Shown here: positions 1-64,000 of the stretch, piece after piece
Layout of the letters: every line of letters starts with the position of its first letter
Numbering within the stretch: position 1 is the stretch's first letter
DNA from: Ostreococcus lucimarinus
Lineage: Eukaryota
Direction: 5' to 3' (one strand)
Length of the DNA stretch: 64,000 bases
Assembly: GCA_000092065.1 (NCBI GenBank)
Contig: CP000582.1
Notes under the pieces: model-generated
What the model saw: the letters and a program-made list of their open reading frames with translations, nothing else
The model's database searches: none
What the model was told of the DNA's origin: nothing
Made by a program: the position numbers and the translations under genes

Positions 1-1090
1 TTTTCTTCGGATCAGTCTCACGTGCCATCGCAATAACGGCGGAACGACATTTTGATCTCCGACATGATGATCTAGGGGTCGCGCGTAAGATATTGTGCGT
101 TGGTTGCCTACTTGCCAAAGAGTTCATCGCCGTCAATTATATGCCGCTTGAGATTTCTTTGTGGTAGGAGAAGTTGCCTGCGATTGCGAATGGGCGCATT
201 TCTAGAGTCAGTAATCGTGTGCATGTGCACACATCATCGCGGAGGAACGATAGTCCGCAATTTGCGTCGGCTTTGGTGCCTGGCGCACCGCACGTATGGA
301 GATAACGTTGACGAAGTGAAATAGATAAGGAAATAGTGATCCTCAGCGGATGACGCGACGCGCGTTTGCGGCACTCTGCAAACACACCGATCGATGGGCG
401 TACCTCAAGATCACACTGCCCGACGTTCCGGTCCGAACTCGAAGCGTTCAATTGCGGCGGACGTGAAAGCTTCACACTGAGGGTTTGTTCGGCCGACGTT
501 GGCGCGCGGCTCCATTTTTTCGGTTTTCATACTAGATTTAACCCACAGGATAGCGGAAACTCAAAACGCTCGAGTTGGATTGTTCATTGTGAAAAACATA
601 CCGCGTTACGTAAAAAAGAATTGGTTTCCCCTGTGATTTGATGATGACTACCGAGCTATCTGTAAACACGAAAGTAACTCGCCGTGCTTTCACTCCGCCC
701 AAGTCGCACCCAGCCGCGGTTGAAGCGCAAGTGGCACTGAGAGATATGCAGCTAAACTGTGTAGGCTCGATGAACTCGCGGTTGTCGGCCAATTTCAAAA
801 GTATCTGTCGACTCATCGAAGCTACAGCTAGTACGGGCCGCTCTTATTTCGTACGTATTCCCTTCACTCTCTGATAATTCTCAAGTCTTCGACGTAGACT
901 CATCCGCTCGATGCGGTTAGTGTATGCAAGGCTTCAAACGAACGTGCAAAGTCGAATTGGCACCGCTGCTCGCCCATAGCAAAGTGGTCAAACGCATTAA
1001 ATGGCTGGATAAGCGGACCGTCCACCAAGCTGAGTTCTCTACCGGGACGTGTTACCGACGTTAGTACTTTGCGCGATAGCACGTACGAAG

Positions 1091-2520
1091 CAGAATTTGT
1101 CCGCACGACACCGAGTTCTAATACTTATTCTCATACTGCGATCTTACCGGGAGTTCGAGGCGTACATCGCCCTAAATCGTATGGAGACAACTTCTCTGTG
1201 AACAGGAAAGGATATCCAATCTGGCCTTAAGTCTCCTGTAATATTGCAATTTTCATTGTACAAACTAGCTCTGCCGTCGTTCTAATCACTAAATTGAAGT
1301 TCACGCTTGCAGCTTCGTGTAAAAGTCGATTTCACGTTCGTAGGTATTTGCGTATTCGGATTCTCAAAGGTAGGCCCCTTGCCAGAGAGCCCCGTTATCT
1401 CTTGAATATTCGCCCAGTCGCCGCGCGTAAAGTTGTAGGTTTGCATCAAATTCAGGACGTCTGGTATACCATCTAGTTCTTTACCCCCTCGAGCTTGACT
1501 AAAAAGCGGACGAGTGAGCAACCGTTTTGTCAAAGAAGCGTACCAGAGGCAAAACTCAAGTTGAGTGCTGCAGCTCCTACCACTTGATCGAAAATGTTGA
1601 TACAACTCTGATAACAGCCGCTGCGATTTTGACTTTGACGACAACTTCCCCAAGAGACTTGGGAATCGATGAGTGTGGCGTTCAGCCTGACCAAATGTTT
1701 CTCTTGAGCCTCTGACGGCAGAGGTTGGCAGGACACATGAAACTATGTTCGCAGGAGGCATCATGGTCCAGTTTTGTGTCTTGTTTATTGTCGTCGCAAA
1801 CACATCTCCTTCTGCTACACGTGACGATGCCGCAGCAACGTGCACAATTCTTTGCAACTCGTTTGTACTGTCTCGCGGGCGCATACACGCATAGTTTTCT
1901 TGAACGAACAGAGGGATCATGTCTGAGTGCTGGAAAACCAGATTAAGCCTCTCATCGAGTGTTTTTAATGGGCTTGGACGAAAAAGAACATCTATTGCTT
2001 GAAAAACACTTGTGGCGACATCTTTTTTCGAAATTTCATTCCTTCCGTGATGCTTCGAGCTCATGCCCCATAGTTGTAGCTGGTTGATACTGGATCGAAG
2101 GTCATTGTTGTTTGCTTCTATGAGAGCATCAACTGCGTCGCTATCAACATCCAAGCGTTGTGAGGCTACAATTTGATTCAAGTACTTTCGGAGCTGGAGC
2201 TTATTTGGCCGTTGGAAAGGTAAATCGACACAATAGTTTGCAAGAGTCTTTAGTTTTTGTGAATATCGGTCGTTGCAGATGCATATGATGGGAATGCGCG
2301 TGTGTTTGATGACTTCTATCAACTCCGAGATACCACCCCGATCGCCACCAGCCATACCATCTACTTCATCCATGATCAGTGCAGTCTTTGTTGATCGCAA
2401 ACCATCAATACCGATGTTACGATTAGTTACAAACTCTCGAACAGTACTCGCCAATGTTCCCGCTATCCCATCACTTACTGCTCCAGTCTTACCTCTTGAA
2501 TCGCTTGCGTTTACGTTCAA
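1091..2520. repeat. Copy A of a 1.43-kb segmental duplication, identical to 3383..4812
   Basis: ORF-track pairs at a constant +2292 offset have identical translations (1294/3586, 1527/3819, 1530/3822, 1682/3974, 1725/4017, 2273/4565). Direct reading confirms identity from cagaatttgtccgcacgac through gcgtttacgttca. Divergence is sharp at both ends. Confidence 0.85.
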
Positions 2521-3141
2521 CGACGTGCACACGTCGTCGCCGAACAAATACCCCGCCCCTCGAGGGGAAAGCCCCCAGCCGGAGACGTCCTCGGGGTCGC
2601 TCCAAAGCAAATCGCACATCGCGCCTTCGTGCGGCACCTCTTGTTTACGATCGATCGTTCGAATCTGATCGATCGTCGTGATGCTCGGGGACAACCCCCC
2701 GTGCACGCAAAATATCTTGTTATCTATGAGCGCAGACAACGAAAGGTAATCGAACACATCCGTGCAATATCGCCACACGTTGACGCTCCCGTATTTGCGC
2801 AAACACTCGTCGTAAAACCCGTACACCTGCGTGATCTGTCGACACTCGTGATTCCCCCGAATGAGATACATTCGATCCGGGTACCTCACCTTCAGCGCCA
2901 GGAGCAACAAAAACGTCTCCACGCTGTAAAACCCGCGATCGACGAAGTCCCCCATGAACAAATAGTTTGTATCCGGGCAGTCGCCGCCGACTTTAAACAG
3001 TTCCAACAAATCGTAAAACTGCCCGTGAATGTCCCCGCATATCGTCATCGTTTGCTCGTTAATCCACCGCACGCGATCGAAATCGTCGCTCGAAAAGTCA
3101 CGCAGCGACGCCTTCGCGTCCCGCATCGCCGAACACATCAA
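1282..3141 (-). pseudogene. Chimeric in-frame ORF of 619 aa: a truncated PP2A/PP4-type catalytic core (about residues 25-230) fused to the RFC1 large-subunit region downstream of the P-loop, from the duplicated copy. Probably a non-functional chimera.
   Basis: The N-terminal 205 aa carry the PPP motifs GDIHGQ, GDFVDRG, GNHE, HGG and SPRGAGY but lack the C-terminal His and tail. The junction at 2520/2521 continues in-frame into [12 protein letters not shown], identical to residues 88-498 of the ORF at 3574..5070. The fragment lacks the Walker A motif GAPGIGKTT. Confidence 0.55.
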
Positions 3142-3350
3142 TGTTGAGCGAAATATCTAACGCGGTGACGCTGTGCGTGAGCGCACCGCTGGATATGTAC
3201 GTCACGCCTGTTTGGCCGATGGCGTGGACGGTGTCTAGGGTGACGTTACCCGACGCCTCGGTGTCGACTCTGCCGTCGATGAGACGCACGGCGGCGGTCA
3301 TGTCCTCCACGGACATGTTGTCGAGCATTAAACGAGTGACGCTGCCCGTC
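3098..3350 (-). pseudogene. C-terminal fragment, about 85 aa, of quinolinate phosphoribosyltransferase (NadC/QPRT). Truncated at its 5' side at the duplication boundary.
   Basis: [64 protein letters not shown] matches the conserved QPRT C-terminus (MLDN...EVSGN.TL......tGVD.IS.GALTHS...LD.S). No upstream QPRT sequence is present. It overlaps the PP2A-fragment reading frame by about 40 nt. Confidence 0.6.
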
Positions 3351-3382
3351 GGGACGTTCGGGTCGTGCAGAATTTGTTCGTG

Positions 3383-4812
3383 CAGAATTTGTCCGCACGA
3401 CACCGAGTTCTAATACTTATTCTCATACTGCGATCTTACCGGGAGTTCGAGGCGTACATCGCCCTAAATCGTATGGAGACAACTTCTCTGTGAACAGGAA
3501 AGGATATCCAATCTGGCCTTAAGTCTCCTGTAATATTGCAATTTTCATTGTACAAACTAGCTCTGCCGTCGTTCTAATCACTAAATTGAAGTTCACGCTT
3601 GCAGCTTCGTGTAAAAGTCGATTTCACGTTCGTAGGTATTTGCGTATTCGGATTCTCAAAGGTAGGCCCCTTGCCAGAGAGCCCCGTTATCTCTTGAATA
3701 TTCGCCCAGTCGCCGCGCGTAAAGTTGTAGGTTTGCATCAAATTCAGGACGTCTGGTATACCATCTAGTTCTTTACCCCCTCGAGCTTGACTAAAAAGCG
3801 GACGAGTGAGCAACCGTTTTGTCAAAGAAGCGTACCAGAGGCAAAACTCAAGTTGAGTGCTGCAGCTCCTACCACTTGATCGAAAATGTTGATACAACTC
3901 TGATAACAGCCGCTGCGATTTTGACTTTGACGACAACTTCCCCAAGAGACTTGGGAATCGATGAGTGTGGCGTTCAGCCTGACCAAATGTTTCTCTTGAG
4001 CCTCTGACGGCAGAGGTTGGCAGGACACATGAAACTATGTTCGCAGGAGGCATCATGGTCCAGTTTTGTGTCTTGTTTATTGTCGTCGCAAACACATCTC
4101 CTTCTGCTACACGTGACGATGCCGCAGCAACGTGCACAATTCTTTGCAACTCGTTTGTACTGTCTCGCGGGCGCATACACGCATAGTTTTCTTGAACGAA
4201 CAGAGGGATCATGTCTGAGTGCTGGAAAACCAGATTAAGCCTCTCATCGAGTGTTTTTAATGGGCTTGGACGAAAAAGAACATCTATTGCTTGAAAAACA
4301 CTTGTGGCGACATCTTTTTTCGAAATTTCATTCCTTCCGTGATGCTTCGAGCTCATGCCCCATAGTTGTAGCTGGTTGATACTGGATCGAAGGTCATTGT
4401 TGTTTGCTTCTATGAGAGCATCAACTGCGTCGCTATCAACATCCAAGCGTTGTGAGGCTACAATTTGATTCAAGTACTTTCGGAGCTGGAGCTTATTTGG
4501 CCGTTGGAAAGGTAAATCGACACAATAGTTTGCAAGAGTCTTTAGTTTTTGTGAATATCGGTCGTTGCAGATGCATATGATGGGAATGCGCGTGTGTTTG
4601 ATGACTTCTATCAACTCCGAGATACCACCCCGATCGCCACCAGCCATACCATCTACTTCATCCATGATCAGTGCAGTCTTTGTTGATCGCAAACCATCAA
4701 TACCGATGTTACGATTAGTTACAAACTCTCGAACAGTACTCGCCAATGTTCCCGCTATCCCATCACTTACTGCTCCAGTCTTACCTCTTGAATCGCTTGC
4801 GTTTACGTTCAT
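3383..4812. repeat. Copy B of the 1.43-kb segmental duplication. It lies inside the intact RFC1-like gene and includes about 190 bp of its 3' flank.
   Basis: Same as copy A. Copy B is embedded in a complete 498-aa RFC1-like ORF, so it is the likely parental copy. Confidence 0.85.
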
Positions 4813-5070
4813 CGTTTGAAATCCAAGTTCTCGGCAAATAAGGATGGCACTCGTGGTCTTGCCAATTCCAGGCGCTCCACTTATGAGTATTGCTTTTCGG
4901 GTCGACACTTTTGAAGCTTTTCCTGTGGCTTGATTCCCTGGCCAGTTTGAGAGCCAAGTTCGGAGAGTAGCGATGGCGCTACTATTTCCGACCAAGTCTG
5001 CGAGTACTCTCGGAGAAAATTTGTCAGTCCACAAATTTGCAGAATTTTCTATACCATAGTAGGCATGCAT
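3574..5070 (-). CDS. RFC1: Replication factor C large subunit (RFC1-like) AAA+ clamp-loader module. It has no BRCT region, which may be absent or on an unseen upstream exon.
   Basis: 498-aa ORF with LWTDKFSPRV...ILISGAPGIGKTT (Walker A), [15 protein letters not shown] (Walker B/sensor) and ICICNDR. The C-terminal domain resembles RFC1. An in-frame TAG lies 63 nt upstream of the ATG. Confidence 0.8.
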   Translation of the reverse strand: MHAYYGIENSANLWTDKFSPRVLADLVGNSSAIATLRTWLSNWPGNQATGKASKVSTRKAILISGAPGIGKTTSAILICRELGFQTMNVNASDSRGKTGAVSDGIAGTLASTVREFVTNRNIGIDGLRSTKTALIMDEVDGMAGGDRGGISELIEVIKHTRIPIICICNDRYSQKLKTLANYCVDLPFQRPNKLQLRKYLNQIVASQRLDVDSDAVDALIEANNNDLRSSINQLQLWGMSSKHHGRNEISKKDVATSVFQAIDVLFRPSPLKTLDERLNLVFQHSDMIPLFVQENYACMRPRDSTNELQRIVHVAAASSRVAEGDVFATTINKTQNWTMMPPANIVSCVLPTSAVRGSRETFGQAERHTHRFPSLLGKLSSKSKSQRLLSELYQHFRSSGRSCSTQLEFCLWYASLTKRLLTRPLFSQARGGKELDGIPDVLNLMQTYNFTRGDWANIQEITGLSGKGPTFENPNTQIPTNVKSTFTRSCKRELQFSD

Positions 5071-5458
5071 AGAAGTCCTCGCCAGTTTGCTGGCGGGATA
5101 CTCCTCGAAGCCAACTCTCTTCCTGCTGCTCAGTGGCTCCTATTCAAACTTGTCAAGGCAGTGCGTTTGTGCTTACTTATTATCGTACCATGATGCGCAC
5201 AGTCTTTGTGTCTACGATTCAGTCCAGTGGCGATGCGTATAGCGTTTTCACACCGCGAACTGCGCCGCTCGACGCGACGCCGCGGCGCCCCTCCGCCGCG
5301 CGTCGAGTCTAAATTTTCACGCCTCTGTACATGGGCTCAAAACGCCCACAATGCGCACATTTACGACCGCGCGACACCGCCGCGCGACCCCGCGCGCGCC
5401 CGCGTCCGCGCGCGCGCGCGCGCGCCCGCGCCGTCCGCGCCGTCCGCGACGCCGATCG

Positions 5459-6238
5459 ATGTCGACCTCGACCGCGACCGCGACGACGACGACGACGGCG
5501 ACGCCGTCGCGCGCGCGCGCGCGCGGACGCGGCGCCGTCGCGCGCGCGTCGTCGTCGTCGTCCGCGTCGTCGTCCGCGCGCGCGCGCGACGCGGACGACG
5601 CGCGGCGCGCGCGCGCGCGCGGGCGCGTGCACGTCATCTGCGGACCGATGTTCGCGGGCAAGACGACGCACCTGATGCGATGCGTCGAGCGCGAGCGCGC
5701 GCGCGGACGGACGGTGTTCGTGATCAAATCCGAGCTCGACGTCGAGCGGTTCGGCGAGGACGCGCGCGACGCGCTGATCGCGCACGACGGGAAGCGCGTG
5801 CGGTTCGACGCGAGCGACGACGGCGGAAGGGTGCGCGCGGTGCGGACGCTGGACGCGGCGGGACTGGGCGCGGACGCGGCGGCGTGCGACGCGGCGGACG
5901 TCGTCGCGGTGGACGAGGCGCAATTCATGGGAGACTTGGCGCCGTTCGCGCGACGGTGCGCGGAGGAGCTGGGACAGACGGTGTACGTGTGCGGGTTGGA
6001 CGGGGATTACAGGCGGGAGAGGTTCGGGGGGGTGTTGGATTTGATTCCGCTGTGCGACACGGTGACGCGATTGAGAGGGACGTGCGCGGAGTGCGGAGAC
6101 GAGAGTTTATTCAGTCGACGCGTCGAGGCGAGCGAGGACGTGGTGCGCGTGGGAGGGAGGGATAAGTACGCGCCCGTGTGTCGAGCGTGTTACGTCGCGG
6201 CGTCGACGCGGGAGAGAGGGTCGGCGTCGGCGCGGTGA
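5459..6238 (+). CDS. TK1: Thymidine kinase, TK1 type, with a low-complexity Thr/Ala/Ser-rich N-terminal extension
   Basis: VHVICGPMFAGKTTHLMRCV (P-loop), VVAVDEAQFM, LDGDYRRERFGGVLDLIPLCD, and a C-terminal zinc ribbon CAECG...KYAPVCRACY. The ORF-track start at 5351 is probably upstream of the real ATG near 5459. Confidence 0.85.
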   Translation: MSTSTATATTTTTATPSRARARGRGAVARASSSSSASSSARARDADDARRARARGRVHVICGPMFAGKTTHLMRCVERERARGRTVFVIKSELDVERFGEDARDALIAHDGKRVRFDASDDGGRVRAVRTLDAAGLGADAAACDAADVVAVDEAQFMGDLAPFARRCAEELGQTVYVCGLDGDYRRERFGGVLDLIPLCDTVTRLRGTCAECGDESLFSRRVEASEDVVRVGGRDKYAPVCRACYVAASTRERGSASAR

Positions 6239-6338
6239 ACGGGACGCGTGTAATCGATAAATCGTACCGGTGGCTATTCACGTTTCGCTAATCGTATCGT
6301 TTCTTCGTTCGTCGCCTCGCTCGAGGCGCGCGCGCGTC

Positions 6339-9300
6339 CTAAAATTTTAATCGTTTCTTCGACGCCGGTTTCGCCGCCTTTTGCGCGGAGTTGACGGCGC
6401 GCTTTTTCGACGTCGTCACGCCCGCGGAGCGCAAGCCCGGCAGCGAGGCGTCTTCGTCGTTTTCGTCCTGGTCGTCGTCTTCGTCTTCCTCTTCGTCGTC
6501 GTCGTCGTCCACCACGACGGCTGCGCGACGTCGACGTCGGCTCGCTGGAGTCCCCGGAGTCGCCTCGGCGTCGGCGTCGGCGTCGGCCTGCGTCTTCGTC
6601 GCGCGCTTCCGGCCTCGCTTCGTCGCCGTTTCTTTGAACATGTCTTCGGCGAAATCGCTCGCGTCGCGAGTCATGAGATCGCGGAACGTGTCGACCGCGC
6701 GCCGAGCCGAGCCGTAGGATTGTCCAGCGGTTGCGTCGACAATACCGGTCTCAAATTTCACGGTATCGTCGAATTTCACGACTTCTGCGTTTCTCGTCGC
6801 CTCCGTGGGGACGTACGACGCCACGCGAGCGTCGGACAACTCGTACGCCTTCTTGACGTGAGATTTGAGCAACAAAACGACGCTCAGCGCACACGCGAGT
6901 TCGACGTCGCTCTTGAATTCGTTATCTGGCACCGCATCGTCCGCCTTGGCCGCCGACGCTTCCACGCCCTTCGTGAGCTGTTCGAGCAACAAGCCGCCCT
7001 TGAGCGATATGACGCGATTGAGCTGAAAGACGACGTAGAGAGTCTCATCCACTGATGTGAACGGAAGCTCGGTGACGACGCTCGCTAGGAATCGCAAGAA
7101 TAGCGCATCGGACGATCCGCTCGTGGTTTCAAACCGACGCAAAAGAGTGTTCAAGAACGCGTTTCGGGACGTTCTAGACGAGTTCACCAAGCTGTAGACA
7201 AACGCGAAACCGTCCGAGGCGTCGGCGATTTTCTTTTGCCCGCTTTCGCTTCTTCTAGCCGCCGTTTCCAGACGCTTCTTGAAAGAGTACGCAAGCTCGA
7301 CGCCGTGAGTGAGCTGATGCTCAAAAAAGTCACCGTGTCGTTGAACTTGCGCCTTCAGGAGCTTACGCGCGAGACGCTTAACGCTCGGCACTGGGTCGAT
7401 TTGTAGCGCGATGAGCGTGGGGAACGCGCTTGCCGGGTGAACCAAGCCTTGACGAAGGACCACCTCGACTAAATGCAAGCCTTTCAACCGCACGCTGTAC
7501 GCGGAGTCGACGCAAAGCGCTAAAACATCTGTCCAATATCGTTGCGCGATACCGCCGGCGATAGAACGATCACTCTGGCCGTTGACGACTTGCAATTTTT
7601 CCGCGTCTCGCGAGCGCTTTTGCGCCGACTTGAGCACCGAAGCCTTAGTGGAAGCGTTGACTTCATTGGCCGCCGCCGATCCACTCGTCGCAGTCATACG
7701 AAATTCTTCCTCTCGAATGAGCTCGCTGAGATTCGTCAGCGCCTGCTCCTTCAAGCCACGCTCGGCGCTGGATGCCAACGCGGCTCGCATGATGGAATCA
7801 AAGCTTCCTTTGCCGAAACCGCCGTCGCGATTAAACATGAGTTCTGGTCGAGCGACGAACAAGTCTCCGCACGCCCCGAGCGCTCCACGAGTGAGATCGT
7901 ACTCTTCTGCAGGCTGAGACTCCAGGGTCTTGCGGAAGACTCGAAGAAGATCCTGAATCGAGATATCGCATTCACCATTTTCGACGGCCGCGTCCACGAC
8001 GTCGGCTCCAAATCGCGCAATATTACCCAATACGTACAGCGAACGCGCGCAGTGCGATTTGTTCTGAACGCTCAACGCTTCATCACTAGATATGGATTCG
8101 ATGACGATGGCAACGAATCGTTTCAGCATAGACATCGTTCCACTATCCTTACCGCCGCGAGTCTCCGCCACGGCGCACAACGTCTTACACGCGTAATAAA
8201 TGACAGCTTTGTCGTGATGGCGGAGTAAGAGGATGCGCAAGTCTCGTTCGATCTCTTTCGCAATCGGCGCTGGAAGACGACCAGCGTGTTTCGCAACAAT
8301 ATGCACGACGGACATGCAGCACTGGAGCTTCTCACCGACGAAAGGCGCGTCGTCGTCGACCCGCTTCAGATACGGCTGGAGCGCCACGGCGAAATACGAT
8401 GGGTCGCGTTTCGGAAGGCAGAGACACGGATCGACGACGGTCAGAATGTGGAGACCGAGTGCGTACTTGACGCTCATCGGCACCGACTTCGACGTGCCCG
8501 GCTCGTCTTTCACGACCACGCCATTGTGTGCTCCGTTCGATTTGACTCGTTCACCGTTTGGCGCGCGACTTTGCTCGTCGGATTCGCTCTCGATGAGCGC
8601 GTGCAACACCTGCACCGATAAACGCTTCGCTACCTTTCGCATACCGCGAACATTGACCCATGCATCAACCTTCTCGTCTTCGCTCGGATACAGCACCGCG
8701 CTGATGATCGCAACGACCGGAAACGTGGGAAGTAAAGGAAGCTTTTGTTTGCCGCTTCGGGAAACGAGTCGGTAGACGCCCCAAGCGACGGAGACCATTT
8801 GCCGCGCGCGAATCGCGATTGGATCATTATCCTCGATACCATCATGCCCAACGGTGGCTAAGTGCGCCGTAGATGCGTCTTCGTCATCACTGCCATTGTT
8901 TCCGTCCCCATCATCTTCGTCGTCATCGTGTTCATCGTCGGCTTCGTCTTCCAATGCAACCGGTGAAAACCAAAGCTCGCGAAAAATCTTCACAACGTGC
9001 GAACGGATCGTTTCTTCTTCATCCAGTATGCGAAACGCCAACACTTGCATCGCCTTATCCGCTTTAGTAAAGTCAGGATTACGCAGGCATTCTTGCAGGG
9101 TGGAAACCACGCGCTTGCGCACAGATACACCGACGTCGGATACGCGGTCTTCAATCAAGTCGTAGTACTTTTCGGCAAGACTGACGTTTCGCACCATCTG
9201 TCTGCCGATGACATCCACCACGGCGGCTCGCACGGACGATCCCGTATCTTTCAATCGGATTTTCAGCGCGCGAACGATATCCGGAGACTCTAACAGTTTC

Positions 9301-11762
9301 GGGTCTTCGTTCACGATACCACCGATTGCTCTTGTCGCTGATGTGCGCACCAAGACGCTCGCGTCATCGAGCATAGCCGTCACGCGCTGCACGAGCACGT
9401 CGAGCTGTCTTGCCAACGGTCGTCGAGCGTTGAGTTGAAGACACAAAGACTTGGCGAGCTCGCGCGGAAGTCCAGCCAGCGAGCCATTTGTAGCCTTTTT
9501 CGCAGTGTCCGCGACTCGCACCATGCTAGCGTGCAGAGCTGCGTACATCGCCCGCGAACCGCCAGCGACGACTTCTTGACGAAAACCGACGCCCGCGCGC
9601 TCAGCGTCCCGCGCAAACTGACACAAATGGTACGATACTGCGGAAGTGTTGAGCGTCACACGCGAATGAGACGCCGTATCGTCCGACATCCTCGCGCCTT
9701 CACGCGGTGCTGCGCCATTTTCGTCGTCTTCATCCGCGTCGTCGTCGCGAGTAAACGTCGTTGAAGACGGGCCTCGATTGTTCTCTGCCAAATAGCGCGC
9801 GATAATCGATTCCATCGCAAAAATATCCGCACTCGCCTCGTCGGCCTGCACCAACGCACTTTCCGTTTGCGCGTCGACTCGAGTTCGAACGCGCGCTGCG
9901 TCTTGATGAGCAAACATGACCGCTTTTTCGTGCAGCGTCTCGGCGTTTGACGTAAATTCTAAATCCTCCGCGCGTGGCAACTCGCGCCAGAACGCATCCT
10001 CCTCTACTGCTTTCGAGTCAGCGCGAAGTTTTGATGCGATTTGACCAAGGAAATCGAGCGCAATCTCGCGAATCTTGGAGTCTTTGCACTGCAGACCGGC
10101 AGACCCGAGCAGGTTCCCGGCGAGATTGAGCACAAGCAAGTTTGCCACGGGCCATTCGGGAAGGTTTCTGCATGTGAGCGCGTCCACGAGAGCGTTGTGG
10201 ATCACCGCGCGTATCTGACGCTCGTGTTCCGCCGCTTTCACCTTCGGCCACCTCGTCAGCAAATCTTTCCAAAAGTAGTTCGTCCAGTAAAACGCCGATC
10301 CAAACGCACGCGCGTGCACGTCTGTCGTCATTTCACCTTCTTTATCCGCCTTGGGCATTGTCGCTTCGTCGTCGGAAAATTCCACCGTGGCTTGGAAACA
10401 CTGCATCAACAGAGCGAGCAAGACTTGGATTTGCACTGAGTCTTCGCCTGGGACGTTAAAACATCGCACGCTACGCCCCTCAGTCGGAAGTTTCATGAGA
10501 GACGACAGAATATTGTCCACGACGAAGCCTCTGTGCTCAGAGTATTGCGTAAAAATGCTCGACACGAGTTCGACGGACTTGAGTTGCACAAAGCTCACGT
10601 CCTCAATTTCGAACGCCGAGAACGCCAAAGACGTCAGCTGCAGTACCGTCGCATCTGGAAGTGCGAGGAGGGAAATCAAATTGGCCAAGTGCGTGAAAAT
10701 GACGCCTATTTTCGCCCCCAACATTTTTGCTACCTTGTATCCCCCGCTGCCTGATTTCTTCGACGATGAGGGCGGCGGCGGCGCCGAGACGCCCTTACTC
10801 TTGCTGGCCGGTGTCTTCTTTTTCCCATCTTGCTCGACGTCATCTCCGTCTTCGTCACTGCCGCGATGAACGTTCCACATGCCGGCATCGTAAAAGACGA
10901 AGACATTCCGCACCAAGTGTTGCCTCGCGCACTCGATCATCTCGTCGATGCCTTCCTCGCGATAAATCTCCTTCGGCATGTCCGTCGCCGCCAATATGAC
11001 AAAGTACGCCCCGATAGCTTCCAACGATTTCAACACACGCTGTGCGTCGGCACCTCTGTACTGCGCGTTCGCGGCGATCAACGTTTCGTTCGCGCTCTTT
11101 GCGACTCGCTCCAACATTGACAGCGTCTTGACTAAATCTCGTTTCCCGACGCCCTTCAACAACCCGCGTTCTCGCAACAATTCACATCTCGAGCTAAAGT
11201 CGCGAAGTTCGCTCAGCATCACGGCGCCAGATGCGTCGTCCATGTCGTCGCCAGCGCTCGCGTCTTCATCATCCAATTCAATCCTGTCGCACAAATCTTC
11301 CGCCGCGCGCACAAAGTCTGCCACCAGCGCCTCGCCGTCTATCGACGTCACCAACTCCGTCGTCGTCATGACACTCTGCGGCGCCGCGATCGCACGCGCG
11401 ACTTCTTTACCCCTCGATCGCCCGACGTCATCCTCTCCATCCTCCATCGCGTCCGCGCTACCCTGAATCATCCCCGTCGACGCGTTCGTCGCCGCCGCGG
11501 GCAGCGTCGCGTTCGCTCGAACCGTCACGCACGCCTCGTCTCCCATCGCCTCCACGATCTTCGCCGTCATCGGGCAGTGCACCGCGTCTGTTTTCGCATA
11601 TTTTCGTTTCGCTCGCATCAGCGTCGTCGACCTATCGCATCGTCGTTTCGCGCGTCGTCCGTCCGTCAGTCGCTCGCTCGCTCGCTCGCTCGCTCGCCTC
11701 GCCTCGCCAATCGCATCCGTCCCCCTTCCGTCATCGCGCGCGCCTCGCTTCGCTCGACGCAC
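6339..11762 (-). CDS. SCC2: Cohesin loader SCC2/NIPBL (Nipped-B) family, about 1,800 aa HEAT-repeat protein
   Basis: Hallmark motifs VLRQGLVHPASAFPTLIALQIDPVPSVKRLARKLL and HEAT repeats IVRALKIRLKDTGSSVRAAVVDVIGRQMV. One continuous 1,807-aa ORF. The true start may lie downstream of the first M, since ASERASER derives from a (gctc)n repeat. Confidence 0.75.
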   Translation of the reverse strand: MRRAKRGARDDGRGTDAIGEARRASERASERLTDGRRAKRRCDRSTTLMRAKRKYAKTDAVHCPMTAKIVEAMGDEACVTVRANATLPAAATNASTGMIQGSADAMEDGEDDVGRSRGKEVARAIAAPQSVMTTTELVTSIDGEALVADFVRAAEDLCDRIELDDEDASAGDDMDDASGAVMLSELRDFSSRCELLRERGLLKGVGKRDLVKTLSMLERVAKSANETLIAANAQYRGADAQRVLKSLEAIGAYFVILAATDMPKEIYREEGIDEMIECARQHLVRNVFVFYDAGMWNVHRGSDEDGDDVEQDGKKKTPASKSKGVSAPPPPSSSKKSGSGGYKVAKMLGAKIGVIFTHLANLISLLALPDATVLQLTSLAFSAFEIEDVSFVQLKSVELVSSIFTQYSEHRGFVVDNILSSLMKLPTEGRSVRCFNVPGEDSVQIQVLLALLMQCFQATVEFSDDEATMPKADKEGEMTTDVHARAFGSAFYWTNYFWKDLLTRWPKVKAAEHERQIRAVIHNALVDALTCRNLPEWPVANLLVLNLAGNLLGSAGLQCKDSKIREIALDFLGQIASKLRADSKAVEEDAFWRELPRAEDLEFTSNAETLHEKAVMFAHQDAARVRTRVDAQTESALVQADEASADIFAMESIIARYLAENNRGPSSTTFTRDDDADEDDENGAAPREGARMSDDTASHSRVTLNTSAVSYHLCQFARDAERAGVGFRQEVVAGGSRAMYAALHASMVRVADTAKKATNGSLAGLPRELAKSLCLQLNARRPLARQLDVLVQRVTAMLDDASVLVRTSATRAIGGIVNEDPKLLESPDIVRALKIRLKDTGSSVRAAVVDVIGRQMVRNVSLAEKYYDLIEDRVSDVGVSVRKRVVSTLQECLRNPDFTKADKAMQVLAFRILDEEETIRSHVVKIFRELWFSPVALEDEADDEHDDDEDDGDGNNGSDDEDASTAHLATVGHDGIEDNDPIAIRARQMVSVAWGVYRLVSRSGKQKLPLLPTFPVVAIISAVLYPSEDEKVDAWVNVRGMRKVAKRLSVQVLHALIESESDEQSRAPNGERVKSNGAHNGVVVKDEPGTSKSVPMSVKYALGLHILTVVDPCLCLPKRDPSYFAVALQPYLKRVDDDAPFVGEKLQCCMSVVHIVAKHAGRLPAPIAKEIERDLRILLLRHHDKAVIYYACKTLCAVAETRGGKDSGTMSMLKRFVAIVIESISSDEALSVQNKSHCARSLYVLGNIARFGADVVDAAVENGECDISIQDLLRVFRKTLESQPAEEYDLTRGALGACGDLFVARPELMFNRDGGFGKGSFDSIMRAALASSAERGLKEQALTNLSELIREEEFRMTATSGSAAANEVNASTKASVLKSAQKRSRDAEKLQVVNGQSDRSIAGGIAQRYWTDVLALCVDSAYSVRLKGLHLVEVVLRQGLVHPASAFPTLIALQIDPVPSVKRLARKLLKAQVQRHGDFFEHQLTHGVELAYSFKKRLETAARRSESGQKKIADASDGFAFVYSLVNSSRTSRNAFLNTLLRRFETTSGSSDALFLRFLASVVTELPFTSVDETLYVVFQLNRVISLKGGLLLEQLTKGVEASAAKADDAVPDNEFKSDVELACALSVVLLLKSHVKKAYELSDARVASYVPTEATRNAEVVKFDDTVKFETGIVDATAGQSYGSARRAVDTFRDLMTRDASDFAEDMFKETATKRGRKRATKTQADADADAEATPGTPASRRRRRAAVVVDDDDDEEEDEDDDQDENDEDASLPGLRSAGVTTSKKRAVNSAQKAAKPASKKRLKF

Positions 11763-12104
11763 AGGTACGACACATCACACGTCTCCAGCAGCGCGCCGAT
11801 CGCTCGCGCGAGCGCCACGGAGCCCTCATCGTCGCCTTCGAGCGTCGCATCCGTCGACCATCGCTCGCCATCGCGTTCGACGTCGTCGGACGCCGCGAGC
11901 GCGACGTGCGAGGCGTCGACGCTCGGCAGCGCGCCGCAGACCGCGAGGTGATGTTCACCCGGACCGATCGCGGTGAACCGCGGGTGCGTCGCGCGCGCGG
12001 TACCCATGGCGTCGCGGTGTGACGATCGCGGGTGGTTTGAACTCGAGTTTTGGCGGGAAGCCGACGCCGACGCCGACGAGCGACGATTCGATTACACAAT
12101 TCTG

Positions 12105-13430
12105 CTAACGCTTGCGCTTCTTCTTCTTGGAAGAGGGCCAGAGAACGACGAAACCGCGACCCGGGACGTGATCGAGCGGGTGGAACGCGCCGGATTTGCG
12201 CTGGGCGGGATTCTTGCTCTTGGCGTCGTAACCGCGCACGGGGACGTAACACTTGCGAGCGAAGAGACGACGCTCGAGGTCGTCGGAGGACGCGCGCGCG
12301 GACGCGGACGCGGGCGCGGGCGCGGGCGCGGTGAAAGCGTCGTGGGTCATAACCGGAGCCAAACCCTCGAGCGCGGCGATCGGGTTGACGTCCACGGAGG
12401 TGCCGAGGAAGATTTCTTCGGGCTCGGTCGACGGCGGAAGGTCGCCGCCCCACGCGCGCACCTCGTCTTGCGTCATGAACCAACAGCACTCGATCATCAT
12501 CGATTTATCGTCGTCCTCGAAGCATCGCTGGATTTGAGCCAAGTACATGTTCTCCGTCGTGCGCTCGGGGAGGCAGTAGACGCAGTCGCCGTTTCTGAAC
12601 TCGACGCCCTCGCGACGGAAGCCTTCGTAAAACGTTCTATCGCGCCTGACGCCATCCTTCTTCCCTTCGCCGATCCAACTCACGAGCGCCAAGTGATTCC
12701 CAGCCTTTTCGTTCGCTAAATCCTTTCGTCTCTTCTTCACCACCGTCGTCGCCGCCGCCGTCTTGCCGCCCGCGCCCTCGGCGGTTGACTTCGCCTTGGC
12801 CTCCGCGCGCGCCCTCTCCTTCTCCGCCAACTCCGCCAACGGATTCGCCGTCCGCGGCGCCCGTCGCTTTTCCGGCGACGCCGCCGCTTCCCCGAACACC
12901 TTCTCCCTCGGCGCCTCGTCCGCGCCCTGCGTCTCCCGACACATCCGCAGCACCTCCCGCACGCTCGCGTGCGGCGCGCGTCGCCGCCGTTCCTTCCCCT
13001 TCCGCGCCTCCCCCCCCGTCCCCAACCACGACCTCGGCGGCCTGTACTCGCGCCCAGGGAAATCAAATATCGTCTCTCGCATCTCCTCTCGCGTCGCCGT
13101 CGCCCCCAACGCGTCCTCCGCGTCCGTCCGCTTCGTCCCGCTCGCGCTCGTCCTCGTCGTCCACCCCCCGTTCCCGTCCCTCCCCGCCGCCGCTCGCATC
13201 GCCTCGTACGCGCTCCGCTCGCGCGCGTGATCGACGTCGCCCTCCATCAGCGACTTCCGCGCGCGCTCGCACGTCATCTTCGTCAGCGCGTCCGCGACCT
13301 CGCGCGCGGTGACGCCGTCGCTGCCGCTCAGGATGCATCGCGCGGCGACGGACAGGATCGTCTCCGTCGCGCGCGGCGGCACGTCGAGCGGCGTCGGCGG
13401 CGCGCCGCGATCGTTCGCATCGCGTCGCAT
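12105..13430 (-). CDS. BAH (bromo-adjacent homology) domain protein with a low-complexity N-terminal region
   Basis: C-terminal RTFYEGFRREGVEFRNGDCVYCLPERTTENMYLAQIQRCFEDDDKSMMIECCWFMTQDEV is BAH-like. The start is set at MRRDANDR (13430). Further upstream the ORF is antisense to NudC and spurious. Confidence 0.5.
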   Translation of the reverse strand: MRRDANDRGAPPTPLDVPPRATETILSVAARCILSGSDGVTAREVADALTKMTCERARKSLMEGDVDHARERSAYEAMRAAAGRDGNGGWTTRTSASGTKRTDAEDALGATATREEMRETIFDFPGREYRPPRSWLGTGGEARKGKERRRRAPHASVREVLRMCRETQGADEAPREKVFGEAAASPEKRRAPRTANPLAELAEKERARAEAKAKSTAEGAGGKTAAATTVVKKRRKDLANEKAGNHLALVSWIGEGKKDGVRRDRTFYEGFRREGVEFRNGDCVYCLPERTTENMYLAQIQRCFEDDDKSMMIECCWFMTQDEVRAWGGDLPPSTEPEEIFLGTSVDVNPIAALEGLAPVMTHDAFTAPAPAPASASARASSDDLERRLFARKCYVPVRGYDAKSKNPAQRKSGAFHPLDHVPGRGFVVLWPSSKKKKRKR

Positions 13431-13533
13431 CGCGTATGGCGATCGCGCGCGCGGCGTCGCGCGGTGACGACGCGATTCAGCGACGACCGGGACGACGACC
13501 GGGACGCGGTTTGAATCCGCACACGCGCGCGCG

Positions 13534-15180
13534 ATGCGCGGCGCGAGCGCGGCGCGAGCGCGCGCGGTGCGACGCGGTGCGACGCGCGCGGCGTCGAACG
13601 CGGGCGCGCGATCGAGAGCGCGGGCGCGGGAAAATCCGCGAACGGCGGTCGAGCGCACGACGCTGCGGTACGACGGCCACGCGCGCGTCGACGGCGACGC
13701 CGCGGGACGCGCCGGGAGGGGCGACGCGATCGCGCGCGAGCGTGGGTCGGTCGCGTTCGCGTGCTCGGCGAGCGGGAGCGAGGTGCTGTGCGCGTCGAGG
13801 GACGGTGAGGGGTGGGAGGCGGCGTACGCGCCGACGGCGACGCTGCGGGACGGGGACGCGAGGGCGGATTTCGACGACGCGGCGAGCGCGGTGTACGTCG
13901 GGAGAGACCTGAGACGGGGAAAACGAGGGGTGTTCGCGATGGTGCTTCGGGGGGGGGAGGCGGGAGAGCGCGCGATGCGAGCGGCGTTCGAGGCGGCGGC
14001 GCCGGCGGGGACGAGGTTCGCGATGAAAAACGTCAAGCGAGCGACGGCGAGTTTCGAGGACGAGATCGACGCGGCGATCGTCGCGAACGGCGCGGCGCTG
14101 ATTGGATGGGGCGGGAGACAAAAGTTTTGTCGAAATTGCGGCGCGGCGAGGCCGAAAATCGTAAAGGGTGGGAGTAAGGCGACGTGTCGCGAGTGCGGGC
14201 GGAGCGCGTATCCCGAGTTGATGCCGTGCTGTTTGGCGCTGATCACCTGCGGTAATTACGTTTTGCTCGGACGAAATGCGAAATGGCCCAAGAACTTTTA
14301 CTCTTTACTCGCGGGGTTCGTCGAGGGGAGCGAGAGTTTGGAGGCGTGCGTCGCGCGCGAGGCGCTGGAGGAGGCATCCATCGTCGTCGACGCGTCGTCG
14401 GTGGAGTACATCGCGAGTCAACCGTGGCCGTTTCCGAACCAGTTGATGATGGGATTTCGCGCCGATGTCGCGCCGGAACGTCTAGGGCCGTTGAAAATGC
14501 CGCCAGAACCGAAGATGATCGACGGCGAACTCGCAGACGCGCGATGGTTTCACGTTGATTACCTCGCAGCGCGACTGTCGCCAGAGCGCGCCTTCGCCGA
14601 TCCGAGGGGCGGCGACGACGACGACGCCATTCCTTTCGGCGAGATCGCGCTTCCCGGCGAACACGCGCTGGCGAGAGTTCTGGTGCAGAACTGGGTGGAT
14701 GAGAAAATGATGTACAGAAGACGAAGATGCGACGATCGACTCGTGACCACGGTCGTGGAGGGATCGTTTTTCACCGAATGCGAATTAGCCAGCTTTGACG
14801 ACGACAAGGGCGACGCGTTTGTCTTTGAGAACGATAACGGGGAACTACAAGATTTGGCTTTGCACTTTGTCATGGTGGAAGTATTGCTTGCGCAAGAAGG
14901 TCAGGCACCCGTCGTCTTTCGCGCGGCACCGGGCGACGTATCCGCAATTCGCGAAGACGTCGTCGCAGAAGTCGAACGCGTGGGCCAAGGCGCTCGAGCC
15001 ATCGCCTTCGTGCGCGCGACGGGTCGAATTAAGTGCAAGCGTCGGTCGGATGGCGTGCAGTCCATACGCATCACAATGCTTAGCGAAGCGAGCGATGATG
15101 GGTTCGACGCGCGTCGATGCGTCGTCGCCATGCTTCAGAAAGCTTGTCCTTTCCACCTGTACGAGTTTGACCAGCCGTAG
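13534..15180 (+). CDS. NADH pyrophosphatase (NudC-type Nudix hydrolase) with an uncharacterised C-terminal extension of about 200 aa
   Basis: NudC N-domain, then zinc ribbon CRNCGAA...CRECG, then Nudix box GFVEGSESLEACVAREALEE and QPWPFPNQLMMGF. The exact start is uncertain; ATGs lie between 13534 and about 13900. Confidence 0.75.
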   Translation: MRGASAARARAVRRGATRAASNAGARSRARARENPRTAVERTTLRYDGHARVDGDAAGRAGRGDAIARERGSVAFACSASGSEVLCASRDGEGWEAAYAPTATLRDGDARADFDDAASAVYVGRDLRRGKRGVFAMVLRGGEAGERAMRAAFEAAAPAGTRFAMKNVKRATASFEDEIDAAIVANGAALIGWGGRQKFCRNCGAARPKIVKGGSKATCRECGRSAYPELMPCCLALITCGNYVLLGRNAKWPKNFYSLLAGFVEGSESLEACVAREALEEASIVVDASSVEYIASQPWPFPNQLMMGFRADVAPERLGPLKMPPEPKMIDGELADARWFHVDYLAARLSPERAFADPRGGDDDDAIPFGEIALPGEHALARVLVQNWVDEKMMYRRRRCDDRLVTTVVEGSFFTECELASFDDDKGDAFVFENDNGELQDLALHFVMVEVLLAQEGQAPVVFRAAPGDVSAIREDVVAEVERVGQGARAIAFVRATGRIKCKRRSDGVQSIRITMLSEASDDGFDARRCVVAMLQKACPFHLYEFDQP

Positions 15181-15207
15181 CAGTCATGTCGTTCTGTTTT
15201 TGGAGTT

Positions 15208-16194
15208 GTGACAGTTGGACGGCACAGACGCACGCGCGCCATGCCCGCGATTGCACCTACCTATGCGCAAAGGCGCGGTCCCATTCGAAGCAGTCAGTTC
15301 ATGGATCTAGTTCGCGCGTTCGGCTTGAACGGCGTCGATAGGGATCTGCAGCACGTCATTCGGGCTCTCAAGGCCGAGGAACGGCACGACGCCGCGGTGC
15401 TCGCGGTAGAGATGCGAAACTTGCGCGCGCTGCGCATCTGTCACGAAGAAGGCGCGTGGTTATCGGCCGAATGTCTACGCGCCGCTATTCGCGTCGACGA
15501 TTACGGCATCCTGATGTTTTTGTGGCAGAATAAGTCACCCGGCTTTGACGAAGCGTCGATGGCTGCGGTGGCTGCCTTCACCGGAAACGCTCGTTTCATC
15601 ACCGATTTCATGAAAGATCTCGTCGACGAGCGCACGACGAGCGCAGCGGCCGCGGGCGGTCAATTGGGATGCCTGCGACTCGCGCATTCGTACGGCGCGC
15701 CTATTAAGGCGTCGGCGATGTTGAACGCCGGTGAACGAGGCCATCTGAATTGTCTGAGATTCTGCGTCGCCGTCAGCGGCGAGGACTTCACAGCGGCGGA
15801 TATCGAGAGATGCGCGAACGCAGTCGCCGCCCAAGGAAATGACTTTATTGAGATATTTCAAGCGTTGCAGTCGGCGCCAGCGTTCAGGTGGAACCCTAAT
15901 TATCTCGTCGTCGCGGCGAGTACTGGTGCGTTTCACATGGCGCAGTTCATCCTCGAAAATGGCGGCAGGGAACTGAACACAAACCAAGCGCGCGACGTTG
16001 CGCGAGCCGGACGAACATCCGGCCATCGTGCTTGCTACGAGTTATTGGATCGCAATTCGAGCGGGCGGGCCAAACCGTCTTTGAGAGAGGAGGCGGCGCG
16101 CGACGTCGCCGCCGTCATCTTCATCGCCGCCGCGGCGTCGGTGTTCGTGAGCACATATCGCGTCCTCGGTCGAGCTTTTTCACGCCAAGACTAA
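15208..16194 (+). CDS. Hypothetical protein, possibly ankyrin-like helical repeats, with a C-terminal transmembrane segment
   Basis: 328-aa ORF of normal amino-acid composition with a C-terminal hydrophobic stretch VAAVIFIAAAASVFV. No confident family match by eye. Confidence 0.35.
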   Translation: MTVGRHRRTRAMPAIAPTYAQRRGPIRSSQFMDLVRAFGLNGVDRDLQHVIRALKAEERHDAAVLAVEMRNLRALRICHEEGAWLSAECLRAAIRVDDYGILMFLWQNKSPGFDEASMAAVAAFTGNARFITDFMKDLVDERTTSAAAAGGQLGCLRLAHSYGAPIKASAMLNAGERGHLNCLRFCVAVSGEDFTAADIERCANAVAAQGNDFIEIFQALQSAPAFRWNPNYLVVAASTGAFHMAQFILENGGRELNTNQARDVARAGRTSGHRACYELLDRNSSGRAKPSLREEAARDVAAVIFIAAAASVFVSTYRVLGRAFSRQD

Positions 16195-16308
16195 ACGCAG
16201 CGTTCCCAACGTTGCAACACAGCATACGCTCACCGCGAAGACGAAGTTTAGCGCGTCCTATAATCTAAAATATGCGTTACAACGAGACGCGTCGACGACG
16301 CCGCGCGT

Positions 16309-17040
16309 CTACACCGGCAGCGCGCCCCCCCCCCCCCGACTCGACGCCGCGAACCCGATCGCGCGCGCGCACGCCCCCATCACCGGCTGCGCGATCTGCC
16401 ACGCCGTCGCGCACACCGTCCTGAACCCTTGCGCGCCGTACGGAAAATAACTCACCTGATAATACCCCACCGCGCACGTCTGACACGCGCTCCAAAACAC
16501 CGTCTGCGCGTACGCGTGTCGATACGCCGCCGCGCGCACCGTCATCACCACCGTCGTCACCATCACCACCGACGTCACCGCCCGCTCCTCGCTCAGCATG
16601 TGCGTCACCTGCGCCTGCGCCCCTCGCAGCGCCCCCGTCGCGCACACCCCGCTCGCGCTCGCCGCCGACACGCACAGCCCAAACTTGGCCGGCGCGATCG
16701 CCAGCGTCGGCGCGCCCACGACGAACGCCAGCGCGTACATCAGCGCGCTCGTCGCGCTCAGCGCCAGAAACCACGCGACGCGCTCGGGCGTGAGCGACTG
16801 CAGCGCCGCCGTCGTCGCGCGCGCGCCCTGGCTCGTCCGCCGCGCGAGCGCGCGCGCGCGATCCGACAGATTCTCAAACTGCGCGCTCGCGCCGTCCGCG
16901 AACGCGCGCCAGTCGTCGGCGAACGACGGCGAGGGAGGTCGGTCGCCGACCGGCGCGACGCTCGCGCGCATCGCGCCCGCGTCGCGGAGTGGCGACGAAC
17001 GATTCGTCGCGCGATCGACGATGGTCGCCACCGTTCGCAC
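16309..17040 (-). CDS. SFT2/Got1-type vesicle transport protein (4-TM)
   Basis: Hydrophobic helices plus the C-terminal signature AVGYYQVSYFPYGAQGF typical of the SFT2 domain. A TGTAA sits about 35 nt past the stop. Confidence 0.5.
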   Translation of the reverse strand: MRTVATIVDRATNRSSPLRDAGAMRASVAPVGDRPPSPSFADDWRAFADGASAQFENLSDRARALARRTSQGARATTAALQSLTPERVAWFLALSATSALMYALAFVVGAPTLAIAPAKFGLCVSAASASGVCATGALRGAQAQVTHMLSEERAVTSVVMVTTVVMTVRAAAYRHAYAQTVFWSACQTCAVGYYQVSYFPYGAQGFRTVCATAWQIAQPVMGACARAIGFAASSRGGGGALPV

Positions 17041-19599
17041 TGCGCGACGCGCCGCGCGCGCCGAGATGCGCGAGGACGCGCGCGCGTCGCGCGTCGCGTC
17101 GCTGCTGTCGTCGTACTACGACGAGGACGCGCGAACGGCGCGAGACGCGACGTCGGCGCGCGACGAATCGACGACGCGCGACGGGACGCATCGCGCGACG
17201 ACGACGACGACGACGACGACGACGGGACGCGCGACGCGCGCGAGCGTCGATCTCGACTCGCCGGACTTCGACGTCGACGCGTACGTGCGGGAGACGCTGG
17301 CGAACGGCGACGGGGGGGGGGCGCGGGACGCGTACGCGCGCGTGAGCGCCGAACTCGGCGTCGTCGAGAGCCGGGCGCAGATGTTGGTGTACGACAACTA
17401 CGGGAAATTCATTCAGGTAATGCGGAAAAGCGCGCGACGCGCGATGCGAGGGACTGACGGATGGCTCGGTGGTGACAGGCGGCGAGCGCGGCGAGCGCGT
17501 TGCGAGAGGCGAGCGCGGCGATGCGGACGCGATGCGACGCGCTGCGGGAGAGCGCGCTGCGGGCGAAAGCGCTGAGCGAACGCACGCAGGAGCGATTGTC
17601 GGCGAGGAGGGAGGTGGTTGAACAGTTGCGAGGCGTGCGAGGGTTGATCGGGAAGCTGAGCGCGAGTTTGCGTTCGGCGCCGGCGTTGGAGGCGCTCGCG
17701 AACGCGTCGGCGGCGACGGCGACGGAGGGCGAGGACGCGAGGACGACGATCGCCGAGTACGTCGAGGCGAAGGAGGTGCTAGATGCGCTCGGGGCGGAAG
17801 GTTCAGACGCGATAGCGTTCGTGCGCGCGAAAAAGCGGTGCGATGCGGCGATGGAAAAGATTGTGGCGGTGTTGAAGGCGCGCGCGAGAGCGAGCGCGAT
17901 CGGGGGCGACGAAGATGACGGTGCGTCGAAGTCAGCGTTCGGGATGTCGGACGAAGTTTGTTTGGAACTGTTATCGGCGTTGAAGGTGTCACAGGACGAG
18001 CTCGTGGACGACTTCTTGATGTCAAGGAAAAAGAAACTCGACGACGCGATCGAGGCGTCGAGAAAATCGTTCGCCGAGCTCGCGTCGACGCCGGTGAGCG
18101 AACGGAATTTGAAGGATTTCATGAGCGCGTTGAATCAATCTTTCTTGGGCGAGTTTTCAAACGCGTCAGAGGCGTTCAAGAAACTGTTTTCGAACGTCAA
18201 CAGCGCGCGAAACGCCCTGGTAAAGTTTACCAAAGATGCGTTTGGCGAATATTTCGCCTTCATTCGAGAAATCTACGCACCGCACGTGGATAAGACAGAC
18301 ATGATCGCCGCCTCATCGAGCGCAGATTTGTTGAATCCCAAGCAGTTGATGTGTGCCATGGGTACTATGGCGGCTGACCTCGCGAGCGTGCACAGATCCG
18401 TTCCCGAGGCTGCGCTCGGCGACAGAGCCGTGGAGACTATAGAGCGCGCCGTGCGTAGTCGCGTCGGCGCTGCGTTCATGTGCCTAGAGCGTGACTTGGT
18501 GCGCGAGCTTGACGCCACGTATGTCGCGGCCAAGGCAGTCTCAGCGGCGGCGGCGAATCGCGCGTCGGGCGCAGACGCTGCCACGAGCAAGTCGCTGCTG
18601 CATCGTTTCATAGCGCTCTCAGACACCTTGCTCACGAGCGTGCAAACGCTGTTGAGTGACGTGGAATCTTTGATGGACGAACGTCCAATCTTGATTTCGA
18701 GTTGGCGCGAAGAATTCGCGTACGCCGTTCGCGGGCATTTTGCGAGCCTGATTCACGCGCTTGTCTCTCGACTCATCGTCGGATCGCCCATCGCGCCGAA
18801 TCCCGCGCCGAATCCCACGCCATTACGGACGCCTCTCGCGGTGGCGGTCGATGAAGCGCGGGAATCGAGTTCGAAAACTCCACCGCCGCCGAGCTTCCTA
18901 CTCGTATGCGCTCGAATGTGCGCGTTTTTGCACACTTCGGCGACGAAGCACATCGCGGATGCGTTGACGAAGATGTTCCCGGCGTCGTCGGCGATGGGTG
19001 GAAGTTTCAGCTTGGATGAGACGCGTGCGATGTGCGAGTCGGCGTCGCACGTATTATTGATGTGGTACGTCGAACAAAGCGCGCAGCGCATTAGCTTTAT
19101 GATTCGAAAATCGCTCACTGCGGTGGATTGGAGCAAGGCGCGCGAACCTCGCGAGGTTCGCCCGCTCGCGGATTACATCGCGGACGATTTGGCGACGATT
19201 GAGAACGAGTGCGCGCAAGTTTTGGATGTTGGAGAAATCGACAGCGGTGATGGCAGCACTTCGTTCGTCGCGGACGGCGCGTTCACGCCCGTGAGGTCGA
19301 CGCAGTCTTCGGTGATGTGCGCCGTGATCAAGCGCGCCGTCAAATCGTACGTCGAGTGCGTTCGTTGTCAAACCTTCCACACGAAATTTGCGTTCCAGCA
19401 AGTCTCGCTGGACGTGCGCTATCTCGCCGAGCGCGTGCTGTTTCGCTTCATGCCAAGCGGACAGTTCGAGTCGGATGTGTACGAGCGACGGGCGATCGAG
19501 ATTTTACTCAAGGAGTTGCGCTCGGCGTGCGAGCTTCGAGCGTGCGACCCGACGCCCATGGACAAAGCCGTCGGCGATCGCATTTTAGAAAAAATCTGA
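17021..19599 (+). CDS. VPS51: VPS51 (GARP/EARP complex subunit), two exons with a 62-bp GT-AG intron at about 17417..17478
   Basis: Exon 1 has the Vps51 N-domain LLSSYYD...DSPDFDVDAYVRETL...LVYDNYGKFIQ, then gtaatg. An in-frame TGA at about 17473 forces splicing. The acceptor acag| restores phase 0, and CTGAC lies 20 nt upstream. Exon 2 is the 699-aa helical ORF. Confidence 0.65.
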
Positions 19600-19682
19600 G
19601 CACATTACGATAGAAAAATAGAGTGTGAAAAGTACGTTTCGTAAGCGCGAGCGCGCGCGTCGACGTGAATCGTATCGGTCCG

Positions 19683-20582
19683 TCATTCACGTTCTCTCGC
19701 GGCGCGTTTCGACTCGACGCGACGACGCACGTACGCCGTGCGCGTTCTTCGCCGTTCATTCAACTTGACTTCGCTCGGACGTTTCTTTTCAGGCGCCCGA
19801 GCTCGCGAGACGAGCGACGAGACCCACGCCCCGTCCTCGCGTTCGAAACCGCGCGTTTCATTTTCATCGACGAAGGCGCGCCGACCGTCGTCGTCGACCA
19901 ATCTAAAGTGCAAGCACTCGCCCGGCTCAAACGGAAACACGAGATAATCCTTCCCGCACCCCCCCGGCGCGCGATCATCGCACCAGGACCACCCATCGCA
20001 CCGCCCGTCGTCCTCGCACGCCCCGCAGCACGCCGCCGCGGTCGCCGCCGCCCGCGCGCGAATCCTCCGCGCCCCTCGCTCGCGTTCGCCGTCCATCGGC
20101 GTCTCCGATCGAAACGCCCGTCCCTCGTCCTCGCACCTCTCCCTCGACCACTCCCGCAGCGCCTCGTCCAATTCCCCTCGCGCGCCGTCCCTAAAAAACG
20201 TCGGCGCGCATCCCATCGCGCGCGCCAGCGCGCTCGCTCGGATCGTCGCGTTCTCGACGGCGCCCATCGCCGCGAGCGCGCACGCGCGCGCCTCCGCGCC
20301 GCTCGCGTCGCTCGCCCCCTCGCCGTGCGCCTCCCAGAGCGACGCCGCGAGGCACGCGCCGCACGATCGCGTCGTCGCGCACGCGTCCGCGACGCGCGTC
20401 GCCGTCGCGTTCGCGCTCCCGGCGCGCGCGAACGCGCACCGACGCGTCGCCGCGCGCGCCGAACCGGGCACCGCGAGCGCCGTCATCATCATCGTCGCCA
20501 GCGCGCGTCGACGCGTCGCCCGGCGCGTCTCGGACGCGCGCGGCCGCGTCTCGAGCGCGCCTCGGCGCGCGTTCGCGCGCAT
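19683..20582 (-). CDS. Hypothetical Cys-rich protein with a signal- or transit-like N-terminus
   Basis: Diverse composition (W, C, F, Y, D, E), unlike the overlapping Arg-rich plus-strand ORF. Contains CEDDGRCDGWSWCDDRAPGGCGKDYLVFPFEPGECLHF. No family assigned. Confidence 0.3.
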   Translation of the reverse strand: MRANARRGALETRPRASETRRATRRRALATMMMTALAVPGSARAATRRCAFARAGSANATATRVADACATTRSCGACLAASLWEAHGEGASDASGAEARACALAAMGAVENATIRASALARAMGCAPTFFRDGARGELDEALREWSRERCEDEGRAFRSETPMDGERERGARRIRARAAATAAACCGACEDDGRCDGWSWCDDRAPGGCGKDYLVFPFEPGECLHFRLVDDDGRRAFVDENETRGFEREDGAWVSSLVSRARAPEKKRPSEVKLNERRRTRTAYVRRRVESKRAARERE

Positions 20583-21379
20583 CGCCGGGTCCCTCGCGTC
20601 GCGCGCGACGCGCGGCGCGGCACAGTGCGGATGCGACGCCGACGCGACGACGAGGACGACGACGACGGCGCGCTCGCGCGCGCGATGGACGCCGCGCGGT
20701 GCGCGACGTCGACGACGACGCGCGAGCGGTGCGCGACGACGCGCGACGCCGCGGGCGCGGCGCGGCGGACGTGCGCGCGCGAGCGAATCGTCGAGCGGAA
20801 ATGTCCGGGACGGTGCGCGACGCGCGACGACGCGACGAGCGCGCGTTCGACGACGTCGAACGCGCGATGCGACGACGTCGAACGCGCGCTCGACCGCGAC
20901 GCGCGCGACGCGCGGCGTCGAACGCGGGACTGACGCGACGGGACGCGCGCAGCGCGCCGGAGACGCTCGAGCGAACGCGCGAGACGGTCGAGCGCGACGA
21001 CGACGACGCGGAAAACGCGATCGAACGCTCGAACGCGTGGTCGACGACGTGGTCGACGACGTCGTCGCTCGGCGGCGGGTTCGGCGACGGCGAGGATGGG
21101 ACGGCGGCGCGCGCGGCGGCGGCGGCGGCGCGAGCGCTCCTCGGGGGCGCGACGGAGCGCGATCGCGGGAAAGATTTCGGCGCGATCGAGCGCGGGATGC
21201 TCGACGCGTTCGTCGCGGGCGCGCGCGCGGTGGCGGCGGAGGTATCGCGCGCGGCGGACGCGCTGGAGACGAGAGGCGCGGACGACGCGGCGGACGGCGA
21301 GGACGACGCGAGGCGAATTCCGCCGCGCGCGTGAGCGCGGTCGAGCGCGCGCGCGACGACGCGACGCGGACGACGTGAA

Positions 21380-22768
21380 ATGAAACTGAACGCTAGAACA
21401 CGCGAGCGAACGCCGCGACGCGACTCGGCGACGACGCGTCACATCATGACGCGCGTCGGCGTCCCGCTCGTCGCCGCCGCGCCGCCGCGCGCGTCTCGCG
21501 TCGCCGCGCGCGCGACCTCCGCGCGACCGATCGCGCCCGGCTCGGCGTATCCCGCGAAAGAGCACTGCAGCGAGTGCGGACTGTGCGACACCGCGCACGT
21601 CGCGCGCGTCAAGGAGGCGTGCGCGTTCCTCGGTCCCGGCCAGTCCAGGATAGAGACCTTGGAGCCGGTGGTTCACGGGCGCGCGCGATCGGCCGCGCCG
21701 AGCGACGAGAGCCGCCTGGGCGTCGCGCTCGAGACGTTCTACGGCGCCATGCGAACTCCGGTCGACGGCGCGCAGTGGACGGGGATCGTGACGAGCGTCG
21801 CGCTCGCGGCGCTGCGAAGCGGCGCCGTCGAGGGCGTCGTGTGCGTCGCGTCGCGCGAGGACGACTCGAGAGCGCCGAGACCGATATTAGCGACGACGGA
21901 GGAGGAAATATTGAGCGCGCGAGGCGTGAAACCGAGCCTGTCGCCGAATCTGAGCGTGCTGGCGGAGGTGGAGGCGAGAGGCTTGAAACGCGTCTTGTTC
22001 ATAGGCGTCGGCTGCGCGGTGAGCGCGCTGCGCGCCGTCGAACCGCACTTGGGCCTGGACGCGCTGTACGTCGTCGGCACGAATTGCACCGATAACGGGA
22101 GGTGGGAGGGATTCAACAAGTTCATCGACGCCGCGAGCGACGACCCGGACACGGTGATGCACTACGAATTCATGCAAGACTATCAGGTGCACCTCAAGCA
22201 CGTCGACGGGTCGTACGAAAAGGTGCCGTATTTCTGCCTGCCCGCAAAAGATTTGACGGACGTCATCGCGCCGTCGTGTTACTCGTGCTTCGACTACGTC
22301 AACGGTCTCGCCGACGTCGTCGTCGGCTACATGGGGGTGCCGTACATGGACAAACCGATGGATCGACATCCCCAGTACGTCACCGTGCGAAACGAGCGCG
22401 GACGCGAGATGATTGATTTGATTCGCAACGACATGGAGATCACGCCGTCCACGTCCAGCGGCGATCGTCGACCGTTCGTCATGCAAACCGTCGTCGCCGA
22501 CGACGAGGCGAAGCTCGGTCGAGGGCCGGATAAACCGGCGCCTCGCGTCGTCGGCAAGCTCCTCGCGTGGCTGCTCACCAAAATCGGTCCCAAGGGCAAA
22601 GAGTTCGGGATGTACTCGCTGGATTACCACACCATACGAAACTACATGTACGTCAACCGCGCGTGGGGCGCGAAGCGCGCGGAGGAGCACGTCCCCGAGT
22701 ACGCCAAGCGCGTCGTCCGCGAGTACGACGTCGACGGCGCGATATCCGCCCGTCTGCGCCTCAAGTGA
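21380..22768 (+). CDS. HCAR: 7-hydroxymethyl chlorophyll a reductase (HCAR; FrhB-family Fe-S flavoprotein), plastid-targeted
   Basis: Near-colinear with plant HCAR: YPAKEHCSECGLCDT..VKEACAFLG..SRIE.LEPVVHGR, GAQWTGIVT, GVKP.LSPNL, GVGCAVSALR, YVVGTNC.DNG, HYEFMQDYQVHLKH, APSCYSCFDY, HPQYVTVRNERG, SSGDRRPFV, SLDYHTIRNYMYVNR. Arg/Ala-rich transit peptide. Confidence 0.9.
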   Translation: MKLNARTRERTPRRDSATTRHIMTRVGVPLVAAAPPRASRVAARATSARPIAPGSAYPAKEHCSECGLCDTAHVARVKEACAFLGPGQSRIETLEPVVHGRARSAAPSDESRLGVALETFYGAMRTPVDGAQWTGIVTSVALAALRSGAVEGVVCVASREDDSRAPRPILATTEEEILSARGVKPSLSPNLSVLAEVEARGLKRVLFIGVGCAVSALRAVEPHLGLDALYVVGTNCTDNGRWEGFNKFIDAASDDPDTVMHYEFMQDYQVHLKHVDGSYEKVPYFCLPAKDLTDVIAPSCYSCFDYVNGLADVVVGYMGVPYMDKPMDRHPQYVTVRNERGREMIDLIRNDMEITPSTSSGDRRPFVMQTVVADDEAKLGRGPDKPAPRVVGKLLAWLLTKIGPKGKEFGMYSLDYHTIRNYMYVNRAWGAKRAEEHVPEYAKRVVREYDVDGAISARLRLK

Positions 22769-22863
22769 CCGCTCGCGTTCGCATCGCCGCGCTTCGCGCG
22801 CGCTCGTCTCTGCGTTACAACGCGCCTATAGTCCTATAGTCCTAGTGGTCCTATCCGTCCCGC

Positions 22864-23184
22864 TCAGCCGCCGCGCGCGTCGTCCCCGCCTCCCCGCCTC
22901 CGCGCTCGGTACTCGTGCGGATCCCGCGCCGTCGCCGCCGTCGCCTCGCGTCCGCCGTCCATCTCCAGGCTCGCCGCCGCGCCCAGCGCCGCCAGCGTCG
23001 CCGCCTGCGCGTACAAGCGCGAGTGAATCAGCTTGACGCTCATCGCGCTCGCGCGTCGCGCCCTGTGCTCCATCGCGAGCGCGCTCGCGATCCCGAGCGC
23101 CCAGAACGCGCCCAAGACGCGAAGTTTATTCTCGCGCGCGTAATCCCCGATCGCCGTCGCGAGCGACGGCGCGTCGGTCGGCAT
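22864..23184 (-). CDS. Small membrane protein, HIG1 (hypoxia-induced) domain-like
   Basis: 106 aa. KLRVLGAFWALGIASALAMEH...KLIHSRLYAQAATLAALGAAA resembles the HIG_1_N two-helix domain. A TGTAA sits about 45 nt past the stop. Confidence 0.4.
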   Translation of the reverse strand: MPTDAPSLATAIGDYARENKLRVLGAFWALGIASALAMEHRARRASAMSVKLIHSRLYAQAATLAALGAAASLEMDGGREATAATARDPHEYRARRRGGGDDARGG

Positions 23185-23618
23185 TCCGCGACGCGATGTC
23201 GCGCCCGACGACGACGGAAAGCGAACCGGCGCTCGACGTCGACGCCGTCATGACGCAGCTCATGGACGAGTTCAAGCGAAGAAACGGACGCGAGGCGACG
23301 GAGGACGAAGTGCGGCAGTGGATGGCGGAGATCTCGGCGGCGATCGCGGAGGGCGGGCTGTGAACGCGTCGCGGACGCGTGCGTGAATGAAAGAATGGAT
23401 GGATGGATGGATGAATGTTTCGGACGCGCGAGGACGACGAGGGCGAGGACGAGGGCGCGCGACGCGACGGACGCGCGCGCTCGAAAACGATCGCGGCGGT
23501 GGCGTCGCGCGCGGCGCGCGAAGACGGCGCGCGGATCGCCGAGGTGGGGACGCTCGTTTGAAATGATGAATAAAAGTTTGAAATTTTGAAATTACAGCGC
23601 GGCGAGACGACGCCGCGC

Positions 23619-24491
23619 TCACGCCTCGGTCGGGTCGTCGTCGCGCGTGGGGGTGAAATAATCCTCGCTCGCCGTCGGCGTGGACTGGTAGTAGTGATCG
23701 AACGTGTCCTCGGGCGAGGGCTTGATCAAGTGATTGGCGTCGTCGAAACACGCCGCGTTTCGCGTCATCAACGCCGAGGCGGCGACGAATTCGAAATCCC
23801 TAAAATCAAACCCCGGGCTCACCCCCTCGCCGATCAGCGCGAACTCCGCGCCCGGTTCTAACACCGCCGCCTTGTACGTTCCGCCCGCGACGACCAACTG
23901 CGGCGTCTCGCCGTTCTCCACGTCCGATCCCAGCGTCCGTCGCTCGTACGTGCCGTCCGCCGACACCAAGTGATACGTCACCGCGCCTCCCGCGTGATGA
24001 TAGTGCACGTGATCGCTCGCGTTCAGCGCCCACCACTGATGATCGCTGTCCCTCGTGAGCATGTAATATATGCTCGTCATCTGATTTCGCTTCCCGTCGT
24101 CGTTCGGTTCCGTCCTTCGCGTCGTCGCCGCGCTCGCGTCGCCGCGTTCCCGCGCGTCTTCGTCGAACGCCGTCTTCCCTCGGCTCGACATCGGCGCGCA
24201 CCCGGCGCGATACGTTTCCACGAAAAATCCTCCCTCGGGGTGCGGGATCAGTCCCAGGCGAGTGATCAGCGCGTCCTTCGCTCGGCGCGCCGCGTCGTCG
24301 CCGCGCCGTCCTCCGTCGCCGCCGCGCGCCGCGCGCAGCAGCGCGTCGCGCGCGCGCGCGCTCGTCGCCACCATCGTCAGCGCGCTTCCGAGGACGACGC
24401 CCATCGCGAGACCGCGCGCGAGCGCGTCGGCGCGCGCGTCCGCGCCCATCGTCAGCGCGTCGCGGTGTGCGGGACAGCGCGCTTTCGCCAC
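23619..24491 (-). CDS. Cupin-superfamily protein of the DUF985/YML079-like family, with an N-terminal targeting-like extension
   Basis: LIPHPEGGFFVETYRAG is the signature opening of DUF985 cupins. The downstream beta-rich region is consistent. Confidence 0.55.
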   Translation of the reverse strand: MAKARCPAHRDALTMGADARADALARGLAMGVVLGSALTMVATSARARDALLRAARGGDGGRRGDDAARRAKDALITRLGLIPHPEGGFFVETYRAGCAPMSSRGKTAFDEDARERGDASAATTRRTEPNDDGKRNQMTSIYYMLTRDSDHQWWALNASDHVHYHHAGGAVTYHLVSADGTYERRTLGSDVENGETPQLVVAGGTYKAAVLEPGAEFALIGEGVSPGFDFRDFEFVAASALMTRNAACFDDANHLIKPSPEDTFDHYYQSTPTASEDYFTPTRDDDPTEA

Positions 24492-24736
24492 TCATCGACG
24501 CGCCGCGACGCGCGCGAGCGTCGCGCGGCACCGCGACCGCGTTCGAGCGTCGCGGCATCGCGTCGCGGAACGGCGCGCGCTCGAGCGCGGCGTCGCGCTC
24601 GAACGCGCGCGCGCGAAGGGCGAAAGATTTGATTTCGATTTGAAATCATCGATTCGCGAACGCGAAGTAAAATCGAACGCGGAGCGCGCGCGCGCGCTCG
24701 AGACCGCGCGCGATCGCGGCGACGGACGCGCGCGAG

Positions 24737-26854
24737 ATGTCCGCGTGGCCGGACCCGCGCGCGGGGCTGCTGCGCGCGAACGCGACGGCGCGGGGGGGTG
24801 ATGAGGCGGCGCGAGGACGCGACGGCGCGCGCGGCGGCGGCGCGGCGGCGTTGACGCTGGATGATTTGATCCTGCGACGCGCGGGCGACGCGAGCGCGGG
24901 CGCGAGCGCGAACGTCGTCGACGCGGGCGCGCGCGGGACGGGCGCGAGCGGGACGGGCGCGAGCGGGACGCTGTTTTCGAGAGCGCGCGCGCCGGTGGTG
25001 GTGACGGGGTGGGCGAATCCGCACGCGGGCGGCGACGAAGCGCGGGACGGCGCGCGCGGTCGCGACGGAGTCGATCGCGCGTTTTCGGACGCGCGCGATC
25101 GCCGTGGCGCGGGGAGACAGCCGTTGGAGCTCGCGGGACGGCGAAACGCGGTGGGCGTGGTGCGAGACGCGGTGGATTACAACGCGGGATATTTGTCGCC
25201 GGACGAAGTAAACGCCGATCTCGACGGGCCACCATCGCCCGTGCGAGGGTTCGCGCAGCGGTTGATGTCGCTCGATGCGTCGCCGACGCCGCGAGGGAAG
25301 CACTCGCGGAAGCGTGGGACGACGAATCGAAGCGCGGAACCGGATGGGGCGTACGAGTACGAGCAAAGGCGAAAGCGCGCGCGCCGCGCGGCGATGAAGG
25401 AGGCGGAGGCGCTCGCGGCGGCTGCACGGCGGATGCCCGTGAGTCCAGGAAGCGATTCGGGCGCGCCAGGATCGGCGTCGCGATCGGGCCGCGCGTTGCG
25501 CGCGCCTGGAGCGTTCTGGACGGGTGCGGGTGTCTCGAGAGATGAGCGCTCCTGGCGGCAGCCGGCGTCGCCGCCGAAACGCGGACGAGGCAGACCGCCG
25601 AAGAACGCGAAACGATACTCACCGCCGTCGTCGGAGGACGAATACGAAGACTTCGGCGGTGCGGAGGAAGGTGAGCGAGGCTGGAGCGAGGACAAAGACG
25701 CGCACGCGCGAGGTGGTCGTGCGCCCGCGAACGCGGCGCGCGCGCTGAATAGCATTAGAGGACACGCAGCGCCGACTCGGCGACAACCGCAGGCGCCGCG
25801 CGAGCGCGGCACGCGCAAGGGTAAGCCCGGACCGAAGCCCGGTGTTGCGGCAGCGAAGAAGGCTGCCATGATCGCCGCTGGGATTCCGATCCCCGTGCTT
25901 CCACCGGGCGTCAAGCGCGGTCGCGGTCGCCCGCCGAAGAGCATGCTTATCATCCCGGACGGCCCTCCGAACGCAAACCTTCCGGACACCGTCATTCGTT
26001 CCATAGCCGAGGTCGACCCAAGAGTGATCGAAAAGGTGAAACCCGAACGTTTTCGCGCGGTCTCTACGACGAATTCAGCGCTGAGATCTTCGTACGTGGC
26101 GCCGCCGCTTCAAGAAGAGCGAACGGCGTGCATCGCGTGCGGCCGCGTCGACGGCGAAGACAGAATGCTCCTGTGCGATGGATGCGATAAGGGCTATCAC
26201 ACGCACTGTTTGGTCCCTCGACTAGACAAAGTCCCAGAGAATGAATGGTTTTGTTACGAATGCGTGACGCAAAATCGACCGAAGACAGCCGCGGCGGAGG
26301 CGTTTGAACGCCGCCAAGCCTCCAAGGCGCGGTTCGCGCCGGAGACGACGTACGACGAATGTCAGCGCGTGAGCGACAAATTGAAGCTCAACGGCGAACG
26401 CAAGCTCAAACCCGGACCGAAACCAGGGTCGAAAATGAAAAAGAATCACCGCCGCGACGACGAGTTCGATGACGACAGATACGCCGCGGCGCCGTCGACG
26501 GAGAAGCGCCCGGTCGGTCGACCGAAAAAGGACCCCAACGCTTGGTCGGACGAGCAATTAGAGGCGTTACAAAACGCTCAAGTGCGCGTGGATCTCGGTC
26601 GTAAAAACTTTTGGACCGAAGTCGCGAGTTACGTTCCTGGGAAAACGGCACAGCAGTGCAAAGAACAAGTGTACGCTGGCTTGAACATCGGCGCCGACGA
26701 CGCCGACGACGCAGACCGATCCGATACCGACGAAGACGTCGAAGATACCCCACACAACCAGCATCAACAACGAACGTTTCGAACGCCCACCAAGCCTAAC
26801 TCATCGCGCGAAAACGCAGAGCGCTGGCGCAATCGCGCGCCCCAGCGCTCGTAG
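24737..26854 (+). CDS. Chromatin protein with AT-hooks, a PHD finger and a C-terminal SANT/Myb domain
   Basis: AT-hooks KRGRGRPPKN, KRGRGRPPKS, RPVGRPKKD. PHD finger CIACGRVDGEDRMLLCDGCDKGYHTHCLVP...WFCYEC. SANT WSDEQLEALQNAQ...KNFWTEVASYVPGKTAQQCKEQ. Confidence 0.7.
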   Translation: MSAWPDPRAGLLRANATARGGDEAARGRDGARGGGAAALTLDDLILRRAGDASAGASANVVDAGARGTGASGTGASGTLFSRARAPVVVTGWANPHAGGDEARDGARGRDGVDRAFSDARDRRGAGRQPLELAGRRNAVGVVRDAVDYNAGYLSPDEVNADLDGPPSPVRGFAQRLMSLDASPTPRGKHSRKRGTTNRSAEPDGAYEYEQRRKRARRAAMKEAEALAAAARRMPVSPGSDSGAPGSASRSGRALRAPGAFWTGAGVSRDERSWRQPASPPKRGRGRPPKNAKRYSPPSSEDEYEDFGGAEEGERGWSEDKDAHARGGRAPANAARALNSIRGHAAPTRRQPQAPRERGTRKGKPGPKPGVAAAKKAAMIAAGIPIPVLPPGVKRGRGRPPKSMLIIPDGPPNANLPDTVIRSIAEVDPRVIEKVKPERFRAVSTTNSALRSSYVAPPLQEERTACIACGRVDGEDRMLLCDGCDKGYHTHCLVPRLDKVPENEWFCYECVTQNRPKTAAAEAFERRQASKARFAPETTYDECQRVSDKLKLNGERKLKPGPKPGSKMKKNHRRDDEFDDDRYAAAPSTEKRPVGRPKKDPNAWSDEQLEALQNAQVRVDLGRKNFWTEVASYVPGKTAQQCKEQVYAGLNIGADDADDADRSDTDEDVEDTPHNQHQQRTFRTPTKPNSSRENAERWRNRAPQRS

Positions 26855-26915
26855 TCCTGGTTGCAATTCACACCTCGACACGCCACACAACCCTGCGCGC
26901 GCCGACCCACCGCGA

Positions 26916-27152
26916 ATGCGCGACCGAACCTTCGGTGCGCTCGCCCTCGCCGTGCTCACCGCGCTCTTCGCGTACTACACCGTCTGGGCGCTCGTGACGC
27001 CGCTGATCGACGTCGGACACCCGGTGTTGAAACTGTTTCCCAGTCCAGAGCTCGCGGTGGCCATCCCAGCCTACCTCGGCGCGTGCGTCGTGTGCGCCTC
27101 AGCGTGCGTCGTTGGCGTGGCCATGATCACGCACAAGCCCAAGCGCGCGTGA
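26916..27152 (+). CDS. DPM2: Dolichol-phosphate mannosyltransferase subunit 2 (DPM2)
   Basis: 78-aa two-TM protein with YYTVWALVTPLIDVGHPVLKLFPSPELAVAIPAYLG, matching the DPM2 pattern YYT.W...LPFID..H....YF.PR.YA..IP. Confidence 0.65.
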   Translation: MRDRTFGALALAVLTALFAYYTVWALVTPLIDVGHPVLKLFPSPELAVAIPAYLGACVVCASACVVGVAMITHKPKRA

Positions 27153-27170
27153 GCGGCGAAGCGCGCGGCG

Positions 27171-28829
27171 ATGGCGGCGCAGGCGAGGGCGTTGGAGTCC
27201 CAGGTGTGGCGCGAGCGGGACGAGGAACAGGACGACGACAAAGCATCGACGGCCGACGACCGGCGCGCGCAGGAAGAGGAGATGTCGATTCTCGTGAGTA
27301 TTTTCTGCGACTGCGCGAGAGGCGACGACGCGAACGCCGTGAGGGAGGCTTTGGCTTCGGGACGCGACGTCGGCGACGCGACTTCGAGCGGGCGGTTGTT
27401 TCGCGCAGAACTGGAGATCGACGTCGAGATCGACGGCGAAGCAGAGGTCTTGAACGGAGATTCCACGCATCTTGTTGCTGCTTTACCGCCGATATTTCTG
27501 GAATTCATCTTCCCGAGAAGGTATCCCTCGCGCGAGGCGCCGAAGTTCGTCATTCGTAGTGATTGGTTGTCGAACAGCCATTTGAGCGCGATGTGCGCGA
27601 GATTGGACGCCATATGGGAAGACCAGCGTCCAAACGGTGAGCCAATAGTGTATGAATGGACTCAATGGATAAAGAACGACGCGATGCGAGACGTATTGTT
27701 GAATGCGCAGGGCGCGCTCGACGTCTCAGCTCGAGGTCTTGGGTGGGCGGACGGCGAGTTTGAAGTCGACGCGAGAGCCGTCGTTACGGCTCGAGACGCG
27801 AATGAGGCGGTGTTTACGATTTTACGTGCAGACGCACATGCTAGACGACGAGCATTTCTGATCAGCTGCGATAATTCGTGCTCAATGTGCCTCGCGGATG
27901 ACATCAAAGGCGTCGACGTTCGACGAGTGTCGAGCGCCTGCGCGCACACGTATTGCGTCGAGTGCGTGACGCGCATGGCGCGCGTGCACGTGAGCGAAGG
28001 CTCTGTCTTACGCTTGGTCTGCCCGGAATGTTCGTGTGCGTTCGATCCTCATGTGCTGCGCGCCATTCTGAACCATGATGAGTATGAAAAGTATGAAGCC
28101 ACGCTGCTCGCGCGCACGCTCGACTCGATGGCGGATCTCGTGTACTGCCCTCGATGCGAGCATCCCGTTATTGAAGAAGAAGATCAAAATTTTGGGCGAT
28201 GTCCCGGTTGCTTCTTCGCTTTCTGCACGCTTTGCCGCGCGTCGTGGCACGCTGGGTCCGAGTGCCTCAACGCTGAGCAAAAGCTCGCGGTGCTCGAGGC
28301 GAGACGTCGCGGTGACTCGAAAATGTCCGAAGAAGCGTTGCGTCAGTACAAAGAACAAATCGCCGACGTATCCGCGGCCGCATACGTCGAACGGAACGGC
28401 CGCAAGTGCCCAGTGTGTGGTCAAGGGGTTGAGAAAAACGAAGGCTGCAACAAGATGACGTGCGCGTGCGGCGCCTACTTTTGTTGGAAGTGCGGTCAAA
28501 AGCTTGAAGGCGACGGGTATTCTCATTACCGAAACGTCAACGGCGAACCCGGCACGAGCACGTGTCAACTCTTCGACCTCGACGCCATCGAAGCGTGGGA
28601 GCGCGATATGGCCGCGCTTCGCGTCGACGGTCGCGCGCCTCGCGCGCCGAGAGCCGCCGACGTCATCTCCTGCATCCGCTGCAAGGCCCAAAACGTCGCC
28701 TTCGATCGAAACAACCACGTTCGATGTTGGGCCTGCAACTCTTCTTTTTGCGCCGCGTGCAGGCGCGTCGTTCTGAAGACGTCCGAGCACTACGCGCCGA
28801 GCGCCCCGTGCAAGCAGCACCGAAAGTGA
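27171..28829 (+). CDS. RBR-type E3 ubiquitin ligase (RING1-IBR-RING2) with an N-terminal RWD domain, RNF14/ARA54-like
   Basis: RWD-like N-terminus (EEEMSILVSIFCDC). RING1 CSMCLADD...CAHTYCVECV. IBR CPRCEHPV...CPGCFFAFCTLCRASWH. RING2 CPVCGQGVEKNEGCNKMTCACGAYFCWKCG. It starts 18 nt after the DPM2 stop. Confidence 0.75.
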   Translation: MAAQARALESQVWRERDEEQDDDKASTADDRRAQEEEMSILVSIFCDCARGDDANAVREALASGRDVGDATSSGRLFRAELEIDVEIDGEAEVLNGDSTHLVAALPPIFLEFIFPRRYPSREAPKFVIRSDWLSNSHLSAMCARLDAIWEDQRPNGEPIVYEWTQWIKNDAMRDVLLNAQGALDVSARGLGWADGEFEVDARAVVTARDANEAVFTILRADAHARRRAFLISCDNSCSMCLADDIKGVDVRRVSSACAHTYCVECVTRMARVHVSEGSVLRLVCPECSCAFDPHVLRAILNHDEYEKYEATLLARTLDSMADLVYCPRCEHPVIEEEDQNFGRCPGCFFAFCTLCRASWHAGSECLNAEQKLAVLEARRRGDSKMSEEALRQYKEQIADVSAAAYVERNGRKCPVCGQGVEKNEGCNKMTCACGAYFCWKCGQKLEGDGYSHYRNVNGEPGTSTCQLFDLDAIEAWERDMAALRVDGRAPRAPRAADVISCIRCKAQNVAFDRNNHVRCWACNSSFCAACRRVVLKTSEHYAPSAPCKQHRK

Positions 28830-29018
28830 AGCGAAAGCTTGAAAACTGAACGAAAGCTCTCACAGCGCCCTCGCGTTCCCGCACTCGCGCGCGCTCGATG
28901 TGATGGGCGCCGAGCGCCCCGTGCAAGCAGCACCGAAAGTGAAGCCAAAGCTTGAAAACTGAACGAAAGCTCTCACAGCGCCCTCGCGTTCTCGCACTCG
29001 CGCGCGCTCGATGTGATG
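28793..29018. repeat. Tandem duplication, 2 x about 113 bp with 2 mismatches, spanning the RNF14-like stop codon and the UreF start
   Basis: gcgccgagcgccccgtgcaagcagcaccgaaagtgaagc[g/c]aaagcttgaaaactgaacgaaagctctcacagcgccctcgcgtt[c/t]tcgcactcgcgcgcgctcgatgtgatgg occurs twice back-to-back. The second copy supplies the UreF ATG. Confidence 0.8.
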
Positions 29019-29843
29019 GAAGCGTTCGTTTTAATCGACCCGTTGCTACCGACGGGCGCGTTCGCGCACTCGCTCGGGCTCGAGCCCGCGCGAATCGCGC
29101 GCGCGGTCGGGACACTGGACGAGACGTCTCGCGAAGCCTCGCGCGCGGTCGAGACGTACGCGCGCGAGTGCGCGCAGAGCGCGATCGACGGTCAACTTCC
29201 GTTCGCGCTCGCCGCGCGCGCGCTCGCGGTGCGAGCGAACGAAAAACGCGCGCGCGAGGGAGACGAGGACGGGACGACGCGCGCGTGGCGAGCGGCGAAC
29301 GCGGAGTGCGCCGCGCTCTGCGCGTCGAACGCCGTGAATCGACGCGCGAGCGCGGGCACGGGCGCGGCTTTACTACGAGCGTCGATAGTGGCATTCGGCG
29401 AGGACAGAAGTTGGTACTTGAGGGCGATTAAAAGAACGCTGCGACGACCGCCGCCGCTCGGCTTGGGCGAGGCGCACCACGCGTGCGTCTTCGGCGCGGT
29501 GAGCGCGATCGCGAATTTAGACGCCGAGGCGTGCGCGCGCGCGTACGTGTACTGCATCATGCGCGATGTGTGCTCGGCGGCGACGCGATTGAACGCGAGC
29601 GGACCTTTGGAAACCGTCGCGGCGTTGCGGCGTTGCGTCGAAGACGCCGAGGCGGCGTGCGCCGTCGCCGTCGCCGAGTTCAACGCCTCCACCGTCCGCG
29701 CGTCGACGATCGACGACGACGACGACGATGACGACGACGCCATCATGAATTATCTCCGTCGCGCGCCGGCGACGTCGGCACCGATATACGAAGCCGTCCA
29801 GGGCGCGCACGACCACGCGCGCGCGCGCCTCTTCAACTCCTAG
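29013..29843 (+). CDS. UREF: Urease accessory protein UreF
   Basis: LIDPLLPTGAFAHSLGLE, CIMRDVCSAATRLNASGPLE, and C-terminal YEAVQGAHDHARARLFNS are colinear with plant UreF. Confidence 0.85.
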   Translation: MMEAFVLIDPLLPTGAFAHSLGLEPARIARAVGTLDETSREASRAVETYARECAQSAIDGQLPFALAARALAVRANEKRAREGDEDGTTRAWRAANAECAALCASNAVNRRASAGTGAALLRASIVAFGEDRSWYLRAIKRTLRRPPPLGLGEAHHACVFGAVSAIANLDAEACARAYVYCIMRDVCSAATRLNASGPLETVAALRRCVEDAEAACAVAVAEFNASTVRASTIDDDDDDDDDAIMNYLRRAPATSAPIYEAVQGAHDHARARLFNS

Positions 29844-30063
29844 CCTTCGCGTCGCGCGCACCTCTTCGACGGCCCGCGCGCGCGCGTCCCGCTGTATTTT
29901 CATTCATAGTTGTATTTTCATCCTCTGTACGTCACTCGCGCGCATTCGCGAACGCGCGAATTCGCGCGTAAAAAGGTCCCTTCGCGTCCGGAGGTCGGCC
30001 GCCCTTTCGGAAATCTCGTCAATCTCGACGCCCACTGTTTACCCATATCAGAAAATATGAGCC

Positions 30064-30133
30064 CGACGTTTCGAAACGTCGTTTCGGAACGTCGTTCCGA
30101 AACGACGTTTCGAAACGACGTTCCGGAACGACG
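30064..30133. promoter_or_regulatory. Array of 5.4 tandem 13-bp units G(A/T)CGTTYCGRAAC. Each unit contains a 10-bp perfect palindrome (GTTTCGAAAC or GTTCCGGAAC). The array lies about 270 bp upstream of the DUR3 ATG.
   Basis: Read directly: gacgtttcgaaac gtcgtttcggaac gtcgttccgaaac gacgtttcgaaac gacgttccggaac gacgg. Units 2 and 3 are reverse complements of each other, so the whole array is dyad-symmetric. The motif is not found elsewhere in the window. Confidence 0.5.
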
Positions 30134-30400
30134 GCGCGTGCATCGCCCGAGCCGACGCCGGCGCGGCAGTGCGAGACGCGCGAGTCGACTCCAAAGGTGC
30201 GACCGCGAGCGCTCTTCGCGCCATCTTCGTCACCGTCCATCGCGCGCGCGCGTTGTCTTCGTTCGAGCGCGCGGCGACGCGGCGACGATGGAGGCGAATC
30301 ACGATGGCGGCGCAAGTGACGACGCGATGACGTCGCGATGATTGCGCGATGCGGGGACTGACGATGACGCGCTTCGATCGGGCGACGCAGACACGCACAC

Positions 30401-32545
30401 TTGACATCAGCACACATGTCTTGCGAACAGTATGAAACCCTGGTCGGGAGCTCGTGCGTTCGCGACACGAGCTTCTTCGGCGGGAAAGCCGTGCTCCCCG
30501 AAGGCGCGGGCTACGGTATCGTCATCGGTTTCGGTTTGTTCTTCTCCCTCGCCACGGCGATCATCATGGGTCTCGATAAGCGTTACGGTGGGACGAACAT
30601 CTCGTCTGAATACTTCAACACCGCCGGTCGTAACGTGAAGACGGGTTTGACGGCGTCCGTCATCGTGTCCCAGTGGACGTGGGCGGCGACGCTCTTGCAA
30701 TCGTCCAACGTCGCGTACCAATATGGTGTCTCCGGACCGTTCTGGTACGCGTCCGGTGCGACGATTCAAGTTTTGCTCTTCGGTATGCTTGCCATTCAGG
30801 TGAAGCGATACGCGCCTAACGCGCACACTATTTGCGAAATCATCGACGCTCGATGGGGCGCGAACGTGCAAAAGGTCTTCATCTTCTTCTGCTTCTTGAC
30901 CAACGTCATTGTGTCTTCGATGCTCGTGCTCGGTGGTGCCGCCACGGTGAACGCGCTCACGGGTATGAACACCACCGCCGCTGGTTTTTTGATCCCGATC
31001 GGTGTCATTGCGTACACTATGGCTGGTGGCTTGAAGGCGACCTTCTTGGCGTCGTACATCCACACCGCCATCATCTTCGCTATTCTCATCACCTTCATCT
31101 ACATCGTGTACGCGGCCGACACCAAGCACGGTCTCGGCTCTCCGAGCAAAGTGTACGATCTCCTCCAGAGCGTCGCTCAGCGCAGTCCGACTTCAACCGA
31201 ATGCGTCGCTCGCCTTGCCGCCGACCAAAACTGCGGTCCGGTGGCCAAAAACCAAAAGGGCTCTTACTTGACCATGCTCTCTGAGGGTGGTGTCATCTTC
31301 GGTATCATCAACATCGTTGGTAACTTCGGTACCGTTTTCGTCGACCAATCGTACTGGCAATCCGCCATCGCGGCCAAGCCGAGCTCCTCCACCAAGGGTT
31401 ACCTCCTCGGCGGTCTCGTTTGGTTCACCATCCCCTTCGCCCTCGCCACCGCCATGGGTCTCGCCACCGTCGCTCTCGACTTGCCGGTCACCTCTGACGA
31501 AGCTGGTAAGGGTCTCGTGCCGCCCGCCATCGCCACCCACTTGATGGGTAAGGGTGGTGCCGCTGCGATCACCATCATGCTCTTCATGGCCATCGTGTCC
31601 ACGGGCTCCGCCGAGCAAATTGCCGTCTCCTCCTTGTTTGCGTACGATGTGTACCGCAAGTACATCAAACCGAACGCCACGGGTGAAGACATCCTTCGCG
31701 TGTCTCGTTACGGTGTCGTCGCCTTCGGTATTTTCATGGGTATCCTCTCCTTGATCCTCGACGAGCTTGGATTGTCCCTCGGTTTCGTGTACCTCATGAT
31801 GGGCATCTTCATCGGCTCCGCCGTCATGCCCATCTCTTTCGTTTTGACTTGGGACAAGGCGAACGCCAAGGGTGCCGTCATCGGCGCCATCAGCGGCCAA
31901 GTTCTTGGCTTGGTCACGTGGATCGTCACCGCTCAAGGCCTGTACAAGGCGGTCACCATCAAGACGCTCGGCGAAAACTACCCGATGCTCGCCGGTAACA
32001 TCGTCGCCATTTGCTCCTCGGGCATCATCCACGCGTTCATGTCCTTCCAAGATCCGCAAAACTTTGACTTCAGCACGCTGAACGATCGCATTCAACTCAT
32101 CGACGACAAGCTTCCGGAATTCGAACAAGATGAAGATTCCAATCCGAAGCAGCTCGAGGCCGCGCTCGCGTGGATCAAGAAGTGGGGCATTGGCTTCACC
32201 TTCGTCATGATTGTCCTCTGGCCGGTCTTCTCGCTCCCGGCGGGTTGCGGCACCTCCGCAGGCTGCGGTGTCTTCAACAAGGGTTACTTCAACCTTTGGG
32301 TTGGCATCGCCCTCGCGTGGGGCACCGTCGCCACCGCGGTGATCATCCTCCTGCCTGTGTACGAATCTTGGGATTCCATCTCCGTCGTCTTGAAGGGCAT
32401 GTTCACCAACGACGACGTGCACATGCGCATGGATGTCCTCGAAAGCAAGATCGACGCGCTTCTCGCGCCGGGCTCCACGAAGTCTACCGAGAAGTTGTCT
32501 CAGCAACCGGGTTACCGTGCGAAGCTCATCGCCGGCCACCTGTAA
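30401..32545 (+). CDS. DUR3: High-affinity urea transporter DUR3 (sodium:solute symporter family)
   Basis: 714 aa with about 15 TM helices and SSS-family features. The urease accessory genes flank it. Codon GC is moderate. A TGTAA sits about 130 nt past the stop. Confidence 0.85.
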   Translation: MTSAHMSCEQYETLVGSSCVRDTSFFGGKAVLPEGAGYGIVIGFGLFFSLATAIIMGLDKRYGGTNISSEYFNTAGRNVKTGLTASVIVSQWTWAATLLQSSNVAYQYGVSGPFWYASGATIQVLLFGMLAIQVKRYAPNAHTICEIIDARWGANVQKVFIFFCFLTNVIVSSMLVLGGAATVNALTGMNTTAAGFLIPIGVIAYTMAGGLKATFLASYIHTAIIFAILITFIYIVYAADTKHGLGSPSKVYDLLQSVAQRSPTSTECVARLAADQNCGPVAKNQKGSYLTMLSEGGVIFGIINIVGNFGTVFVDQSYWQSAIAAKPSSSTKGYLLGGLVWFTIPFALATAMGLATVALDLPVTSDEAGKGLVPPAIATHLMGKGGAAAITIMLFMAIVSTGSAEQIAVSSLFAYDVYRKYIKPNATGEDILRVSRYGVVAFGIFMGILSLILDELGLSLGFVYLMMGIFIGSAVMPISFVLTWDKANAKGAVIGAISGQVLGLVTWIVTAQGLYKAVTIKTLGENYPMLAGNIVAICSSGIIHAFMSFQDPQNFDFSTLNDRIQLIDDKLPEFEQDEDSNPKQLEAALAWIKKWGIGFTFVMIVLWPVFSLPAGCGTSAGCGVFNKGYFNLWVGIALAWGTVATAVIILLPVYESWDSISVVLKGMFTNDDVHMRMDVLESKIDALLAPGSTKSTEKLSQQPGYRAKLIAGHL

Positions 32546-32716
32546 GTCGTGACCCGACTGACGCGGCGAACGCCACGAGCGAACCGCGCAAAGCTACATT
32601 TATTCACTTTACAGCAGTACGAAGTCATCCGTTGTTGCTTCAGATAGATTTAGTGATCGAAATTCTTCATTCAGTATTGTAATTTTTTACATTAATATCT
32701 TTCCTGCAACCGTCGT

Positions 32717-35239
32717 TCACACGATAAAGTATCTTCTCGCGAGGGGCAGCTCTTGCGCAGGCTGACTTTTCAACACGACACCGTCTGCTCGAACCTCATA
32801 TGTTTCTGGATCGACTTCTATCCTCGGGCACGCGTTATTCAAAACCATATCGTCTTTGCTAAGGCCTCTGCATTTGACCACAGCCTCGACGCGTTTATTG
32901 AGACCGTACTCGGCGCCAACATCCGCGGCGGCGGCCGCGGCGCTCACGAACGCTATGCAAGTCTTCCCCGGTTTGAGAGCACCGAACATTCCTCGCATGA
33001 TGACAGGCTCAGGAGTCGGAATACTTGCATTTGGATCACCCATCTGCGCCCACGCGATTTGTCCGCCTTTAACGACGATTTCTGGCTTGGCGCCGAAGAA
33101 AGCTGGCTTCCAAATGACGACGTCGGCGAATTTTCCCACTTCTAGGCTGCCGACCTTGTGCGACATGCCATGAGCTATGGCAGGATTGATGGTATACTTC
33201 GCTACATACCGTTTCACCCGAACGTTATCCGCACCCGAGTTTGCATCTTCTTCAAGAAAACCTCGTTGTTCTTTATTAGAGTGTGCGGTTTGCCACGTGC
33301 GGCGAATGACTTCTCCGACCCGTCCCATGGCTTGCGAGTCGCTCGCCATGATACTAAGCGCACCCATATCGTGAAGAACATCTTCGGCCGCGATAGTTTC
33401 TGCACGAATGCGTGATTCAGCAAACGCAACGTCTTCCGGGATCTCGGGATCGAGATGATGGCACACCATGAGCATATCCAGATGCTCGTCCACGGTATTT
33501 TTTGTGTATGGTCGTGTTGGGTTCGTGGATGAAGGAAGGACCATTTTTTCACCACAAACCTTGATGATATCCGGCGCATGGCCACCACCAGCACCTTCAG
33601 AGTGATACGTATGAATAGTGCGACCTTTGAAAGCCTCAATGGATTTTTCGACGCAGCATGATTCGTTGAGCGTATCCGTGTGAATGGTGACGGCGACGTC
33701 GTACTCTTCTGCAATGGTGAGACAGTTGTCGATCGCAGCCGGTGTTGTGCCCCAATCCTCGTGTAGTTTCATACCGACAGCACCAGCTTTTATGATTTCG
33801 TGCAAGCCTTCGGGCGACGCCGTGTTTCCCTTGCCAGTGAACGCGAAATTGAGTGGTAGCGCATCCGTCGTCTCAAGCATGAACTGCATGTGCGCAGCAG
33901 AGGGCGTACACGTGGTCGCGCACGTTCCCGACGCTGGTCCTGTACCGCCGCCAAGGAGGGTTGTGATGCCGCTAGCGACAGCCTCAGTGCACAGTTGCGG
34001 ACAAATGTAGTGAATGTGCGTGTCCAGTGCTCCCGCGGTGACGATACATCCTTCCGCGGCAATGGCTTCGGTATTCACGCCGACAACCATCCCAGGGGTC
34101 ACGTCAGCGACGTCTGGATTACCACCGTGACCTATACCAACGATGTGACCATCTTTAATGCCGATATCAGCCTTATAAATACCACTATGATCGACTATCA
34201 GTGCGTTCGTGATGATTGTGTCGAGAGAATCAGCGTCGCCGACACCCGCCTGCTGCGACATTCCCTCGCGAAGCGTCTTACCGCCGCCAAATTTGGATTC
34301 TTCACCTTTCATCGTCAAGTCGCGCTCGGGGGTGATGTAAAGGTTCGTATCTCCCAGTCGTACGCGATCACCGATTGTGGGTCCGTACATGTGCGCGTAC
34401 TTGTGTCTCGGAATCATCAACGGCTCACCTTCGCCCAAATCGTCAGCGTCGACGTGCCCGAAGCCGCCGTCGATCACCCGCTTCATGACTTCGTCCAACC
34501 GATCCGCGGTCGCGGGTCCATTCACCAAATTGTTCCCACCTTTGACCACCCGGTTACCAGCGATATTCACCATATTCACAGTTTTCGACTCTCCAGGCTC
34601 GAATCGCACCGCCGTGCCGCTCGGAATGGCCAAACGCGCTCCGTACGCTCGCCGGCGATCAAACGTCAGAAACCGATTCGCCTCGATGAGGTGAAAGTGG
34701 CTTCCCACTTGAATCGGTCGATCACACGTGTTCGTTACCTTCAGTTTTCGTTTCGGTCTTCCCGCCAGGAGCTCTAAAGAATCCTTCGACGTACGAACCT
34801 CCCCCGGCGCCGGTGTCTTCTCCTTTGTCGCCGGAGGAAACGCCTTCTCGCTCGGTTTCGGTAAAAACGATCCCAGCAGCGCGAGTTCGAGATCGACGTC
34901 ATCCGCACATATCGCATCGTGAATCGTGATCAACTTCGTCCCATCGTCGAACGTCGTCTCTATCTGCACGTCGCCCACGAGTTCCGGGACGCCGTCGAGC
35001 ACGTGTCGTCGTCCGAGCACGCGCTTTCCCAAATCCTGCACCTCCACCGACGTCAGCGCGCGCCGTTCCCCGTCCTTATCGAACTTTGGATCTCTCACGA
35101 GCTCGACGCACTGCATCGCGATCAACGCCACGGCCTCCGGGTGGTTCAAACGCATTCCACGCGCGAGTCTTCGCTGCGCCACGCGTCCCGCGGCGAAGAG
35201 AATGTTCAGTTTATCGATCTCACACGGCGTGAGACGCAT
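32717..35239 (-). CDS. URE: Urease, single-chain eukaryotic type (fused gamma-beta-alpha), 840 aa
   Basis: Starts [41 protein letters not shown] (gamma), then the beta and alpha domains with metal-centre motifs (HTHYICPQ, the MVCHHLD His pair, GGGHAPD). The ORF-track start at 35869 is a spurious upstream extension. The ATG was re-estimated at 35239 in ORF-track coordinates. Confidence 0.9.
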
Positions 35240-35485
35240 CGTTCGCGCGCCTTCTTTCGCCGACGACGCCGCGAGCTTTGATATGTTCGTCCGCGTTGGC
35301 GCCCGCGACCCGGCGACGCTTCCGCGCGCGAGAAAGTGCCGCGCGACGCGCGATGCGAAAAGCGCACTTTTCCGCGACCTTTCGCGACGCGTCACCGCGC
35401 GACGCCCCTGGGCGCTTCGACGGCCCGCGCGCGCGACGGCGGCGCGACGGTGGCTCAAAAATCGATCGCGCGACGGCTCGGCGCG

Positions 35486-36286
35486 ATGTCCGGCGACGCG
35501 CACGCGCACGCGCACTCGCACGGGAGCGATGAGGTGGAATTCGGCGAATTGCACGCGCACGACGGCTTGAAGCCGCACCGACACGAGCGGTTGTACGGAC
35601 CGGGATCGTTCGCGAAGCGCCGGAAGGGCGCGAAAGTTCGAGCGCAAACGTTCGCCGATCGCGCGTACACGGTCGGGATCGGAGGACCCGTGGGCACGGG
35701 GAAGACGGCGCTGACGCTGGCGCTGTGTCGAGCGCTGCGGGACGCGTACGACGTCACGGCGGTGACGAACGACATCTTCACCAGGGAGGATGGAGAGTTT
35801 TTGATCGCGAACGATGCGTTGGGAGATGCGAATCGCATTCGAGCGGTTGAGACGGGAGGGTGCCCGCACGCGGCGATCCGGGAGGATATATCGAGTAATC
35901 TGAACGCCGTCGAAGACCTCACGGCGGCGTATCCGGATTGCGATTTATGTTTGATGGAGAGCGGCGGCGATAATTTAGCGGCGAATTATTCGCGCGAGCT
36001 CGCGGATTACATCGTGTACGTCATCGATGTGTGTGGCGGGGATAAGATTCCGCGAAAAGGTGGACCAGGGGTGACGCAGGCGGATTTATTAGTCGTCAAC
36101 AAGTGCGAGCTCGCCGACGCCGTCGGCGCGTCGCTCGAAGTCATGGAACGCGACGCCAAGATCCAGCGCGAGGACGGCCCGGTGGTCATGGCGCAGGTCA
36201 AGAAAGGCGTCGGCGTGCGAGAGATCGCTCAGCACATCCTCGACGATTGGGCCGCGCAGACCGGGCGCGAGAAGAAACCGTTCTAG
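35486..36286 (+). CDS. UREG: Urease accessory GTPase UreG with a His-rich N-terminus
   Basis: [16 protein letters not shown] (His-rich, plant-like), P-loop [30 protein letters not shown]. Divergent from urease with about 245 bp between the start codons. Confidence 0.9.
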
Positions 36287-36474
36287 TTTTAGTTTCGGTT
36301 TAGGGTTTAGGGTTTCCCGAAGAGACCTTTGCACTTTTTCACTTTTTCGCCGCATTAAAACTCTTCACTCTTCGTCGTCGAGCGCGCCGCTCGCCGACGT
36401 CGAGCCTCGCGGCTGAGCGTGATCACGCGTCTGTCCTCGCGCGCGCGGCGCGCGCGGCGCGCGAGACGGCGCAG

Positions 36475-37485
36475 ATGCGTCGCGCGTTCGCCGGTGACTC
36501 TTCAGCGCGGCGCGCGTGTTCCATCGCCGCGCTCGACGTCACGCGCGCCAACGGCCGTTCCGCGGTGACGCGATGCTACGCGGAGTACCCGGTAAAGTAT
36601 CTCACGCCCAAGCGCGGGATCGATGGCGATTGCGATTGCGCGTGGGCGTACGCGGTGAACATGGGCGGCGGTTTGGTGAGCGGCGACGCGAGCGGGACGA
36701 CGATTCGCGTGGACGACGGATGCGCTTTGGCGTTGGCGACGCAAGGCACGCAAAAGGTGTATAAACATAATAAACGACGATGGAATGACGATGCGAAGGC
36801 GGGCGAGGGTGATGGACGATCGAATGTGGGGGAGACCACGTCGGCGCTGTACGCGAGCGTCGGCGACGGCGGGTTGTTGGCGTTGCTACCAGATCCTACG
36901 CAAATATTCGCCGATGCCGTGTTTCGACAGACGCAAACGATCGATATGCACGAACATGGGTCGTGCGTGTGCGTGGATTGGATAACGGCGGGAAGGGTCG
37001 GGTACGGAAACGAGCGATGGGCGTTCAAGAGGGCGGACGTGCGCACGCGCGTGACGTCAAACGGCGAACCCGTCGTCGTCGAAGCCACGCGTCTAGAGGC
37101 GTCTTCGCGCGATTCACTGAACGCCGAAATCTCGCTCGCGATGAGAATGGGTGCGGTGAACGTGGTCGCGTCGCTCATCATCGTCGGTCCCCGCGTGCGG
37201 GAACTCGCGAAATCGTGCGGCGATTGGGCCCGCGATTCGGCGACGCGCAGTATGGCTCACGGCGGCGCTTCCTGGGTGCGCGCTTCCCCTGGCAGCGTCA
37301 CACAAACCGACCCACAATCAAAATTTTTCGTTTCTGCGAGCGATTTACCCCTCCCACACTCCGGCATCGTCCTCCGTTTCTTCGCCGCGGATTCCGAATC
37401 CGTGCAAGACGTCCTCCGCTCGCTTCTCGCCCCGCTCGCGTCTCAGCTCGGCGCTCCTCCCTACGACGAGCGCGGCGGTTCCTGA
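36475..37485 (+). CDS. URED: Urease accessory protein UreD
   Basis: RSAVTRCYAEYPVKYLTP, GGGLVSGD, LALATQGTQKVYK, LLALLPDP, VDWITAGR, and C-terminal SLLAPLASQLGAPPYDE are colinear with plant UreD. Confidence 0.85.
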   Translation: MRRAFAGDSSARRACSIAALDVTRANGRSAVTRCYAEYPVKYLTPKRGIDGDCDCAWAYAVNMGGGLVSGDASGTTIRVDDGCALALATQGTQKVYKHNKRRWNDDAKAGEGDGRSNVGETTSALYASVGDGGLLALLPDPTQIFADAVFRQTQTIDMHEHGSCVCVDWITAGRVGYGNERWAFKRADVRTRVTSNGEPVVVEATRLEASSRDSLNAEISLAMRMGAVNVVASLIIVGPRVRELAKSCGDWARDSATRSMAHGGASWVRASPGSVTQTDPQSKFFVSASDLPLPHSGIVLRFFAADSESVQDVLRSLLAPLASQLGAPPYDERGGS

Positions 37486-37524
37486 TTACATTCTCCATCA
37501 TTTGTACACTACACTTCTAGTTTT

Positions 37525-37935
37525 CTAGTCATTCTTCGGCGTCCCCATTCCCGCCGCGGCCTCCGCGTCTCGCTCGTCGTGCGGCCGCTCGCCCGTCTTC
37601 AGTCGCTTCACCGCGCGCTTGTAATCCTTCGTCTTCATGTGGCTCTCCAGCCCCTCGCGCGTGCTGAACCTTCGACCCGTGGCGACGGCAAAGTACGTCC
37701 CGACGTCCTCATCGATCGCCGTCTGATTCGCGCCCTCGATCAGGTCGAGCGCGGTCGCGCCGCGTTTCAGCGGTGTCCCGTTCGCGGCGGCGGCGGCGGC
37801 GTGAAACGCCTCGAAACGCACGTCCGCGTGCGTCGAACTGGCGTACCCGACGCGGCGAGCGGTTTTACATAAATGCGTCTTCGTCGCGCGACCGGCGGTC
37901 TTGCGCTTGACCTTGCTGCCCTTCTTTTGACCCAT
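37525..37935 (-). CDS. Small basic protein, Bud20/ZNF593-like, with a degenerate C2H2-type motif (ligand residues replaced)
   Basis: MGQKKGSKVKRK... N-terminus. YFAVATGRRFSTREGLESHMKTKDYKRAVKRLK fits the C2H2 spacing YFC..C...F.....L..H....H, but with A/T in place of Cys and Y in place of the second His. Confidence 0.3.
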   Translation of the reverse strand: MGQKKGSKVKRKTAGRATKTHLCKTARRVGYASSTHADVRFEAFHAAAAAANGTPLKRGATALDLIEGANQTAIDEDVGTYFAVATGRRFSTREGLESHMKTKDYKRAVKRLKTGERPHDERDAEAAAGMGTPKND

Positions 37936-38007
37936 GGGACAGAGGCGAGGTGTGCGGGACGGCGAGAGACGCGAATTCGCGATGATGCATATTGATTGAT
38001 GAGCGCG

Positions 38008-38592
38008 CTAAGACGCGGGCGTGGTGAGGAGATGACCGTCTGGATGCATCGTGCGCAGGGTGAGGCTGACGCGATGGGCGCGAGGCACGGCGATGGCGTC
38101 GAAGACGTCTTCGTAACGCGCCGGGATGGCGTGGGTGAACCGGCGACGCGCGTCGCCGCGGATGAAGAGCAAATCACCGTGATCGAGACGCACCGCGGTC
38201 GTCGCGATTGAACTATGTTCGCGCTCGACGGGCTCGAATTCCATGGTGATGGTCGATCGGAGGCTGAGAGAGACGACGACTTCGCCGAAGGCGGCCAAAT
38301 CGACGTGCTTCGACAACCCGCCTGGCGGAACGTACTGGTTCACGATGCACTGGGAAAATGCGAATAAATCGCCCTCGTGCGTGTCGATGAATTTCGTCTC
38401 CAGAGCGATGCCGCGCAGTCTGCGGGCGAATGCGTTGAGCCAGTCGGGTAGAGGCGAGAATCGCATCGCCTGCTCGTTTTCAAGCCATCCCTCGTGCGCC
38501 AGCGCGGCGTCTATGGAGGCTAACTCATTCGCCGTGAACGCGTGCTTGATGTGCATCAACCCTTGGGGGACATCATAGGCTTTATAAATCAT
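38008..38592 (-). CDS. AlkB-family 2OG-Fe(II) dioxygenase
   Basis: IVNQYVPPGGLSKHVD (HxD), HGDLLFIRGDARRRFTHAIP, RVSLTLR (2OG-binding Arg). Confidence 0.65.
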   Translation of the reverse strand: MIYKAYDVPQGLMHIKHAFTANELASIDAALAHEGWLENEQAMRFSPLPDWLNAFARRLRGIALETKFIDTHEGDLFAFSQCIVNQYVPPGGLSKHVDLAAFGEVVVSLSLRSTITMEFEPVEREHSSIATTAVRLDHGDLLFIRGDARRRFTHAIPARYEDVFDAIAVPRAHRVSLTLRTMHPDGHLLTTPAS

Positions 38593-38619
38593 CTCATGGG
38601 GCGCACCATGCCCTCGCGG

Positions 38620-39450
38620 TCAGTTTCCCGCGAACATCGCGTCGAGCGCGTCGAGCGCCACCTTGGTCTCGGCGTTGGCGCTGGCGTCGCCCTCGTCCGT
38701 CATCGCCGCGATCATCTCCCGAGTCTTGGCGATGCGAGCGATCGTCGCTGGGTTTCGAAAATCGTCCACCGCCTTGGGATTCTTTTCGAAGTCCACGCAT
38801 CGAGCTATGTCGAGGAGCACGCGCGCCGCGGCTTCTCTGCAGTTGATGTCGGCTGATTCGAGACACTTGGCCGCATTCGCGATCGCCCCGAACTCCACCG
38901 CCGACGCCATGTTCCCCTCGCTTTGCGTAAAGACGTGTTTGCCCAGAACCAAAGCCTTCACTCGCACGCGCTCAGCGCCGTCGTGCCCGATCAATTTCGC
39001 GCACGCGGCCGCGCCGCCTCCCAACGAAAACGCTCGCTGCGCGTCGTCGCAACCGCGTGTCAGGGAACTCAACGCAAACAGCGCCTTGCCTCGCACCTCG
39101 TCGTCCGCATCGGATATCGCGGCTTCGATCAATACCCCCATCGCGCCCTCCTCCAGCGCGTGTTTCTGCGCCTTGGGATGATTTTGCGTCGTCGTCGCCA
39201 GCGCCTCCGCCGCGAGCGCTCGCACGCTCGCCCGAGAGCACTTCATCGTTCCAATCAGCGCTTCCATCCCCCCGATCGTGTGTAAATCCCCCGCGTTATC
39301 TACATTCTCCACGCGTTCGATCAAATCCTCCAGAACCATCTCCAATCGCTCCCCATCCTCCTCGCTCGTCGTCTCTCCGCGCGCCGCGTTCCGCAGCGCC
39401 TCCACGTCCTCCTTCATCTTCTTCACCTCATCCACGAGCCCACTCGCCAT
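38620..39450 (-). CDS. FES1: Hsp70 nucleotide-exchange factor Fes1/HspBP1 (armadillo-type)
   Basis: LEDLIERVENVDNAGDLHTIGGMEALIG and EVRGKALFALSSLTRGCDDAQRAF align with the HspBP1 core ARM repeats. Only 28 bp separate its stop from the AlkB start on the same strand. Confidence 0.7.
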   Translation of the reverse strand: MASGLVDEVKKMKEDVEALRNAARGETTSEEDGERLEMVLEDLIERVENVDNAGDLHTIGGMEALIGTMKCSRASVRALAAEALATTTQNHPKAQKHALEEGAMGVLIEAAISDADDEVRGKALFALSSLTRGCDDAQRAFSLGGGAAACAKLIGHDGAERVRVKALVLGKHVFTQSEGNMASAVEFGAIANAAKCLESADINCREAAARVLLDIARCVDFEKNPKAVDDFRNPATIARIAKTREMIAAMTDEGDASANAETKVALDALDAMFAGN

Positions 39451-39780
39451 GGCGTCGTAGAACCATTTGCGCTCCTCGTCCGTGAACTTTCGCGCCTTCG
39501 GCGCGTCTTTCGCGTCCTCGGCGTCGTGTTTGCCCTGCTGCGAGAGCGACCTGCGCGGATTCGTGTGTCACTCAGTCTGCAGTCAAATTTCGTCAAATAT
39601 CTGTCCGTCCCGCGCGACGCGCGTGTCACCGTCTTCGTTCGTCGTCGTCGTCCCTCGCGTCGCGCGTCGCGCGTCGCGCGCTCGCGCGCACCATTTCAAA
39701 AGCGCGCTCCACGTCGAGTTATCCGGCGCGTCGTCGCGCGCGCTCGCGCCGTCGTTCGACATTTCGCGACGCGTCGCGCA

Positions 39781-40119
39781 ATGCCGGCCGCGCTGTCCCG
39801 AGCCGTGTTTCGCGCACCGCGCGTCGCGCGCGCGCCGCGCCGCGCGCCGCGCGCGCGCGCGCGACGCGCGCGGACGTTCGCCGAACCGGAGAAGTCGTCC
39901 GAGGGCGAATACGGGCTGAATCCGCTCACGGGGGAGCCGCTGGAAGCGAAAGGGCAACTCACCGCCATCGTCACGGGCGTCGTGAGCGTCGCGCTGGCGC
40001 TCGGGTACTTGGCGTTGGTGCAGGTGATGGACTCGAGGGAGATGGTGGCGCCGCCCGAGGAGGCCTTCGGCGACGGGAGCGTGCGGCCGGCGGATGAGCG
40101 GGCGCGTAGGGGGGAGTGA
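39781..40119 (+). CDS. Small single-TM protein with an Arg/Ala-rich transit-peptide-like N-terminus (hypothetical)
   Basis: MPAALSRAVFRAPRVARAPRRAPRARARRARTF... then GQLTAIVTGVVSVALALGYLALVQ. No family assigned. Confidence 0.3.
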   Translation: MPAALSRAVFRAPRVARAPRRAPRARARRARTFAEPEKSSEGEYGLNPLTGEPLEAKGQLTAIVTGVVSVALALGYLALVQVMDSREMVAPPEEAFGDGSVRPADERARRGE

Positions 40120-40330
40120 GACGCGCGAGCGGGACGCGAGGGCGAGCGGAGCGACGCGCGAGGCGAAAAAAAATGTTTTGTGTAGTAGAGATGTTGAATA
40201 TGAAAGAATGGCGCGCTGTCTGCGTGATGTTCTATCGTCGTTCGTTCGCGCGAGACGCTGTGGACGGATCGGTGTGGATGGACCGGCGTCGACGACTCGA
40301 CGCGACGCGAGACGCGGAGGACGCGCGGTT

Positions 40331-41932
40331 TCAGTCTCGCGAGGCGGGCAAGATTTCAACCTTGCAGTTCTCCTTTAACCACTTGAACGCGAGCTTACCC
40401 TCCAAAGCATCTTGCGCTTGGAGGTAAAGCTGATTCTCGTTGTACTCCGTACCGAACTCCTCGAATTCTAGCTTGGCTTTTTCGACCTCTTCGTAGAGCG
40501 CCTCGCCGGTGACTTCGAGGTTTTCGAGCTTGGCCAAGTGCTCGCACGCGATGGTGCGTCGGCACACGCGCTCGATTTCGTCCTTTTGCTTGGTGAGGTA
40601 CTCGTTCACCATTTTCGCCGACGCTAATTGCTCGAGCTGCTTGGGGGCTAATTTCTGCTTGACTTGCATGGCGAGAAGTTGCTCCGAGTACATGTTCCTG
40701 CCTTGCTCTTCGATGAGCGACTTGGGAATTTTGACATCGCAAATATCAGCCAAAGCGTCGACACACGCCTCGTCGATCGCTCGTTCCAAATCATACTCAT
40801 ACTTTGCGGTGATGCTATCCAAAATTTTCGCCTTAGCGTCGGCGATGGAGGTGGAGCCGGGGAAAATCTTCTCCGCCAAAGCGTCCGTCTCCTTCGGGAA
40901 CTCGCGCCCGAAGAGCTCGCTCACGGTGACGGTGAATTTTGCCTTTACGTTTCGCACGTACTCCTGCGGCCAATCGCCCGGGAACACGATCTCGAACGAC
41001 TTCTTGTCGCCGACTTCCATACCTACGATATTCTCGAGCAAACCGGGAAGCTTGATGTTGCCGCCGTCAGTGTCGAGTTGGAACGCCTTTTGTTGCATCC
41101 CTTGCAACGCGGCGCCGTCGGTGCCGTCGTCGTTGACGCGCACGGCGTCGATATCAACCACCGCAGCGTCTCCAGAGACGAGGCCACGATCGGTCACGAC
41201 ACGCAAGGTAGATTGATCCTTGAGCGCGTCGTTCCAAAACTTATCCGCATCGTACTGGGCGGTGGCATCATCCCCCGGGCTCTGCACCTTGACGCTCAAG
41301 CTCTTGTGATCCCCCGTAAACGCGACGGTCGGTTCCATCTCGACCATGACTTCATACTTCATGTCCTCGCACGGCGCCGAGTGCACGCCCGCGAAAGACG
41401 AAAACATATCCATAAAGTGCGTCGTAATTCGCTCGGAATCCTGCAACGCCGTCGCGGCGACGAGTTCCATCGCCTCCGGCAACGAGTTTTGCAACGCCTC
41501 CTCCACGCACGCGCTCTGGAATTCCTTCTTCCCCACGTGATTTATCAACAACTGCATCGGGATCTTCGTCGACGCCTTCGACCCTTTCTTCGACGCGTTA
41601 AATCCCGGCACCGTGACCGTATCGTTGAATCCATCGACGACGTTATCGTAGCACTTTTGCAGCAACGCCTCCGGGACGCGCACCGTGAGCTTCACCGCGC
41701 CGTCGCCCGCGTCCTCCTTATCCACCACGCATCCGCTCTTCGTCGTCACCGTCTCCGCGCCGCTCACCGCGCGCGTGAGAACGCTTCTCCGCGCCCTTCT
41801 CGTCGTCGCCGCGCCCTTCGTCGCGCGTTCGGCGACGCGCGACGAAGATTTTCGCGCGTTTGAGGTTTTAGGTCGGCTTCGCGCGTTCGTCCCGAGCGGC
41901 GTCGCGCGCGGCGCCGCGGTCGCCGCGAGCAT
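40331..41932 (-). CDS. TIG: Trigger factor (plastid-type ribosome-associated chaperone/PPIase)
   Basis: Transit peptide, then TF N-domain (TVPGFNASKKGS), FKBP-like domain (VVDIDAVRVNDDGTDGAALQGMQQKAFQLDT...EIVFPGDWP) and C-terminal arm. Confidence 0.75.
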   Translation of the reverse strand: MLAATAAPRATPLGTNARSRPKTSNARKSSSRVAERATKGAATTRRARRSVLTRAVSGAETVTTKSGCVVDKEDAGDGAVKLTVRVPEALLQKCYDNVVDGFNDTVTVPGFNASKKGSKASTKIPMQLLINHVGKKEFQSACVEEALQNSLPEAMELVAATALQDSERITTHFMDMFSSFAGVHSAPCEDMKYEVMVEMEPTVAFTGDHKSLSVKVQSPGDDATAQYDADKFWNDALKDQSTLRVVTDRGLVSGDAAVVDIDAVRVNDDGTDGAALQGMQQKAFQLDTDGGNIKLPGLLENIVGMEVGDKKSFEIVFPGDWPQEYVRNVKAKFTVTVSELFGREFPKETDALAEKIFPGSTSIADAKAKILDSITAKYEYDLERAIDEACVDALADICDVKIPKSLIEEQGRNMYSEQLLAMQVKQKLAPKQLEQLASAKMVNEYLTKQKDEIERVCRRTIACEHLAKLENLEVTGEALYEEVEKAKLEFEEFGTEYNENQLYLQAQDALEGKLAFKWLKENCKVEILPASRD

Positions 41933-42184
41933 CGCGCGCGCGTGCGAGCGCGGCGCGAGAGAGCGCGGAGGCGTTCGGCGGTTCGGCGGGCGCGCGGATG
42001 GCGCGCGTCGTCGTCTGCGGCGCGCGCGGCGGCGCGCGGAAGCCCCCTTCGCGATAAGGTTTATACCTCATATTATGAGTGTCATATACGGTATGTAGTA
42101 CGTACACTGCACACACACCTAGGGTTCAGGCTCGCGCGGCAGAATCCAACCGACGACAGACGACGACGCGCGGCGCGCGCGCGC

Positions 42185-44341
42185 ATGGCGTCCGACGTCG
42201 CCGCCGCCTCGCGCGCGCGCGAGGACGCCCGCGTCGCGTTCTTCGACGCCGTCCGACGCGCCGTCGTCGCGCTCGGGACCGCGGACGACGACGAACCATC
42301 CGCGAACGATGCGCGCGCGGCGTCGACGGAACGCGACGACGCGGCGACGCTCTCGCGCGCGGCGTCCGCCGCGCGCGCGCTCGCGGCGACGGCGAATGCG
42401 CTGGCCGTCGCGGACGACGTCGCGGGGTCGGTGAGCGAGCTGGAGGACGAGGACGGGGCGATGGCGAAGCTGGAGCGCGCGAGCGCGAGCGCGGCGAGCG
42501 CGGCGGAGACGTTTCGGACGCTCGCGAGCGAGGACGGGGCGCGCGCGCGGGCGATGATCGGTGAGCGTGGACAGCTGACGTGCGATGCGGTGCGAGACGC
42601 CGCGTGGGGGGGGCTTCGAGCGAGGCTGGCGGCGAGCGGGTGGCCGCCCGGTTTGCGGCCGACGGAGCTGCGCGCGTACGGGTGGTCGTTGGCGCGAGAC
42701 GGCGGCGAGGACGACGACGCGGACGCGGCGTTGAGGGAATTGCGCGCCGTGCGAGCGTTTCACGTGCTGCGAACGACGTCGGAGGCGAGAGCGGCGTTCG
42801 CGGGGGAGGCGTCGTTCGCGCACGACGACGTCGCGTTGGCGTTTGTGGAGGATTTAGCCGAAGCCTTGCGCGTGACGTTTGCCACGCGCGGATCGTTGAG
42901 CGATCCGAGGAAACCCGAGCGCTTATTCGCGTGCGCGAAGGAGTTGACGATCAAGACGCCGATGTTGGTGCGCGCCGAGCTCGATCGCGCGGTTTTCGTC
43001 GACGAGCCAAAAATCGCCGTGGCGACGACTCGACACTACTTGTCGCTGTTGCTTCACGCCGTTTCGGACGTCATTCGAACGCACGTGTGCGTCGCGTGCG
43101 CGGCAAGCGAAGAACCGTGGTGGTTGCACGTCGCCGACGAGTGTCGCGCGTTTGACGATCACGTGTCTCGTAATCCGTACGCGGACGTCGAGGAGACGCC
43201 GAAGGTCCTCGACGCTTTGGTGTGCGAGCAGGCGCACGCCGAGGCATGGCTCGACGCCGAGTGCGAGCACGCGAGAGTGCGGGCGAGCAAGTCATGGAAC
43301 GAGGCGAAGAATTGGGCCGCGAGCGCGGAAGACGGGGACGTGGAATACAAGGCGCCGTACGTCGCCCAAGTCGTCGTGGAGGAAACAAAGAACGCGTTCG
43401 AGAGCGCCAAGGGGCTGTCGAGGGCAGACTGGCGGTTATATTTCGTAAACAGAGTGGCGATACCAGTCTTAGATGAGTTTATAGACGAGTGTGAGTGTCG
43501 TGCGGTGGGTTCGAAAGGATTAGGTTCGCTCGTCGCGGCGACGGGGAGCTGGCGCTCCGGCACGGAGGGCACCGCAGTCATCGGCGCCGCCGTGAACGCA
43601 TCCACTTTCGTCGCTCGAGCGTTGCGCGTGTTGGCAGAAGACACGTTTGTTTTAGAGTTTGGTGGAGAAAAGTGTTTGGAGACGTACGCGAGCAAGTTCG
43701 AAAAGTTCACCGCGCGTTGGATCGACGCCGTCGCGGACGCCGCCGCGTCGCAATTCACGGATAAAGTACTCGGCGACGCCTACGTCGGTTCGACGCACTT
43801 GCAGGCGTACGAAACGCTCGGTGACGAAGATGCACGTGATGCTAGCGATGATGGATCGTCCCGGAACGTATCGGCGAGCGGGTACATGCTCGCCGCTCTC
43901 GCGCCTCTTCGCGACCGCGTCGACGACGCTCGAGCGGCGTTCGGCGTCGCGGCGTTTGAAAAGTGTTGGCGCGCGATCGCGAGCAAGACGACGCGCGTGA
44001 TCGTCGATCGCATCGTGTGCGTCGCGACGTTCTCTCGCGCGGGCGCGAAGCAACTCGAGCGCGATCGCGACGCCCACGCGAACGTCTTCGTCGAGTGCGC
44101 CAAGCGGCCGTCGGCGCTTCGAGCCAAAACAAAGACTCTCGCCGAATGCGTCTCCGCGCTTTCGTGCGACGGTCCCACGGCGCGCGAGCTCATCGAGGCT
44201 CTTCGTAGCGACGGTATGAAGGGCCTAGCCGTGGTCAACGCCCGTAAGTCATCGCTCGACGTCACCGCGCTCGACGACGCCTCGCTTCTCCGAGTCCTTC
44301 GCCGCCGCCGCGACGTCGTCGACGGCGACGCCGTCGCCTAG
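42185..44341 (+). CDS. Large alpha-helical hypothetical protein. A weak resemblance to RINT1/Tip20-type tethering factors is very uncertain.
   Basis: Continuous 799-aa ORF. The first 80 aa are an Arg-rich artefact, and a plausible ATG is at 42185. No diagnostic motif recognised. Confidence 0.3.
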   Translation: MASDVAAASRAREDARVAFFDAVRRAVVALGTADDDEPSANDARAASTERDDAATLSRAASAARALAATANALAVADDVAGSVSELEDEDGAMAKLERASASAASAAETFRTLASEDGARARAMIGERGQLTCDAVRDAAWGGLRARLAASGWPPGLRPTELRAYGWSLARDGGEDDDADAALRELRAVRAFHVLRTTSEARAAFAGEASFAHDDVALAFVEDLAEALRVTFATRGSLSDPRKPERLFACAKELTIKTPMLVRAELDRAVFVDEPKIAVATTRHYLSLLLHAVSDVIRTHVCVACAASEEPWWLHVADECRAFDDHVSRNPYADVEETPKVLDALVCEQAHAEAWLDAECEHARVRASKSWNEAKNWAASAEDGDVEYKAPYVAQVVVEETKNAFESAKGLSRADWRLYFVNRVAIPVLDEFIDECECRAVGSKGLGSLVAATGSWRSGTEGTAVIGAAVNASTFVARALRVLAEDTFVLEFGGEKCLETYASKFEKFTARWIDAVADAAASQFTDKVLGDAYVGSTHLQAYETLGDEDARDASDDGSSRNVSASGYMLAALAPLRDRVDDARAAFGVAAFEKCWRAIASKTTRVIVDRIVCVATFSRAGAKQLERDRDAHANVFVECAKRPSALRAKTKTLAECVSALSCDGPTARELIEALRSDGMKGLAVVNARKSSLDVTALDDASLLRVLRRRRDVVDGDAVA

Positions 44342-44471
44342 CCCCCACGACCGCGCGCGCGTCGCCCCTCGCGATTAGAACACACTCAAACAAGCACAAC
44401 CATAGTCAAAAATCATTCACGCTATTCGGATTACAACCGCGCCGCGACGCCGCTCGACCCTCGACCGCGGT

Positions 44472-44918
44472 CTACGTCCGCCTCTGGTCCGGGTCGTGCA
44501 CGATCAACTCGTCGATCCCCCAATCCTCGTAACTCCCGTCCGGCATGTACCGCCGCACCACAAACGGCACTCTTTTCTCCCTCAACTCCTTCCCGGCGAT
44601 CTCCAGCGGATCCGTCTCTCCCTCGAGCTGCACCAACACCGGCGCGTTCATCGAAATCTGCAGCGCCCTCGTCCCCAGGATGCGCGCCCGCTCGTACTTT
44701 GTCATGTACGGCGTCGTCGTCCGCTCGTGCCTCGGCACCGCCCCACCGCCGCCTCGCCGCGTCGACCCTCGCCGCGCCCCTCCCGCGCGCTCGTCGCTGT
44801 CCACGATCGTCGGCGCGTCGTCCGCGTCGTCGTCGTCGGCGATCGCGTCCGCGTCCGCGAGATCGTCATCGATCGCGACGTCCTCGTCGCCGTAATCGCG
44901 CTCCTCCGCGTCCTCCAT
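44472..44918 (-). CDS. RPB6: RNA polymerases I/II/III common subunit RPB6 (RPABC2)
   Basis: Acidic N-terminus [19 protein letters not shown].., then [66 protein letters not shown], which is near-invariant RPB6. The 389-aa ORF-track version is an upstream artefact. A TGTAA sits about 38 nt past the stop. Confidence 0.9.
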
Positions 44919-45081
44919 GGCGCGCGCGCGATCGAGCGCTCTTCGCCGCGTCCGTTCGCGCGTCGAGCGACGCTCGCGCGCTCGCGCGCGGCGCGGAGTG
45001 CGGCGACGCGCGCGCGCGGGACGCGCCGCACTGTCGGCGGCGCGACGATTCATCGGCGCCGCGCGCGCCGCGCGGCGTCGC

Positions 45082-46125
45082 ATGGCGCTTCGACGCGCCT
45101 CGAAGGTCGCGACGGCGGTCTCGCGCGCGCGCGCCGCGTCGGCGGCGCACCGCGGCGCGCGCGCGACGCGCGAGGGGACGTCGCGCGCGTCGAGGGCGGG
45201 CGGCGTCGACGCGGCGTCGTCGTCGACGCGTCGCGCGGGCGCGCCGACGCGCGCGCTCGCGAGCGCGAGCGCGCCGTGGTACGCGGCGTCGCCGAGCGGG
45301 CGCGCGGTGACGCTGCTGTGCGCGTTCGCGTCGGCGACGGACCGAGGGCGATGGGACGTCTTCGGCGATTTCGAGCACGGCGGCGCGAGCGCGTGCGAGC
45401 TCGTCGCGGGACGCGACGACGATGAGGATTCAGACGACGCGGGCGAAGATAACGGCGGTGCGACGATGGAAAGAATGGACGACGCGCGACGCGAGGCGCT
45501 GCGAAGGCGATACAGCACGCTGCGAGGGCGCGTCGACTGCGCGCCGCCGCCGAGCGGGACGAAGTCGCGGTTGAAGCGAAGCGGCTTCGCGGGCGCGCGC
45601 ACGAAACCGCTGACGCGAACGCTCGTGAATCCAGATCCCACGCTCGATTTCGACGCGTACGACGCGCTGAGTTATCGCGTGCGCGGCGACGGTCGGATGT
45701 ACGTGGCGAGCGTGCGAACGGAGAACTGGATGACGGGCGACTCCGCGGAGGACGTGTGGCAGGCGGCGTTTCGACCGCCGAAGGACGAGTGGGTGGACGT
45801 CGTCGTCCCCATCGAAGCGTTCGTGCAGACGCATCGCGGACGCGCCGTGCGCGATCACTCGCGCATGAGCGCCAATCGCGTGGTGTTTCTCGGCTTGGCC
45901 GTCGCCGGGAGCGCCGAGAAGAGCCTCGAGGCGCGTCGCGCCGAAGCCGACGGCCCGTTCCGTCTCGACGTGCACTCCATCTCGGGCCTGCGCATGACGG
46001 AAGAAGAGCTCGAAGCGCACGCCGCGGCTCGCGAGGGCACGCGCGAAAACTACCCGTGCGGCGGTTTCGCCGCGCGCGCCGTCGAAGCCCTCGACGCGCG
46101 CGACGATTTCGTCAATCCCTTCTAG
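45082..46125 (+). CDS. CIA30 (NDUFAF1-like complex I assembly factor) domain protein with a transit-like N-terminus
   Basis: [19 protein letters not shown] and [26 protein letters not shown]...[20 protein letters not shown] match CIA30 motifs. Confidence 0.55.
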
Positions 46126-46334
46126 CCTCCTCGCGCCGTCGCGCGAGGCGTGTACACCGTTGCAGTTGTCGATTTTTAGATTTATCGCGTCGTTCCTCGC
46201 GCGCGGCGTCGCTCGCGCGTCGCTCGCGCGTCGCGCGCGTCGTCTCGCGTCGCCGTCGCTCGACGCCCGCGCCGCTCGTCCGCGCGTCGACCGCACTCCT
46301 CGACGCCCGCGCCCCTCGATCGCGCCCGCGCGCG

Positions 46335-47186
46335 ATGACGACCACCACGCGCACCGCGCGCGCGCTCAGCGCGCGATGCCTGCCGCGCGCGATGCGCCGC
46401 GCCGTCGCCTCGCCGATCCCTCGACCGACGTCCCGACCGCGTCGCGCGCGCCTCCACGAGCTCGCGCGCGCGGGCTGGAACGATTTCGCCTGGTCCAAGG
46501 CATCCGTCGTCGCGAACGATCGCCGCGCGCGCGCGGGCGAGGCCGAGCTGCGGGCGATCGGGGTGGAGATCGGGGCGGCGGCGCGCGCGGCGTACGCGAC
46601 GCCGGGACAATTTTTGCAGATACGCACGCGAGAGGACGGTAAAGCGGCGTTCATCGCCATCGCGAGCGCGCCGGGTGAGTGCGCGTTCGGTGAGGGGGCG
46701 GTGGAGCTGCTGGTGAAGGCGCAGAGCGGGGCGACGGCGGGAGAGATTTGCGCGCTCGACGTCGGCGCCGAGGTGGAGGTTTCGCCGGTGATGGGGAAAG
46801 GATTCGATCTGACGGCGGTGCGCGGACGATCGAAGGCGGTGCTGTTCGCCACGGGATCGGGAATTTCGCCCATTCGCGCGCTGCTGCGAAGTGGGACGCT
46901 GAAGACGGACGCGGGCGCGACGACGCTGTATTACGGGACGCGCGACGCCGAGGCGACGGCGTTTTTGGAGGAATCCGCGTCGTGGCCGTGCGACGTCGTG
47001 CGCGTGTATTCCGAAGATTCGGGCAAACACGTGCAGGATGTGTTGCGCGAAGACATCGCGAGCGGGAAGATCGACGCGAACGACACGTTTGCGGTGTTGT
47101 GTGGTCAAAAGGAAATGGCGGACGAAGTCATCGAGATGCTCACCTCCGCCGGTTTGCCGCGCGAGGCGTGCGTGATGAACTTTTAA
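46335..47186 (+). CDS. FNR-like FAD/NAD(P)-binding oxidoreductase (pKIWI502-like), plastid-targeted
   Basis: Transit peptide MTTTRTARALSARCLPRAMRRAV. RxYS-like FAD motif QIRTREDGKAAFIAIASAP. NAD(P)-binding LFATGSGISPIRAL. C-terminal VLCGQKEM. Confidence 0.6.
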   Translation: MTTTTRTARALSARCLPRAMRRAVASPIPRPTSRPRRARLHELARAGWNDFAWSKASVVANDRRARAGEAELRAIGVEIGAAARAAYATPGQFLQIRTREDGKAAFIAIASAPGECAFGEGAVELLVKAQSGATAGEICALDVGAEVEVSPVMGKGFDLTAVRGRSKAVLFATGSGISPIRALLRSGTLKTDAGATTLYYGTRDAEATAFLEESASWPCDVVRVYSEDSGKHVQDVLREDIASGKIDANDTFAVLCGQKEMADEVIEMLTSAGLPREACVMNF

Positions 47187-47266
47187 TTTTATTCGTGCGT
47201 GAAGAATTATTTTATACAATACATTTGAAGGCTCTACTGTGCGTCTTTCTATCGTGTGCCTTCTTT

Positions 47267-50200
47267 TCACGGTGAGCCCGAGCCCCCGGACGTTCGCTTG
47301 CGCGCCTCGCGCGCTCTCTTGATGGCCTCCTCTAGAGCGCTCATGTCCGTGACGGACGTCGAGCGGTTCACCGCGCCCACGCGTCGCATGGGCACGCCGC
47401 CGTCTTCCTCGGAGATAAGATCCGATCTCGACGGCGATCGTCCGAATGCATTGCGCGAGAATGGGATGTCGCGAATGTCGCGTTCACCCTCGGCGTTCGT
47501 TCGATACGACGGGCCCGACAAGTTGCTGACGCTACTCGATCGCGGTAGGCCCACCGAGCTCGATCGCTGTAAGTTCGAACCAGCTTTTGCACTGTTCGGC
47601 TCGGACGCGCCGTTGGCTTGCGGTCGCTGAGTGAACATATCGAAGAATTGCTGCCCGTAGGAGTCTCGTCGTCGCAATGAATTTTGCGTGTGGTATCGAG
47701 GCGAGTCCGGAATCGTCGAGCTTGGTCGCTCATCGAGCACTTGATCGTAAATTTCAATTGGGCTCTGCGCTTTCCAAGCCGGAAGCTCACCCTTGGTGGT
47801 CGACGCCGGCGCCGACGACGATAAACTCGATGCATCGGACATCCGACCCGTTCGTAACGGCGACAAGTAGGACGAAGGGTTCACCGGCGCGCGCGAATTC
47901 GCCGTCTCTGAAACCGCATCCATCGCAGCTTGCAACGCGCTCTTTCCTCGAGGGGGCGTCATCGGTGCCGTAGGCGTCGATGGACGCGAAGGCACGCCTT
48001 CACCGTCTCGGGTCTCTACCTTTGGTGACGGGGGCTGCGGCTGTTTCGCCGGCTCAGCAGAACTCGTTGCAGGCTCGTTCGATGTGAACGCGAACGGACT
48101 CTCCTTGCTCAGCGCCGCGACGGAAGCGGCATCTAAGCGATCGCTCGAAAACGAGACTGTGTTGTCCTTGCGCGCCGTCGGAATAACGACGGATGACTCC
48201 GAAATCGGCGGCGCCGCCGCCGCCTTGAGCGCAGCCGCAGAAGGCGCGGGCGTGACGAAAGCGGCCGGCGGCGGCGGTGGTGGCGTCGGCGGTTCAGACG
48301 TCTTCAACGTCTGTGGCAACGTCTTCGCCGACATCGCCTCCTTCGACGGCGTTGAGCCTTCTGGAATGAACGGCATCTTCACCCCGTTTACGAAGCCCGT
48401 CATTCCGATCACCTTTTCGCTCGTCTGCTCGAGGTCTCGCGAGTTGCTATTCATCAGCGCGCGCACGGGCAAATCGTACGGTCTGTTGCCAAACGGCTGC
48501 TCGATTTGCTCAGCCGCAGCCTCAATCCCGAACAGGGCGAGAGAAAGAATGGTGGTGACGGGGACGACGCCCCATACTCCGACTTCATGCACTAAAATCA
48601 TCGGTAACGAGCACACGTACACCATGAGCGTAGACTTCAAGTGGGTGATGATGCAACCCGGAGGCGGTTGGTTGACGACTTTTTCGCAACTCCCGTAGTT
48701 ATCCATGATCATCGCCACCTCGCTGTGGATCGTGCTCGCGATGGCGGGAGGGACGTAACCTTTGTTGAATGCTTCTTGGACGCAGCCGCGAATCTTTTCG
48801 AGGCAGTACAACACCTTATTCTCGGCGAGAAATAATCCTTCCAAGTCTCCCGCGTCAAGCGGTGTGGTGAGCTGACTCAAAATCGCTCCGTCGTTCAGCA
48901 CTGTACCATTCAATCGATCAGCCACGGTTTCTTTCAAAGCACCAATCAGACCCAGCGTTCGCGCGGCGAGTATCGGGTCGTCCGGCGCGACCCACGTGCA
49001 GAACGTGCCGCCAAGATTTTTGCAGTAAAACAAAATGTTTCCGAGACACGTGCGGCCGTACCACCAGCGCTCGTGCGCGTTGTTCCATCTAAAGACTAAC
49101 ATGAAACCCATGGGGAGGCCCAGGACGCCGTGCATGAAGGGTGAGAGCTTGAACATGTTCGCACCGAGACGAACCTTGGCGAAAGCCACGGCACACGCGC
49201 ACGTTGTGCTCAACAACGTCGGCTGCACAGGACCGAGTTCACGATTGATCACCCAGCGAGGGTTACGACCGAACACAGAGCTAAACAATCCATTATCGCT
49301 AAACTCGAGAGGATTCTCGGGGTAAAGTAGCAGCGAAGCTAAGAATAAACCGGTACCCATGACGGAGAACAAAACGAGTCGCGTCGTCTTGCTCGGGTCG
49401 CGCGTGATCCAAATATTGAGCAACCTTTGCATGATGCGAACAATCTCGCGCTCGGTTTCTTCCCACGCGAGTTTGTACCAGGGATCGGGAAGCACGACCT
49501 CGTCGTCGTCATCTTCCTCTTCGTCCTCGTCGTCTCCGTCATTCTTATCGTCTCCTCCTCCTCCTCCCCCGCCGCCGCCGGACCGCGCGTCGTCGCCATC
49601 ATCGCCACCGCCCACGCCCGCTAACACGGGATCAGCACCAGATTCTGCGGCCATTCCCGCCGCGGACCTTATCGCGCCTCCGCTCACCACCGGCGCGCTC
49701 TTCGGCGTCGCCAGCTTCTTCTCCCCCGTCTCCTTCTCTCCGTCAGTTTTCGGTTTCGTCTTCGTCGTCGCGCCTCCCTTCGTCGCGCTTCCGCTCGGTC
49801 CTTTCCCATCACCGTCTGCGGCGTCCCCCCCTTCCTTATCTCCACCGTCTTCTTTGTACTCTTTCCCTCTCGGTTCCCGCTTCGACGGCGGCAACAGTTC
49901 TTCCTCGCTCAACACCGGCCGCGTCGTCGACTCCGCGCGCGCGGGCGTCGATTTCGTCGGCTCATCCCGCGCCACCGCCGGCGTCTGCGCCACCGGTCCC
50001 GTGCCCACGATCGCCGTCGTGTTCGCGCGCCGCTTTTCGATGGCGTACGAGTCGTTCGGCTTGGAGGCGCCGCTGACGACGCCGGCGCCGTCGTCGCCGT
50101 CGCACGGCTCCACCATCGCGTCGCTCGCGCGCGGCGCCGGCGCCGCGTCGTCGACGGCATCGGAACGAATCGCCTCGCTCGACGATCGCGCGTCGTCGTC

Positions 50201-50389
50201 GTCGCTCGAGAGCGCGCGCGGCGGCGTGATTTGCACACCTCGTGGAATCGCGACACGGCGAACGAAAACGCGCGCGCGCGGGCTCGCGTGACGCGCGATG
50301 CGAGCGGCGCGCGGTGGAACGCGCCGTGGAACGCGCGCCGAAGCGCTCGACGCGCTCGACGCGCGAACGGTAGGCGCGAGGCGCAGCAT
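47267..50389 (-). CDS. Bestrophin-like (UPF0187/VCCN-type) anion channel homologue with long low-complexity N- and C-terminal tails
   Basis: Core RWNNAHERWWYGRTCLGNILFY..., several TM helices, and the family motif PFGNRPYDLPV. Flanked by a Gly/Asp/Glu-rich region and a Ser/Pro/Ala-rich C-tail. The start is uncertain. The ORF runs to 50638, but MLRLAPTV at about 50389 looks like a transit peptide and leaves room for the neighbour's 3'UTR. Confidence 0.6.
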   Translation of the reverse strand: MLRLAPTVRASSASSASARVPRRVPPRAARIARHASPRARVFVRRVAIPRGVQITPPRALSSDDDDARSSSEAIRSDAVDDAAPAPRASDAMVEPCDGDDGAGVVSGASKPNDSYAIEKRRANTTAIVGTGPVAQTPAVARDEPTKSTPARAESTTRPVLSEEELLPPSKREPRGKEYKEDGGDKEGGDAADGDGKGPSGSATKGGATTKTKPKTDGEKETGEKKLATPKSAPVVSGGAIRSAAGMAAESGADPVLAGVGGGDDGDDARSGGGGGGGGGDDKNDGDDEDEEEDDDDEVVLPDPWYKLAWEETEREIVRIMQRLLNIWITRDPSKTTRLVLFSVMGTGLFLASLLLYPENPLEFSDNGLFSSVFGRNPRWVINRELGPVQPTLLSTTCACAVAFAKVRLGANMFKLSPFMHGVLGLPMGFMLVFRWNNAHERWWYGRTCLGNILFYCKNLGGTFCTWVAPDDPILAARTLGLIGALKETVADRLNGTVLNDGAILSQLTTPLDAGDLEGLFLAENKVLYCLEKIRGCVQEAFNKGYVPPAIASTIHSEVAMIMDNYGSCEKVVNQPPPGCIITHLKSTLMVYVCSLPMILVHEVGVWGVVPVTTILSLALFGIEAAAEQIEQPFGNRPYDLPVRALMNSNSRDLEQTSEKVIGMTGFVNGVKMPFIPEGSTPSKEAMSAKTLPQTLKTSEPPTPPPPPPAAFVTPAPSAAALKAAAAPPISESSVVIPTARKDNTVSFSSDRLDAASVAALSKESPFAFTSNEPATSSAEPAKQPQPPSPKVETRDGEGVPSRPSTPTAPMTPPRGKSALQAAMDAVSETANSRAPVNPSSYLSPLRTGRMSDASSLSSSAPASTTKGELPAWKAQSPIEIYDQVLDERPSSTIPDSPRYHTQNSLRRRDSYGQQFFDMFTQRPQANGASEPNSAKAGSNLQRSSSVGLPRSSSVSNLSGPSYRTNAEGERDIRDIPFSRNAFGRSPSRSDLISEEDGGVPMRRVGAVNRSTSVTDMSALEEAIKRAREARKRTSGGSGSP

Positions 50390-50671
50390 GATGCGCGCGA
50401 GTCGCGGTCTGGGGACGCGCGCGCGAGAGCGCGGCGGCGCGCTCGACGACGTTCGAGCGACGCGCGCGGTGAAGCGCGAGACGGGGTGTACAGATGGTGC
50501 GCGATGGTATTGAATCGAGAGCGACGCGCGCTGGAGCGGCGATGGGACGACGGATGGAATCGCGTCGCGCTCGCCGAGAACCGCTTCGGTTCGTCGGTTT
50601 GAGAACGCGTCGGTCATAATTTTCCGTCGTCCTCTCATCGTCGTCGAAGCCGTCGTCGTCGTAAACTAAGG

Positions 50672-51391
50672 CTAAAGTTCATCTCGAATGTCTCGCGCGA
50701 TCGCCTGGGCGTCCATCTTCGGCGGATACCGACGAACCACGCGCCCGCGATCGTCTACTAAAAATTTCGCAAAATTCCACTCCGCCGGCGCGCCGCCCGC
50801 GGTGAGCTGCGCGAACATCGGATTGTGCGCCAAATCCAGCGCGGGTTCGAATAACACATCCATGACGTCCGCGAAATCGCGTTTGATTTCCTCATTCGTT
50901 CCTTGCTGATGTCCGAAGTCGTCGCTCGGAAATCCCAATATGCGCAACCCGTCGCCGAATTCTTCGCGAAGCGCGCGAAAGCCCTCGACGTTGGATTGCT
51001 TGTATCCTCAGTGCGATGCGACGTTGGTGACGAGCGTGAACGCGCCTCGCGAAGACTCGCGTTTGGCGACTGGAAATCCCAGGAGCGCTTCGTCGCGCAC
51101 GACGCCGCCGTCGATGTCGTGAAGCACGCCGCTCAACACCGCTTCAAAAACCCCCAGCGCGTCTCGCGCCGCCAGCGCGTCCGCGGAGACGAACGACGCG
51201 GTTTGCAGCGCGCGCGCGTGCGCGCGAGCGTCCGTGAACGGGCGCACGACGACGTGAAGGAAGAAACCACCCAGAACGGTGGTTAGAAGAATCAAAACGA
51301 GTGGGCCGTGACGCGCGCGATTCGCGCGCGCCGTTCCGGGATAGGCGGCGGCGAACGGCGCGGTGCCGCTTGATTCGACGTCCGGAGGCAT
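50672..51391 (-). CDS. GPX: Membrane-anchored glutathione peroxidase with an in-frame TGA at 51008..51010 at the catalytic position, a putative selenocysteine
   Basis: ORFs 51008..51391 and 50672..50947 share one frame. The join reads ...GAFTLVTNVASH-[TGA]-GYKQSNVEGFRALREEFGDGLRILGFPSDDFGHQQGTNEEI...WNFAKFLVDDRGRVVRRY, colinear with GPX (NVAS.[C/U]G, FPCNQFG.QEPG, W.NF.KFLV). The N-terminus has a TM anchor. Confidence 0.75.
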
Positions 51392-51465
51392 GGCGACGCG
51401 CGACGCGCGAGAGCGCGGCGTCGCGATGTGGCGCGGTCTACTTATGGTACACTTGCGTTACACAG

Positions 51466-52881
51466 CTACAGGCTCCGACCCGCCTTTGCGGACGCGAGCT
51501 GACCTTCCCAGTTGTTTCTAAATTTCCTATAAATCGCGAGCGCGGCCAAGGCGTCTTCGGCGGGATCGTGAGCATCTCCACACTGAATGCTTAGCGCGCA
51601 AAAGTCACGCGCCAGATGCCGCAAGCGACGAGGCTTGCGGAAGTGCGGCGGACGCAACAGCGGCCGCCATTTCGCGGTATCTCGCGTGTCTTCCCGTGGA
51701 TGGTGGAGCTGTAAAGCCGAAAAGTCGTTCTCCAGGGCGTGGCCGACGACGATGCGACCTTTTATGAGTTCAGCAACGTCGCGCTTGACGTCGGCGAATT
51801 CGCGCGCGCTCGACCCTTCGACGTGACGAGGAAGGATGCCGGAGACGTGCGTGCGATAGTCCGTGACTGTTTTGTACGCGCGTGAATAACTCAAATACAC
51901 TGTGTTTCCGTATTCGTTGATCACGCAGACCTGCGCGAGCATGGATTCCACGCCTCCTTCGCCGACGCCGACCATCTCGCAATCGAGCGCCAACACGTCG
52001 GTGACGGAGCAATCGTCGCTGAATGGCCTCGGTCGTTCGAGTTTGGTGCGATTCTCTAACCGTTGCACGTTTTCGTAAACGTCCCTGTGCGACTTTTTCC
52101 GCGCCTCACTCACGCCCGTGCCATCCAAACATCCGTTTCCGAACGGGTCTTCGCGCGCCGTGTAAAATCGCGCGACTTCTGCGACGACTTCGCGTCTCCA
52201 AAGCGCCTTTAAAACGCGCGAAAAATTCTGAAAAAATCCAGCGCTCTCAAACGTTGCTCGCGGAATAAATCCCACCATCGACGCTTCTTCGCTCGCTCTC
52301 GAACCGACCAAAGCGAGCTGATCCGCGCGCGCGTTCGCCGTGTGCGCTCCGCCTTTATGCGCCGCCACCTTCGCGATCAAAGTCTTCTCCCGCCTCTTAC
52401 TCAGCACGAACGCCGTCAGCACCGTCACCGCGTTCACAGCGATTTCGTCCACGTCTCCCCTCGCTATTATCTCCACGCACTTGCACACGTATCGCGAATC
52501 CGACATCACCGCCAACTTTTCGTCTCTCGGATGTCGAACGAGCGCCGCGAAAACCGCGCACATCTCCACCGCGTTGATATCGCACGATTTCCTCGCGCAC
52601 GACCCCGCGAAATTCAAATGATGTCCAAACTTATACCACACGCCCACGCCGCTCGCCGCGCCGCTCGCGTCGACGCTTCCGTCGACGTAACACGCGTCGT
52701 CGCCCGCGCTCGCGCCCCGTCGACGCCCCACCCCTCCGCCTCCGCGCCCGCCGCTCGCGGACGCCCGCGCGTCGCACCGTCGAAACCGCATCGCGAACGC
52801 CGCGCGGACGCGCGGTATCGCGCGTCCGACGGCGCGACACGCGAAGAACTCGACGACGAACCAAAAGATGCGCAGTCGCAT
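51466..52881 (-). CDS. Fusion protein: RNase H (type 1) domain plus REX4/ISG20-like DEDDh 3'-5' exonuclease
   Basis: RNase H catalytic pattern CYVDGS (D), INAVEM (E), VMSDSRYV (D), AHKGGAHTANARADQLA (H..D). Exonuclease LALDCEMVG, IVVGHALENDFSAL, HDPAEDALAALAIY. The start is taken at MRLRIFWFVVEFF (52881). Upstream ORF sequence to 54006 is spurious. Confidence 0.6.
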   Translation of the reverse strand: MRLRIFWFVVEFFACRAVGRAIPRVRAAFAMRFRRCDARASASGGRGGGGVGRRRGASAGDDACYVDGSVDASGAASGVGVWYKFGHHLNFAGSCARKSCDINAVEMCAVFAALVRHPRDEKLAVMSDSRYVCKCVEIIARGDVDEIAVNAVTVLTAFVLSKRREKTLIAKVAAHKGGAHTANARADQLALVGSRASEEASMVGFIPRATFESAGFFQNFSRVLKALWRREVVAEVARFYTAREDPFGNGCLDGTGVSEARKKSHRDVYENVQRLENRTKLERPRPFSDDCSVTDVLALDCEMVGVGEGGVESMLAQVCVINEYGNTVYLSYSRAYKTVTDYRTHVSGILPRHVEGSSAREFADVKRDVAELIKGRIVVGHALENDFSALQLHHPREDTRDTAKWRPLLRPPHFRKPRRLRHLARDFCALSIQCGDAHDPAEDALAALAIYRKFRNNWEGQLASAKAGRSL

Positions 52882-53140
52882 CGCGAGCCGTTCGAGGCGC
52901 GTCGTCGCGCGCGTCGCGCGCGGCGTCGCGTCCATCGCGCGCGCGACGCTCGAACCTCGCGCGCGTCGCGTCGCGTCGCGTCGCGGCTCGCCGGCGCGCC
53001 GGCGCGCCGCGCGCGCGCGAGGTGCGAGCGCGCGAGTGCGGCGGCGGCGCGTCACTCCGCGCCGCGACGCGCCGCGACGCGCGCCGGCGACCGCGCGGCG
53101 CGACGCGGACGCCGCCGAGACGCGCGACGCGTCGATCGCG

Positions 53141-53953
53141 ATGGAGTACGTCAGCTTCGAGGGCTTGCGCGCGGACGGACGACGGGCGAACGAGTGTCGA
53201 CGCGTCCGGCACGAATTCGCCGTCGACGCCGACGCCGACGGGAGCGCGCGGTTCGAGATCGGGAACACGGTCGTGCAGGCCACGGTGCGAGGACCGCGCG
53301 AACGGCGCGGCGGACGCGCGGAGGAGGGCGCGAGCGACGCGTGCGCGGTGACGGCGACGTACGCCGCGAGCGGGGCGGCGGCGGACGGCGCGAACGGACG
53401 ACGAAAGGGGGATCGAAAGGCGCTCTCGCACGCGGAGACGCTGACGAAAATACTGGATAGGGTGGTGATGACGGAATTGATGCCGCGGAGCGCGATCGCG
53501 GTGACGTGCACGGTGCTGTGCGACGACGGAGGGGCGAAGGCGGCGAGCGTCAACGCGGCGACGTTGGCGCTGGCGGACGCGGGAGTGCCGCTGAGGGACA
53601 CGGTGGGCGCGGTGACGTGCGGATACCTCGATGGAGAGGTGTTGATCGATCTCAATCGCGAGGAAGAGCGCGGACGAGGGCCGGAGCTGTTGATGTGTTC
53701 GACCGGCGCGGGCGCGACGAGCCGCGCGGCGGCGGCGAGCGACGACGAGGAGGAAGAGGACGAGGGCGTGGATATCTCGGGCAGAGAAATCATCGCCGAG
53801 GAGCTCGATCGAGGGAAAACGACGATGGAAACGTACGATGCGATGCACGATCTCGCGCTCGCGGCTTCGGCGGTGATATCGGCGCGCATGCGCGAGGCGA
53901 CGCTGGAGCGCACGCGTTCGCTCGCCGCGACGCGCGCCCTGGAGAAGTTTTGA
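53141..53953 (+). CDS. Exosome complex RNase PH-like subunit (Rrp46/Mtr3/Rrp41 class)
   Basis: MEYVSFEGLRADGRRANECRRV..DADGSARFEIGNTVVQATVRGPRE...PRSAIAVTCTVLCDDGGAKAASVNAATLALADAGVPL is the RNase PH fold signature. It diverges from the RNase H-REX4 gene, with about 260 bp between the start codons. Confidence 0.7.
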   Translation: MEYVSFEGLRADGRRANECRRVRHEFAVDADADGSARFEIGNTVVQATVRGPRERRGGRAEEGASDACAVTATYAASGAAADGANGRRKGDRKALSHAETLTKILDRVVMTELMPRSAIAVTCTVLCDDGGAKAASVNAATLALADAGVPLRDTVGAVTCGYLDGEVLIDLNREEERGRGPELLMCSTGAGATSRAAAASDDEEEEDEGVDISGREIIAEELDRGKTTMETYDAMHDLALAASAVISARMREATLERTRSLAATRALEKF

Positions 53954-54563
53954 CTCCGCGCGTCGACTCGTCTCGACCCGACCGCCGCGTCGTCATCAAA
54001 TATCATATTAGTTCAATCAGCGCGCGCGAGCCTCGAAATCATCACCGCGACGCGAGCCGTCGATCGCCGCCGCCGCGTCCCGAACCCGAACCGTCCCGAG
54101 CGTCGCCTCGACCGCACACCGCGCCGTTCCGGCCCGATGCCCGAATCCAGCGCGCGCTCCCGCGACGCCGTCTCCGGCTCGTCCGACGTGTTGTCGAGCA
54201 GCAATCGCGGTCGACGCAAGCGCGCGCGCGCGGCGGACGACGTCACGGGACCGAGTTTGTTGGGCTTCGTGCAGGTGGACGTGCGGTCGCTCGACGCCGC
54301 CGCGGTGCGCGCGCCCAAGTACGAGGAGCCGTTGGAGTGCGGACAGGTGCGTGAGACGATTTCGCGCGCGCGGGCGCGCGGGCGACGCGCGCGGAGGCGT
54401 GCGACGACGGCGTGAGGAAGATTGCGTAGAATTCGGCCCGGGCGCGAGCTAACTGTCGCCGCGGCGCGCGACGGCGCGATTCGTGGGCGCGTTCGCGAGC
54501 GCGCGCGAGGTGCGCGCGAATGACTGAAATGCATCGACGCGGAATGTCGAGTCGCGCGCGCAG

Positions 54564-55997
54564 GTGAGCAAGAGACGGGACGAACGATTGACGACGTACG
54601 ACGCGACGAATTTGCGGCGGCTGCGCGGCGTCAACGCCGGCGCGGGCGCGGATCTCAATCAAGGATTCGGCACGTTTCGAGATCGCGATCGGCGAGAGAT
54701 TTATCCGGCGCCCGTGCACGTGATATTTGGTGCGATCGAGGCGAGCGGGCAGACTAAAGTGTTAGAAGACGTGGACGTGATCACGTGGCGAGGAAACATG
54801 AGCAAGTTGCTGACGACGGCGTGGAACGTCTCCGAGGCTTGGACGATGGAGGCCGAATTGGTCAACAACAGGACGATCGTTTTGAACGTCAAAGAAACGG
54901 AGGAAGGGTTGCGAAAGGCGCTCACTCGCGACGGGAGAGACGAGCGGATGTGTTACTGGGGATACGCTTTCGAGGAGGCCGCGTGCTCGGAGAAGCCGTT
55001 CGAGGAACCGGTGGATTGCATGGAATGTTTTTGCTGCGTCGTCAAGACGAAAATGGGTGATTTAAACGTCTTAATGGCTGGAGAAGTCGATTGTTTCGAA
55101 GGTGACGCCGAGCTGGCGAATTACGTCGAGTTAAAGACGTCGAGGGTGATGAACGACGAGCGACAGGTGAAACGTTTTGAAAAAGAAAAGCTCTTGAAGT
55201 GGTGGGCGCAGTCGTTCGCGCTGGGTGTAAGGAGAATAATGGTTGGATTTCGCGACGACCACGGGCGCGTGGTGAAAACGCAAATGTTAGAGACGCTCAA
55301 GTTACCGGGATACGTCGTCAAGCATGCGAACTCGTGGACGCCCAAGGACGCTCTTCGATGCGCGTCAGCGGTGCTGACGAAGCTCAAAGAGTTACTCGCC
55401 GACGAACCCAGCGGGACGCGAGTGCGAGTTGAGTACGAACCGAAAAAGGCGAAGCATCGCGTGAATTTCATTCGAGATGATTCGATCCCTGACTTTTTAC
55501 CCGCCGACGCGCGCGCGAAACTCATGAACGACGGGTCCTGGCGCGAGAGAGGACCGCAGCCTACCGCGAGGCCAACTTCCGCTTCGGAGCCGCCGCGAGA
55601 TGCGCCAGCGCCCGAACTTTCGGAAACTGCGTCCGCGATGAGCATTCGGGCGCGAACAGAGGGCAGAACGAACAGAATAGAGTACATCCGCTCGCTCGGA
55701 CCGGCGGCGCTTTTGTACATGCAAGGCAAAGACCCTCGAAGAACGTTGCGAGGACGCGTGGACGACGACACGATGGGTGGTATCGGCATCGACCCTTCGA
55801 TTTGGATACAACAAAAAGCCAACTACACCGGTATCGACGCCCAAACGAGCCCACAGATGATGAATTATGATCACAAAGCGGCGCCGGCGTCGTCGGCGAA
55901 ATCGAGCGGCGCGCGGCGCGCAAGTTCTTCCGGTGTCGGCGACGCGCACGATCGCGCGTCAACGGAAAATAGCGATCGCGAAAACTCACAAAATTGA
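54564..55997 (+). CDS. DXO/Rai1-family decapping exoribonuclease
   Basis: GYAFEEAAC, EPVDCMECFCCVVKT, AGEVDCFEGD, ANYVELKTSR, KLLKWWAQSFALGVRRIMVGFRDDHGRVV match Rai1/DXO motifs (E.D...E.K active site). Confidence 0.7.
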   Translation: MSKRRDERLTTYDATNLRRLRGVNAGAGADLNQGFGTFRDRDRREIYPAPVHVIFGAIEASGQTKVLEDVDVITWRGNMSKLLTTAWNVSEAWTMEAELVNNRTIVLNVKETEEGLRKALTRDGRDERMCYWGYAFEEAACSEKPFEEPVDCMECFCCVVKTKMGDLNVLMAGEVDCFEGDAELANYVELKTSRVMNDERQVKRFEKEKLLKWWAQSFALGVRRIMVGFRDDHGRVVKTQMLETLKLPGYVVKHANSWTPKDALRCASAVLTKLKELLADEPSGTRVRVEYEPKKAKHRVNFIRDDSIPDFLPADARAKLMNDGSWRERGPQPTARPTSASEPPRDAPAPELSETASAMSIRARTEGRTNRIEYIRSLGPAALLYMQGKDPRRTLRGRVDDDTMGGIGIDPSIWIQQKANYTGIDAQTSPQMMNYDHKAAPASSAKSSGARRASSSGVGDAHDRASTENSDRENSQN

Positions 55998-56099
55998 TTC
56001 AGATTGATTACACTGTAGAACAGAATACTGTAGCATCGGCGCTCAAAGATATGTCGTACAGAGACGCTCAAAGGAGAACACGCCCGTCCGCGTCCTCGT

Positions 56100-56230
56100 T
56101 TACTCCTCCGCATCCGCATCCGCATCCGCATCCTCCTCCTCCTCCTCTTCCTCCTCTTTCTCCTCTTCCTCCTCTTTCTTTTCCTCCTCTTTCTCTTTCT
56201 TCTTGCCGCACTCCGATTCCTCGTCCTCCT
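56100..56230. repeat. Microsatellite: (CATCCG)n followed by a (CTC/TTC)n pyrimidine tract
   Basis: catccgcatccgcatccgcatcctcctcctcctcctcttcctcctctttctcctcttcc... read directly. Confidence 0.8.
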
Positions 56231-56984
56231 CGTCGCATTCGTCGTCGTCGCCGCCGCCGCCGCTCGCCCGGCCGATGCGCGCGCGCGACCCACCACTTCG
56301 TCGCATGTACCGCGCCCGCGATTTATCCACCGCCGCCTTGCGATCGTACAACAACGAGCGTCGCGCGCCCGGCGTCGGCCTCGCGACGTCCGCGTCGTCC
56401 GCGTCCGTCGCCCGCGCCTCCGTCACCGCCTCCGCGTTCGCCAGCGCGATCGCGTTCGCGAGCGACGACGCGCCCGTGAGCGCGACGCACGCGACGCCGG
56501 CCGTCGTGGCGAGCGCGAACAGGCGCGCGCGCGCGCGGCGTCCGCGCGAATGGTGTTCGCGAGGTCGAGACATTCTTCGACGATTCGCGTCGCTTCGGCG
56601 CGCGTTCGACCGCGCGGTTCGTTCGGCGCGCGCCGCGAGACGTCGAGCGTCCCGGGTCGTCGAGCGCGGGGCGTCGAGCGCGCGCCGCGCGTCGGCGTGC
56701 GGTCGCGCGTCGCGTCGATCCGAGGCGTCCGCGGTGTGGTCGCCGCGCGGAAAAATTTATATATCGCCCCTTTAGAGAGTACCTACACACATGACGAGTC
56801 ATGAACCGTGGATATATACGTATTTTACACCGTTTAGTTCTAAAAGTTTGATTCTACAACATCTACGAGAGGTAGTTCCTAATGCTAATTTGCTCGCCTT
56901 TGCTTGCCTTGCGTTTGTGTTCATCGACCATCTTCTCGTGCAGAGATGATTTCAAGTGCGATTAAATGATTGGATGACGTGTTA

Positions 56985-58301
56985 TCAAAAGGACCCGTGT
57001 CGGGCGACGATTTCTGATACTGATGAACCATTAAGTATGTCTTGACGTATACTGCTCTCAGAAAATACTCGCTTTAAAGCTTCTTCAATCACGATATTTC
57101 CAAACCGTCTTGGGATAATCAGTGTTCCTTCTTGATCACTGAAAATCAAATCTCCCGGACAGCACGAGACGCCATCCAAGCTAATACACTGATTTGTTGA
57201 CTCTACTGTAGCAACACCTCTCACATCAGAGCAGGTTGAACCGGCTGCGTAGACGGGAAAGTTCGAACATTTCACTTCCACTGTATCGCGTGTAAAACCA
57301 TTCGTGACGAAACCGGCGGCTCCCCTCGTTATGGCAATGTGAGCATTAAGATCGCCAAAATATGCTCGTCCCTTCATCGGATTTTCTACTACGATAACGT
57401 CACCGAAGCCGACGTAGTTGTATGATTTTAGAGCACCATAGATTCCCCTGAGATCTTCACTTTCACGAAGAGGCCTTAACTTAAGTGTGCAAGCACGACC
57501 GAAGACCTTGCTCAGTGCGCCTTGTGGTTTTAAGCCGAAGACCACTCGTCCACTTACGCCCATATCATCCAGCGTGTCTGATAAAATGGCACTGGTGAGA
57601 TGTAGTTTGGCGCACCTCAAGCGAGATAGACCAGCGACGCGGTGCGCTAAAGCGATATTGTTTGCAAGAGCGAAGTCAACTTCGTAGTTGATATCAACTG
57701 CTTCTTCTGGCGTAACATGCAGCATGTGTGGTTTGTTCCCTATCCTTCGCCGAGTCAGCTTCGCCGCATCTCTCGTAATGTTGTACAGCCCCATGGTCTC
57801 CACGGTAGTCGTTGGCAAATCAACTGAGTTGGGAATATTTTGGATATCATAGCTCGGCCCTGCCTTTGTCCACGTATACAGTTTATCATCGCGAACAGTG
57901 CACGCGGAGTCATAAACACCGGACATCACGCTCTCGACACCTTTCTTAATCGTTTCTGGATGTATGAACGGGCTTGTGCACAGCGCCTGCACATAGATTT
58001 CGGCATCGAATCGCTCAACTTCGTTCATGAACAGAGTGTTACCGTCCGTCTTGTTCGTGGCCAACGCCTCGTCCCGCTTTAGGAAAACTAACTTTGGATT
58101 ATCGCTCGCAAGAAATTCCGCCACCTTGAAAACATCATCGGACTCAGAGTCCAAGACAACTTTGTCAATAAAAGGACACTCGAAGAGCAACTTTTCCAAA
58201 GTGTGCAGGAAGAGTGGTTTGGAATCCAGCAGTTTCGTGTTCTTGCTCTCTACGCGACTCGATGTACCTTTGCACGGCACAAACGCAACGATCCGCGCCA
58301 T
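56985..58301 (-). CDS. Fusion: N-acylneuraminate/CMP-sugar cytidylyltransferase (CTP_transf_3) N-domain plus RraA-like (class II pyruvate aldolase/MenG-like) C-domain. It lies in a low-GC island.
   Basis: N-terminus RIVAFVPCKGTSSRVESKNTKLL..KPLFLHTLE...VVLDSESDD matches the CMP-NeuAc/KDO synthetase family. C-terminus VGFGDVIVVEN...GDLNAHIAITRGAAGFVTNGFTRD...FPVYAAGSTCSDVRG...CPGDLIFSDQEGTLIIP matches RraA/HMG-CHA aldolase. Local GC is about 47% against about 68% in the flanks. Confidence 0.6.
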   Translation of the reverse strand: MARIVAFVPCKGTSSRVESKNTKLLDSKPLFLHTLEKLLFECPFIDKVVLDSESDDVFKVAEFLASDNPKLVFLKRDEALATNKTDGNTLFMNEVERFDAEIYVQALCTSPFIHPETIKKGVESVMSGVYDSACTVRDDKLYTWTKAGPSYDIQNIPNSVDLPTTTVETMGLYNITRDAAKLTRRRIGNKPHMLHVTPEEAVDINYEVDFALANNIALAHRVAGLSRLRCAKLHLTSAILSDTLDDMGVSGRVVFGLKPQGALSKVFGRACTLKLRPLRESEDLRGIYGALKSYNYVGFGDVIVVENPMKGRAYFGDLNAHIAITRGAAGFVTNGFTRDTVEVKCSNFPVYAAGSTCSDVRGVATVESTNQCISLDGVSCCPGDLIFSDQEGTLIIPRRFGNIVIEEALKRVFSESSIRQDILNGSSVSEIVARHGSF

Positions 58302-58640
58302 GAGAACGCAACACGATCGCCGGTGTCTCGAGAACGATCGTTTGAAGCGTCACAGCCGGGATGGGACCGCCCGGAGCGCGCGGCGTGATTAACTCTGGAA
58401 TCAGACGTCGGCGCTCGTGACTTCGAGCCGAAAGCGCGGCGAAGCCGCGAGTGTGGACAGCCGGTTTGGACGTCGGAGAACACATTCGTCGGCCAAAGTT
58501 TTTTTTAAATCGCCACTCGCGCGAATGGCCGCGTGACTCGACGACCGCGTGAACTGCGGTGACATCGCGACCGCGCGGCGCGACGCCCGCGCGCGCGCGC
58601 GACCGCGCGGCGACCGCGACCGCGCGACCGCGCGCGCGCC

Positions 58641-59207
58641 ATGTCCGCGACGCACGGCGCGTGCGCGCGCGCGCACGACGCCGCGAACGTCCCGGTGCTG
58701 ACGCTCATCGCCCTCGCCTGCGTCGCCGGCATCGCCGGCGCGCTCGACCCGCTCGTCGTCACGAAGGGGTTCCTGGCGTACATCGTCCTCGACGGGCTGT
58801 GGATCGCGCTCTGGCCGCGGTGCGTGCCGAGCGCGGCGGCGGTGGTGGTGGCGCACCACGTCGTCACGGCGGCGCTCTTGGCGTACCCGCTGCGACATCC
58901 GGAGCGCGCGATCGAAACGTGTAGGAACGGATTGGTGGAGGCGAACACGTTGTTTTTGATACTGCGGCGCCGGGTGCGGCGCGGGAGCGCGATGCACGCG
59001 GTGTGGAATGGGTTGTACGTCGCGACGCTGGCGCCGGTGCGATTCGCGTGGCAACCGTATTTGTTGTGGCACTTTTATGCGAACGTCACGAAGGACGACG
59101 TTTGGTGGGAGAAGGTGCAGGTGTGCGGGGCGCAGATGTTTTTGATCGGGTTTAACGTGTTTCTCGTCGCGCGACGACGCGTCGCGCCGGCGAAGAAGGA
59201 GGCGTAG
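58641..59207 (+). CDS. Multi-pass membrane protein, possibly TLC-domain (TRAM/LAG1/CLN8-like)
   Basis: 5-6 predicted TM helices. VEANTLFLILRR resembles the TLC motif. Weak call. Confidence 0.3.
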   Translation: MSATHGACARAHDAANVPVLTLIALACVAGIAGALDPLVVTKGFLAYIVLDGLWIALWPRCVPSAAAVVVAHHVVTAALLAYPLRHPERAIETCRNGLVEANTLFLILRRRVRRGSAMHAVWNGLYVATLAPVRFAWQPYLLWHFYANVTKDDVWWEKVQVCGAQMFLIGFNVFLVARRRVAPAKKEA

Positions 59208-59251
59208 GGAACGCTAATGTTACAACAGTTTAATATCAATACCGGTAGAAT

Positions 59252-61015
59252 CTATCGCGCGTCTTCCTTCAGATCTTTTGGTTTGTCGTAGCCCCCGTCG
59301 CGCCAATCGCCCTGACACGCGCGGCACGACATCGCGCACGACTTGAGCATGAAGCCGGGATTTTTGTCGCACTCGCCCGATTCAGCCCATCCTCGACACG
59401 CGTCGTCCGTGTCTTTGCACGATTCCGTCGCCTGCGGTCCGCCTTCGTAAAAAATCTTGTGCACGTCATCGCCATGTTTTCCGATCGCGTTGACGTGCAT
59501 CCATTTCGTCGCCGTCCACTTCACGCCTTTGATCACGGGGCACCCGGCGTGCGAGCTCCCGGGATCGAGCTCGCCGCCCGGCTTCATGCTCCAAAACAAC
59601 AACGCGTCGCCCTTGCGCGCTTTGACGCTCTTACCACCGTTGCCACACTCTGAGTATTGCGATCTGTCGCGATCTGTCGGGACGTCAGTGTTCGGAAACA
59701 CGGTCTCCCCACCCTCCTCGACGTCGGAGAGGTAGAGCAAAACCGTGGCGATGCGATTGTTCCGCTTGCCTCCCTTGTGAAAGAAGTAATCGAAGTGTGC
59801 CTTATATTCCTGGCCGTTTTCGTAGCGCAACACCTGAAGGGCCTCACCGTGATCGACTGGAATTTGCGACCACAGTTCGATGCGCTCTTCGATCGCGGTG
59901 ATCGTGGGGTCATGCGCGCGACTGATGAACGTCCCCGTCGACGTGCGAATGTCGCTCGTGGTGGATCCGCCCGTCTTGGCGTCCACAACGCCTGACTTGT
60001 GTAAGTGCCCTTTCGATAGCGCGAGTATGTGGTCACACTCCTCATCCGTCAAGAATCCTTCGTACACGAACGCGCGCGGCGCGTTCAACGAAATCGTTCG
60101 TATGCGCGTCGGATCGATGGCGTTCTTCGGAACGACCTCGTTCACGAACGGCGACTCTAATTCCGGATGCGGTGCCGAACGAATGGCGCGCAACTCATCT
60201 TCCAAAGAACCTATCACCACATCCTTCGCCGGTTCCCGCGACACTTCCACGTGACCGCTAAACATTCCGGTTTTGGAAGTCGCGTCGTCGTCGTCGTCGT
60301 CTCGCGTCTCCCCGTTCTCATTCTCCGTCGTCGTCGTCGTCTCCGGTGGAAACACCACGCCCATCTCCGCCTTCTCCATTCGATTCTCTTCGACCGCTTT
60401 CTCAGCGCTCTCCAGCACGCGCTCGACGTCCAGCCCCGCGCTCGCGTCGCCCAGATGTTCGTCTCGCAACGTCTCCAACTCCAGACTCGCCCGCGCCGCC
60501 TCCGCCCGCACGTCCTCCCGCGCGCGCTCCATCGCCGCCGCCACCCGCGGTTCATTCTTCGCCTCCCTCTCCACCTCTCCATCGATCGTCCCGCGAGATT
60601 CGCGCGTCACCGTCGTCCTCGGCGCCTCGCGTCTCGCGTCCGCCGCCGCCGCGAACCGCCGCGCCGCGCCGCGCGCGCGCCCCCTCTCCTCGCCCTCTCT
60701 TCGCCCTCCCAGCGCGAGCCACGCGCACAGGCACATCGCGCAGACGCGCGCGAGCCAGGCGCGGTAGACGCGTCGATCTCGGCCGCGCGCGCCGTCGTCG
60801 CGCGTTCGCGCGCGCGCGGTCGCGCGTCGGTGGTGCGTCGGTAATCGCTCGTCGCGGTCGCGTCGCCGCGCGTCTCGACCGCTCGCGCTCGAGCCGTCGC
60901 GCGCGGACGCCAGGGCGAGCGCGACGCGTCGGAGCGCGCCGGCGCCGAGCGCCATGGCGCGCGCGCCGCGTCGCGGACTCCGGCGTCGGCGCGATGCGCG
61001 CTCGAAAATGTCCAT
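59252..61015 (-). CDS. P4H: Prolyl 4-hydroxylase (2OG-Fe(II) oxygenase) with a C-terminal ShK-like Cys-rich domain
   Basis: FVYEGFLTDEECDHI, HFDYF, VLLYLSDVEEGGETVFP, KGDALLFWS, GCPVIKGVKWTATKW. C-terminal CKDTDDACRGWAESGECDKNPGFMLKSCAMSCRAC (ShK). Signal-like N-terminus. A TGTAA sits about 30 nt past the stop. Confidence 0.75.
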   Translation of the reverse strand: MDIFERASRRRRSPRRGARAMALGAGALRRVALALASARDGSSASGRDARRRDRDERLPTHHRRATARARTRDDGARGRDRRVYRAWLARVCAMCLCAWLALGGRREGEERGRARGAARRFAAAADARREAPRTTVTRESRGTIDGEVEREAKNEPRVAAAMERAREDVRAEAARASLELETLRDEHLGDASAGLDVERVLESAEKAVEENRMEKAEMGVVFPPETTTTTENENGETRDDDDDDATSKTGMFSGHVEVSREPAKDVVIGSLEDELRAIRSAPHPELESPFVNEVVPKNAIDPTRIRTISLNAPRAFVYEGFLTDEECDHILALSKGHLHKSGVVDAKTGGSTTSDIRTSTGTFISRAHDPTITAIEERIELWSQIPVDHGEALQVLRYENGQEYKAHFDYFFHKGGKRNNRIATVLLYLSDVEEGGETVFPNTDVPTDRDRSQYSECGNGGKSVKARKGDALLFWSMKPGGELDPGSSHAGCPVIKGVKWTATKWMHVNAIGKHGDDVHKIFYEGGPQATESCKDTDDACRGWAESGECDKNPGFMLKSCAMSCRACQGDWRDGGYDKPKDLKEDAR

Positions 61016-61204
61016 CGCACTGATTGCGCGTACACATCTACGTTAACATCGTTCGGACTGAATGCGTCATACACAATTCGGACATTCGGAGCCAGAAACG
61101 ACCGCGATCGCGCGCCGACCCTCATACATAAACAGATCGAACACCGAACGCGAGAGCGAATCTGATTCGCGCGCGCCCGCACTCCACGCCTCGATCGCAC
61201 GACG

Positions 61205-62318
61205 ATGTTCGCCGCCGCTCGCACGTTCACCACCGCCGTCGCCCCGCGCGCGGCGCCGACGCACCGCGGACGCGCCGTGAGCGCGCGCGCGGAGAAGCCG
61301 TCCTGGGCGCCCGGGTTCGACACGCCCAAGTACCTCGACGGAAGCATGCCGTGGTGCGTGAAAGATACGCTCGAAAATGTCGACGCGATGACGCCGCGCG
61401 ACGGCCGCGCGAGGACGCTCGCGAGCGCGCGACGCGCGAGAGGGGCGATGAAGTGATCGGTCGTCGATGGACGCGCGCGAGACGGGCGTCGGAAGCGCGC
61501 GCGGGACGGGGGGGGAGGGGAGACGCGCGCGAAGACGCGATCATATCGGGACGACGCGGCGAAGACGCGAAGACGCGAGGACGCGGGCGACGCGCGCGGA
61601 CGCGACGAGAGGGTGGATGCGGAGAAGAGCGAGCGCGAGGGGAGACTGACGGTGAAGCGGTTCGACGACGCGCGATAGCGACTACGGGTTCGACCCGCTC
61701 AAGCTCGGCGAAAAGCCGGAGAACCTCGCGCGCTACCGCGAGGCGGAGCTCATGCACGCGCGATGGGCCATGCTCGGCGTCGCCGGTGTGATCGCGGTTG
61801 AAGTGGCCGGTCAAGGTGACTGGGTCAGCGCGCAACCGACGACGTGGGATGGTACGGCGAAGTACCTCGGTAACGAGACGCACGCGCCGTTGTTCGCCGT
61901 CATCGGCGTCAACACGCTCCTCATGGCGTTCGCCGAATCCCGACGCGGTGCCGCCTCGGCGGAAGAGCGCTTGTACCCGGGCGGCAAGTTCGACCCCATG
62001 GGCATGTCCAAGGGCAAGGACTTTGAAACCTTGAAGCGCAAGGAACTCGCCAACGGTCGCGTCGCCATGATGGCCTTCTTCGGCGTCATGGCCCAACACC
62101 AAGCGGCCGGTCCGGGCGGTCCGGGCCCCGTCGCGGCGCTCTTGGCGCACATCGCGGACCCGTGGCACGTGAACGTCGGCACCAACGCGGCTGCCATCCC
62201 GTGGTTGTCCACCGCCGGCGCCCCGCTCGGCTTCTGGTGCGTCTTCGAGCCGTCTCGCCGCGACGCGCTCGACCGACTCGACGTCCGCGACGCCGCTTTC
62301 CCGCCGCTCAAACTTTGA
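61205..62318 (+). CDS. LHC: Light-harvesting chlorophyll a/b-binding (LHC) protein, two exons with a phase-2 intron of about 325 bp near 61354..61678
   Basis: Exon 1: transit peptide plus ...PKYLDGSMP. Exon 2: (C)DYGFDPLKLGEKPENLARYREAELMHARWAMLGVAG ... KELANGRVAMMAFFGVMAQ (helices 1 and 3). Exon 1 ends in donor gtgcgtg, and an in-frame TGA in exon 2 precedes the acceptor atag|. CTGAC lies about 30 nt upstream of the acceptor. Confidence 0.7.
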
Positions 62319-62661
62319 CTGACCCTCATTTTTCTTCCCACTCCTCGCAGAGCGACGATTTTGCGTTCTCCCTAGTCGCGTTTTAATCGGAACGTTCCAA
62401 CAAAATAAAATATCCGCGTCGCCGCGCTCGCCCGCCCGCGCGCGGCGACGTTCGCCGCACTCGACCGCGCGCCGAGCCTCGCCGCGCGTCGCCGCGCGAC
62501 GCGCGCCCGTCGATGTCCCTCGCGCGTCGCGCCGCGCCCTCGCGCGCGGTACCGTCGACGTCGACCGCGCACCGTTCGAAACCACCGCGCGCGTCGAGCC
62601 GATGCCGCGCGCGCGCCGACGCGGACCACGCGCCGCGAGGCACGATCGCCGACGCCGCGCG

Positions 62662-64000
62662 CATGGTCTTGCACACGAAGCGCGGCCGCGCGATCGCGAT
62701 CGCGGTGTCGAAGACGCCGCGGGAGACGTTCGCGGTGACGGCGACGCTCGAGCGGGACGGGACGCGGGCGACGACGCCGACGCGGGAAAGCTTGGCGGCG
62801 CTGAAGATGCACTTTGGACTGACGAGAGAGTCCGTGCGGGAGTGGATGTGCTTGGAAGATTTGCCGGAGGGCGCGGTGTACGATGAGAAGACGGAGGCGA
62901 CGAGGATTGGGTTCGACGCGGAGACGCGGTCGGCGACGGTGGAGGTGCCCGAGTACGCGGCGCCGGCGAGTCTAGATTTCGTGCTTTACGACGAACGCAC
63001 GCGCACGTACGACGAACCGAGCGGTGGGTGGGGTGGATCGGCGTTTTCGGTGCCGATCGGGATCGGGTGTGGACACGCACGCGAGCTCGGGGCGTCGGTG
63101 CTGACGCGAGACGAAGCCGCGGGATCGGGCGAGTTCAACGTCGCCGTGCTTTCGCGTCACGCCACCGCGTGCACGCTCGTGCTTCAGTACGGGGAGAACA
63201 CGCTAGAGCTGGCGTTGAATTCGATCTCACATCGCACCGGGAACGTGTGGCACGTGAGTGTGCCTTTCGGTGGACCGAGCGACGTTTTACACGCGCCGAC
63301 TCGGGAGGACGACGTGACGTACGGCTTTCGGTTTGAGGGCGACCCCGAAGGGCGCGCGGGGTCGCGTTTTTTTCCGGCGCAAGTCCTTTTTGATCCACGC
63401 GCGCTCGAAGTTGTGCGTCCTCTGAACGAGATGGACGAGCCAACGCCGACGCCGCGCTACATGGGATCGCTCGCCGCCGTTTTAGAGCGACGCGCCGTGG
63501 GCGACGCGAACCTCGCGCCCGCGGCCTCGGATGCGCAAGCGATCGCGTTGAACGTCGACTTGGCGTCATTAACCGCGGAAGGGACGCTTCAAGCGGCGGC
63601 AGCTGAGCTTCAGCGCTTGCGATCGACCATGCACTTCACCGCCGTCGCGCTCGCGCCGATTCAGACGCGCTCGGCGGATGGAGACGCAAACGCGCCGGTG
63701 AGCTTTTTCGCCATCGATCCGAAGTTTGGCACGCGCGCCGATCTTCGTGCTTTTGTGGCGACGATGAAGTCTATCGGCGTGGATGTGTGGATGCGATTCG
63801 TGCTGACGCAGACGGGTGAGGGCACGGATGCGTCGCCGCGTAGCGAAAGTCTTCGTGGCATCGACGCCGCGACGTACTTCCAGCTCGGTTCTAGCGGTGG
63901 CTTAGACTCTGCTGGTGTGCCCATGACGACGGCACTGAACCCTTGCTCGGCACCGACGATCTCTCTACTAGTCGACGCGCTTCGAACGTTCACATTATAC
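62662..64000 (+). CDS. ISA: Isoamylase-type starch debranching enzyme (GH13 with N-terminal CBM48). Partial; it runs off the window end. Possibly ISA2-like and non-catalytic.
   Basis: Manual translation gives an open frame from the ATG to 64000. It is absent from the track because no stop lies in the window. FNVAVLSRHATACTLVLQ..GNVWHVSVP..VTYGFRFEG...RFFPAQVLFDPRA is the CBM48/isoamylase N-domain. Conserved region I reads VDVWMRFVLTQTGEG instead of DVVYNHT.EG. Confidence 0.55.

What the first reader, a model, noticed from the sequence alone, without database searches (positions are those of the whole stretch)
1091..4812. Recent segmental duplication creates an in-frame PP2A::RFC1 chimera next to a QPRT fragment
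A 1,430-bp block is present twice at 100% identity: 1091..2520 and 3383..4812. Copy B sits inside an intact RFC1-like gene. Copy A carries the RFC1 3' two-thirds plus about 190 bp of 3' flank. It is joined in-frame to a PP2A/PP4 catalytic core that lacks its first 25 and last 80 residues. Immediately upstream sits a C-terminal-only quinolinate phosphoribosyltransferase fragment. Three unrelated gene pieces therefore abut with no spacer in the order QPRT, PP2A, RFC1, all on the minus strand. The PP2A/RFC1 junction shows short microhomology around AACGTAAAC. Either this is a very young chimeric gene or pseudogene from ectopic repair, or it is a collapsed or mis-joined assembly region. Both readings need follow-up. 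The locus also coincides with a low-GC island.
Basis: seen in the sequence. Interest (0 to 1): 0.65.

Follow-up and report, generated by a model that had tools for sequence, protein, structure and literature searches.

The report
Strain-specific duplication stitched with gene scraps
In the reference genome of the tiny marine alga Ostreococcus lucimarinus, a 1.4-kb piece of a DNA-replication gene is duplicated and the join is filled with short exact copies of other genes, which looks like the scar of error-prone DNA repair and not a new working gene, and wild populations of the same species lack it.

Summary
The repeat is real. The window is Ostreococcus lucimarinus CCE9901 chromosome 2, at the edge of its large low-GC region, which has been proposed as a mating-type locus.

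Copy B lies in the intact RFC1-like gene XP_001416472.1, which lacks a BRCT domain. The 862-bp spacer is a patchwork:
- 15 nt of templated junction stutter;
- the last 78 codons of QPRT;
- 66 nt of unknown origin that look like coding sequence;
- 19 nt of RFC-derived stutter;
- 528 nt (codons 48-223) of the PP4 catalytic subunit. The intact PP4 gene, XP_001417307.1, is on another chromosome.

Each traced piece is 100% identical to its donor. Junction microhomologies are 1, 3 and 5 nt.

All 17 metagenome contigs that span the locus show the single-copy arrangement, and none carries a junction.

Best reading (0.75): a very recent tandem duplication private to this strain, made in vivo by serial template switching (MMBIR-like or polymerase-theta-like). 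The 618-aa open frame is most likely a by-product without function. A cloning or assembly artefact (about 0.12) cannot be excluded without reads. The kind of event is ordinary and the example is clean, so interest is modest.

The parts
1..1089 (-). Native sequence that directly follows the RFC 3' flank in wild genomes. It is low GC (0.50) and has no convincing ORF. In L003 a beta-ketoacyl synthase gene starts about 27 nt inside the window's left edge.
   Evidence: all 17 metagenome contigs run from window 3382 straight to 1089...1; the KAS gene lies at L003 2935-4203.
1090..2519 (-). Copy A of the 1,430-bp repeat. It holds RFC codons 88-498 plus 192 nt of 3' flank.
   Evidence: 100% identity, sharp ends.
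2520..3047 (-). PP4 catalytic-subunit piece of 528 nt (176 codons, residues 48-223), in sense and in frame. The 3 nt TCA at 3045-3047 repeat 2517-2519, which is microhomology with the RFC break site.
   Evidence: 100% identical to the PP4 gene on L012 from 3047 down to 2520; the donor protein is XP_001417307.1, on a 931,964-bp chromosome.
3048..3066 (-). RFC-derived stutter. TCGTTTG equals RFC 4812-4818, the 7 nt that natively follow the repeat end. It is followed by C+TCGTT+AATCCA, which resembles a re-copy of RFC 4812-4816 and 4820-4825 (tentative).
   Evidence: The 10-mer 3045-3054 equals 4809-4818 and sits exactly on both breakpoints.
3067..3132 (-). A 66-nt piece of unknown origin. Its composition looks coding in the frame of the chimeric ORF (GC by codon position 0.58/0.46/0.81), and it reads [22 protein letters not shown].
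   Evidence: No source was found in the window or in any fetched locus, and there was no protein match.
3133..3366 (-). QPRT piece: the last 78 codons or so of the gene, ending on the first base of its TAA stop. It is in sense but out of frame with the chimeric ORF.
   Evidence: It is 100% identical to L020-L022. TTCTG at 3368-3372 is microhomology with the RFC flank.
3367..3381 (-). 15-nt templated junction filler, ACGA+ACAAATTCTGC in gene orientation. It consists of the first 4 nt of the QPRT piece plus the last 11 nt of the RFC flank, so ACAAATTCTGCACGA occurs twice in tandem across the join.
   Evidence: three-way alignment of the chimera, the QPRT parent and the native flank.
3382..4811 (-). 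Copy B of the repeat, inside the intact gene.
3574..5070 (-). Intact BRCT-less RFC1-like gene of 498 aa, XP_001416472.1. It is the first gene inside the low-GC region, with GC3 0.43.
1282..3138 (-). Chimeric open frame of 618 aa from the first ATG: unknown piece + RFC stutter + PP4 48-223 + RFC 88-498.
   Evidence: It is not on record anywhere.
5200..5650 (.). Sharp boundary between the low-GC region and standard GC, with (CG)n-rich inverted and direct repeats at 5375-5640 in the 5' part of the thymidine kinase gene.
   Evidence: Metagenome contigs often break here.

Best explanation
The reference strain O. lucimarinus CCE9901 carries a very recent complex tandem duplication that is private to the strain, or at least rare in the wild. 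It lies at the first gene inside the low-GC outlier region of chromosome 2.

Relative to the wild-type order (TK, RFC, flank, KAS), 2,292 bp have been added. They consist of a second copy of the last 1,430 bp (effectively 1,437 bp) of the RFC gene region and an 862-bp filler at the duplication junction.

The inferred mechanism is one replication- or repair-coupled event with about five template switches. Read on the gene strand, synthesis did the following:
1. It left the RFC 3' flank at 3382.
2. It primed on the QPRT gene through a 5-nt microhomology, stuttered once (15 nt) and copied 234 nt.
3. It jumped to an unidentified coding locus and copied 66 nt.
4. It returned briefly to RFC just upstream of the future repeat (7-19 nt, with stutter).
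5. It jumped to the PP4 gene on another chromosome (3-nt microhomology) and copied 528 nt.
6. It re-entered RFC at the very next base, 4811 (1-nt microhomology), and copied 4811 to 3382 a second time.

This is the signature of microhomology-mediated break-induced replication (MMBIR/FoSTeS) or of synthesis-dependent, polymerase-theta-type end joining with filler DNA.

Shown: the structure, the donors, their identity, the junction anatomy, and the absence from wild contigs. Inferred: that the event happened in vivo, that it was a single event, and which enzymes did it.

The 618-aa frame is open because the event is young and the PP4 insert happens to be 176 whole codons in register. It most likely encodes nothing useful.
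For: - The repeat is exact and has sharp ends.
- The source genome is identified by exact matches to XP_001416472.1, XP_001416478.1 and XP_001416230.1 on the 895,087-bp chromosome.
- Seventeen independent metagenome contigs, 99.6-100% identical to the window, all carry both native joins (1089|3382 and 4811|4812). None carries any of six junction 24-mers or any filler sequence.
- The J1 28-mer is absent from JGI metagenome contigs.
- The PP4 piece is 528/528 identical to the natural PP4 gene, and the intact donor is on a different chromosome of the same strain.
- The QPRT piece is 234/234 identical to natural QPRT loci.
- Junction anatomy: 1-, 3- and 5-nt microhomologies; a 15-nt tandem re-copy of the RFC-flank/QPRT join; and the 7 nt that natively precede the repeat re-appearing on the far side of the PP4 insert. 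An assembler cannot create such sequences, and blunt co-ligation of clone fragments is not expected to either.
- There are no terminal inverted repeats within 1-5300.
- This strain is already described as carrying a recent chimeric duplication, chromosome 21 built from chromosomes 9 and 13 (PMC2367439).
- Complex rearrangements with microhomology are reported in a sister species (PMC13390643).
Against: - No read-level or independent-assembly evidence for the junctions in CCE9901 could be obtained. The only contig that exactly matches the reference (L031, Logan SRR23274481) ends at about 5586, before the locus.
- Complete identity of the two copies and of all pieces to their donors is also what an artefact would show.
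- The donor of the 66-nt piece was not found.
- Short-read assemblers can skip a loop of the form repeat-spacer-repeat, so the wild contigs show that the duplication is absent or rare there, not that it is impossible.
- The metagenome scan for junction J3 used a pattern that also overlaps the filler, so its null result says little.
Confidence: 0.75

Rival explanations
1. The extra 2,292 bp exist only in the 2007 reference sequence and are an artefact. They could come from a chimeric or rearranged clone, or from a minority variant in the sequenced culture, that was built into the finished consensus.
For: - The structure is absent from all 17 wild contigs and from the junction scans.
- All identities are 100%.
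- The chimeric protein is in no database.
- There is no independent confirmation of the junctions.
Against: - Assemblers join reads and do not create new junction sequence, so the junctions must have existed in cloned DNA.
- Co-ligation of sheared fragments would give blunt joins of kilobase-size pieces in random orientation. What is seen is 66-528-nt pieces, all in sense, with microhomologies, a 15-nt templated re-copy and a return to the exact base of departure in RFC.
- E. coli cannot add algal PP4 or QPRT sequence to a clone.
Confidence: 0.12
2. The structure is real and the PP4::RFC open frame is a young functional gene. It could, for example, be a clamp-loader-binding protein carrying a phosphatase-like module, or a dominant-negative regulator, kept open by selection.
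For: - The unknown piece, PP4 and RFC are all read in their native frames. The chance of this is about 1/27 if the unknown piece's frame is correctly inferred.
- The ORF is uninterrupted over 618 codons.
- Genes in this outlier region are reported to be highly transcribed (10.1101/2025.04.21.649811).
Against: - The PP4 part stops before RAHQ/SAPNYC, so it lacks a conserved metal-binding histidine and the C-terminal third of the fold (the catalytic motifs are taken from general knowledge of PPP phosphatases).
- The RFC part starts after the Walker A P-loop GAPGIGKT.
- The ORF has no promoter of its own. It follows 192 nt of RFC 3' flank and an out-of-frame QPRT scrap.
- There has been no time for selection to act, since there are zero substitutions anywhere.
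- It is absent from wild populations.
Confidence: 0.08
3. The gene fragments were captured by a mobile element (Pack-MULE, Helitron or LTR-like element), or they are a reverse-transcribed patchwork of mRNAs.
For: - All four traced pieces are exonic and in the same sense orientation.
- MULEs are common in this chromosome region (10.1101/2025.04.21.649811).
- The layout of direct repeat, insert, direct repeat looks superficially like an LTR element.
Against: - There are no inverted terminal repeats within 1-5300.
- The direct repeat is ordinary single-copy RFC gene sequence in wild genomes.
- The sequence read shows no TC...CTRR Helitron ends, no poly(A) tracts and no target-site duplication beyond the 3-nt TCA.
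- No piece spans an intron, so intron loss cannot be scored.
Confidence: 0.05

Closest known systems
MMBIR/FoSTeS complex duplications (microhomology-mediated break-induced replication; fork stalling and template switching), as described for human copy-number variants and yeast. This comparison rests on my own knowledge.
   Same: - Head-to-tail duplication.
- Junction insertions copied from several distant loci at full identity.
- 1-5 nt microhomology at each switch.
- Return to the original template close to the point of departure.
   Different: - The scale is very small (1.4-kb duplication, 66-528-nt inserts).
- The host is a haploid 13-Mb picoalga.
- The enzymology is untested here.
Filler DNA and templated insertions at double-strand-break repair junctions in plants and animals (polymerase-theta-mediated end joining, or SDSA-like capture of genomic sequence). 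This comparison rests on my own knowledge.
   Same: - A patchwork of short genomic copies at a repair junction.
- Local stutters that re-copy sequence flanking the break (the 15-nt and 19-nt tracts).
   Different: - Typical polymerase-theta inserts are under 50 nt and come from nearby sequence. Here two inserts are 234 and 528 nt, and at least one comes from another chromosome.
- The repair also duplicated 1.4 kb.
Structural variation of Mamiellales outlier chromosomes (Ostreococcus SOC/BOC rearrangements, PMC13390643; chromosome 21 of O. lucimarinus, PMC2367439).
   Same: - Same genus, and for chromosome 21 the same strain.
- Recent duplications, translocations and chimeric joins, with short microhomology at fusion sites.
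   Different: - The published cases are tens to hundreds of kilobases, mostly on the small outlier chromosome.
- This one is a 2.3-kb event at the boundary of the big outlier region.
- The full-text searches run here found no description of it.
RFC1 (large subunit of the replication factor C clamp loader).
   Same: The duplicated gene has the AAA+ module, the RFC1-type lid and the RFC1 C-terminal domain. It is 45-47% identical to BRCT-containing RFC1 proteins.
   Different: - It has no BRCT domain and is only 498 aa long.
- It belongs to a short paralogue group whose O. tauri member (64% identity) is on a 1.07-Mb contig. That this contig is O. tauri chromosome 2 was not shown.
- Its GC3 is 0.43, against about 0.75 for the host genome.

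Membership tests
Complex tandem duplication by template switching (MMBIR/FoSTeS type) | Direct head-to-tail duplication that is absent from the ancestral haplotype. | tested here: met
   exact 1,430-bp direct repeat, and 17/17 wild contigs are single-copy.
Complex tandem duplication by template switching (MMBIR/FoSTeS type) | Junction insertions copied from other loci, with the donors left intact. | tested here: met
   - PP4: 528/528 identical, with the intact donor XP_001417307.1 on another chromosome.
- QPRT: 234/234 identical to natural loci.
- The donor of the 66-nt piece was not found.
Complex tandem duplication by template switching (MMBIR/FoSTeS type) | Short microhomology at the switch points. 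| tested here: met
   1 nt at 2519|2520, 3 nt (TCA) at 3045-3047, and 5 nt (TTCTG) at 3368-3372. Two junctions that involve the unknown piece cannot be scored.
Complex tandem duplication by template switching (MMBIR/FoSTeS type) | The junctions are physically present in the organism's DNA (reads or PCR). | not testable with these tools
   No CCE9901 reads were accessible. L031 ends before the locus.
Polymerase-theta-type templated insertion | Short inserts that re-copy sequence immediately flanking the break. | tested here: met
   The 15-nt tract 3367-3381 equals 4 nt of QPRT plus 11 nt of RFC flank. TCGTTTG at 3048-3054 equals RFC 4812-4818.
Polymerase-theta-type templated insertion | Dependence on POLQ. 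| not testable with these tools
   This requires genetics.
Transposon-mediated gene capture (Pack-MULE, Helitron, LTR element) | Terminal inverted repeats, Helitron ends or true LTRs, together with a target-site duplication. | tested here: not met
   - No inverted repeat was reported within 1-5300.
- The direct repeat is single-copy gene sequence in wild genomes.
- The ends read lack TC...CTRR.
Processed retrocopy | Intron loss, a poly(A) tail and a full 3' end of the transcript. | tested here: not met
   - No poly(A) tract at any piece end.
- The QPRT piece stops on the first base of its stop codon.
- No piece spans an intron, so intron loss cannot be scored.
Assembly mis-join or collapse | Joins that occur at sequence shared between the joined regions, without any novel junction sequence. 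| tested here: not met
   The junctions share at most 5 nt and contain novel templated filler. The structure adds a copy and does not collapse one.
RFC1 clamp-loader large subunit (gene at 3574-5070) | AAA+ ATPase module, RFC1 lid and RFC1 C-terminal domain. | tested here: met
   PF00004, PF25361 and PF08519.
RFC1 clamp-loader large subunit (gene at 3574-5070) | N-terminal BRCT domain of canonical RFC1. | tested here: not met
   One search finds no BRCT domain. The BRCT-bearing homologues are only 45-47% identical.
Active PPP-family phosphatase (PP4 part of the chimera) | A complete catalytic core, including the C-terminal conserved His (RAHQ) and SAPNYC. | tested here: not met
   the piece ends at ...DDVCTS, 82 residues before the C-terminus, and both motifs lie beyond the break.

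The most novel reading that the evidence does not exclude
The rearrangement is real and more than a scar. The boundary of the low-GC region, a candidate mating-type region that is thought not to recombine, could be a hotspot where template-switching repair imports exon-sized copies of genes from standard chromosomes and fuses them in frame. That would make the PP4::RFC frame a transcribed, newly born chimeric gene caught within perhaps a few thousand years of its origin. It would also give a mechanism for how these outlier regions acquire new genes and grow.
Probability: 0.08. Interest if true: 0.6.

Novelty: new member of a known kind. Interest (0 to 1): 0.3.

Why it matters
- It corrects how this stretch of a widely used reference genome should be read. 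The models downstream of XP_001416472.1 are repair debris, not genes. Read recruitment or orthology work on O. lucimarinus chromosome 2 will see a strain-private 2.3-kb insertion.
- If the junctions are confirmed in CCE9901 DNA, it would be a fully resolved, base-level example of multi-step template switching in a picoeukaryote. The donors and the ancestral state are known from wild populations, at the edge of the region proposed as the mating-type locus.
- As a class of event it is well known, so its value is as a clean case and an annotation warning. It is not a new biological principle.

Tried and rejected
- Viral or horizontal origin of the low-GC RFC gene. Its nearest named relative is an O. 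tauri protein on a 1.07-Mb contig. The low GC continues for at least 8.7 kb to the left of the window, so it is part of the outlier region and not an island.
This is plain RFC sequence, and only 1 nt is shared with PP4 at that join.
- Intact PP4 or QPRT genes in the window. There are none.
- Source of the 66-85-nt piece. blastn-short against the window and all loci gave only chance 11-12-mers. phmmer of the 32-aa translation against 1.84 billion proteins gave no hit.
- Junction searches. The J1 28-mer and a QPRT/J3 29-mer gave 0 hits in JGI metagenome contigs. Exact-protein look-ups of the chimera (618 and 619 aa and seven shorter starts) and of the 101-aa QPRT-scrap ORF found nothing. The only exception was a 260-aa stretch made purely of RFC sequence.
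- P0362 (412 aa) and P0374 (540 aa) looked like possible chimeras. They are a truncated contig call and an N-terminally extended native RFC.
- P0365/L030 is a fold-back chimeric metagenome contig and is unrelated to this junction.
- The Logan contig L031, which is identical to the reference, stops in the GC-rich tract at about 5586 and says nothing about the duplication.
- The 10-mer shared by 3045-3054 and 4809-4818 is not unusual in length alone, since 39% of shuffles reach 10 or more. Its weight comes only from sitting exactly on both breakpoints.
- The supplements of PMC8557840 and the Palenik 2007 paper were not available.
Full report
**Observation.** A self-comparison confirms one exact 1,430-bp direct repeat, at 1090-2519 (copy A) and 3382-4811 (copy B). 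There are no mismatches, and identity drops to background (22-30%) immediately outside both ends. It is the only long repeat in the 64-kb window apart from a 113-bp tandem at 28794-29019. On the minus strand, copy B lies inside a 498-aa ORF (3574-5070) with AAA, RFC1-lid and RFC1 C-terminal domains and no BRCT domain. Copy A forms the last 412 codons of a 618/619-aa ORF (1282-3138/3141), whose first part matches the calcineurin-like phosphoesterase family. A 101-aa ORF (3098-3403) matches only the C-terminal end of quinolinate phosphoribosyltransferase.

**Where the window comes from.** The 498-aa protein is, residue for residue, XP_001416472.1 of Ostreococcus lucimarinus CCE9901 on the 895,087-bp chromosome. 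Urease (XP_001416478.1) and DUR3 (XP_001416230.1), both encoded further along the window, are exact matches too. The window is therefore chromosome 2 of the reference strain.

GC is 0.46-0.50 up to about 5250 and 0.55-0.78 afterwards. A 360-kb metagenome contig that continues beyond the left edge of the window stays at about 47% GC for at least another 8.7 kb. The locus is therefore not a low-GC island. It is the margin of the big low-GC outlier region of this chromosome, which the literature treats as a candidate mating-type region with sharp boundaries and suppressed recombination (PMC8557840; 10.1101/2025.04.21.649811). The RFC-like gene is the first gene inside that region. Its GC3 is 0.43, against 0.66-0.88 for its neighbours. 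Its closest named relative is a 553-aa O. tauri protein (64% identity) on a 1.07-Mb contig, and BRCT-bearing RFC1 proteins are only 45-47% identical.

**The ancestral state.** The exact RFC protein occurs on contigs from 79 blocks of public metagenome assemblies. I read seventeen contigs from seventeen samples (L001-L010, L023-L029), which are 99.6-100% identical to the window. Every one runs from the TK/RFC side through 3382 and straight on into 1089...1. All seventeen contain both native 24-mers (1089|3382 and 4811|4812). None contains any of six junction 24-mers or any of 2523-3381. A 28-mer across 2519|2520 is absent from the JGI metagenome contig collection. Wild O. lucimarinus therefore has one copy, and the reference has 2,292 extra bases.

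**Anatomy of the 862-bp spacer (gene orientation, minus strand).**

| Window coordinates | Content | Evidence |
|---|---|---|
| 3381-3367 | ACGA+ACAAATTCTGC: the first 4 nt of the QPRT piece followed by the last 11 nt of the RFC flank, so the 15-mer ACAAATTCTGCACGA stands twice in tandem across the join. The QPRT parent shares TTCTG with the flank. | |
| 3366-3133 | The last 78 codons or so of QPRT, 234/234 identical to natural QPRT loci, ending on the first base of the stop codon. | |
| 3132-3067 | 66 nt with no source in the window or in any fetched locus, and no protein match. GC by codon position (0.58/0.46/0.81) looks like host coding sequence in the frame of the chimeric ORF. | |
| 3066-3048 | Ends in CAAACGA, which equals RFC 4818-4812, exactly the 7 nt that natively precede the repeat. 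It is preceded by a short RFC-like stutter (tentative). | |
| 3047-2520 | 528 nt = codons 48-223 of the PP4 catalytic subunit, 528/528 identical to the natural gene on L012. The intact 305-aa donor is XP_001417307.1, on a different 931,964-bp chromosome of the same strain. | |

The PP4 piece is bracketed by TGA on both sides, a 3-nt microhomology with the RFC break site. It joins copy A with 1 nt of microhomology. In effect RFC sequence runs ...CAAACGA(TGA), then the PP4 insert, then GAACGTAAAC.... Synthesis left RFC and returned to the very next base.

**Interpretation.** Exact copies of several unlinked donors, a duplication, 1-5-nt microhomologies, two local re-copy stutters and a return to the departure point together match serial template switching during replication or break repair. 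The known models are MMBIR/FoSTeS, or synthesis-dependent end joining with filler DNA of the polymerase-theta type; the match to these models rests on my own knowledge of them. An assembler can only join reads, so it cannot create these junction sequences. Co-ligation of sheared fragments in a clone library would give blunt joins of large, randomly oriented fragments. E. coli cannot add algal sequence to a clone. I therefore regard an in-vivo origin as most likely (0.75).

Zero differences between the copies, and between the pieces and their donors, make the event recent. Absence from wild contigs makes it private or rare. Whether it is fixed in the culture is unknown. The same strain is already known for a recently formed chimeric chromosome 21 (PMC2367439). 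Rearrangements with short microhomology are documented in O. mediterraneus (PMC13390643).

**Is it a gene?** The frame is open, and the unknown piece, PP4 and RFC are all read in their native frames. That is mildly unlikely by chance (roughly 1/9 to 1/27), but it was also the reason the locus was noticed. Several points argue against function:
- The PP4 part lacks the N-terminal 47 and the C-terminal 82 residues, including the RAHQ histidine and SAPNYC.
- The RFC part begins after the Walker A loop.
- The ORF sits behind only 192 nt of RFC 3' flank and an out-of-frame QPRT scrap.
- No database holds the protein.

I rate a functional chimera at about 0.08. The intact RFC gene (copy B) keeps its own upstream region and is undisturbed.

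**Rivals rejected or down-weighted.**
- Transposon capture: there are no terminal inverted repeats within 1-5300, and the 'LTR-like' repeats are single-copy gene sequence in the wild.
- Retrocopy: there is no poly(A), the QPRT piece ends at its stop codon, and no intron is spanned.
- Viral origin of the low-GC gene: its relatives are algal and the low GC is regional.

**Limits.** No reads of CCE9901 could be examined. The one contig that exactly matches the reference (L031) stops at about 5586 in the (CG)n-rich tract. Short-read metagenome assemblers can bypass a repeat-spacer-repeat loop, so the wild contigs show rarity and not strict absence. The donor of the 66-nt piece is unidentified.

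**Verdict.** The 'chimeric gene' reading is unlikely, and 'assembly collapse' is wrong in kind, although a reference-only artefact remains possible at about 0.12. It is a clean new example of a well-known class of structural variant in a published genome. Interest is 0.3.

Noticed in passing
window 3574-5121 (-): The duplicated gene is a short RFC1 paralogue without a BRCT domain and with strongly deviant codon composition (GC3 0.43). It is the first gene inside the low-GC outlier region. Homology to the O. tauri orthologue starts 17 codons upstream of the annotated ATG. A Logan contig encodes a 540-aa form with an upstream ATG where the reference has an in-frame TAG, so the CCE9901 start may be truncated or mis-set.
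   Followed up: partly
window 5375-5640: A dense (CG)n / CGT-repeat tract with many imperfect inverted repeats lies exactly at the switch from low to standard GC, inside the arginine/alanine-rich 5' part of the thymidine kinase ORF. Metagenome and Logan contigs often end here (L003 starts at 5254, L031 ends at about 5586).
   Followed up: no
L030 (JGI 3300037841, 1,886 bp): A fold-back metagenome contig joins window 4649-5261 (+) to 4834-3553 (-) through a shared CGAGAACT-like stretch. This gives a fake protein, MRIAFSHREL+GFQTMNVNASD. The RFC breakpoint is only about 20 nt from the end of the duplication. It is probably an assembly or amplification artefact, but the proximity is curious.
   Followed up: partly
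just left of window position 1 (L001, L006, L007, L009, L010, L023, L024 end 10-32 nt beyond it): Many independent metagenome contigs stop within about 30 nt of the same point, inside the first codons of a beta-ketoacyl synthase gene (L003 2935-4203). This suggests a repeated or polymorphic sequence there.
   Followed up: no
window 56985-58301 (-): A 438-aa ORF fuses a cytidylyltransferase (CTP_transf_3) domain and an RraA-like aldolase domain. Its GC3 is 0.49 in a 1-kb low-GC pocket (0.476) within standard-GC sequence. NCBI holds only a 133-aa partial model (XP_001416485.1). It may be a foreign or mis-annotated gene.
   Followed up: partly
window 28794-29019: A tandem duplication of 113 bp at 98% identity lies at the end of one ORF and the start of the next (27171-28829 and 29016-29843).
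   Followed up: no
UniRef100_A4RSL4: The UniRef100 cluster of the RFC protein lists two O. lucimarinus members. This suggests that a second annotated model, probably the RFC part of copy A, exists in the published annotation. I could not retrieve it.
   Followed up: no

Follow-up and report, generated by a model that had tools for sequence, protein, structure and literature searches.

The genes of the urease system are dispersed in plants. In fungi, horizontally transferred metabolic clusters are known, including the nitrate-assimilation cluster and the GAL cluster, which has been re-acquired, and the idea of the "selfish operon" is said to come from Lawrence and Roth. The clustering of urea genes in Mamiellales was reportedly first noted in the O. 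tauri genome paper. Urea utilization is a trait that is used in interpreting the nitrogen ecology of picophytoplankton. A green-algal "urease assembly" neighborhood is listed as previously reported by Foflonker and Blaby-Haas (2020, PMC7826186), and green-algal neighborhoods were concluded in the same work to arise by rearrangement and not by recent transfer of intact clusters. We analyzed a 64,000-nt stretch of Ostreococcus lucimarinus DNA (the window) that carries such a cluster, and our results indicate that the intact five-gene cluster of about 8.5 kb has probably passed laterally between three or more Ostreococcus species, entering unrelated integration sites after loss of the resident copy.

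All five proteins of the cluster are identical to GenBank proteins of O. lucimarinus CCE9901 (Table 1); therefore, the cluster as such is already known, and it is textbook-level for Mamiellales genomics. The first-pass annotation had named five contiguous components, and each was correctly placed and identified, given the Pfam, TIGR, and structure matches and the GenBank identity; its guess of Mamiellales was correct as well. UreF and UreD belong to their families by the Pfam gathering score (PF01730, 52 bits against a cut-off of 23.3 bits, and PF01774, 152 bits against 27, respectively), and UreG matches the cobW/UreG family PF02492 and reaches 248 bits against the 204.2-bit cut-off of the equivalog TIGR00101. 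The alpha part of the urease scores 905 bits against the TIGR01792 cut-off of 680, and the Pfam domains Urease_gamma, beta, alpha, and Amidohydro_1 follow one another in this order in a single open reading frame, of which residues 1-839 are collinear, end to end, with the pigeon-pea and jack-bean ureases (4G7E, 3LA4). The metal-site motifs of the jack-bean/plant enzyme are kept (HxH in DTHIHY, the carbamylated Lys in GMKLHEDWG, and the flap MVCHH). The aligned metal-site set comprises the HxH, the carbamylated Lys, two further His, an Asp, and the flap Cys-His, the roles of which we take to be those established in the jack-bean and Klebsiella urease structures. DUR3 scores 845 bits to the solved plant "Urea-proton symporter DUR3" 9J7C (residues 12-683 against 18-680) and matches the other solved plant DUR3 chains 9X5U and 9VIM over its full length; its NCBIfam assignment is to the SSS superfamily only. 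The functional reading is supported by family scores above curated cut-offs and by full-length structure matches of DUR3 and urease. UreE is absent from the five-gene cluster, and plants likewise have no UreE; a nickel transporter was not found in the window.

Table 1. Features of the urea cluster and its surroundings in the O. lucimarinus window.
Feature	Positions	Strand	Basis or remark
Shared block	28984-37485		blastn; O. tauri chromosome 15 (L014) and O. mediterraneus (L089) match at 85-90% nucleotide identity
UreF, urease accessory protein, 275 aa	29016-29843	+	XP_001416229.1; PF01730
UreF-DUR3 spacer, 572 bp	29844-30415		includes 13-bp palindromic minisatellite at 30064-30133
DUR3, high-affinity urea/H+ symporter, 709 aa	30416-32545	+	XP_001416230.1; SSF PF00474
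Convergent DUR3/urease spacer, 171 bp, GC 0.43; presumed shared 3'-end region	32546-32716		sequence, GC
Single-chain (gamma-beta-alpha) Ni-urease, 840 aa	32717-35239	-	XP_001416478.1; four urease Pfam domains
Divergent urease/UreG spacer, 246 bp, GC 0.72; presumed bidirectional promoter	35240-35485		length, GC, alignment
UreG, GTPase/nickel chaperone, 266 aa, His-rich N-terminus	35486-36286	+	XP_001416231.1; TIGR00101
UreD, urease accessory protein, 336 aa	36475-37485	+	XP_001416232.1; PF01774
ZNF593/Bud20-like gene, 136 aa; has lost its zinc ligands and is no part of the urea set	37525-37935	-	constant right-hand neighbor of UreD at the ancestral site

Judged from sequence, the nuclear urea set is a functional-looking, complete, plant-type one, consisting of the transporter, the urease, and UreD, UreF, and UreG. 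By homology, DUR3 would import urea by proton symport, and the single-chain nickel urease would convert urea to ammonium and CO2, in line with the established biochemistry of plant and bacterial ureases. A complex of UreD, UreF, and UreG would then activate the apo-urease, with the His-rich GTPase UreG supplying nickel in place of UreE. Ten marine metagenome contigs, independent of one another, show the identical five-gene order (L001-L006, L023, L025, L046, and L089), and therefore the cluster is no assembly artefact. Contig L089, in which the order is unchanged and DUR3 is 94% identical, was assigned to O. mediterraneus, with the MMETSP protein of which its DUR3 shares 99.2% identity.

Given that urease genes are operonic in bacteria and that the Rfam model of the Helicobacter ureB antisense RNA matches the urease gene, we considered acquisition of a bacterial urease operon by Mamiellales through horizontal transfer. 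We give this origin almost no credence, and it is effectively refuted by the features of the genes themselves. The fused gamma-beta-alpha chain is typical of eukaryotes and aligns collinearly with plant ureases along 839 residues. Outside Mamiellales, the urease is closest to eukaryotic proteins, with 62-65% identity to those of streptophytes, haptophytes, and dinoflagellates. UreE is missing, DUR3 is a transporter of the plant/fungal type, and the gene order is unlike ureABCEFGD. The Rfam match runs antisense to a conserved coding sequence, and this coding conservation accounts for it.

The arrangement had been called operon-like in the first-pass annotation, and in this it was wrong. A polycistronic operon was rejected on the orientations (+ + - + +) and the spacers of 171-572 bp; the locus, having genes on both strands and individual spacers, is a gene cluster of the eukaryotic kind. 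The transcription units are separate: urease and UreG form a divergent pair, DUR3 and urease a convergent one, and UreF and UreD have spacers of their own (188 bp between UreG and UreD). The distances that had been estimated for the divergent pair (about 245 bp) and the convergent pair (about 170 bp, AT-rich) agree with our measurements. The urease/UreG spacer contains the core CCTTTCG and a CGCGCGCG box, both of which are conserved in O. tauri and L018, and TGTAA-like motifs, which we infer to be poly(A) signals, occur on both strands of the DUR3/urease spacer. The GC content of urease (0.553) and DUR3 (0.577) is indeed lower than that of UreF (0.690), UreG (0.625), UreD (0.633), and the window as a whole (mean, 0.621). 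Reading this as a mark of high expression is a weak argument, given that low GC3 is found in urease only (0.60) and that the GC3 of DUR3 is normal (0.78), its low GC residing in codon positions 1 and 2 (0.52 and 0.44), as fits a membrane-protein composition. Low GC3 in a high-GC genome is no indication of high expression. The distinct history that had been offered as the other explanation fared better in that the history of these genes does differ from that of their flanks, on the basis of divergence and synteny and not of GC.

Across Mamiellales, all five genes are linked within about 9-14 kb, with their order changed, in Ostreococcus, Bathycoccus, and Micromonas-like lineages. The order is HPP-UreG(-)/urease(+)-UreF-UreD in Bathycoccus, with DUR3 4.5 kb further, and urease-UreF-UreD-DUR3(-)-UreG(-) in Micromonas-like contigs. 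With non-homologous genes of a single pathway lying side by side and remaining linked in different taxa, the locus counts as a eukaryotic metabolic gene cluster. The claim that such an arrangement is rare had to be dropped, given this linkage throughout Mamiellales, the annotation of the genes under these names in GenBank, and the earlier report of the green-algal cluster. Coordinated nitrogen-responsive regulation, as proposed in the first-pass annotation, would be plausible; expression data for the five genes were not found in the literature searched. It could be that the clustering has no regulatory meaning and that the genes are neighbors by descent or inertia in a very compact genome, each being independently regulated. 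The separate spacers and mixed orientations would fit, as would the lack of conservation in most of the noncoding DNA, where the alignment with O. tauri in the UreF-DUR3 spacer is limited to the 71 bp directly preceding the DUR3 ATG and only about 30-45 bp align upstream of UreF; a candidate shared motif, GACCTTTCG, is also unenriched across the window (27 observed, 26.8 expected). We find this reading somewhat unlikely, given that the genes have stayed together in three genera despite repeated internal rearrangement, that their linkage survives relocation to at least four genomic contexts, that the block was moved or retained as a complete functional set, and that the divergent pairing of UreG and urease is conserved in both Ostreococcus and Bathycoccus.

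Our findings suggest that the new point is the history of the cluster; its relocation may have been remarked on outside the literature searched. The ancestral Ostreococcus arrangement is PHD-DPM2-RWD/IBR-[UreF-DUR3-urease-UreG-UreD]-Bud20-like-2OG oxygenase, and it is still kept by O. lucimarinus and two other lineages. The block shared with O. tauri and O. mediterraneus begins about 25-45 bp before UreF and ends at the stop codon of UreD; homology breaks off at both ends, and these end points are identical in all three pairwise comparisons of the species. In O. tauri, the chromosome 15 neighbors of the block are a 253-aa gene and an ABC gene, and at the site on chromosome 2 that is orthologous to the O. 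lucimarinus site, RWD/IBR runs directly into the 2OG oxygenase with a gap of 50 bp. RWD/IBR also directly adjoins the 2OG oxygenase in lineage L016/L017, and the ZNF593/Bud20-like gene is missing along with the cluster at the empty sites. The O. tauri chromosome 15 site is empty in lineage L020/L021 (40-bp gap), and the O. mediterraneus block sits in a third genomic context. As is expected under lateral transfer, the location of the block differs among species and the orthologous sites are empty.

Divergence of the block was compared with that of flanking genes as the four-fold-site difference (d4) among O. lucimarinus (A), O. tauri (C), and O. mediterraneus (D). Across the five cluster genes (about 1,220-1,230 sites), d4 was 0.227 for A-C, 0.249 for A-D, and 0.249 for C-D, compared to 0.44-0.70 for flanking orthologues. 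The background consisted of five chromosome 2 orthologues, located in O. tauri within a region of lower GC3 that may evolve atypically, and five chromosome 15 genes, the latter compared with one lineage. Between O. lucimarinus and O. tauri, the flanking orthologues gave a pooled d4 of 0.571 (Fisher p = 4e-51) and trigger factor alone gave 0.437 (Fisher p = 2e-8), and the O. tauri chromosome 15 flanks gave 0.423 against L020 (Fisher p = 4e-20). NG86 dS was 0.21-0.40 for the cluster and 1.1 to saturated for the flanks. The published mean genome identity of O. tauri and O. lucimarinus is 73.8% (PMC5371798), compared to 86-88% for UreF and UreD. Within the same pair of genomes, the divergence of the block thus lies far below that of flanking and background genes, as lateral transfer predicts. 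In these genomes, the divergence of the block amounts to roughly one-half to one-third of that elsewhere, and we therefore infer that it spread laterally.

Vertical inheritance alone would require an ancestral cluster, independent translocations in O. tauri and O. mediterraneus, and slower evolution of the block, for example through codon-usage selection or a locally low mutation rate. The cluster tree, ((A,C),D), has a topology compatible with the accepted species tree, and therefore the conflict is one of relative distances and not of branching order. Urease and DUR3 are, in addition, intrinsically conserved proteins, and the low GC3 (0.55-0.75) of the chromosome 2 control flanks in O. tauri could inflate their divergence. 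We nevertheless regard vertical inheritance alone as unlikely, given that the cluster genes are not slow elsewhere. In comparisons with lineages P, X, and Y, they reach a d4 of 0.47-0.51, in agreement with the flanks; where the cluster occupies the O. lucimarinus site, in lineage P (L029) and lineage Y (L032), cluster and flank values are 0.472 versus 0.462 and 0.503 versus 0.545, respectively, a ratio near 1. UreF and UreD rank with the fastest evolvers of the proteins compared: their identity falls to 43-64% toward the remaining Ostreococcus-like lineages and to 37-42% between genera, yet within the set of three species it is 86-88%. The low GC3 of urease gives no sign of strong codon bias, noncoding DNA aligns as well (between urease and UreG and in the promoter-proximal stretches of UreF and DUR3), and two independent translocations would have needed identical end points.

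In the lateral spread that we favor, the donor would in the simplest case be the O. lucimarinus lineage, a direction drawn by parsimony alone because O. lucimarinus holds the block at the ancestral site. Ectopic integration in the recipients may have restored or replaced urea utilization, and hybridization, DNA uptake, or a virus are candidate vectors. [quoted passage not shown] A prasinovirus as the carrier between species is, however, very unlikely, given that no close relative turned up when 2.9 million viral contigs were scanned with urease and DUR3 as protein queries, the single match being one 4.5-kb contig with 69% identity to urease, and that viral genes flank the block in no species. 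An imperfect direct repeat of about 36 bp brackets the O. tauri insertion (0 of 500 shuffles reached its score), and it could be a shared 3'-UTR motif instead of a target-site duplication. No flanking repeat was found at the O. mediterraneus block, and searches for mobility machinery of the block gave none.

Taken as a whole, the explanation in which we are fairly confident is that of a plant-like urea cluster made of separate transcription units whose intact block has spread laterally. The block would be a eukaryote-to-eukaryote "selfish cluster," akin to a bacterial genomic island, in free-living green picoalgae. If true, this would be a clean and datable case of whole-pathway transfer between ecologically important marine algae, would directly support the view that physical clustering in eukaryotes can persist because loss and recovery may affect a cluster as one unit, and would mean that urea utilization is no stable lineage character in the Ostreococcus group. 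All three species can be cultured, and O. tauri can be transformed.

Compared with the bacterial ureABC-EFGD operon, the Ostreococcus cluster has homologous enzyme, UreD, UreF, and UreG functions, but its subunits are fused, its strands are mixed, its spacers are separate and of eukaryotic style, UreE is lacking, and it includes a eukaryotic SSS-family transporter and is not polycistronic. The plant system is alike in its collinear urease with the same metal-site motifs, the His-rich N-terminus of UreG, the full-length DUR3, and the accessory set, and differs in that the O. lucimarinus genes are contiguous within 8.5 kb. With the transferred clusters of fungi, the block shares a complete nutrient pathway of non-homologous genes in one heritable unit, patchy presence and absence, and discordance between cluster and genome. 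It differs from them in that donor and recipients are congeneric green picoalgae, in that the discordance is in level of divergence and location and not in gross tree topology, and in that no donor-specific signature or vector was found for it. The closest system, the O. tauri/Mamiellales urea cluster (UreABC, Dur3, UreF, UreG, and UreD in GenBank), consists of the same five genes, and the cluster on O. tauri chromosome 15 has the same internal order and orientation with proteins 86-95% identical, as opposed to the chromosome 2 context in O. lucimarinus. For this block, our data suggest recent transfer of an intact unit, opposite to the published view that green-algal neighborhoods arise by rearrangement (PMC7826186).

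The five urea genes of O. lucimarinus lie where the first-pass annotation had placed them, and each gene call was confirmed by Pfam, NCBIfam, and PDB comparisons; the coordinates are those of the mechanical ORFs cut back to ATGs. All five predicted proteins are O. lucimarinus CCE9901 GenBank entries on an 895,087-bp chromosome record, and the size of this record, together with synteny with O. tauri, suggests that the window belongs to O. lucimarinus chromosome 2. The start codons of the divergent urease and UreG genes are 246 bp apart, the convergent DUR3 and urease genes share a 171-bp spacer of 43% GC, both as first described, and the five-gene arrangement was found again in independent metagenome contigs. 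The description of the cluster was thus correct, but the cluster as such is not new and is already annotated: GenBank and UniProt name these genes as a urea set, and O. tauri chromosome 15 carries them in the O. lucimarinus order. The O. tauri genome paper reportedly noted adjacent urea genes, and Derelle 2006 and Palenik 2007 are said to describe the O. tauri urea cluster. A green-algal urease-assembly neighborhood has also been reported previously (PMC7826186). The argument for an operon was weak and did not hold, given that the five genes are divided between the two strands and have separate spacers. We considered the adjacent Bud20-like gene as a sixth urea gene and rejected it because it is a homologue of ZNF593/Bud20, a ribosome-biogenesis factor family. 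A match to RF02514 (the Helicobacter 5' ureB sRNA, 5_ureB_sRNA) was likewise rejected as an RNA gene, given that it lies antisense to a conserved part of the urease coding region and is almost certainly a by-product of that conservation.

Features of the urea cluster and other segments of the window
Feature	Position	Strand	Remarks
UreF	29016-29843	+	identical to XP_001416229; Pfam family member
DUR3	30416-32545	+	identical to XP_001416230; solved plant DUR3 structures match full length
Urease	32717-35239	-	identical to XP_001416478; fused gamma-beta-alpha chain
UreG	35486-36286	+	identical to XP_001416231; above equivalog threshold
UreD	36475-37485	+	identical to XP_001416232; Pfam family member
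Bud20-like gene (orf136)	37525-37935	-	136 aa; both zinc-binding Cys and second His replaced
113-bp tandem duplication	28794-29019		copies 98% identical
13-bp palindromic array	30064-30133		5.4 tandem copies of a 13-bp unit with 12-bp palindrome CGTTTCGAAACG; 283-352 bp upstream of DUR3 ATG
RF02514 match	33982-34273	+	70 bits, above gathering score; urease alpha domain on opposite strand
RFC1 C-terminal domain genes	1282-5070	-	two in tandem, one fused to a calcineurin-like phosphoesterase domain; GC 0.46-0.49, GC3 0.43-0.54
Cytidylyltransferase and RraA-like fusion gene	56985-58301	-	GC 0.48, GC3 0.49; outlier in 62% GC window

The location of the cluster differs among lineages. The orthologous site on O. 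tauri chromosome 2 (Cupin_5, PHD, DPM2, RWD/IBR, 2OG oxygenase, ARM/HEAT, and trigger factor) is without urea genes, only 50 bp separating RWD/IBR from the 2OG oxygenase, and a related lineage (L016/L017) has the same empty site; both empty sites, in O. tauri and in L016, also lack the Bud20-like gene. The chromosome-15 insertion point in O. tauri falls between a 253-aa gene and an ABC gene; in a further Ostreococcus lineage (L020/L021), a spacer of 40 bp lies there. Further lineages came from a metagenome survey with DUR3 as the query. One contig is O. mediterraneus (L089; DUR3 99.2% identical to the MMETSP protein), and its block stands in a third, unrelated context, adjoining large ORFs of no known kind and an isochorismatase-domain gene. 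In two other lineages from the survey, P (L029/L030/L082) and Y (L032-L034/L043 and L010), the cluster lies between RWD/IBR and the Bud20-like gene, exactly the O. lucimarinus site, which is therefore ancestral and at which the Bud20-like gene is the constant neighbor of UreD. In lineage X (L018/L019/L028), the cluster is translocated beside ATAD3 and partly inverted; the inversion takes in UreD and the Bud20-like gene, and a 43-bp Bud20-like remnant adjoins UreG. One lineage Y contig (L010, 543-10000) has 9.4 kb with two large ORFs between UreG and urease, where L032 and L043 have only ~0.8 kb. These ORFs encode a 1370-aa Cys-rich repeat protein and a 1320-aa protein; neither matches Pfam, and the latter is distantly similar to ORFs adjoining the cluster in L018.

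Blastn homology in all three pairings of O. lucimarinus, O. tauri, and O. mediterraneus begins ~25-45 bp upstream of the UreF ATG and ends at the UreD stop codon. Within these limits, nucleotide identity is 85-90%, the urease/UreG spacer included, and the five genes pooled show 91-92% amino-acid identity and four-fold-site differences of 0.227 (O. lucimarinus-O. tauri), 0.249 (O. lucimarinus-O. mediterraneus), and 0.249 (O. tauri-O. mediterraneus). Between O. lucimarinus and O. tauri, the flanking orthologues show a four-fold-site difference of 0.571, an amino-acid identity of 56-75%, and an NG86 dS of at least 1.1; trigger factor alone, the best-behaved control, gave 0.437 for the same species, and the comparison of the O. 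tauri chromosome-15 flanks with L020 gave 0.423. The cluster-versus-flank contrasts were highly significant, with a background divergence that rests on ~10 genes. Genome-wide, the mean identity of O. tauri and O. lucimarinus is 73.8% (PMC5371798). UreF and UreD are 37-42% identical between genera, 43-64% across other Ostreococcus-like lineages, and 86-88% among the three species. At the ancestral site, cluster and flank values for O. lucimarinus agree with one another against P (0.472 versus 0.462) and against Y (0.503 versus 0.545), whereas against O. tauri the cluster divergence is 0.4 of the flank value; we regard this internal control as decisive. The O. tauri chromosome-2 flanks lie in a lower-GC3 region, near the candidate mating-type region reported on that chromosome (PMC8557840). 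The RWD/IBR proteins of O. tauri MT+ and MT- share one 90% cluster, and the locus is therefore not an ancient gametologue pair. The cluster tree was consistent with the species-tree topology, with no contradiction. The P (L029) and X (L018) clusters are only 0.18 apart at four-fold sites, with 94% amino-acid identity, despite the translocation in X, which may reflect a second recent movement or plain sister species.

The O. lucimarinus copy looks native, given its ancestral site and neighbors and a divergence from P and Y proportional to that of the flanks. Those in O. tauri and O. mediterraneus look as if they had been acquired from the O. lucimarinus lineage or a close relative, given their common end points, non-orthologous sites, and, at least in O. 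tauri, an empty ancestral site. The near-equal three-way distances suggest that the events were closely spaced or formed a chain of transfers. An imperfect direct repeat of ~36 bp brackets the O. tauri insert; no bracketing direct repeat was found at the O. mediterraneus insert. A viral vector was rejected, given that IMG/VR scans with the urease and DUR3 proteins returned nothing close. Collectively, the sequence evidence for lateral mobility of the cluster as a unit within Ostreococcus is substantial, not yet conclusive; we did not find such mobility reported in the searchable literature.

Synteny across the Mamiellales, a comparison proposed in the first-pass annotation, showed the five genes linked and reordered in Bathycoccus (HPP-UreG(-)/urease(+)-UreF-UreD, then DUR3 ~4.5 kb away) and in Micromonas-like lineages (high GC, n=3; urease-UreF-UreD-DUR3(-)-UreG(-)). 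The linkage thus outlasts repeated internal rearrangement, which argues for selection on linkage or inheritance as a block. In both Bathycoccus clades (L008, 5816-8146; L012, 4501-7201), an HPP-family membrane protein gene (PF04982) directly adjoins UreG, and a PP2C-kinase gene lies in the 4.5 kb between UreD and DUR3. One lineage (L035-L042, L090) has a DUR3 80% identical to that of the window, with no urease or accessory genes beside it in the available 4-10 kb of flanking DNA; this DUR3 is either unclustered or of a second type.

Co-regulation of the five genes is putative, and our literature search located no expression data for them. A GACCTTTCG core is conserved in the urease/UreG spacer, and the cluster spacers hold 7 of the 27 one-mismatch matches in the window. 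Given that 26.8 matches were expected, we rejected GACCTTTCG as a shared cis-element; the matches in the cluster spacers are a weak lead toward a candidate element. The 13-bp palindromic array has 3-5 copies in natural O. lucimarinus contigs; none of the other lineages has it, O. tauri and O. mediterraneus included. Because it is O. lucimarinus specific and variable in copy number, it was rejected as a conserved regulatory element and treated as a minisatellite. At the equivalent place, the O. tauri UreF-DUR3 spacer (L014, 15113-15392) has three copies of an unrelated 91-bp tandem repeat; the spacer is repeat-prone in both species. The 113-bp duplication covers the last 30 nt and stop codon of RWD/IBR, the spacer, and the UreF ATG, and is present in the window, L001, L004, and L006 and not in L002, L003, and L005; it is therefore polymorphic in natural populations. 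UreF itself is split by a 1-bp deletion in L003 (window-equivalent 29319) and lengthened by a 2-bp insertion in L006 (window-equivalent 29815); these changes are either errors of assembly or defective alleles that occur in nature.

The lower GC reported for urease (55.3%) and DUR3 (57.7%) relative to their neighbors (62-69%) is real, but it is a weak argument for a distinct history or high expression. The DUR3 deficit is confined to codon positions 1 and 2, a pattern that a hydrophobic transporter would be expected to show, and its GC3 is ordinary (0.78); only urease has a low GC3 (0.60 in O. lucimarinus and O. tauri, 0.71 in other lineages). Low GC was therefore rejected as an uninformative mark of foreign origin or high expression. 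[quoted passage not shown]

Given the homology of DUR3, urease, UreG, UreD, and UreF, and the lack of UreE, the most likely function of the cluster is high-affinity urea uptake, which would proceed via DUR3, followed by hydrolysis of the imported urea by a Ni-urease whose activation would depend on UreD/F/G. The UreG N terminus is a His-rich stretch. The nickel transporter that had been proposed as a search target was not found nearby when essentially every long ORF in the 64-kb window was scanned against Pfam. The urease is collinear with the jack-bean and pigeon-pea enzymes over 839 residues and keeps every metal-site motif; a bacterial origin of the cluster was rejected given this collinearity and the eukaryotic-type fused chain. 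The O. lucimarinus system thus resembles eukaryotic ureases in its fused gamma-beta-alpha chain, and the absence of UreE from its cluster is likewise a feature of plants.

Follow-up and report, generated by a model that had tools for sequence, protein, structure and literature searches.

A 70-bp array of short palindromes upstream of the urea transporter gene DUR3 in Ostreococcus lucimarinus is, on balance, probably a lineage-restricted hypervariable minisatellite (VNTR) in a non-conserved, distal part of the DUR3 promoter. It is probably not a conserved nitrogen switch, and any effect on DUR3 would likely be quantitative. We analysed the array within a stretch of 64,000 nucleotides of contig CP000582.1 (here called the window), and compared it with metagenome contigs of the same species and with the corresponding loci of related lineages.

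Read directly, positions 30064-30133 of the window run CGAC GTTTCGAAAC GTC GTTTCGGAAC GTC GTTCCGAAAC GAC GTTTCGAAAC GAC GTTCCGGAAC GAC G. Tandem Repeats Finder reports a period of 13 in 5.4 copies (85% matches, score 98), that is, head-to-tail copies of a unit within the 10-100 bp range of minisatellites. Across the 64 kb, GTTYCGRAAC is matched exactly five times where chance predicts 0.70, and none of 100 shuffles reached five. Every one of these matches belongs to the array (30068-30129), at a spacing of exactly 13 bp. When one mismatch is allowed, 16 matches are observed against 13.4 expected, and the 11 beyond the array are at chance level. In the reference allele, only one position (GTTTC versus GTTCC) varies among the ten half-sites. 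The structure of the array is real and statistically solid, and the original prediction of five palindromes at 13-bp spacing, in 5.4 tandem units and with no further copy in the window, stands in each of these points. An alternative core, AACGWCGTT, adds nothing to this description (five matches versus 1.7 expected, four of them in the array). The features of the locus are collected in the table.

Table. Features of the UreF-DUR3 region and its surroundings (window coordinates; a point in the strand column marks features without strand)
Feature	Position	Strand	Basis or remark
UreF urease accessory protein ORF, upstream neighbour	29013-29843	+	PF01730
UreF-downstream block conserved with sister lineage	29888-29978	+	Pairwise alignment
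Lone TTTCGGAA copy, 56 bp 5' of array	30005-30012	.	Left end of ~50-bp segment inverted in sister lineage
13-bp x 5.4 tandem array (minisatellite)	30064-30133	.	Consensus unit CGACGTTTCGAAA; Tandem Repeats Finder; direct-repeat family D1; polymorphic in 27 contigs
57-bp near-perfect palindrome, units 1-4, centre T30092	30064-30120	.	Inverted-repeat pair I2; folds as 24-bp hairpin stem
Unit 1, GTTTCGAAAC	30068-30077	.	Perfect palindrome; pattern match
Unit 2, GTTTCGGAAC	30081-30090	.	Reverse complement of unit 3; pattern match
Unit 3, GTTCCGAAAC	30094-30103	.	Pattern match
Unit 4, GTTTCGAAAC	30107-30116	.	Perfect palindrome; pattern match
Unit 5, GTTCCGGAAC	30120-30129	.	Perfect palindrome; ATG distance equals that of CTTCCGGAAAC in sister lineage L007
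GAGTCGACTC palindrome	30182-30191	.	Only copy in window; invariant in population; resembles GAGTCATGACTC of O. tauri and L011 DUR3 promoters, not positionally orthologous
Proximal DUR3 promoter / 5' leader block	30314-30415	+	~97% identical to sister lineage; partly kept in O. tauri (GGGGACTGACGA, CGACGCAGAC, CTTGAYATC)
DUR3 urea-proton symporter (SSF)	30416-32545	+	Pfam; look-up matches same contigs as XP_001416230.1, O. lucimarinus CCE9901
Urease	32717-35869	-	Pfam
UreD	36475-37485	+	Pfam

The array is highly polymorphic within O. lucimarinus. Our population sample consisted of marine metagenome contigs that encode an identical or one-residue-variant DUR3 and are 99-99.9% identical to the window. 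It comprises 27 independent contigs from assemblies that may be chimeras of strains: 26 contain the complete array and one (L017) part of it. Six alleles occur among the 26 complete contigs, and L017 carries a seventh, partial one. Allele A (nine contigs, including the window) is the reference form with five perfect units. Allele D is equally frequent in the sample (9/26 each) and has three units, U-GAC-U-GAC-GTTCCGAAAC, where U is GTTTCGAAAC; these two major alleles differ in length by 26 bp. Allele B (four contigs) reads GTTTCGAAAC GTC GTTTCGAC GAC CTTTCGAAAC GAC GTACGTTCGAAAC GAC GTTTCGAAAC, and its intact palindromes number only two. Allele C (two contigs) equals allele B minus an ACG insertion; both contain broken units and keep two to three palindromes intact. 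Single contigs carry allele D', with three pure units, and allele E, which has three units too but shows a G-to-C change and ends in GTC. Every allele has at least two perfect palindromes, and the presence of the array is fixed in the species.

This variation is concentrated in the array itself, which is the most variable part of a spacer that is otherwise ~99% identical among same-species contigs. Aligning 13 complete copies of the 572-bp spacer gives 59 variable columns, of which 34 fall inside the 70-bp array; the 284 bp from the array to the DUR3 ATG hold five variants, all singletons. Polymorphism of both copy number and unit sequence within a species is what characterizes a minisatellite, and the array displays both. 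An assembly artefact is ruled out, as the same alleles appear in independent short-read assemblies from several projects and different assemblers. Coding sequence is ruled out as well: the 26-bp difference between the major alleles leaves no reading frame through the array, and the ORFs across the region are of the spurious type found in GC-rich DNA.

A separate site of variation lies just past the UreF stop codon, at 29851-29876, where two sharply distinct haplotypes are separated by 13 linked differences (including 3-bp and 1-bp indels). Array alleles A and B are each found on both haplotypes, which implies either recombination within ~200 bp or chimeric metagenome assembly.

The array is also strongly symmetric. 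Its 13-bp unit, GTTTCGAAAC+GAC, is its own reverse complement; units 2 and 3 mirror each other, and the spacers change from GTC to GAC at the centre. The two arms of the palindrome formed by units 1-4 (30064-30091 and 30093-30120, 28 nt each with 1 nt between them) are 96% complementary, and a second register that takes in unit 5 pairs 30077-30104 with 30106-30133 at 93%. The original prediction had called the array as a whole self-complementary; this is true of units 1-4 (57 bp, 96%) and does not extend to the full 70 bp, where the arms are 88% complementary. If GC-rich low-complexity (CG/CGA-type) repeat tracts are set aside, the array is the best palindrome of the window. Another inverted repeat, CGAGCGCGCGTTCGACGACGTCG / CGACGACGTCGAACGCGCGCTCG, is present at 20836-20892 in a region of 75% GC (23-nt arms, 96% complementary, 11 nt between them).

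The predicted fold agrees with the cruciform or hairpin potential that had been proposed. As single-stranded DNA, the array forms a perfect stem of 24 bp with a dG of -36 kcal/mol (z = -6.3, DNA fold). Long near-perfect arms, a very short spacer and a stable hairpin are the marks of a cruciform-capable inverted repeat, and the array has all of these. Strong hairpins are predicted for all six complete alleles (dG -18 to -36 kcal/mol, z -3.2 to -6.3); alleles B and C are damaged only at the centre, and their outer arms still pair. Hairpin potential is found in every allele because the unit is symmetric, and it is therefore no evidence of selection.

Minisatellites occupy a single locus and do not form dispersed families. 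We scanned the JGI metagenome collection (241 million records) for two adjacent units (GTTYCGRAACGWCGTTYCGRAAC). Six contigs matched, five of which are this same locus; the sixth, L018 (JACCDR012710997.1), is an unrelated GC-rich, bacterial-looking contig. Viral contigs gave no match to the two-unit pattern, and the only match in the prokaryote genome set was a 23-bp palindrome, attributable to chance, in Parabacteroides. The array is a single-locus feature, neither a repeat family nor a mobile element: the metagenome, viral and prokaryote scans return this locus and two unrelated matches. A common dispersed repeat, the possibility against which the original prediction was to be judged, is not what the scans reveal, and a dispersed repeat or MITE is ruled out by the window, metagenome, viral and prokaryote scans, which yielded no multiple copies.

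Contig L018 is of some interest in its own right. At 230-590 it carries seven copies of GTTCCGGAAC (0.17 expected) at irregular spacing, 5' of an HTH-like ORF; the cluster looks like a plasmid, ICE or phage iteron/operator array. It resembles the Ostreococcus array in that an identical palindrome is repeated in an intergenic region, but it differs in the irregular spacing within 350 bp, in the bacterial-looking GC-rich contig and in having no flank homology to the array locus.

As originally described, the array lies in the UreF-DUR3 spacer upstream of DUR3. It occupies -352 to -283 relative to the DUR3 ATG and starts 221 nt past the UreF stop codon. Six upstream ATGs separate it from the start codon. 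This suggests that DUR3 transcription begins near the ATG, in which case the array would be promoter-distal DNA and not 5' UTR. Pairwise alignment with the sister lineage places it in the rearranged middle of the spacer, flanked by two conserved blocks (29888-29978 and 30314-30415), the first of which is probably the UreF 3' UTR and poly(A) region.

Two further features of the window concern its gene content. A 113-bp tandem duplication (two copies, 98% match) at 28794-29019 reaches from the end of the RBR/IBR ligase ORF into the start of UreF. It is single copy in every same-species metagenome contig covering the region, and is either a strain-specific duplication or a reference-assembly artefact. 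Far upstream, adjacent ORFs at 1282-3141 and 3574-5070 (minus strand) each have an RFC1 C-terminal domain, which is joined in one of them to a calcineurin-like phosphoesterase domain and in its neighbour to the AAA ATPase domain. They sit in the lowest-GC part of the window (0.485-0.50) and may represent a partial gene duplication, or unmodelled introns.

The gene order PHD protein, DPM2, RBR ligase, UreF, DUR3, urease, UreG, UreD is kept in all relatives fetched. At these syntenic loci GTTYCGRAAC is missing from O. tauri (two strains), O. mediterraneus, L009, L011 and L035. The array thus fails the conservation check that the original prediction had named, and lacks the presence in orthologous promoters that defines a conserved cis-regulatory module. 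Tandem duplications are frequent in these spacers and polymorphic, with two copies of 113 bp found in the window alone and three of 91 bp in O. tauri. In both strains of O. tauri (DUR3 95% identical) the spacer contains three 91-bp tandem repeats, each with a 14-bp palindrome, CGAGTCATGACTCG. The array aligns to the last 91-bp unit, and both end ~45-50 bp 5' of a common GACGCGCGAG anchor. The O. tauri repeat is similar to the array in its spacer, in its equivalent position 5' of GACGCGCGAG and in being tandem with a perfect palindrome. It differs in its unrelated sequence, in a unit seven times longer and in having three copies in both sequenced strains. In addition, the palindrome of the O. 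tauri repeat recurs in L009 and L011, whereas the GTTYCGRAAC of the array does not. In these two lineages (DUR3 ~90% identical), the spacer of L011 has GAGTCNNGACTC twice (3567-3578 and 3665-3676) and that of L009 has GACGAGTCACGAGTCGTC and ACGAGTTATGACTCGT; O. mediterraneus has only a split GACGTTTCG...(22 nt)...TTCGAAACGAC.

The closest relative, the sister lineage L007/L048, shares ~94% nucleotide identity over aligned, mostly coding, sequence. Its counterpart of the array consists of 2-3 degenerate units (GCTTCG.CGAAGC, GTAAAC, CTTCCGGAAAC or GTTTCCGGAAAC), the last of which lies 288-299 bp from the ATG, the distance of unit 5 in the window. Aligned to the window, L007, L048 and L049 are interrupted by many 1-nt gaps, coding DNA included; L049, for example, shows 39 gap openings over 4.6 kb. 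Residual errors of long-read assembly are the probable cause, and the fine detail of the array in these contigs is uncertain. A ~50-bp segment, CCTTTCGG...CACTGTTTACCCATAT (16-nt exact core), found at 30001-30050 in the window, is inverted in L007 (3630-3680) and L048 (820-880). It has TTCG/CGAA palindromic units at its borders, and L048 adds a local 21-bp duplication.

Several other elements of these spacers were seen along the way. The palindrome GAGTC(N0-2)GACTC occurs 5' of DUR3 three times in O. tauri (L029 2440-2700, in the 91-bp repeat), in two copies in L011 and in related form in L009; O. lucimarinus has it once, as GAGTCGACTC at 30182-30191, the only copy in 64 kb. These palindromes contain TGACTC cores, which are GCN4/AP-1-like, and GAGTC(N0-2)GACTC is a better-conserved candidate DUR3 cis-element than the array. 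The string CGAAACGACG, which corresponds to the 3' part of an array unit plus the following G, is present in the UreF-DUR3 spacer of L009 (3648-3657, at -353) and L011 (3701-3710, at -300 from the ATG). It is the sole copy in the ~10-kb locus of L009, and L011 has one further copy elsewhere. This may be an older seed of the array, or chance; the two lineages are closely related and amount to one independent observation, for which p ~0.01 is a rough estimate, so that the match serves only as a lead. Finally, two O. mediterraneus contigs from the same sample (L031 and L034, JGI 3300016823) are alike over the last ~60 bp 5' of the DUR3 ATG and then diverge, L031 having a short 280-bp spacer to UreF and L034 the conserved GGGGACTGACGA block. 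Both look transcriptome-derived, and the split may reflect splicing or read-through isoforms.

The symmetry of the unit offers a plausible account of how such an array could change. Any two self-complementary units are both direct and inverted repeats of each other. Slipped-strand events or unequal exchange would then gain or lose whole units, as between the 3- and 5-unit alleles (26 bp). Hairpin-templated switching or inversion between units, on the other hand, would flip spacers from GAC to GTC and mirror half-site variants, and could thereby generate the 57-bp palindrome of the reference allele. Flanking DNA may likewise have been inverted, giving the ~50-bp reversed segment of the sister lineage. 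The same family of events could explain the mirror pair GTTTCGGAAC/GTTCCGAAAC around T30092, together with the degraded centres and intact outer arms of alleles B and C. If the array affects DUR3 transcription at all, it would most likely do so quantitatively, via spacing, nucleosome exclusion or site dosage.

Both parts of this account have counterparts in known systems. Template-switch mutagenesis at quasi-palindromes (inverted repeats) and instability of palindrome centres are known in bacteria and yeast. The array is comparable in its mirror-image variants, its spacer flip at the centre and its eroded centres with outer arms kept (alleles B and C); it differs in that the process is deduced here from allele comparison alone. 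Promoter VNTRs and microsatellites with evolvable expression have been described in yeast and human promoters, and Vinces and colleagues are said to have shown in 2009 that promoter tandem repeats make gene expression evolvable. Like these, the array is a short head-to-tail promoter repeat that is polymorphic in copy number in nature, is specific to its locus and turns over much faster than its flanks. Unlike them, it has a perfect palindrome as its unit rather than AT-rich or low-complexity sequence, and its units flip in orientation besides changing in number. The array is best classed as a promoter VNTR whose unit is, unusually, palindromic throughout.

The alternative that deserves most attention is a homotypic cluster of sites for a dimeric factor, bound to GTTYCGRAAC (or to the alternating palindrome AACGWCGTT), which drives or tunes DUR3; three versus five units would then set expression levels in nature. 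We consider this possible but doubtful. In its favour, DUR3 protein increases in O. tauri deprived of nitrogen (PMC7407893) and the array lies ~280-350 bp 5' of the DUR3 ATG; the sister lineage retains a TTCCGGAAAC unit at the same ATG distance, and the two major alleles are equally frequent (9 and 9 of 26). Some observations speak for bound sites and, by the same token, count against the minisatellite reading, such as the fixed presence of the array with at least two perfect palindromes in all alleles. Selection could explain the restriction of half-site variation to one position as well as copying between units does. The different palindrome repeated at an equivalent position (GAGTCATGACTC, three times in O. 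tauri and twice in L011) could point to selection converging on repeated sites for a dimer instead of to a mutational hotspot. A further point against the minisatellite reading is that the CGAAACGACG matches at about -300 to -350 in L009 and L011 hint at an older seed element. On the other side, the 64-kb window has no exact copy elsewhere, including the promoters of urease/UreG, UreD and UreF, and its one-mismatch matches are at chance level. The array is missing from the five more distant lineages named above, and alleles with deleted, frameshifted or mutated units are common. Nor do CGRAA-type motifs show unusual clustering 5' of DUR3 in other lineages; a cluster of CGRAA half-sites conserved in all lineages is not supported, as its density of 2-3 per 70 bp is equalled in coding windows of the same loci. 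A 13-bp period would also place neighbouring sites ~86 degrees apart on the helix. Our literature search linked GTTYCGRAAC to no factor, returned no report of the motif as a transcription-factor site and found no description of the Ostreococcus DUR3 promoter. HSF and STAT sites are ruled out by the spacing, and the poor fit had been noted originally. A heat-shock element consists of at least three contiguous alternating nGAAn/nTTCn units in 5-bp register. The array too has TTC and GAA inverted, and unit 5 (GTTCCGGAAC) fits one TTCnnGAA pair, but TTC and GAA are 0 or 1 nt apart in most units (0, 1 or 2 nt overall), the 13-bp period breaks the 5-bp register and there is no run of three units. 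This sole HSE-like unit is, moreover, missing from most alleles. STAT/GAS sites are ruled out by the same gaps of 0-2 nt, compared with TTC-N3-GAA (or N4). Altogether, the array does not behave like the strong candidate for a nutrient-responsive cis-regulatory module that was first proposed: it is unconserved, no other segment of the spacer is as polymorphic, common alleles break several of its palindromes and its motif is missing at the other urea-gene promoters of the window. A more specific proposal, which we think unlikely, is that the array is a tunable enhancer in which each unit binds a dimeric factor. The 3- and 5-unit classes would then cause heritable differences in urea uptake among wild O. 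lucimarinus, and O. tauri would have arrived at the same architecture independently with another palindrome. If this were true, self-complementary repeat units would form a distinct mutational class, inverting as well as expanding.

Other explanations start from the inverted repeat itself. A cruciform or hairpin formed under negative supercoiling might mark the UreF/DUR3 boundary, affect nucleosome placement or stall replication. The array does follow the probable UreF 3' end and precede the DUR3 promoter, and the strong predicted hairpins of all six complete alleles, with damage in B and C restricted to the centre, are in line with such a role. Nevertheless, we regard it as improbable, given that the hairpins follow automatically from a tandem self-complementary unit and are no evidence of selection, that related species without the array have the same gene pair and that the 3-unit alleles have short arms. 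Moreover, to our knowledge, eukaryotic Pol II termination uses no hairpins. Least credible of all, and very improbable in our view, is a mobile-element remnant or terminal inverted repeat (MITE-like), or a gene for a structured RNA or miRNA-like hairpin. Apart from the inverted-repeat structure, this would draw on weak, generic Rfam hairpin matches to miRNA precursor models; the best reaches 32.5 bits against a gathering threshold of 105, no Rfam match comes near its gathering score and a known RNA family is ruled out. A MITE or transposon terminal repeat has dispersed copies, terminal inverted repeats and target-site duplications, whereas this locus is unique: the scan of 241 million metagenome records, long same-species contigs among them, returned this one locus, and the window has no second copy. 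As far as we know, Ostreococcus has neither Dicer nor Argonaute, which counts against a miRNA-like product.

The minisatellite reading has several consequences for the biology of Ostreococcus. DUR3 is a high-affinity urea transporter, and O. lucimarinus is among the most abundant marine picoeukaryotes. A copy-number polymorphism in its DUR3 promoter, visible in ocean metagenomes, could serve to test in the wild whether promoter repeats tune nutrient uptake. The array alleles could also mark strains in populations of O. lucimarinus at high resolution. Lastly, the non-conservation of the array redirects the search for the real nitrogen-responsive elements of DUR3, for which the proximal block at 30314-30415 and the GAGTC..GACTC palindromes are better candidates for conserved control.

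Follow-up and report, generated by a model that had tools for sequence, protein, structure and literature searches.

GpxE, a selenoprotein gene in Ostreococcus lucimarinus: an in-frame UGA at the catalytic position and a type-2 SECIS element in the 3' UTR

Introduction

In mammals, the gene for GPX4 (phospholipid hydroperoxide glutathione peroxidase) has a SECIS element in its 3' UTR, and GPX7 and GPX8 are glutathione peroxidases (GPx) that reside in the ER, GPX8 being anchored in the membrane at its N-terminus. Ostreococcus selenoproteomes, including five selenocysteine (Sec)-containing GPx genes, have been on record since 2007: the sections of that report used here give 29 selenoprotein genes for O. 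lucimarinus, five of them GPx (Lobanov et al. 2007, Genome Biol 8:R198, PMC2375036), and "O. lucimarinus GpxE" is an entry in its Additional data file 2. GpxE is thus already known, having been published as a selenoprotein in 2007 (PMC2375036). According to the same sections, Ostreococcus SECIS elements typically have long mini-stems, those of O. lucimarinus have a G before the core in all but one case, an ATGA-type element in a glutathione peroxidase gene, and 75Se is incorporated into a set of O. tauri proteins (PMC2375036). Moreover, the O. tauri "Glutathione peroxidase E" (ostta02g02735) has been quantified in a proteomic time series (PMC8834552).

Here we set beside these systems a minus-strand locus in a 64,000-nucleotide stretch of O. 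lucimarinus DNA (contig CP000582.1; hereafter the window), for which we show how the gene is built, where its UGA lies, that selection acts on both halves, that a conserved element of SECIS shape is present, and that the gene is the published one. Of five further window ORFs compared by exact sequence, four agree in full with RefSeq proteins of O. lucimarinus CCE9901, among them XP_001416232.1 (UreD) and XP_001416480.1 (trigger factor), and the fifth has a partial model on the same record. In our assessment it is very probable that the locus is the GpxE selenoprotein gene of Ostreococcus lucimarinus, with UGA 51010..51008 encoding the peroxidatic Sec and the SECIS at 50632..50545 driving recoding.

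Results

A single TGA interrupts a glutathione peroxidase at its catalytic residue

The features of the coding sequence, with the evidence for each, are as follows.

50672..51391, minus strand: complete GpxE coding sequence, 239 codons including Sec128, from ATG 51391..51389 to TAG 50674..50672; introns are not needed
51008..51010, minus strand: UGA very probably read as selenocysteine (U128); aligned with the Sec/Cys of GPX4 and kept in alignment A1 and in L020
51245..51301, minus strand: N-terminal hydrophobic segment, residues 31-49, with basic residues before it (Kyte-Doolittle; counterpart in L020)
50687..51058, minus strand: GPx catalytic domain (predicted thioredoxin fold), residues 112-235 (Pfam PF00255; PDB GPX4 alignments)
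50906..50908, minus strand: Gln162 (PDB GPX4 alignments)
50774..50779, minus strand: Trp205-Asn206 (PDB GPX4 alignments)

Translation of 51391..50672 on the minus strand yields 239 codons with one internal stop and no frameshifts. The mechanical ORF list divides this interval into two ORFs in the same frame, 51391..51008 (127 aa, with the C-terminal end ...TLVTNVASH) and 50947..50672 (91 aa, with a TTG start), which are separated by the TGA at 51010..51008 alone, in the context ...FTLVTNVASH-stop-GYKQSNVEGF.... The initial annotation had described this arrangement of two adjacent same-frame ORFs split by a single TGA, which the translation confirms, and had further proposed that the TGA lies exactly where GPx enzymes carry Cys or Sec, a placement that is borne out by both Pfam and the alignments to GPX4 structures. 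With Cys put in place of the internal stop for the Pfam search, GpxE matched GSHPx (PF00255) at 44.1 bits (cut-off 27, E 1.6e-11), and by this match it is a member of the glutathione peroxidase family. When all PDB chains were searched with phmmer, the best solved-structure matches were GPX4 chains and GPX4-derived designs (E down to 6e-18), with GPX7 and GPX8 as weaker matches. The sequence match to solved GPX4 covers residues 112-235 and places TNVASH-TGA-GY of GpxE on TNVASQ-C-GK of PDB GPX4 chains that themselves have Cys at the Sec position, FGHQQ on FGKQE and WNFAKF on WNFTKF. The catalytic tetrad is therefore complete in GpxE, as U128 (TGA), Q162, W205 and N206 fall on the GPX4 active-site residues, and because the alignments pair the TGA with the Cys at the GPX4 Sec position, we assign it to the redox-active (peroxidatic) residue U128.

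An N-terminal hydrophobic anchor had also been noted before, and the segment is real: residues 31-49 (LVLILLTTVLGGFFLHVVV) have a mean Kyte-Doolittle value of 2.55, and an equivalent segment (KD 2.23) is present in the O. tauri-type sequence L020 introduced below. It is a probable signal anchor. The product is predicted to be a membrane-anchored, GPx4-like selenoperoxidase of about 26 kDa, with either glutathione or thioredoxin as reductant. Mammalian GPX4 and GpxE have in common the short, monomer-type architecture, the Sec position and the Gln/Trp/Asn tetrad residues, but GpxE differs in having His rather than Gln before Sec, FPSDDF for FPCNQF, a shorter loop before the WNF motif and the N-terminal hydrophobic anchor. 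In this last respect the N-terminal anchor of GPX8 is analogous to the topology proposed for GpxE, an analogy and not orthology; GPX7 and GPX8 use Cys, whereas GpxE has Sec.

The gene matches published GpxE and has an orthologue in O. tauri

We compared the window protein with stretches of the published O. lucimarinus GpxE model (PMC2375036). Its N-terminus, MPPDVESSGTAPFAAAYPGTARANRARHGPLVLILLTTVLGGF, is identical to that of the window protein, and the numbering agrees throughout the stretches checked: EALLGFPVAKRESSRG.FTLVTNVASHUGYKQSNVEGF is numbered from 101 (E101 in the window), GHQQGT from 160 (G160) and AEWNFAKFLVDDRGRVVRRYPPKMDAQA.ARDIRDEL from 203 (A203, at the C-terminus). No difference was found in these stretches, the few mismatching letters looking like machine-reading errors. 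Over the stretches checked, the sequence comparison thus indicates that the window gene is the published O. lucimarinus GpxE.

The O. tauri GpxE (ostta02g02735) is the orthologue, with Sec in NVASHUGYK as in O. lucimarinus. It has diverged, with several substitutions past the Sec (GYKKANVDGFKRLHDEFGDR against GYKQSNVEGFRALREEFGDG in O. lucimarinus). With the published protein of O. tauri as query, we recovered one N-terminal fragment, L020, and no O. tauri SECIS; L020 is a 1060-bp contig that ends 124 nt past the TGA and in which both the TGA and the reading frame are kept. The 2007 O. tauri model, in the portion of the report compared, begins at an internal Met (MVDVD...; PMC2375036), whereas the frame of L020 extends further upstream: at 595..936 of this contig the ORF has 66 in-frame codons ahead of MVDVD..., including a hydrophobic anchor (VVVAIVLLCSVFFFWRLTG). 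Because of this in-frame extension with its anchor, the published O. tauri GpxE model may be N-terminally truncated.

The 3' UTR contains a canonical type-2 SECIS element

The fold of the region downstream of the coding sequence contains the following parts, all taken from the minimum free energy (MFE) structure; the element as a whole is delimited in addition by a unique pattern match and by conservation.

50545..50632, minus strand: type-2 SECIS element
50632..50623 with 50554..50545, minus strand: helix I (GGACGACGGA / TCCGTCGTCC)
50622..50618, minus strand: 5' loop AAATT
50617..50614, minus strand: core ATGA
50612..50603 with 50572..50563, minus strand: helix II, 10 positions with one A.A mismatch
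50600..50598, minus strand: unpaired AAA, beginning 13 nt past AUGA
50597..50587 with 50583..50574, minus strand: helix III (mini-stem, 10 bp), loop AAG
50561..50560, minus strand: 3' core GA

Whether a SECIS element exists here was a question that the initial annotation had left standing; fold, pattern scan and conservation answer it alike, and 50632..50545 is a canonical type-2 SECIS element. It begins 39 nt past the stop codon, with 393 nt between the UGA and the SECIS core. RNAfold gave an MFE of -45.9 kcal/mol for 50640..50540 (z -4.2), and none of 200 shuffles was as stable. The internal loop is symmetric (5 nt), with AUGA opposite GA and with C.C and U.U forming the rest of the non-Watson-Crick quartet, and helix III reads CCGA-c-GAACCG AAG CGGTTC TCGG (50597..50574). 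We also scanned both strands of the 64-kb window (128 kb) with a SECISearch-like pattern ([AG]TGAN, 10-13 nt, AA, NGA; at least 8/9 pairs in helix II and at least 7 bp in helix I), whose thresholds were set after the candidate had been seen, and obtained a single match, 50632..50545, compared with 0.1 per randomised window.

The element is the best-conserved block in the 3' UTR when the window is compared with two related sequences, L005 and L011: identity is 98% and 88%, respectively, over the SECIS, as against 76% and 50% over the 38 nt between stop codon and SECIS, and 89% and 82% in the intergenic DNA beyond it. L011 carries GTGA as its core, the form usual among Ostreococcus SECIS elements, in contrast to the ATGA of the window; in the same sequence, the helix I pair 50623/50554 changes from A-U to G-C, the A.A mismatch of helix II becomes A-U, one helix I pair is lost and the remaining changes are in loops. 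In the pair table 95.7% of cells are paired, versus 27-43% when the partners are slid. The covariation itself, one compensatory pair in three close sequences, carries no statistical weight, as 155 of 500 shuffles scored as high.

A cmscan of 49800..51500 (1.7 kb) and of the 141-nt slice 50520..50660 returned no match to Rfam SECIS_1 at E<=10, the only matches at this level being chance ones to miRNA and snoRNA families; the long mini-stem may account for the miss. It is with this mini-stem and the ATGA-type core that the element fits the published ATGA-type GPx SECIS, compared by description with the relevant section of the report (PMC2375036), and we infer that the two are the same.

Candidate ATGA elements had previously been pointed out in gacgATGAgaggacgacggAAAAttATGAcc. 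Of the two ATGA motifs quoted there, the second (50617..50614) proved to be the true core, and helix I takes its 5' strand from the 'ggacgacgga' that separates them. The first (50638..50635) did not hold as a SECIS core, since it lacks conservation, relatives having GACGAC or GACGCG at this site, and since no GA follows on a complementary 3' strand.

For the step from SECIS to protein we rely on established eukaryotic Sec decoding, from which the protein factors and the insertion of selenium at U128 are carried over. The AUGA/GA kink-turn core of this type-2 stem-loop would be bound by the SECIS-binding protein SBP2, which would recruit the Sec-specific elongation factor eEFSec with Sec-tRNA[Ser]Sec; because the SECIS-bound protein brings in eEFSec with its Sec-tRNA, UGA 51010..51008 would be decoded as Sec, with no termination.

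A stable hairpin after the UGA is out of register in the O. tauri type

Directly downstream of the UGA, beginning 2 nt past it, lies a 70-nt hairpin (51006..50937, minus strand; -30.5 kcal/mol, z -3.3). Among the O. lucimarinus-like lineages it has one substitution, at an unpaired position, against about three expected by a rough estimate, a count not significantly below the synonymous expectation. We considered this hairpin as a Sec redefinition element (SRE) and rejected the candidate: in the O. tauri-type sequence 11 of its 25 pairs are broken with no compensatory change, the covariation term is unfavourable, and a different stable structure (z -2.6) occupies the site. Since the hairpin is out of register in L020, an SRE role is unsupported, and that it acts as a lineage-specific redefinition element alongside the 3' UTR SECIS strikes us as improbable; if it did, it would raise recoding efficiency.

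The same hairpin is what could be adduced for reading the UGA through with no selenium at all, with a near-cognate Trp, Cys or Arg inserted under the influence of the downstream hairpin or context and not of a SECIS, as its stable structure starts only 2 nt past the UGA. However, the hairpin loses its register in the O. tauri type, where 11 of 25 pairs no longer form and none is compensated, and this speaks against such a reading, as do the presence of the canonical SECIS and, from the sections of the 2007 report used here, the documented Sec system and 75Se-labelled proteins of Ostreococcus (PMC2375036). We therefore regard selenium-free read-through as very unlikely and retain Sec decoding directed by the SECIS.

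The TGA is conserved and both halves are under purifying selection

We next consider whether the TGA could be a genuine stop, in which case the first product would be a membrane protein of 127 residues and the GPx sequence behind it a fragment, either dead or translated separately, as in a pseudogene or split gene. In agreement with such a reading, automatic gene callers give two genes, of 127 and 88-91 aa, and Rfam finds no SECIS. Yet in each of four lineages, those of the window, of the L005 type, of L011 and of L020, it is precisely the catalytic residue that the break hits, and L020 reads ...ITNVASH-TGA-GYKKANVDGF... in frame. In the diverged L005 type and in L011, whose N-terminal ORFs are 93% and 89% identical to that of the window over the matched stretch, the TGA is kept in alignment A1 although the codons beside it vary synonymously (GCA/GCG, TCG/TCA). 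By the Nei-Gojobori method, pN/pS among the three O. lucimarinus-like lineages is 0.26-0.31 over 95 codons before the TGA and 0.19-0.20 over 111 codons after it. Between the TGA and TTG 50947, where the downstream ORF could first start, lie 20 codons that hardly vary in the same alignment, which is at odds with a genuine stop, as is the low ratio of about 0.2 in the downstream half. With pN/pS, these near-invariant codons and the lack of frameshifts taken together, both halves behave as one coding sequence under purifying selection, and this speaks against either a pseudogene or a pair of genes. The conserved SECIS-shaped element downstream and the detection of the O. tauri orthologue as a protein (PMC8834552) point in the same direction, and termination at the TGA is in our view extremely unlikely. 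The earlier statement that conservation continues on both sides of the TGA, with no pseudogene break, is thus upheld by the ratios on either side and by the absence of frameshifts.

The exact 127-aa N-terminal ORF ending at the TGA is present in 1286 public assembly blocks, most of them from marine metagenomes, and its gene neighbours are constant across assemblies, with RNase H/RNase T on the upstream side and Bestrophin_2 on the downstream side. The initial annotation had raised two points that these sequences settle, the use of Sec or Cys by orthologues and a possible misread TGA: every orthologue has TGA at the Sec codon and none has TGC or TGT, and the assembly blocks together with the diverged lineages exclude a sequencing error. 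That the gene is in truth a Cys-GPx whose TGC or TGT was turned into TGA by sequencing or assembly, for which a single-base difference would suffice and no other support was found, can be dismissed as next to impossible in view of the identical TGA in 1286 blocks of independent assemblies, its retention in diverged lineages with differing neighbour codons and in the O. tauri type, and the U in the published GpxE model, as given in the stretches compared (PMC2375036). The original proposal of a Sec-containing glutathione peroxidase split by a UGA is hence supported by the site of the TGA, by selection, by the SECIS and by publication of the gene as GpxE.

Our search of metagenomes for diverged orthologues returned near-identical loci only, plus one GPx that is 32% identical to GpxE and is located at 1201..1539 of a 73-kb metagenome contig (L019).

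Annotation pipelines split GpxE and mis-start the downstream bestrophin gene

The gene downstream of GpxE encodes a Bestrophin_2 protein, and its boundary with GpxE bears on the extent of the 3' UTR.

50390..50671, minus strand: GpxE 3' UTR plus intergenic spacer to the probable Bestrophin_2 start (indels; L007 gene call; Pfam)

In the mechanical ORF list the long ORF of the Bestrophin_2 gene (47267..50638, 1123 aa, minus strand; Pfam Bestrophin_2) passes through the SECIS, and metagenome gene callers take the ATG of the SECIS core as the bestrophin start (locus coordinate 3775, corresponding to window 50617). However, L007 and L011 have single-base indels in the interval from the SECIS to the ATG at 50389..50387, and because of them we consider this stretch non-coding. 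The gene call for bestrophin in L007 starts at ATG 50389..50387. Taking the non-coding stretch and this start together, the 282 nt at 50671..50390 comprise the GpxE 3' UTR plus spacer, and the real Bestrophin_2 start is probably ATG 50389..50387 (MLRLAPTVRAS...).

The upstream half of GpxE has likewise been mislabelled. The NCBI record MDA9599385.1, named 'hypothetical protein [bacterium]' and belonging to a MAG, is an N-terminal GpxE fragment, and the JGI name for such a fragment is 'uncharacterized membrane protein YeiH'; from these labels it follows that DNA of Ostreococcus was assigned to a bacterial bin and half of a selenoprotein misnamed. Pipelines thus still break GpxE up, calling one part "hypothetical protein" or "YeiH-like membrane protein" and the other, which is short, "glutathione peroxidase". 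The value of the case therefore lies in annotation, with a split gene and a mis-started bestrophin, and it brings nothing new for biology.

Other features of the window

The sole Rfam match above the gathering score in the window is 5_ureB_sRNA at 33982..34273 (plus strand, 70.1 bits), which lies antisense within a fused urease ORF (32717..35869, minus strand; Pfam Urease_gamma, beta, alpha and Amidohydro_1) and most likely reflects conservation of urease coding sequence, not an algal sRNA. The one tRNA that ARAGORN reported is a 97-nt 'tRNA-???' with an abnormal anticodon at 20513..20609 (minus strand), where the GC content is about 75%; Rfam gave no tRNA at 20513..20609 at the gathering score, and the prediction is probably a false positive. 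The Sec machinery (tRNA-Sec, SBP2, eEFSec, SPS and SecS) lies outside the window. Finally, positions 1..4000 of the window have a G+C content of about 49%, compared with 55-75% elsewhere in it, and are set off by a sharp compositional boundary.
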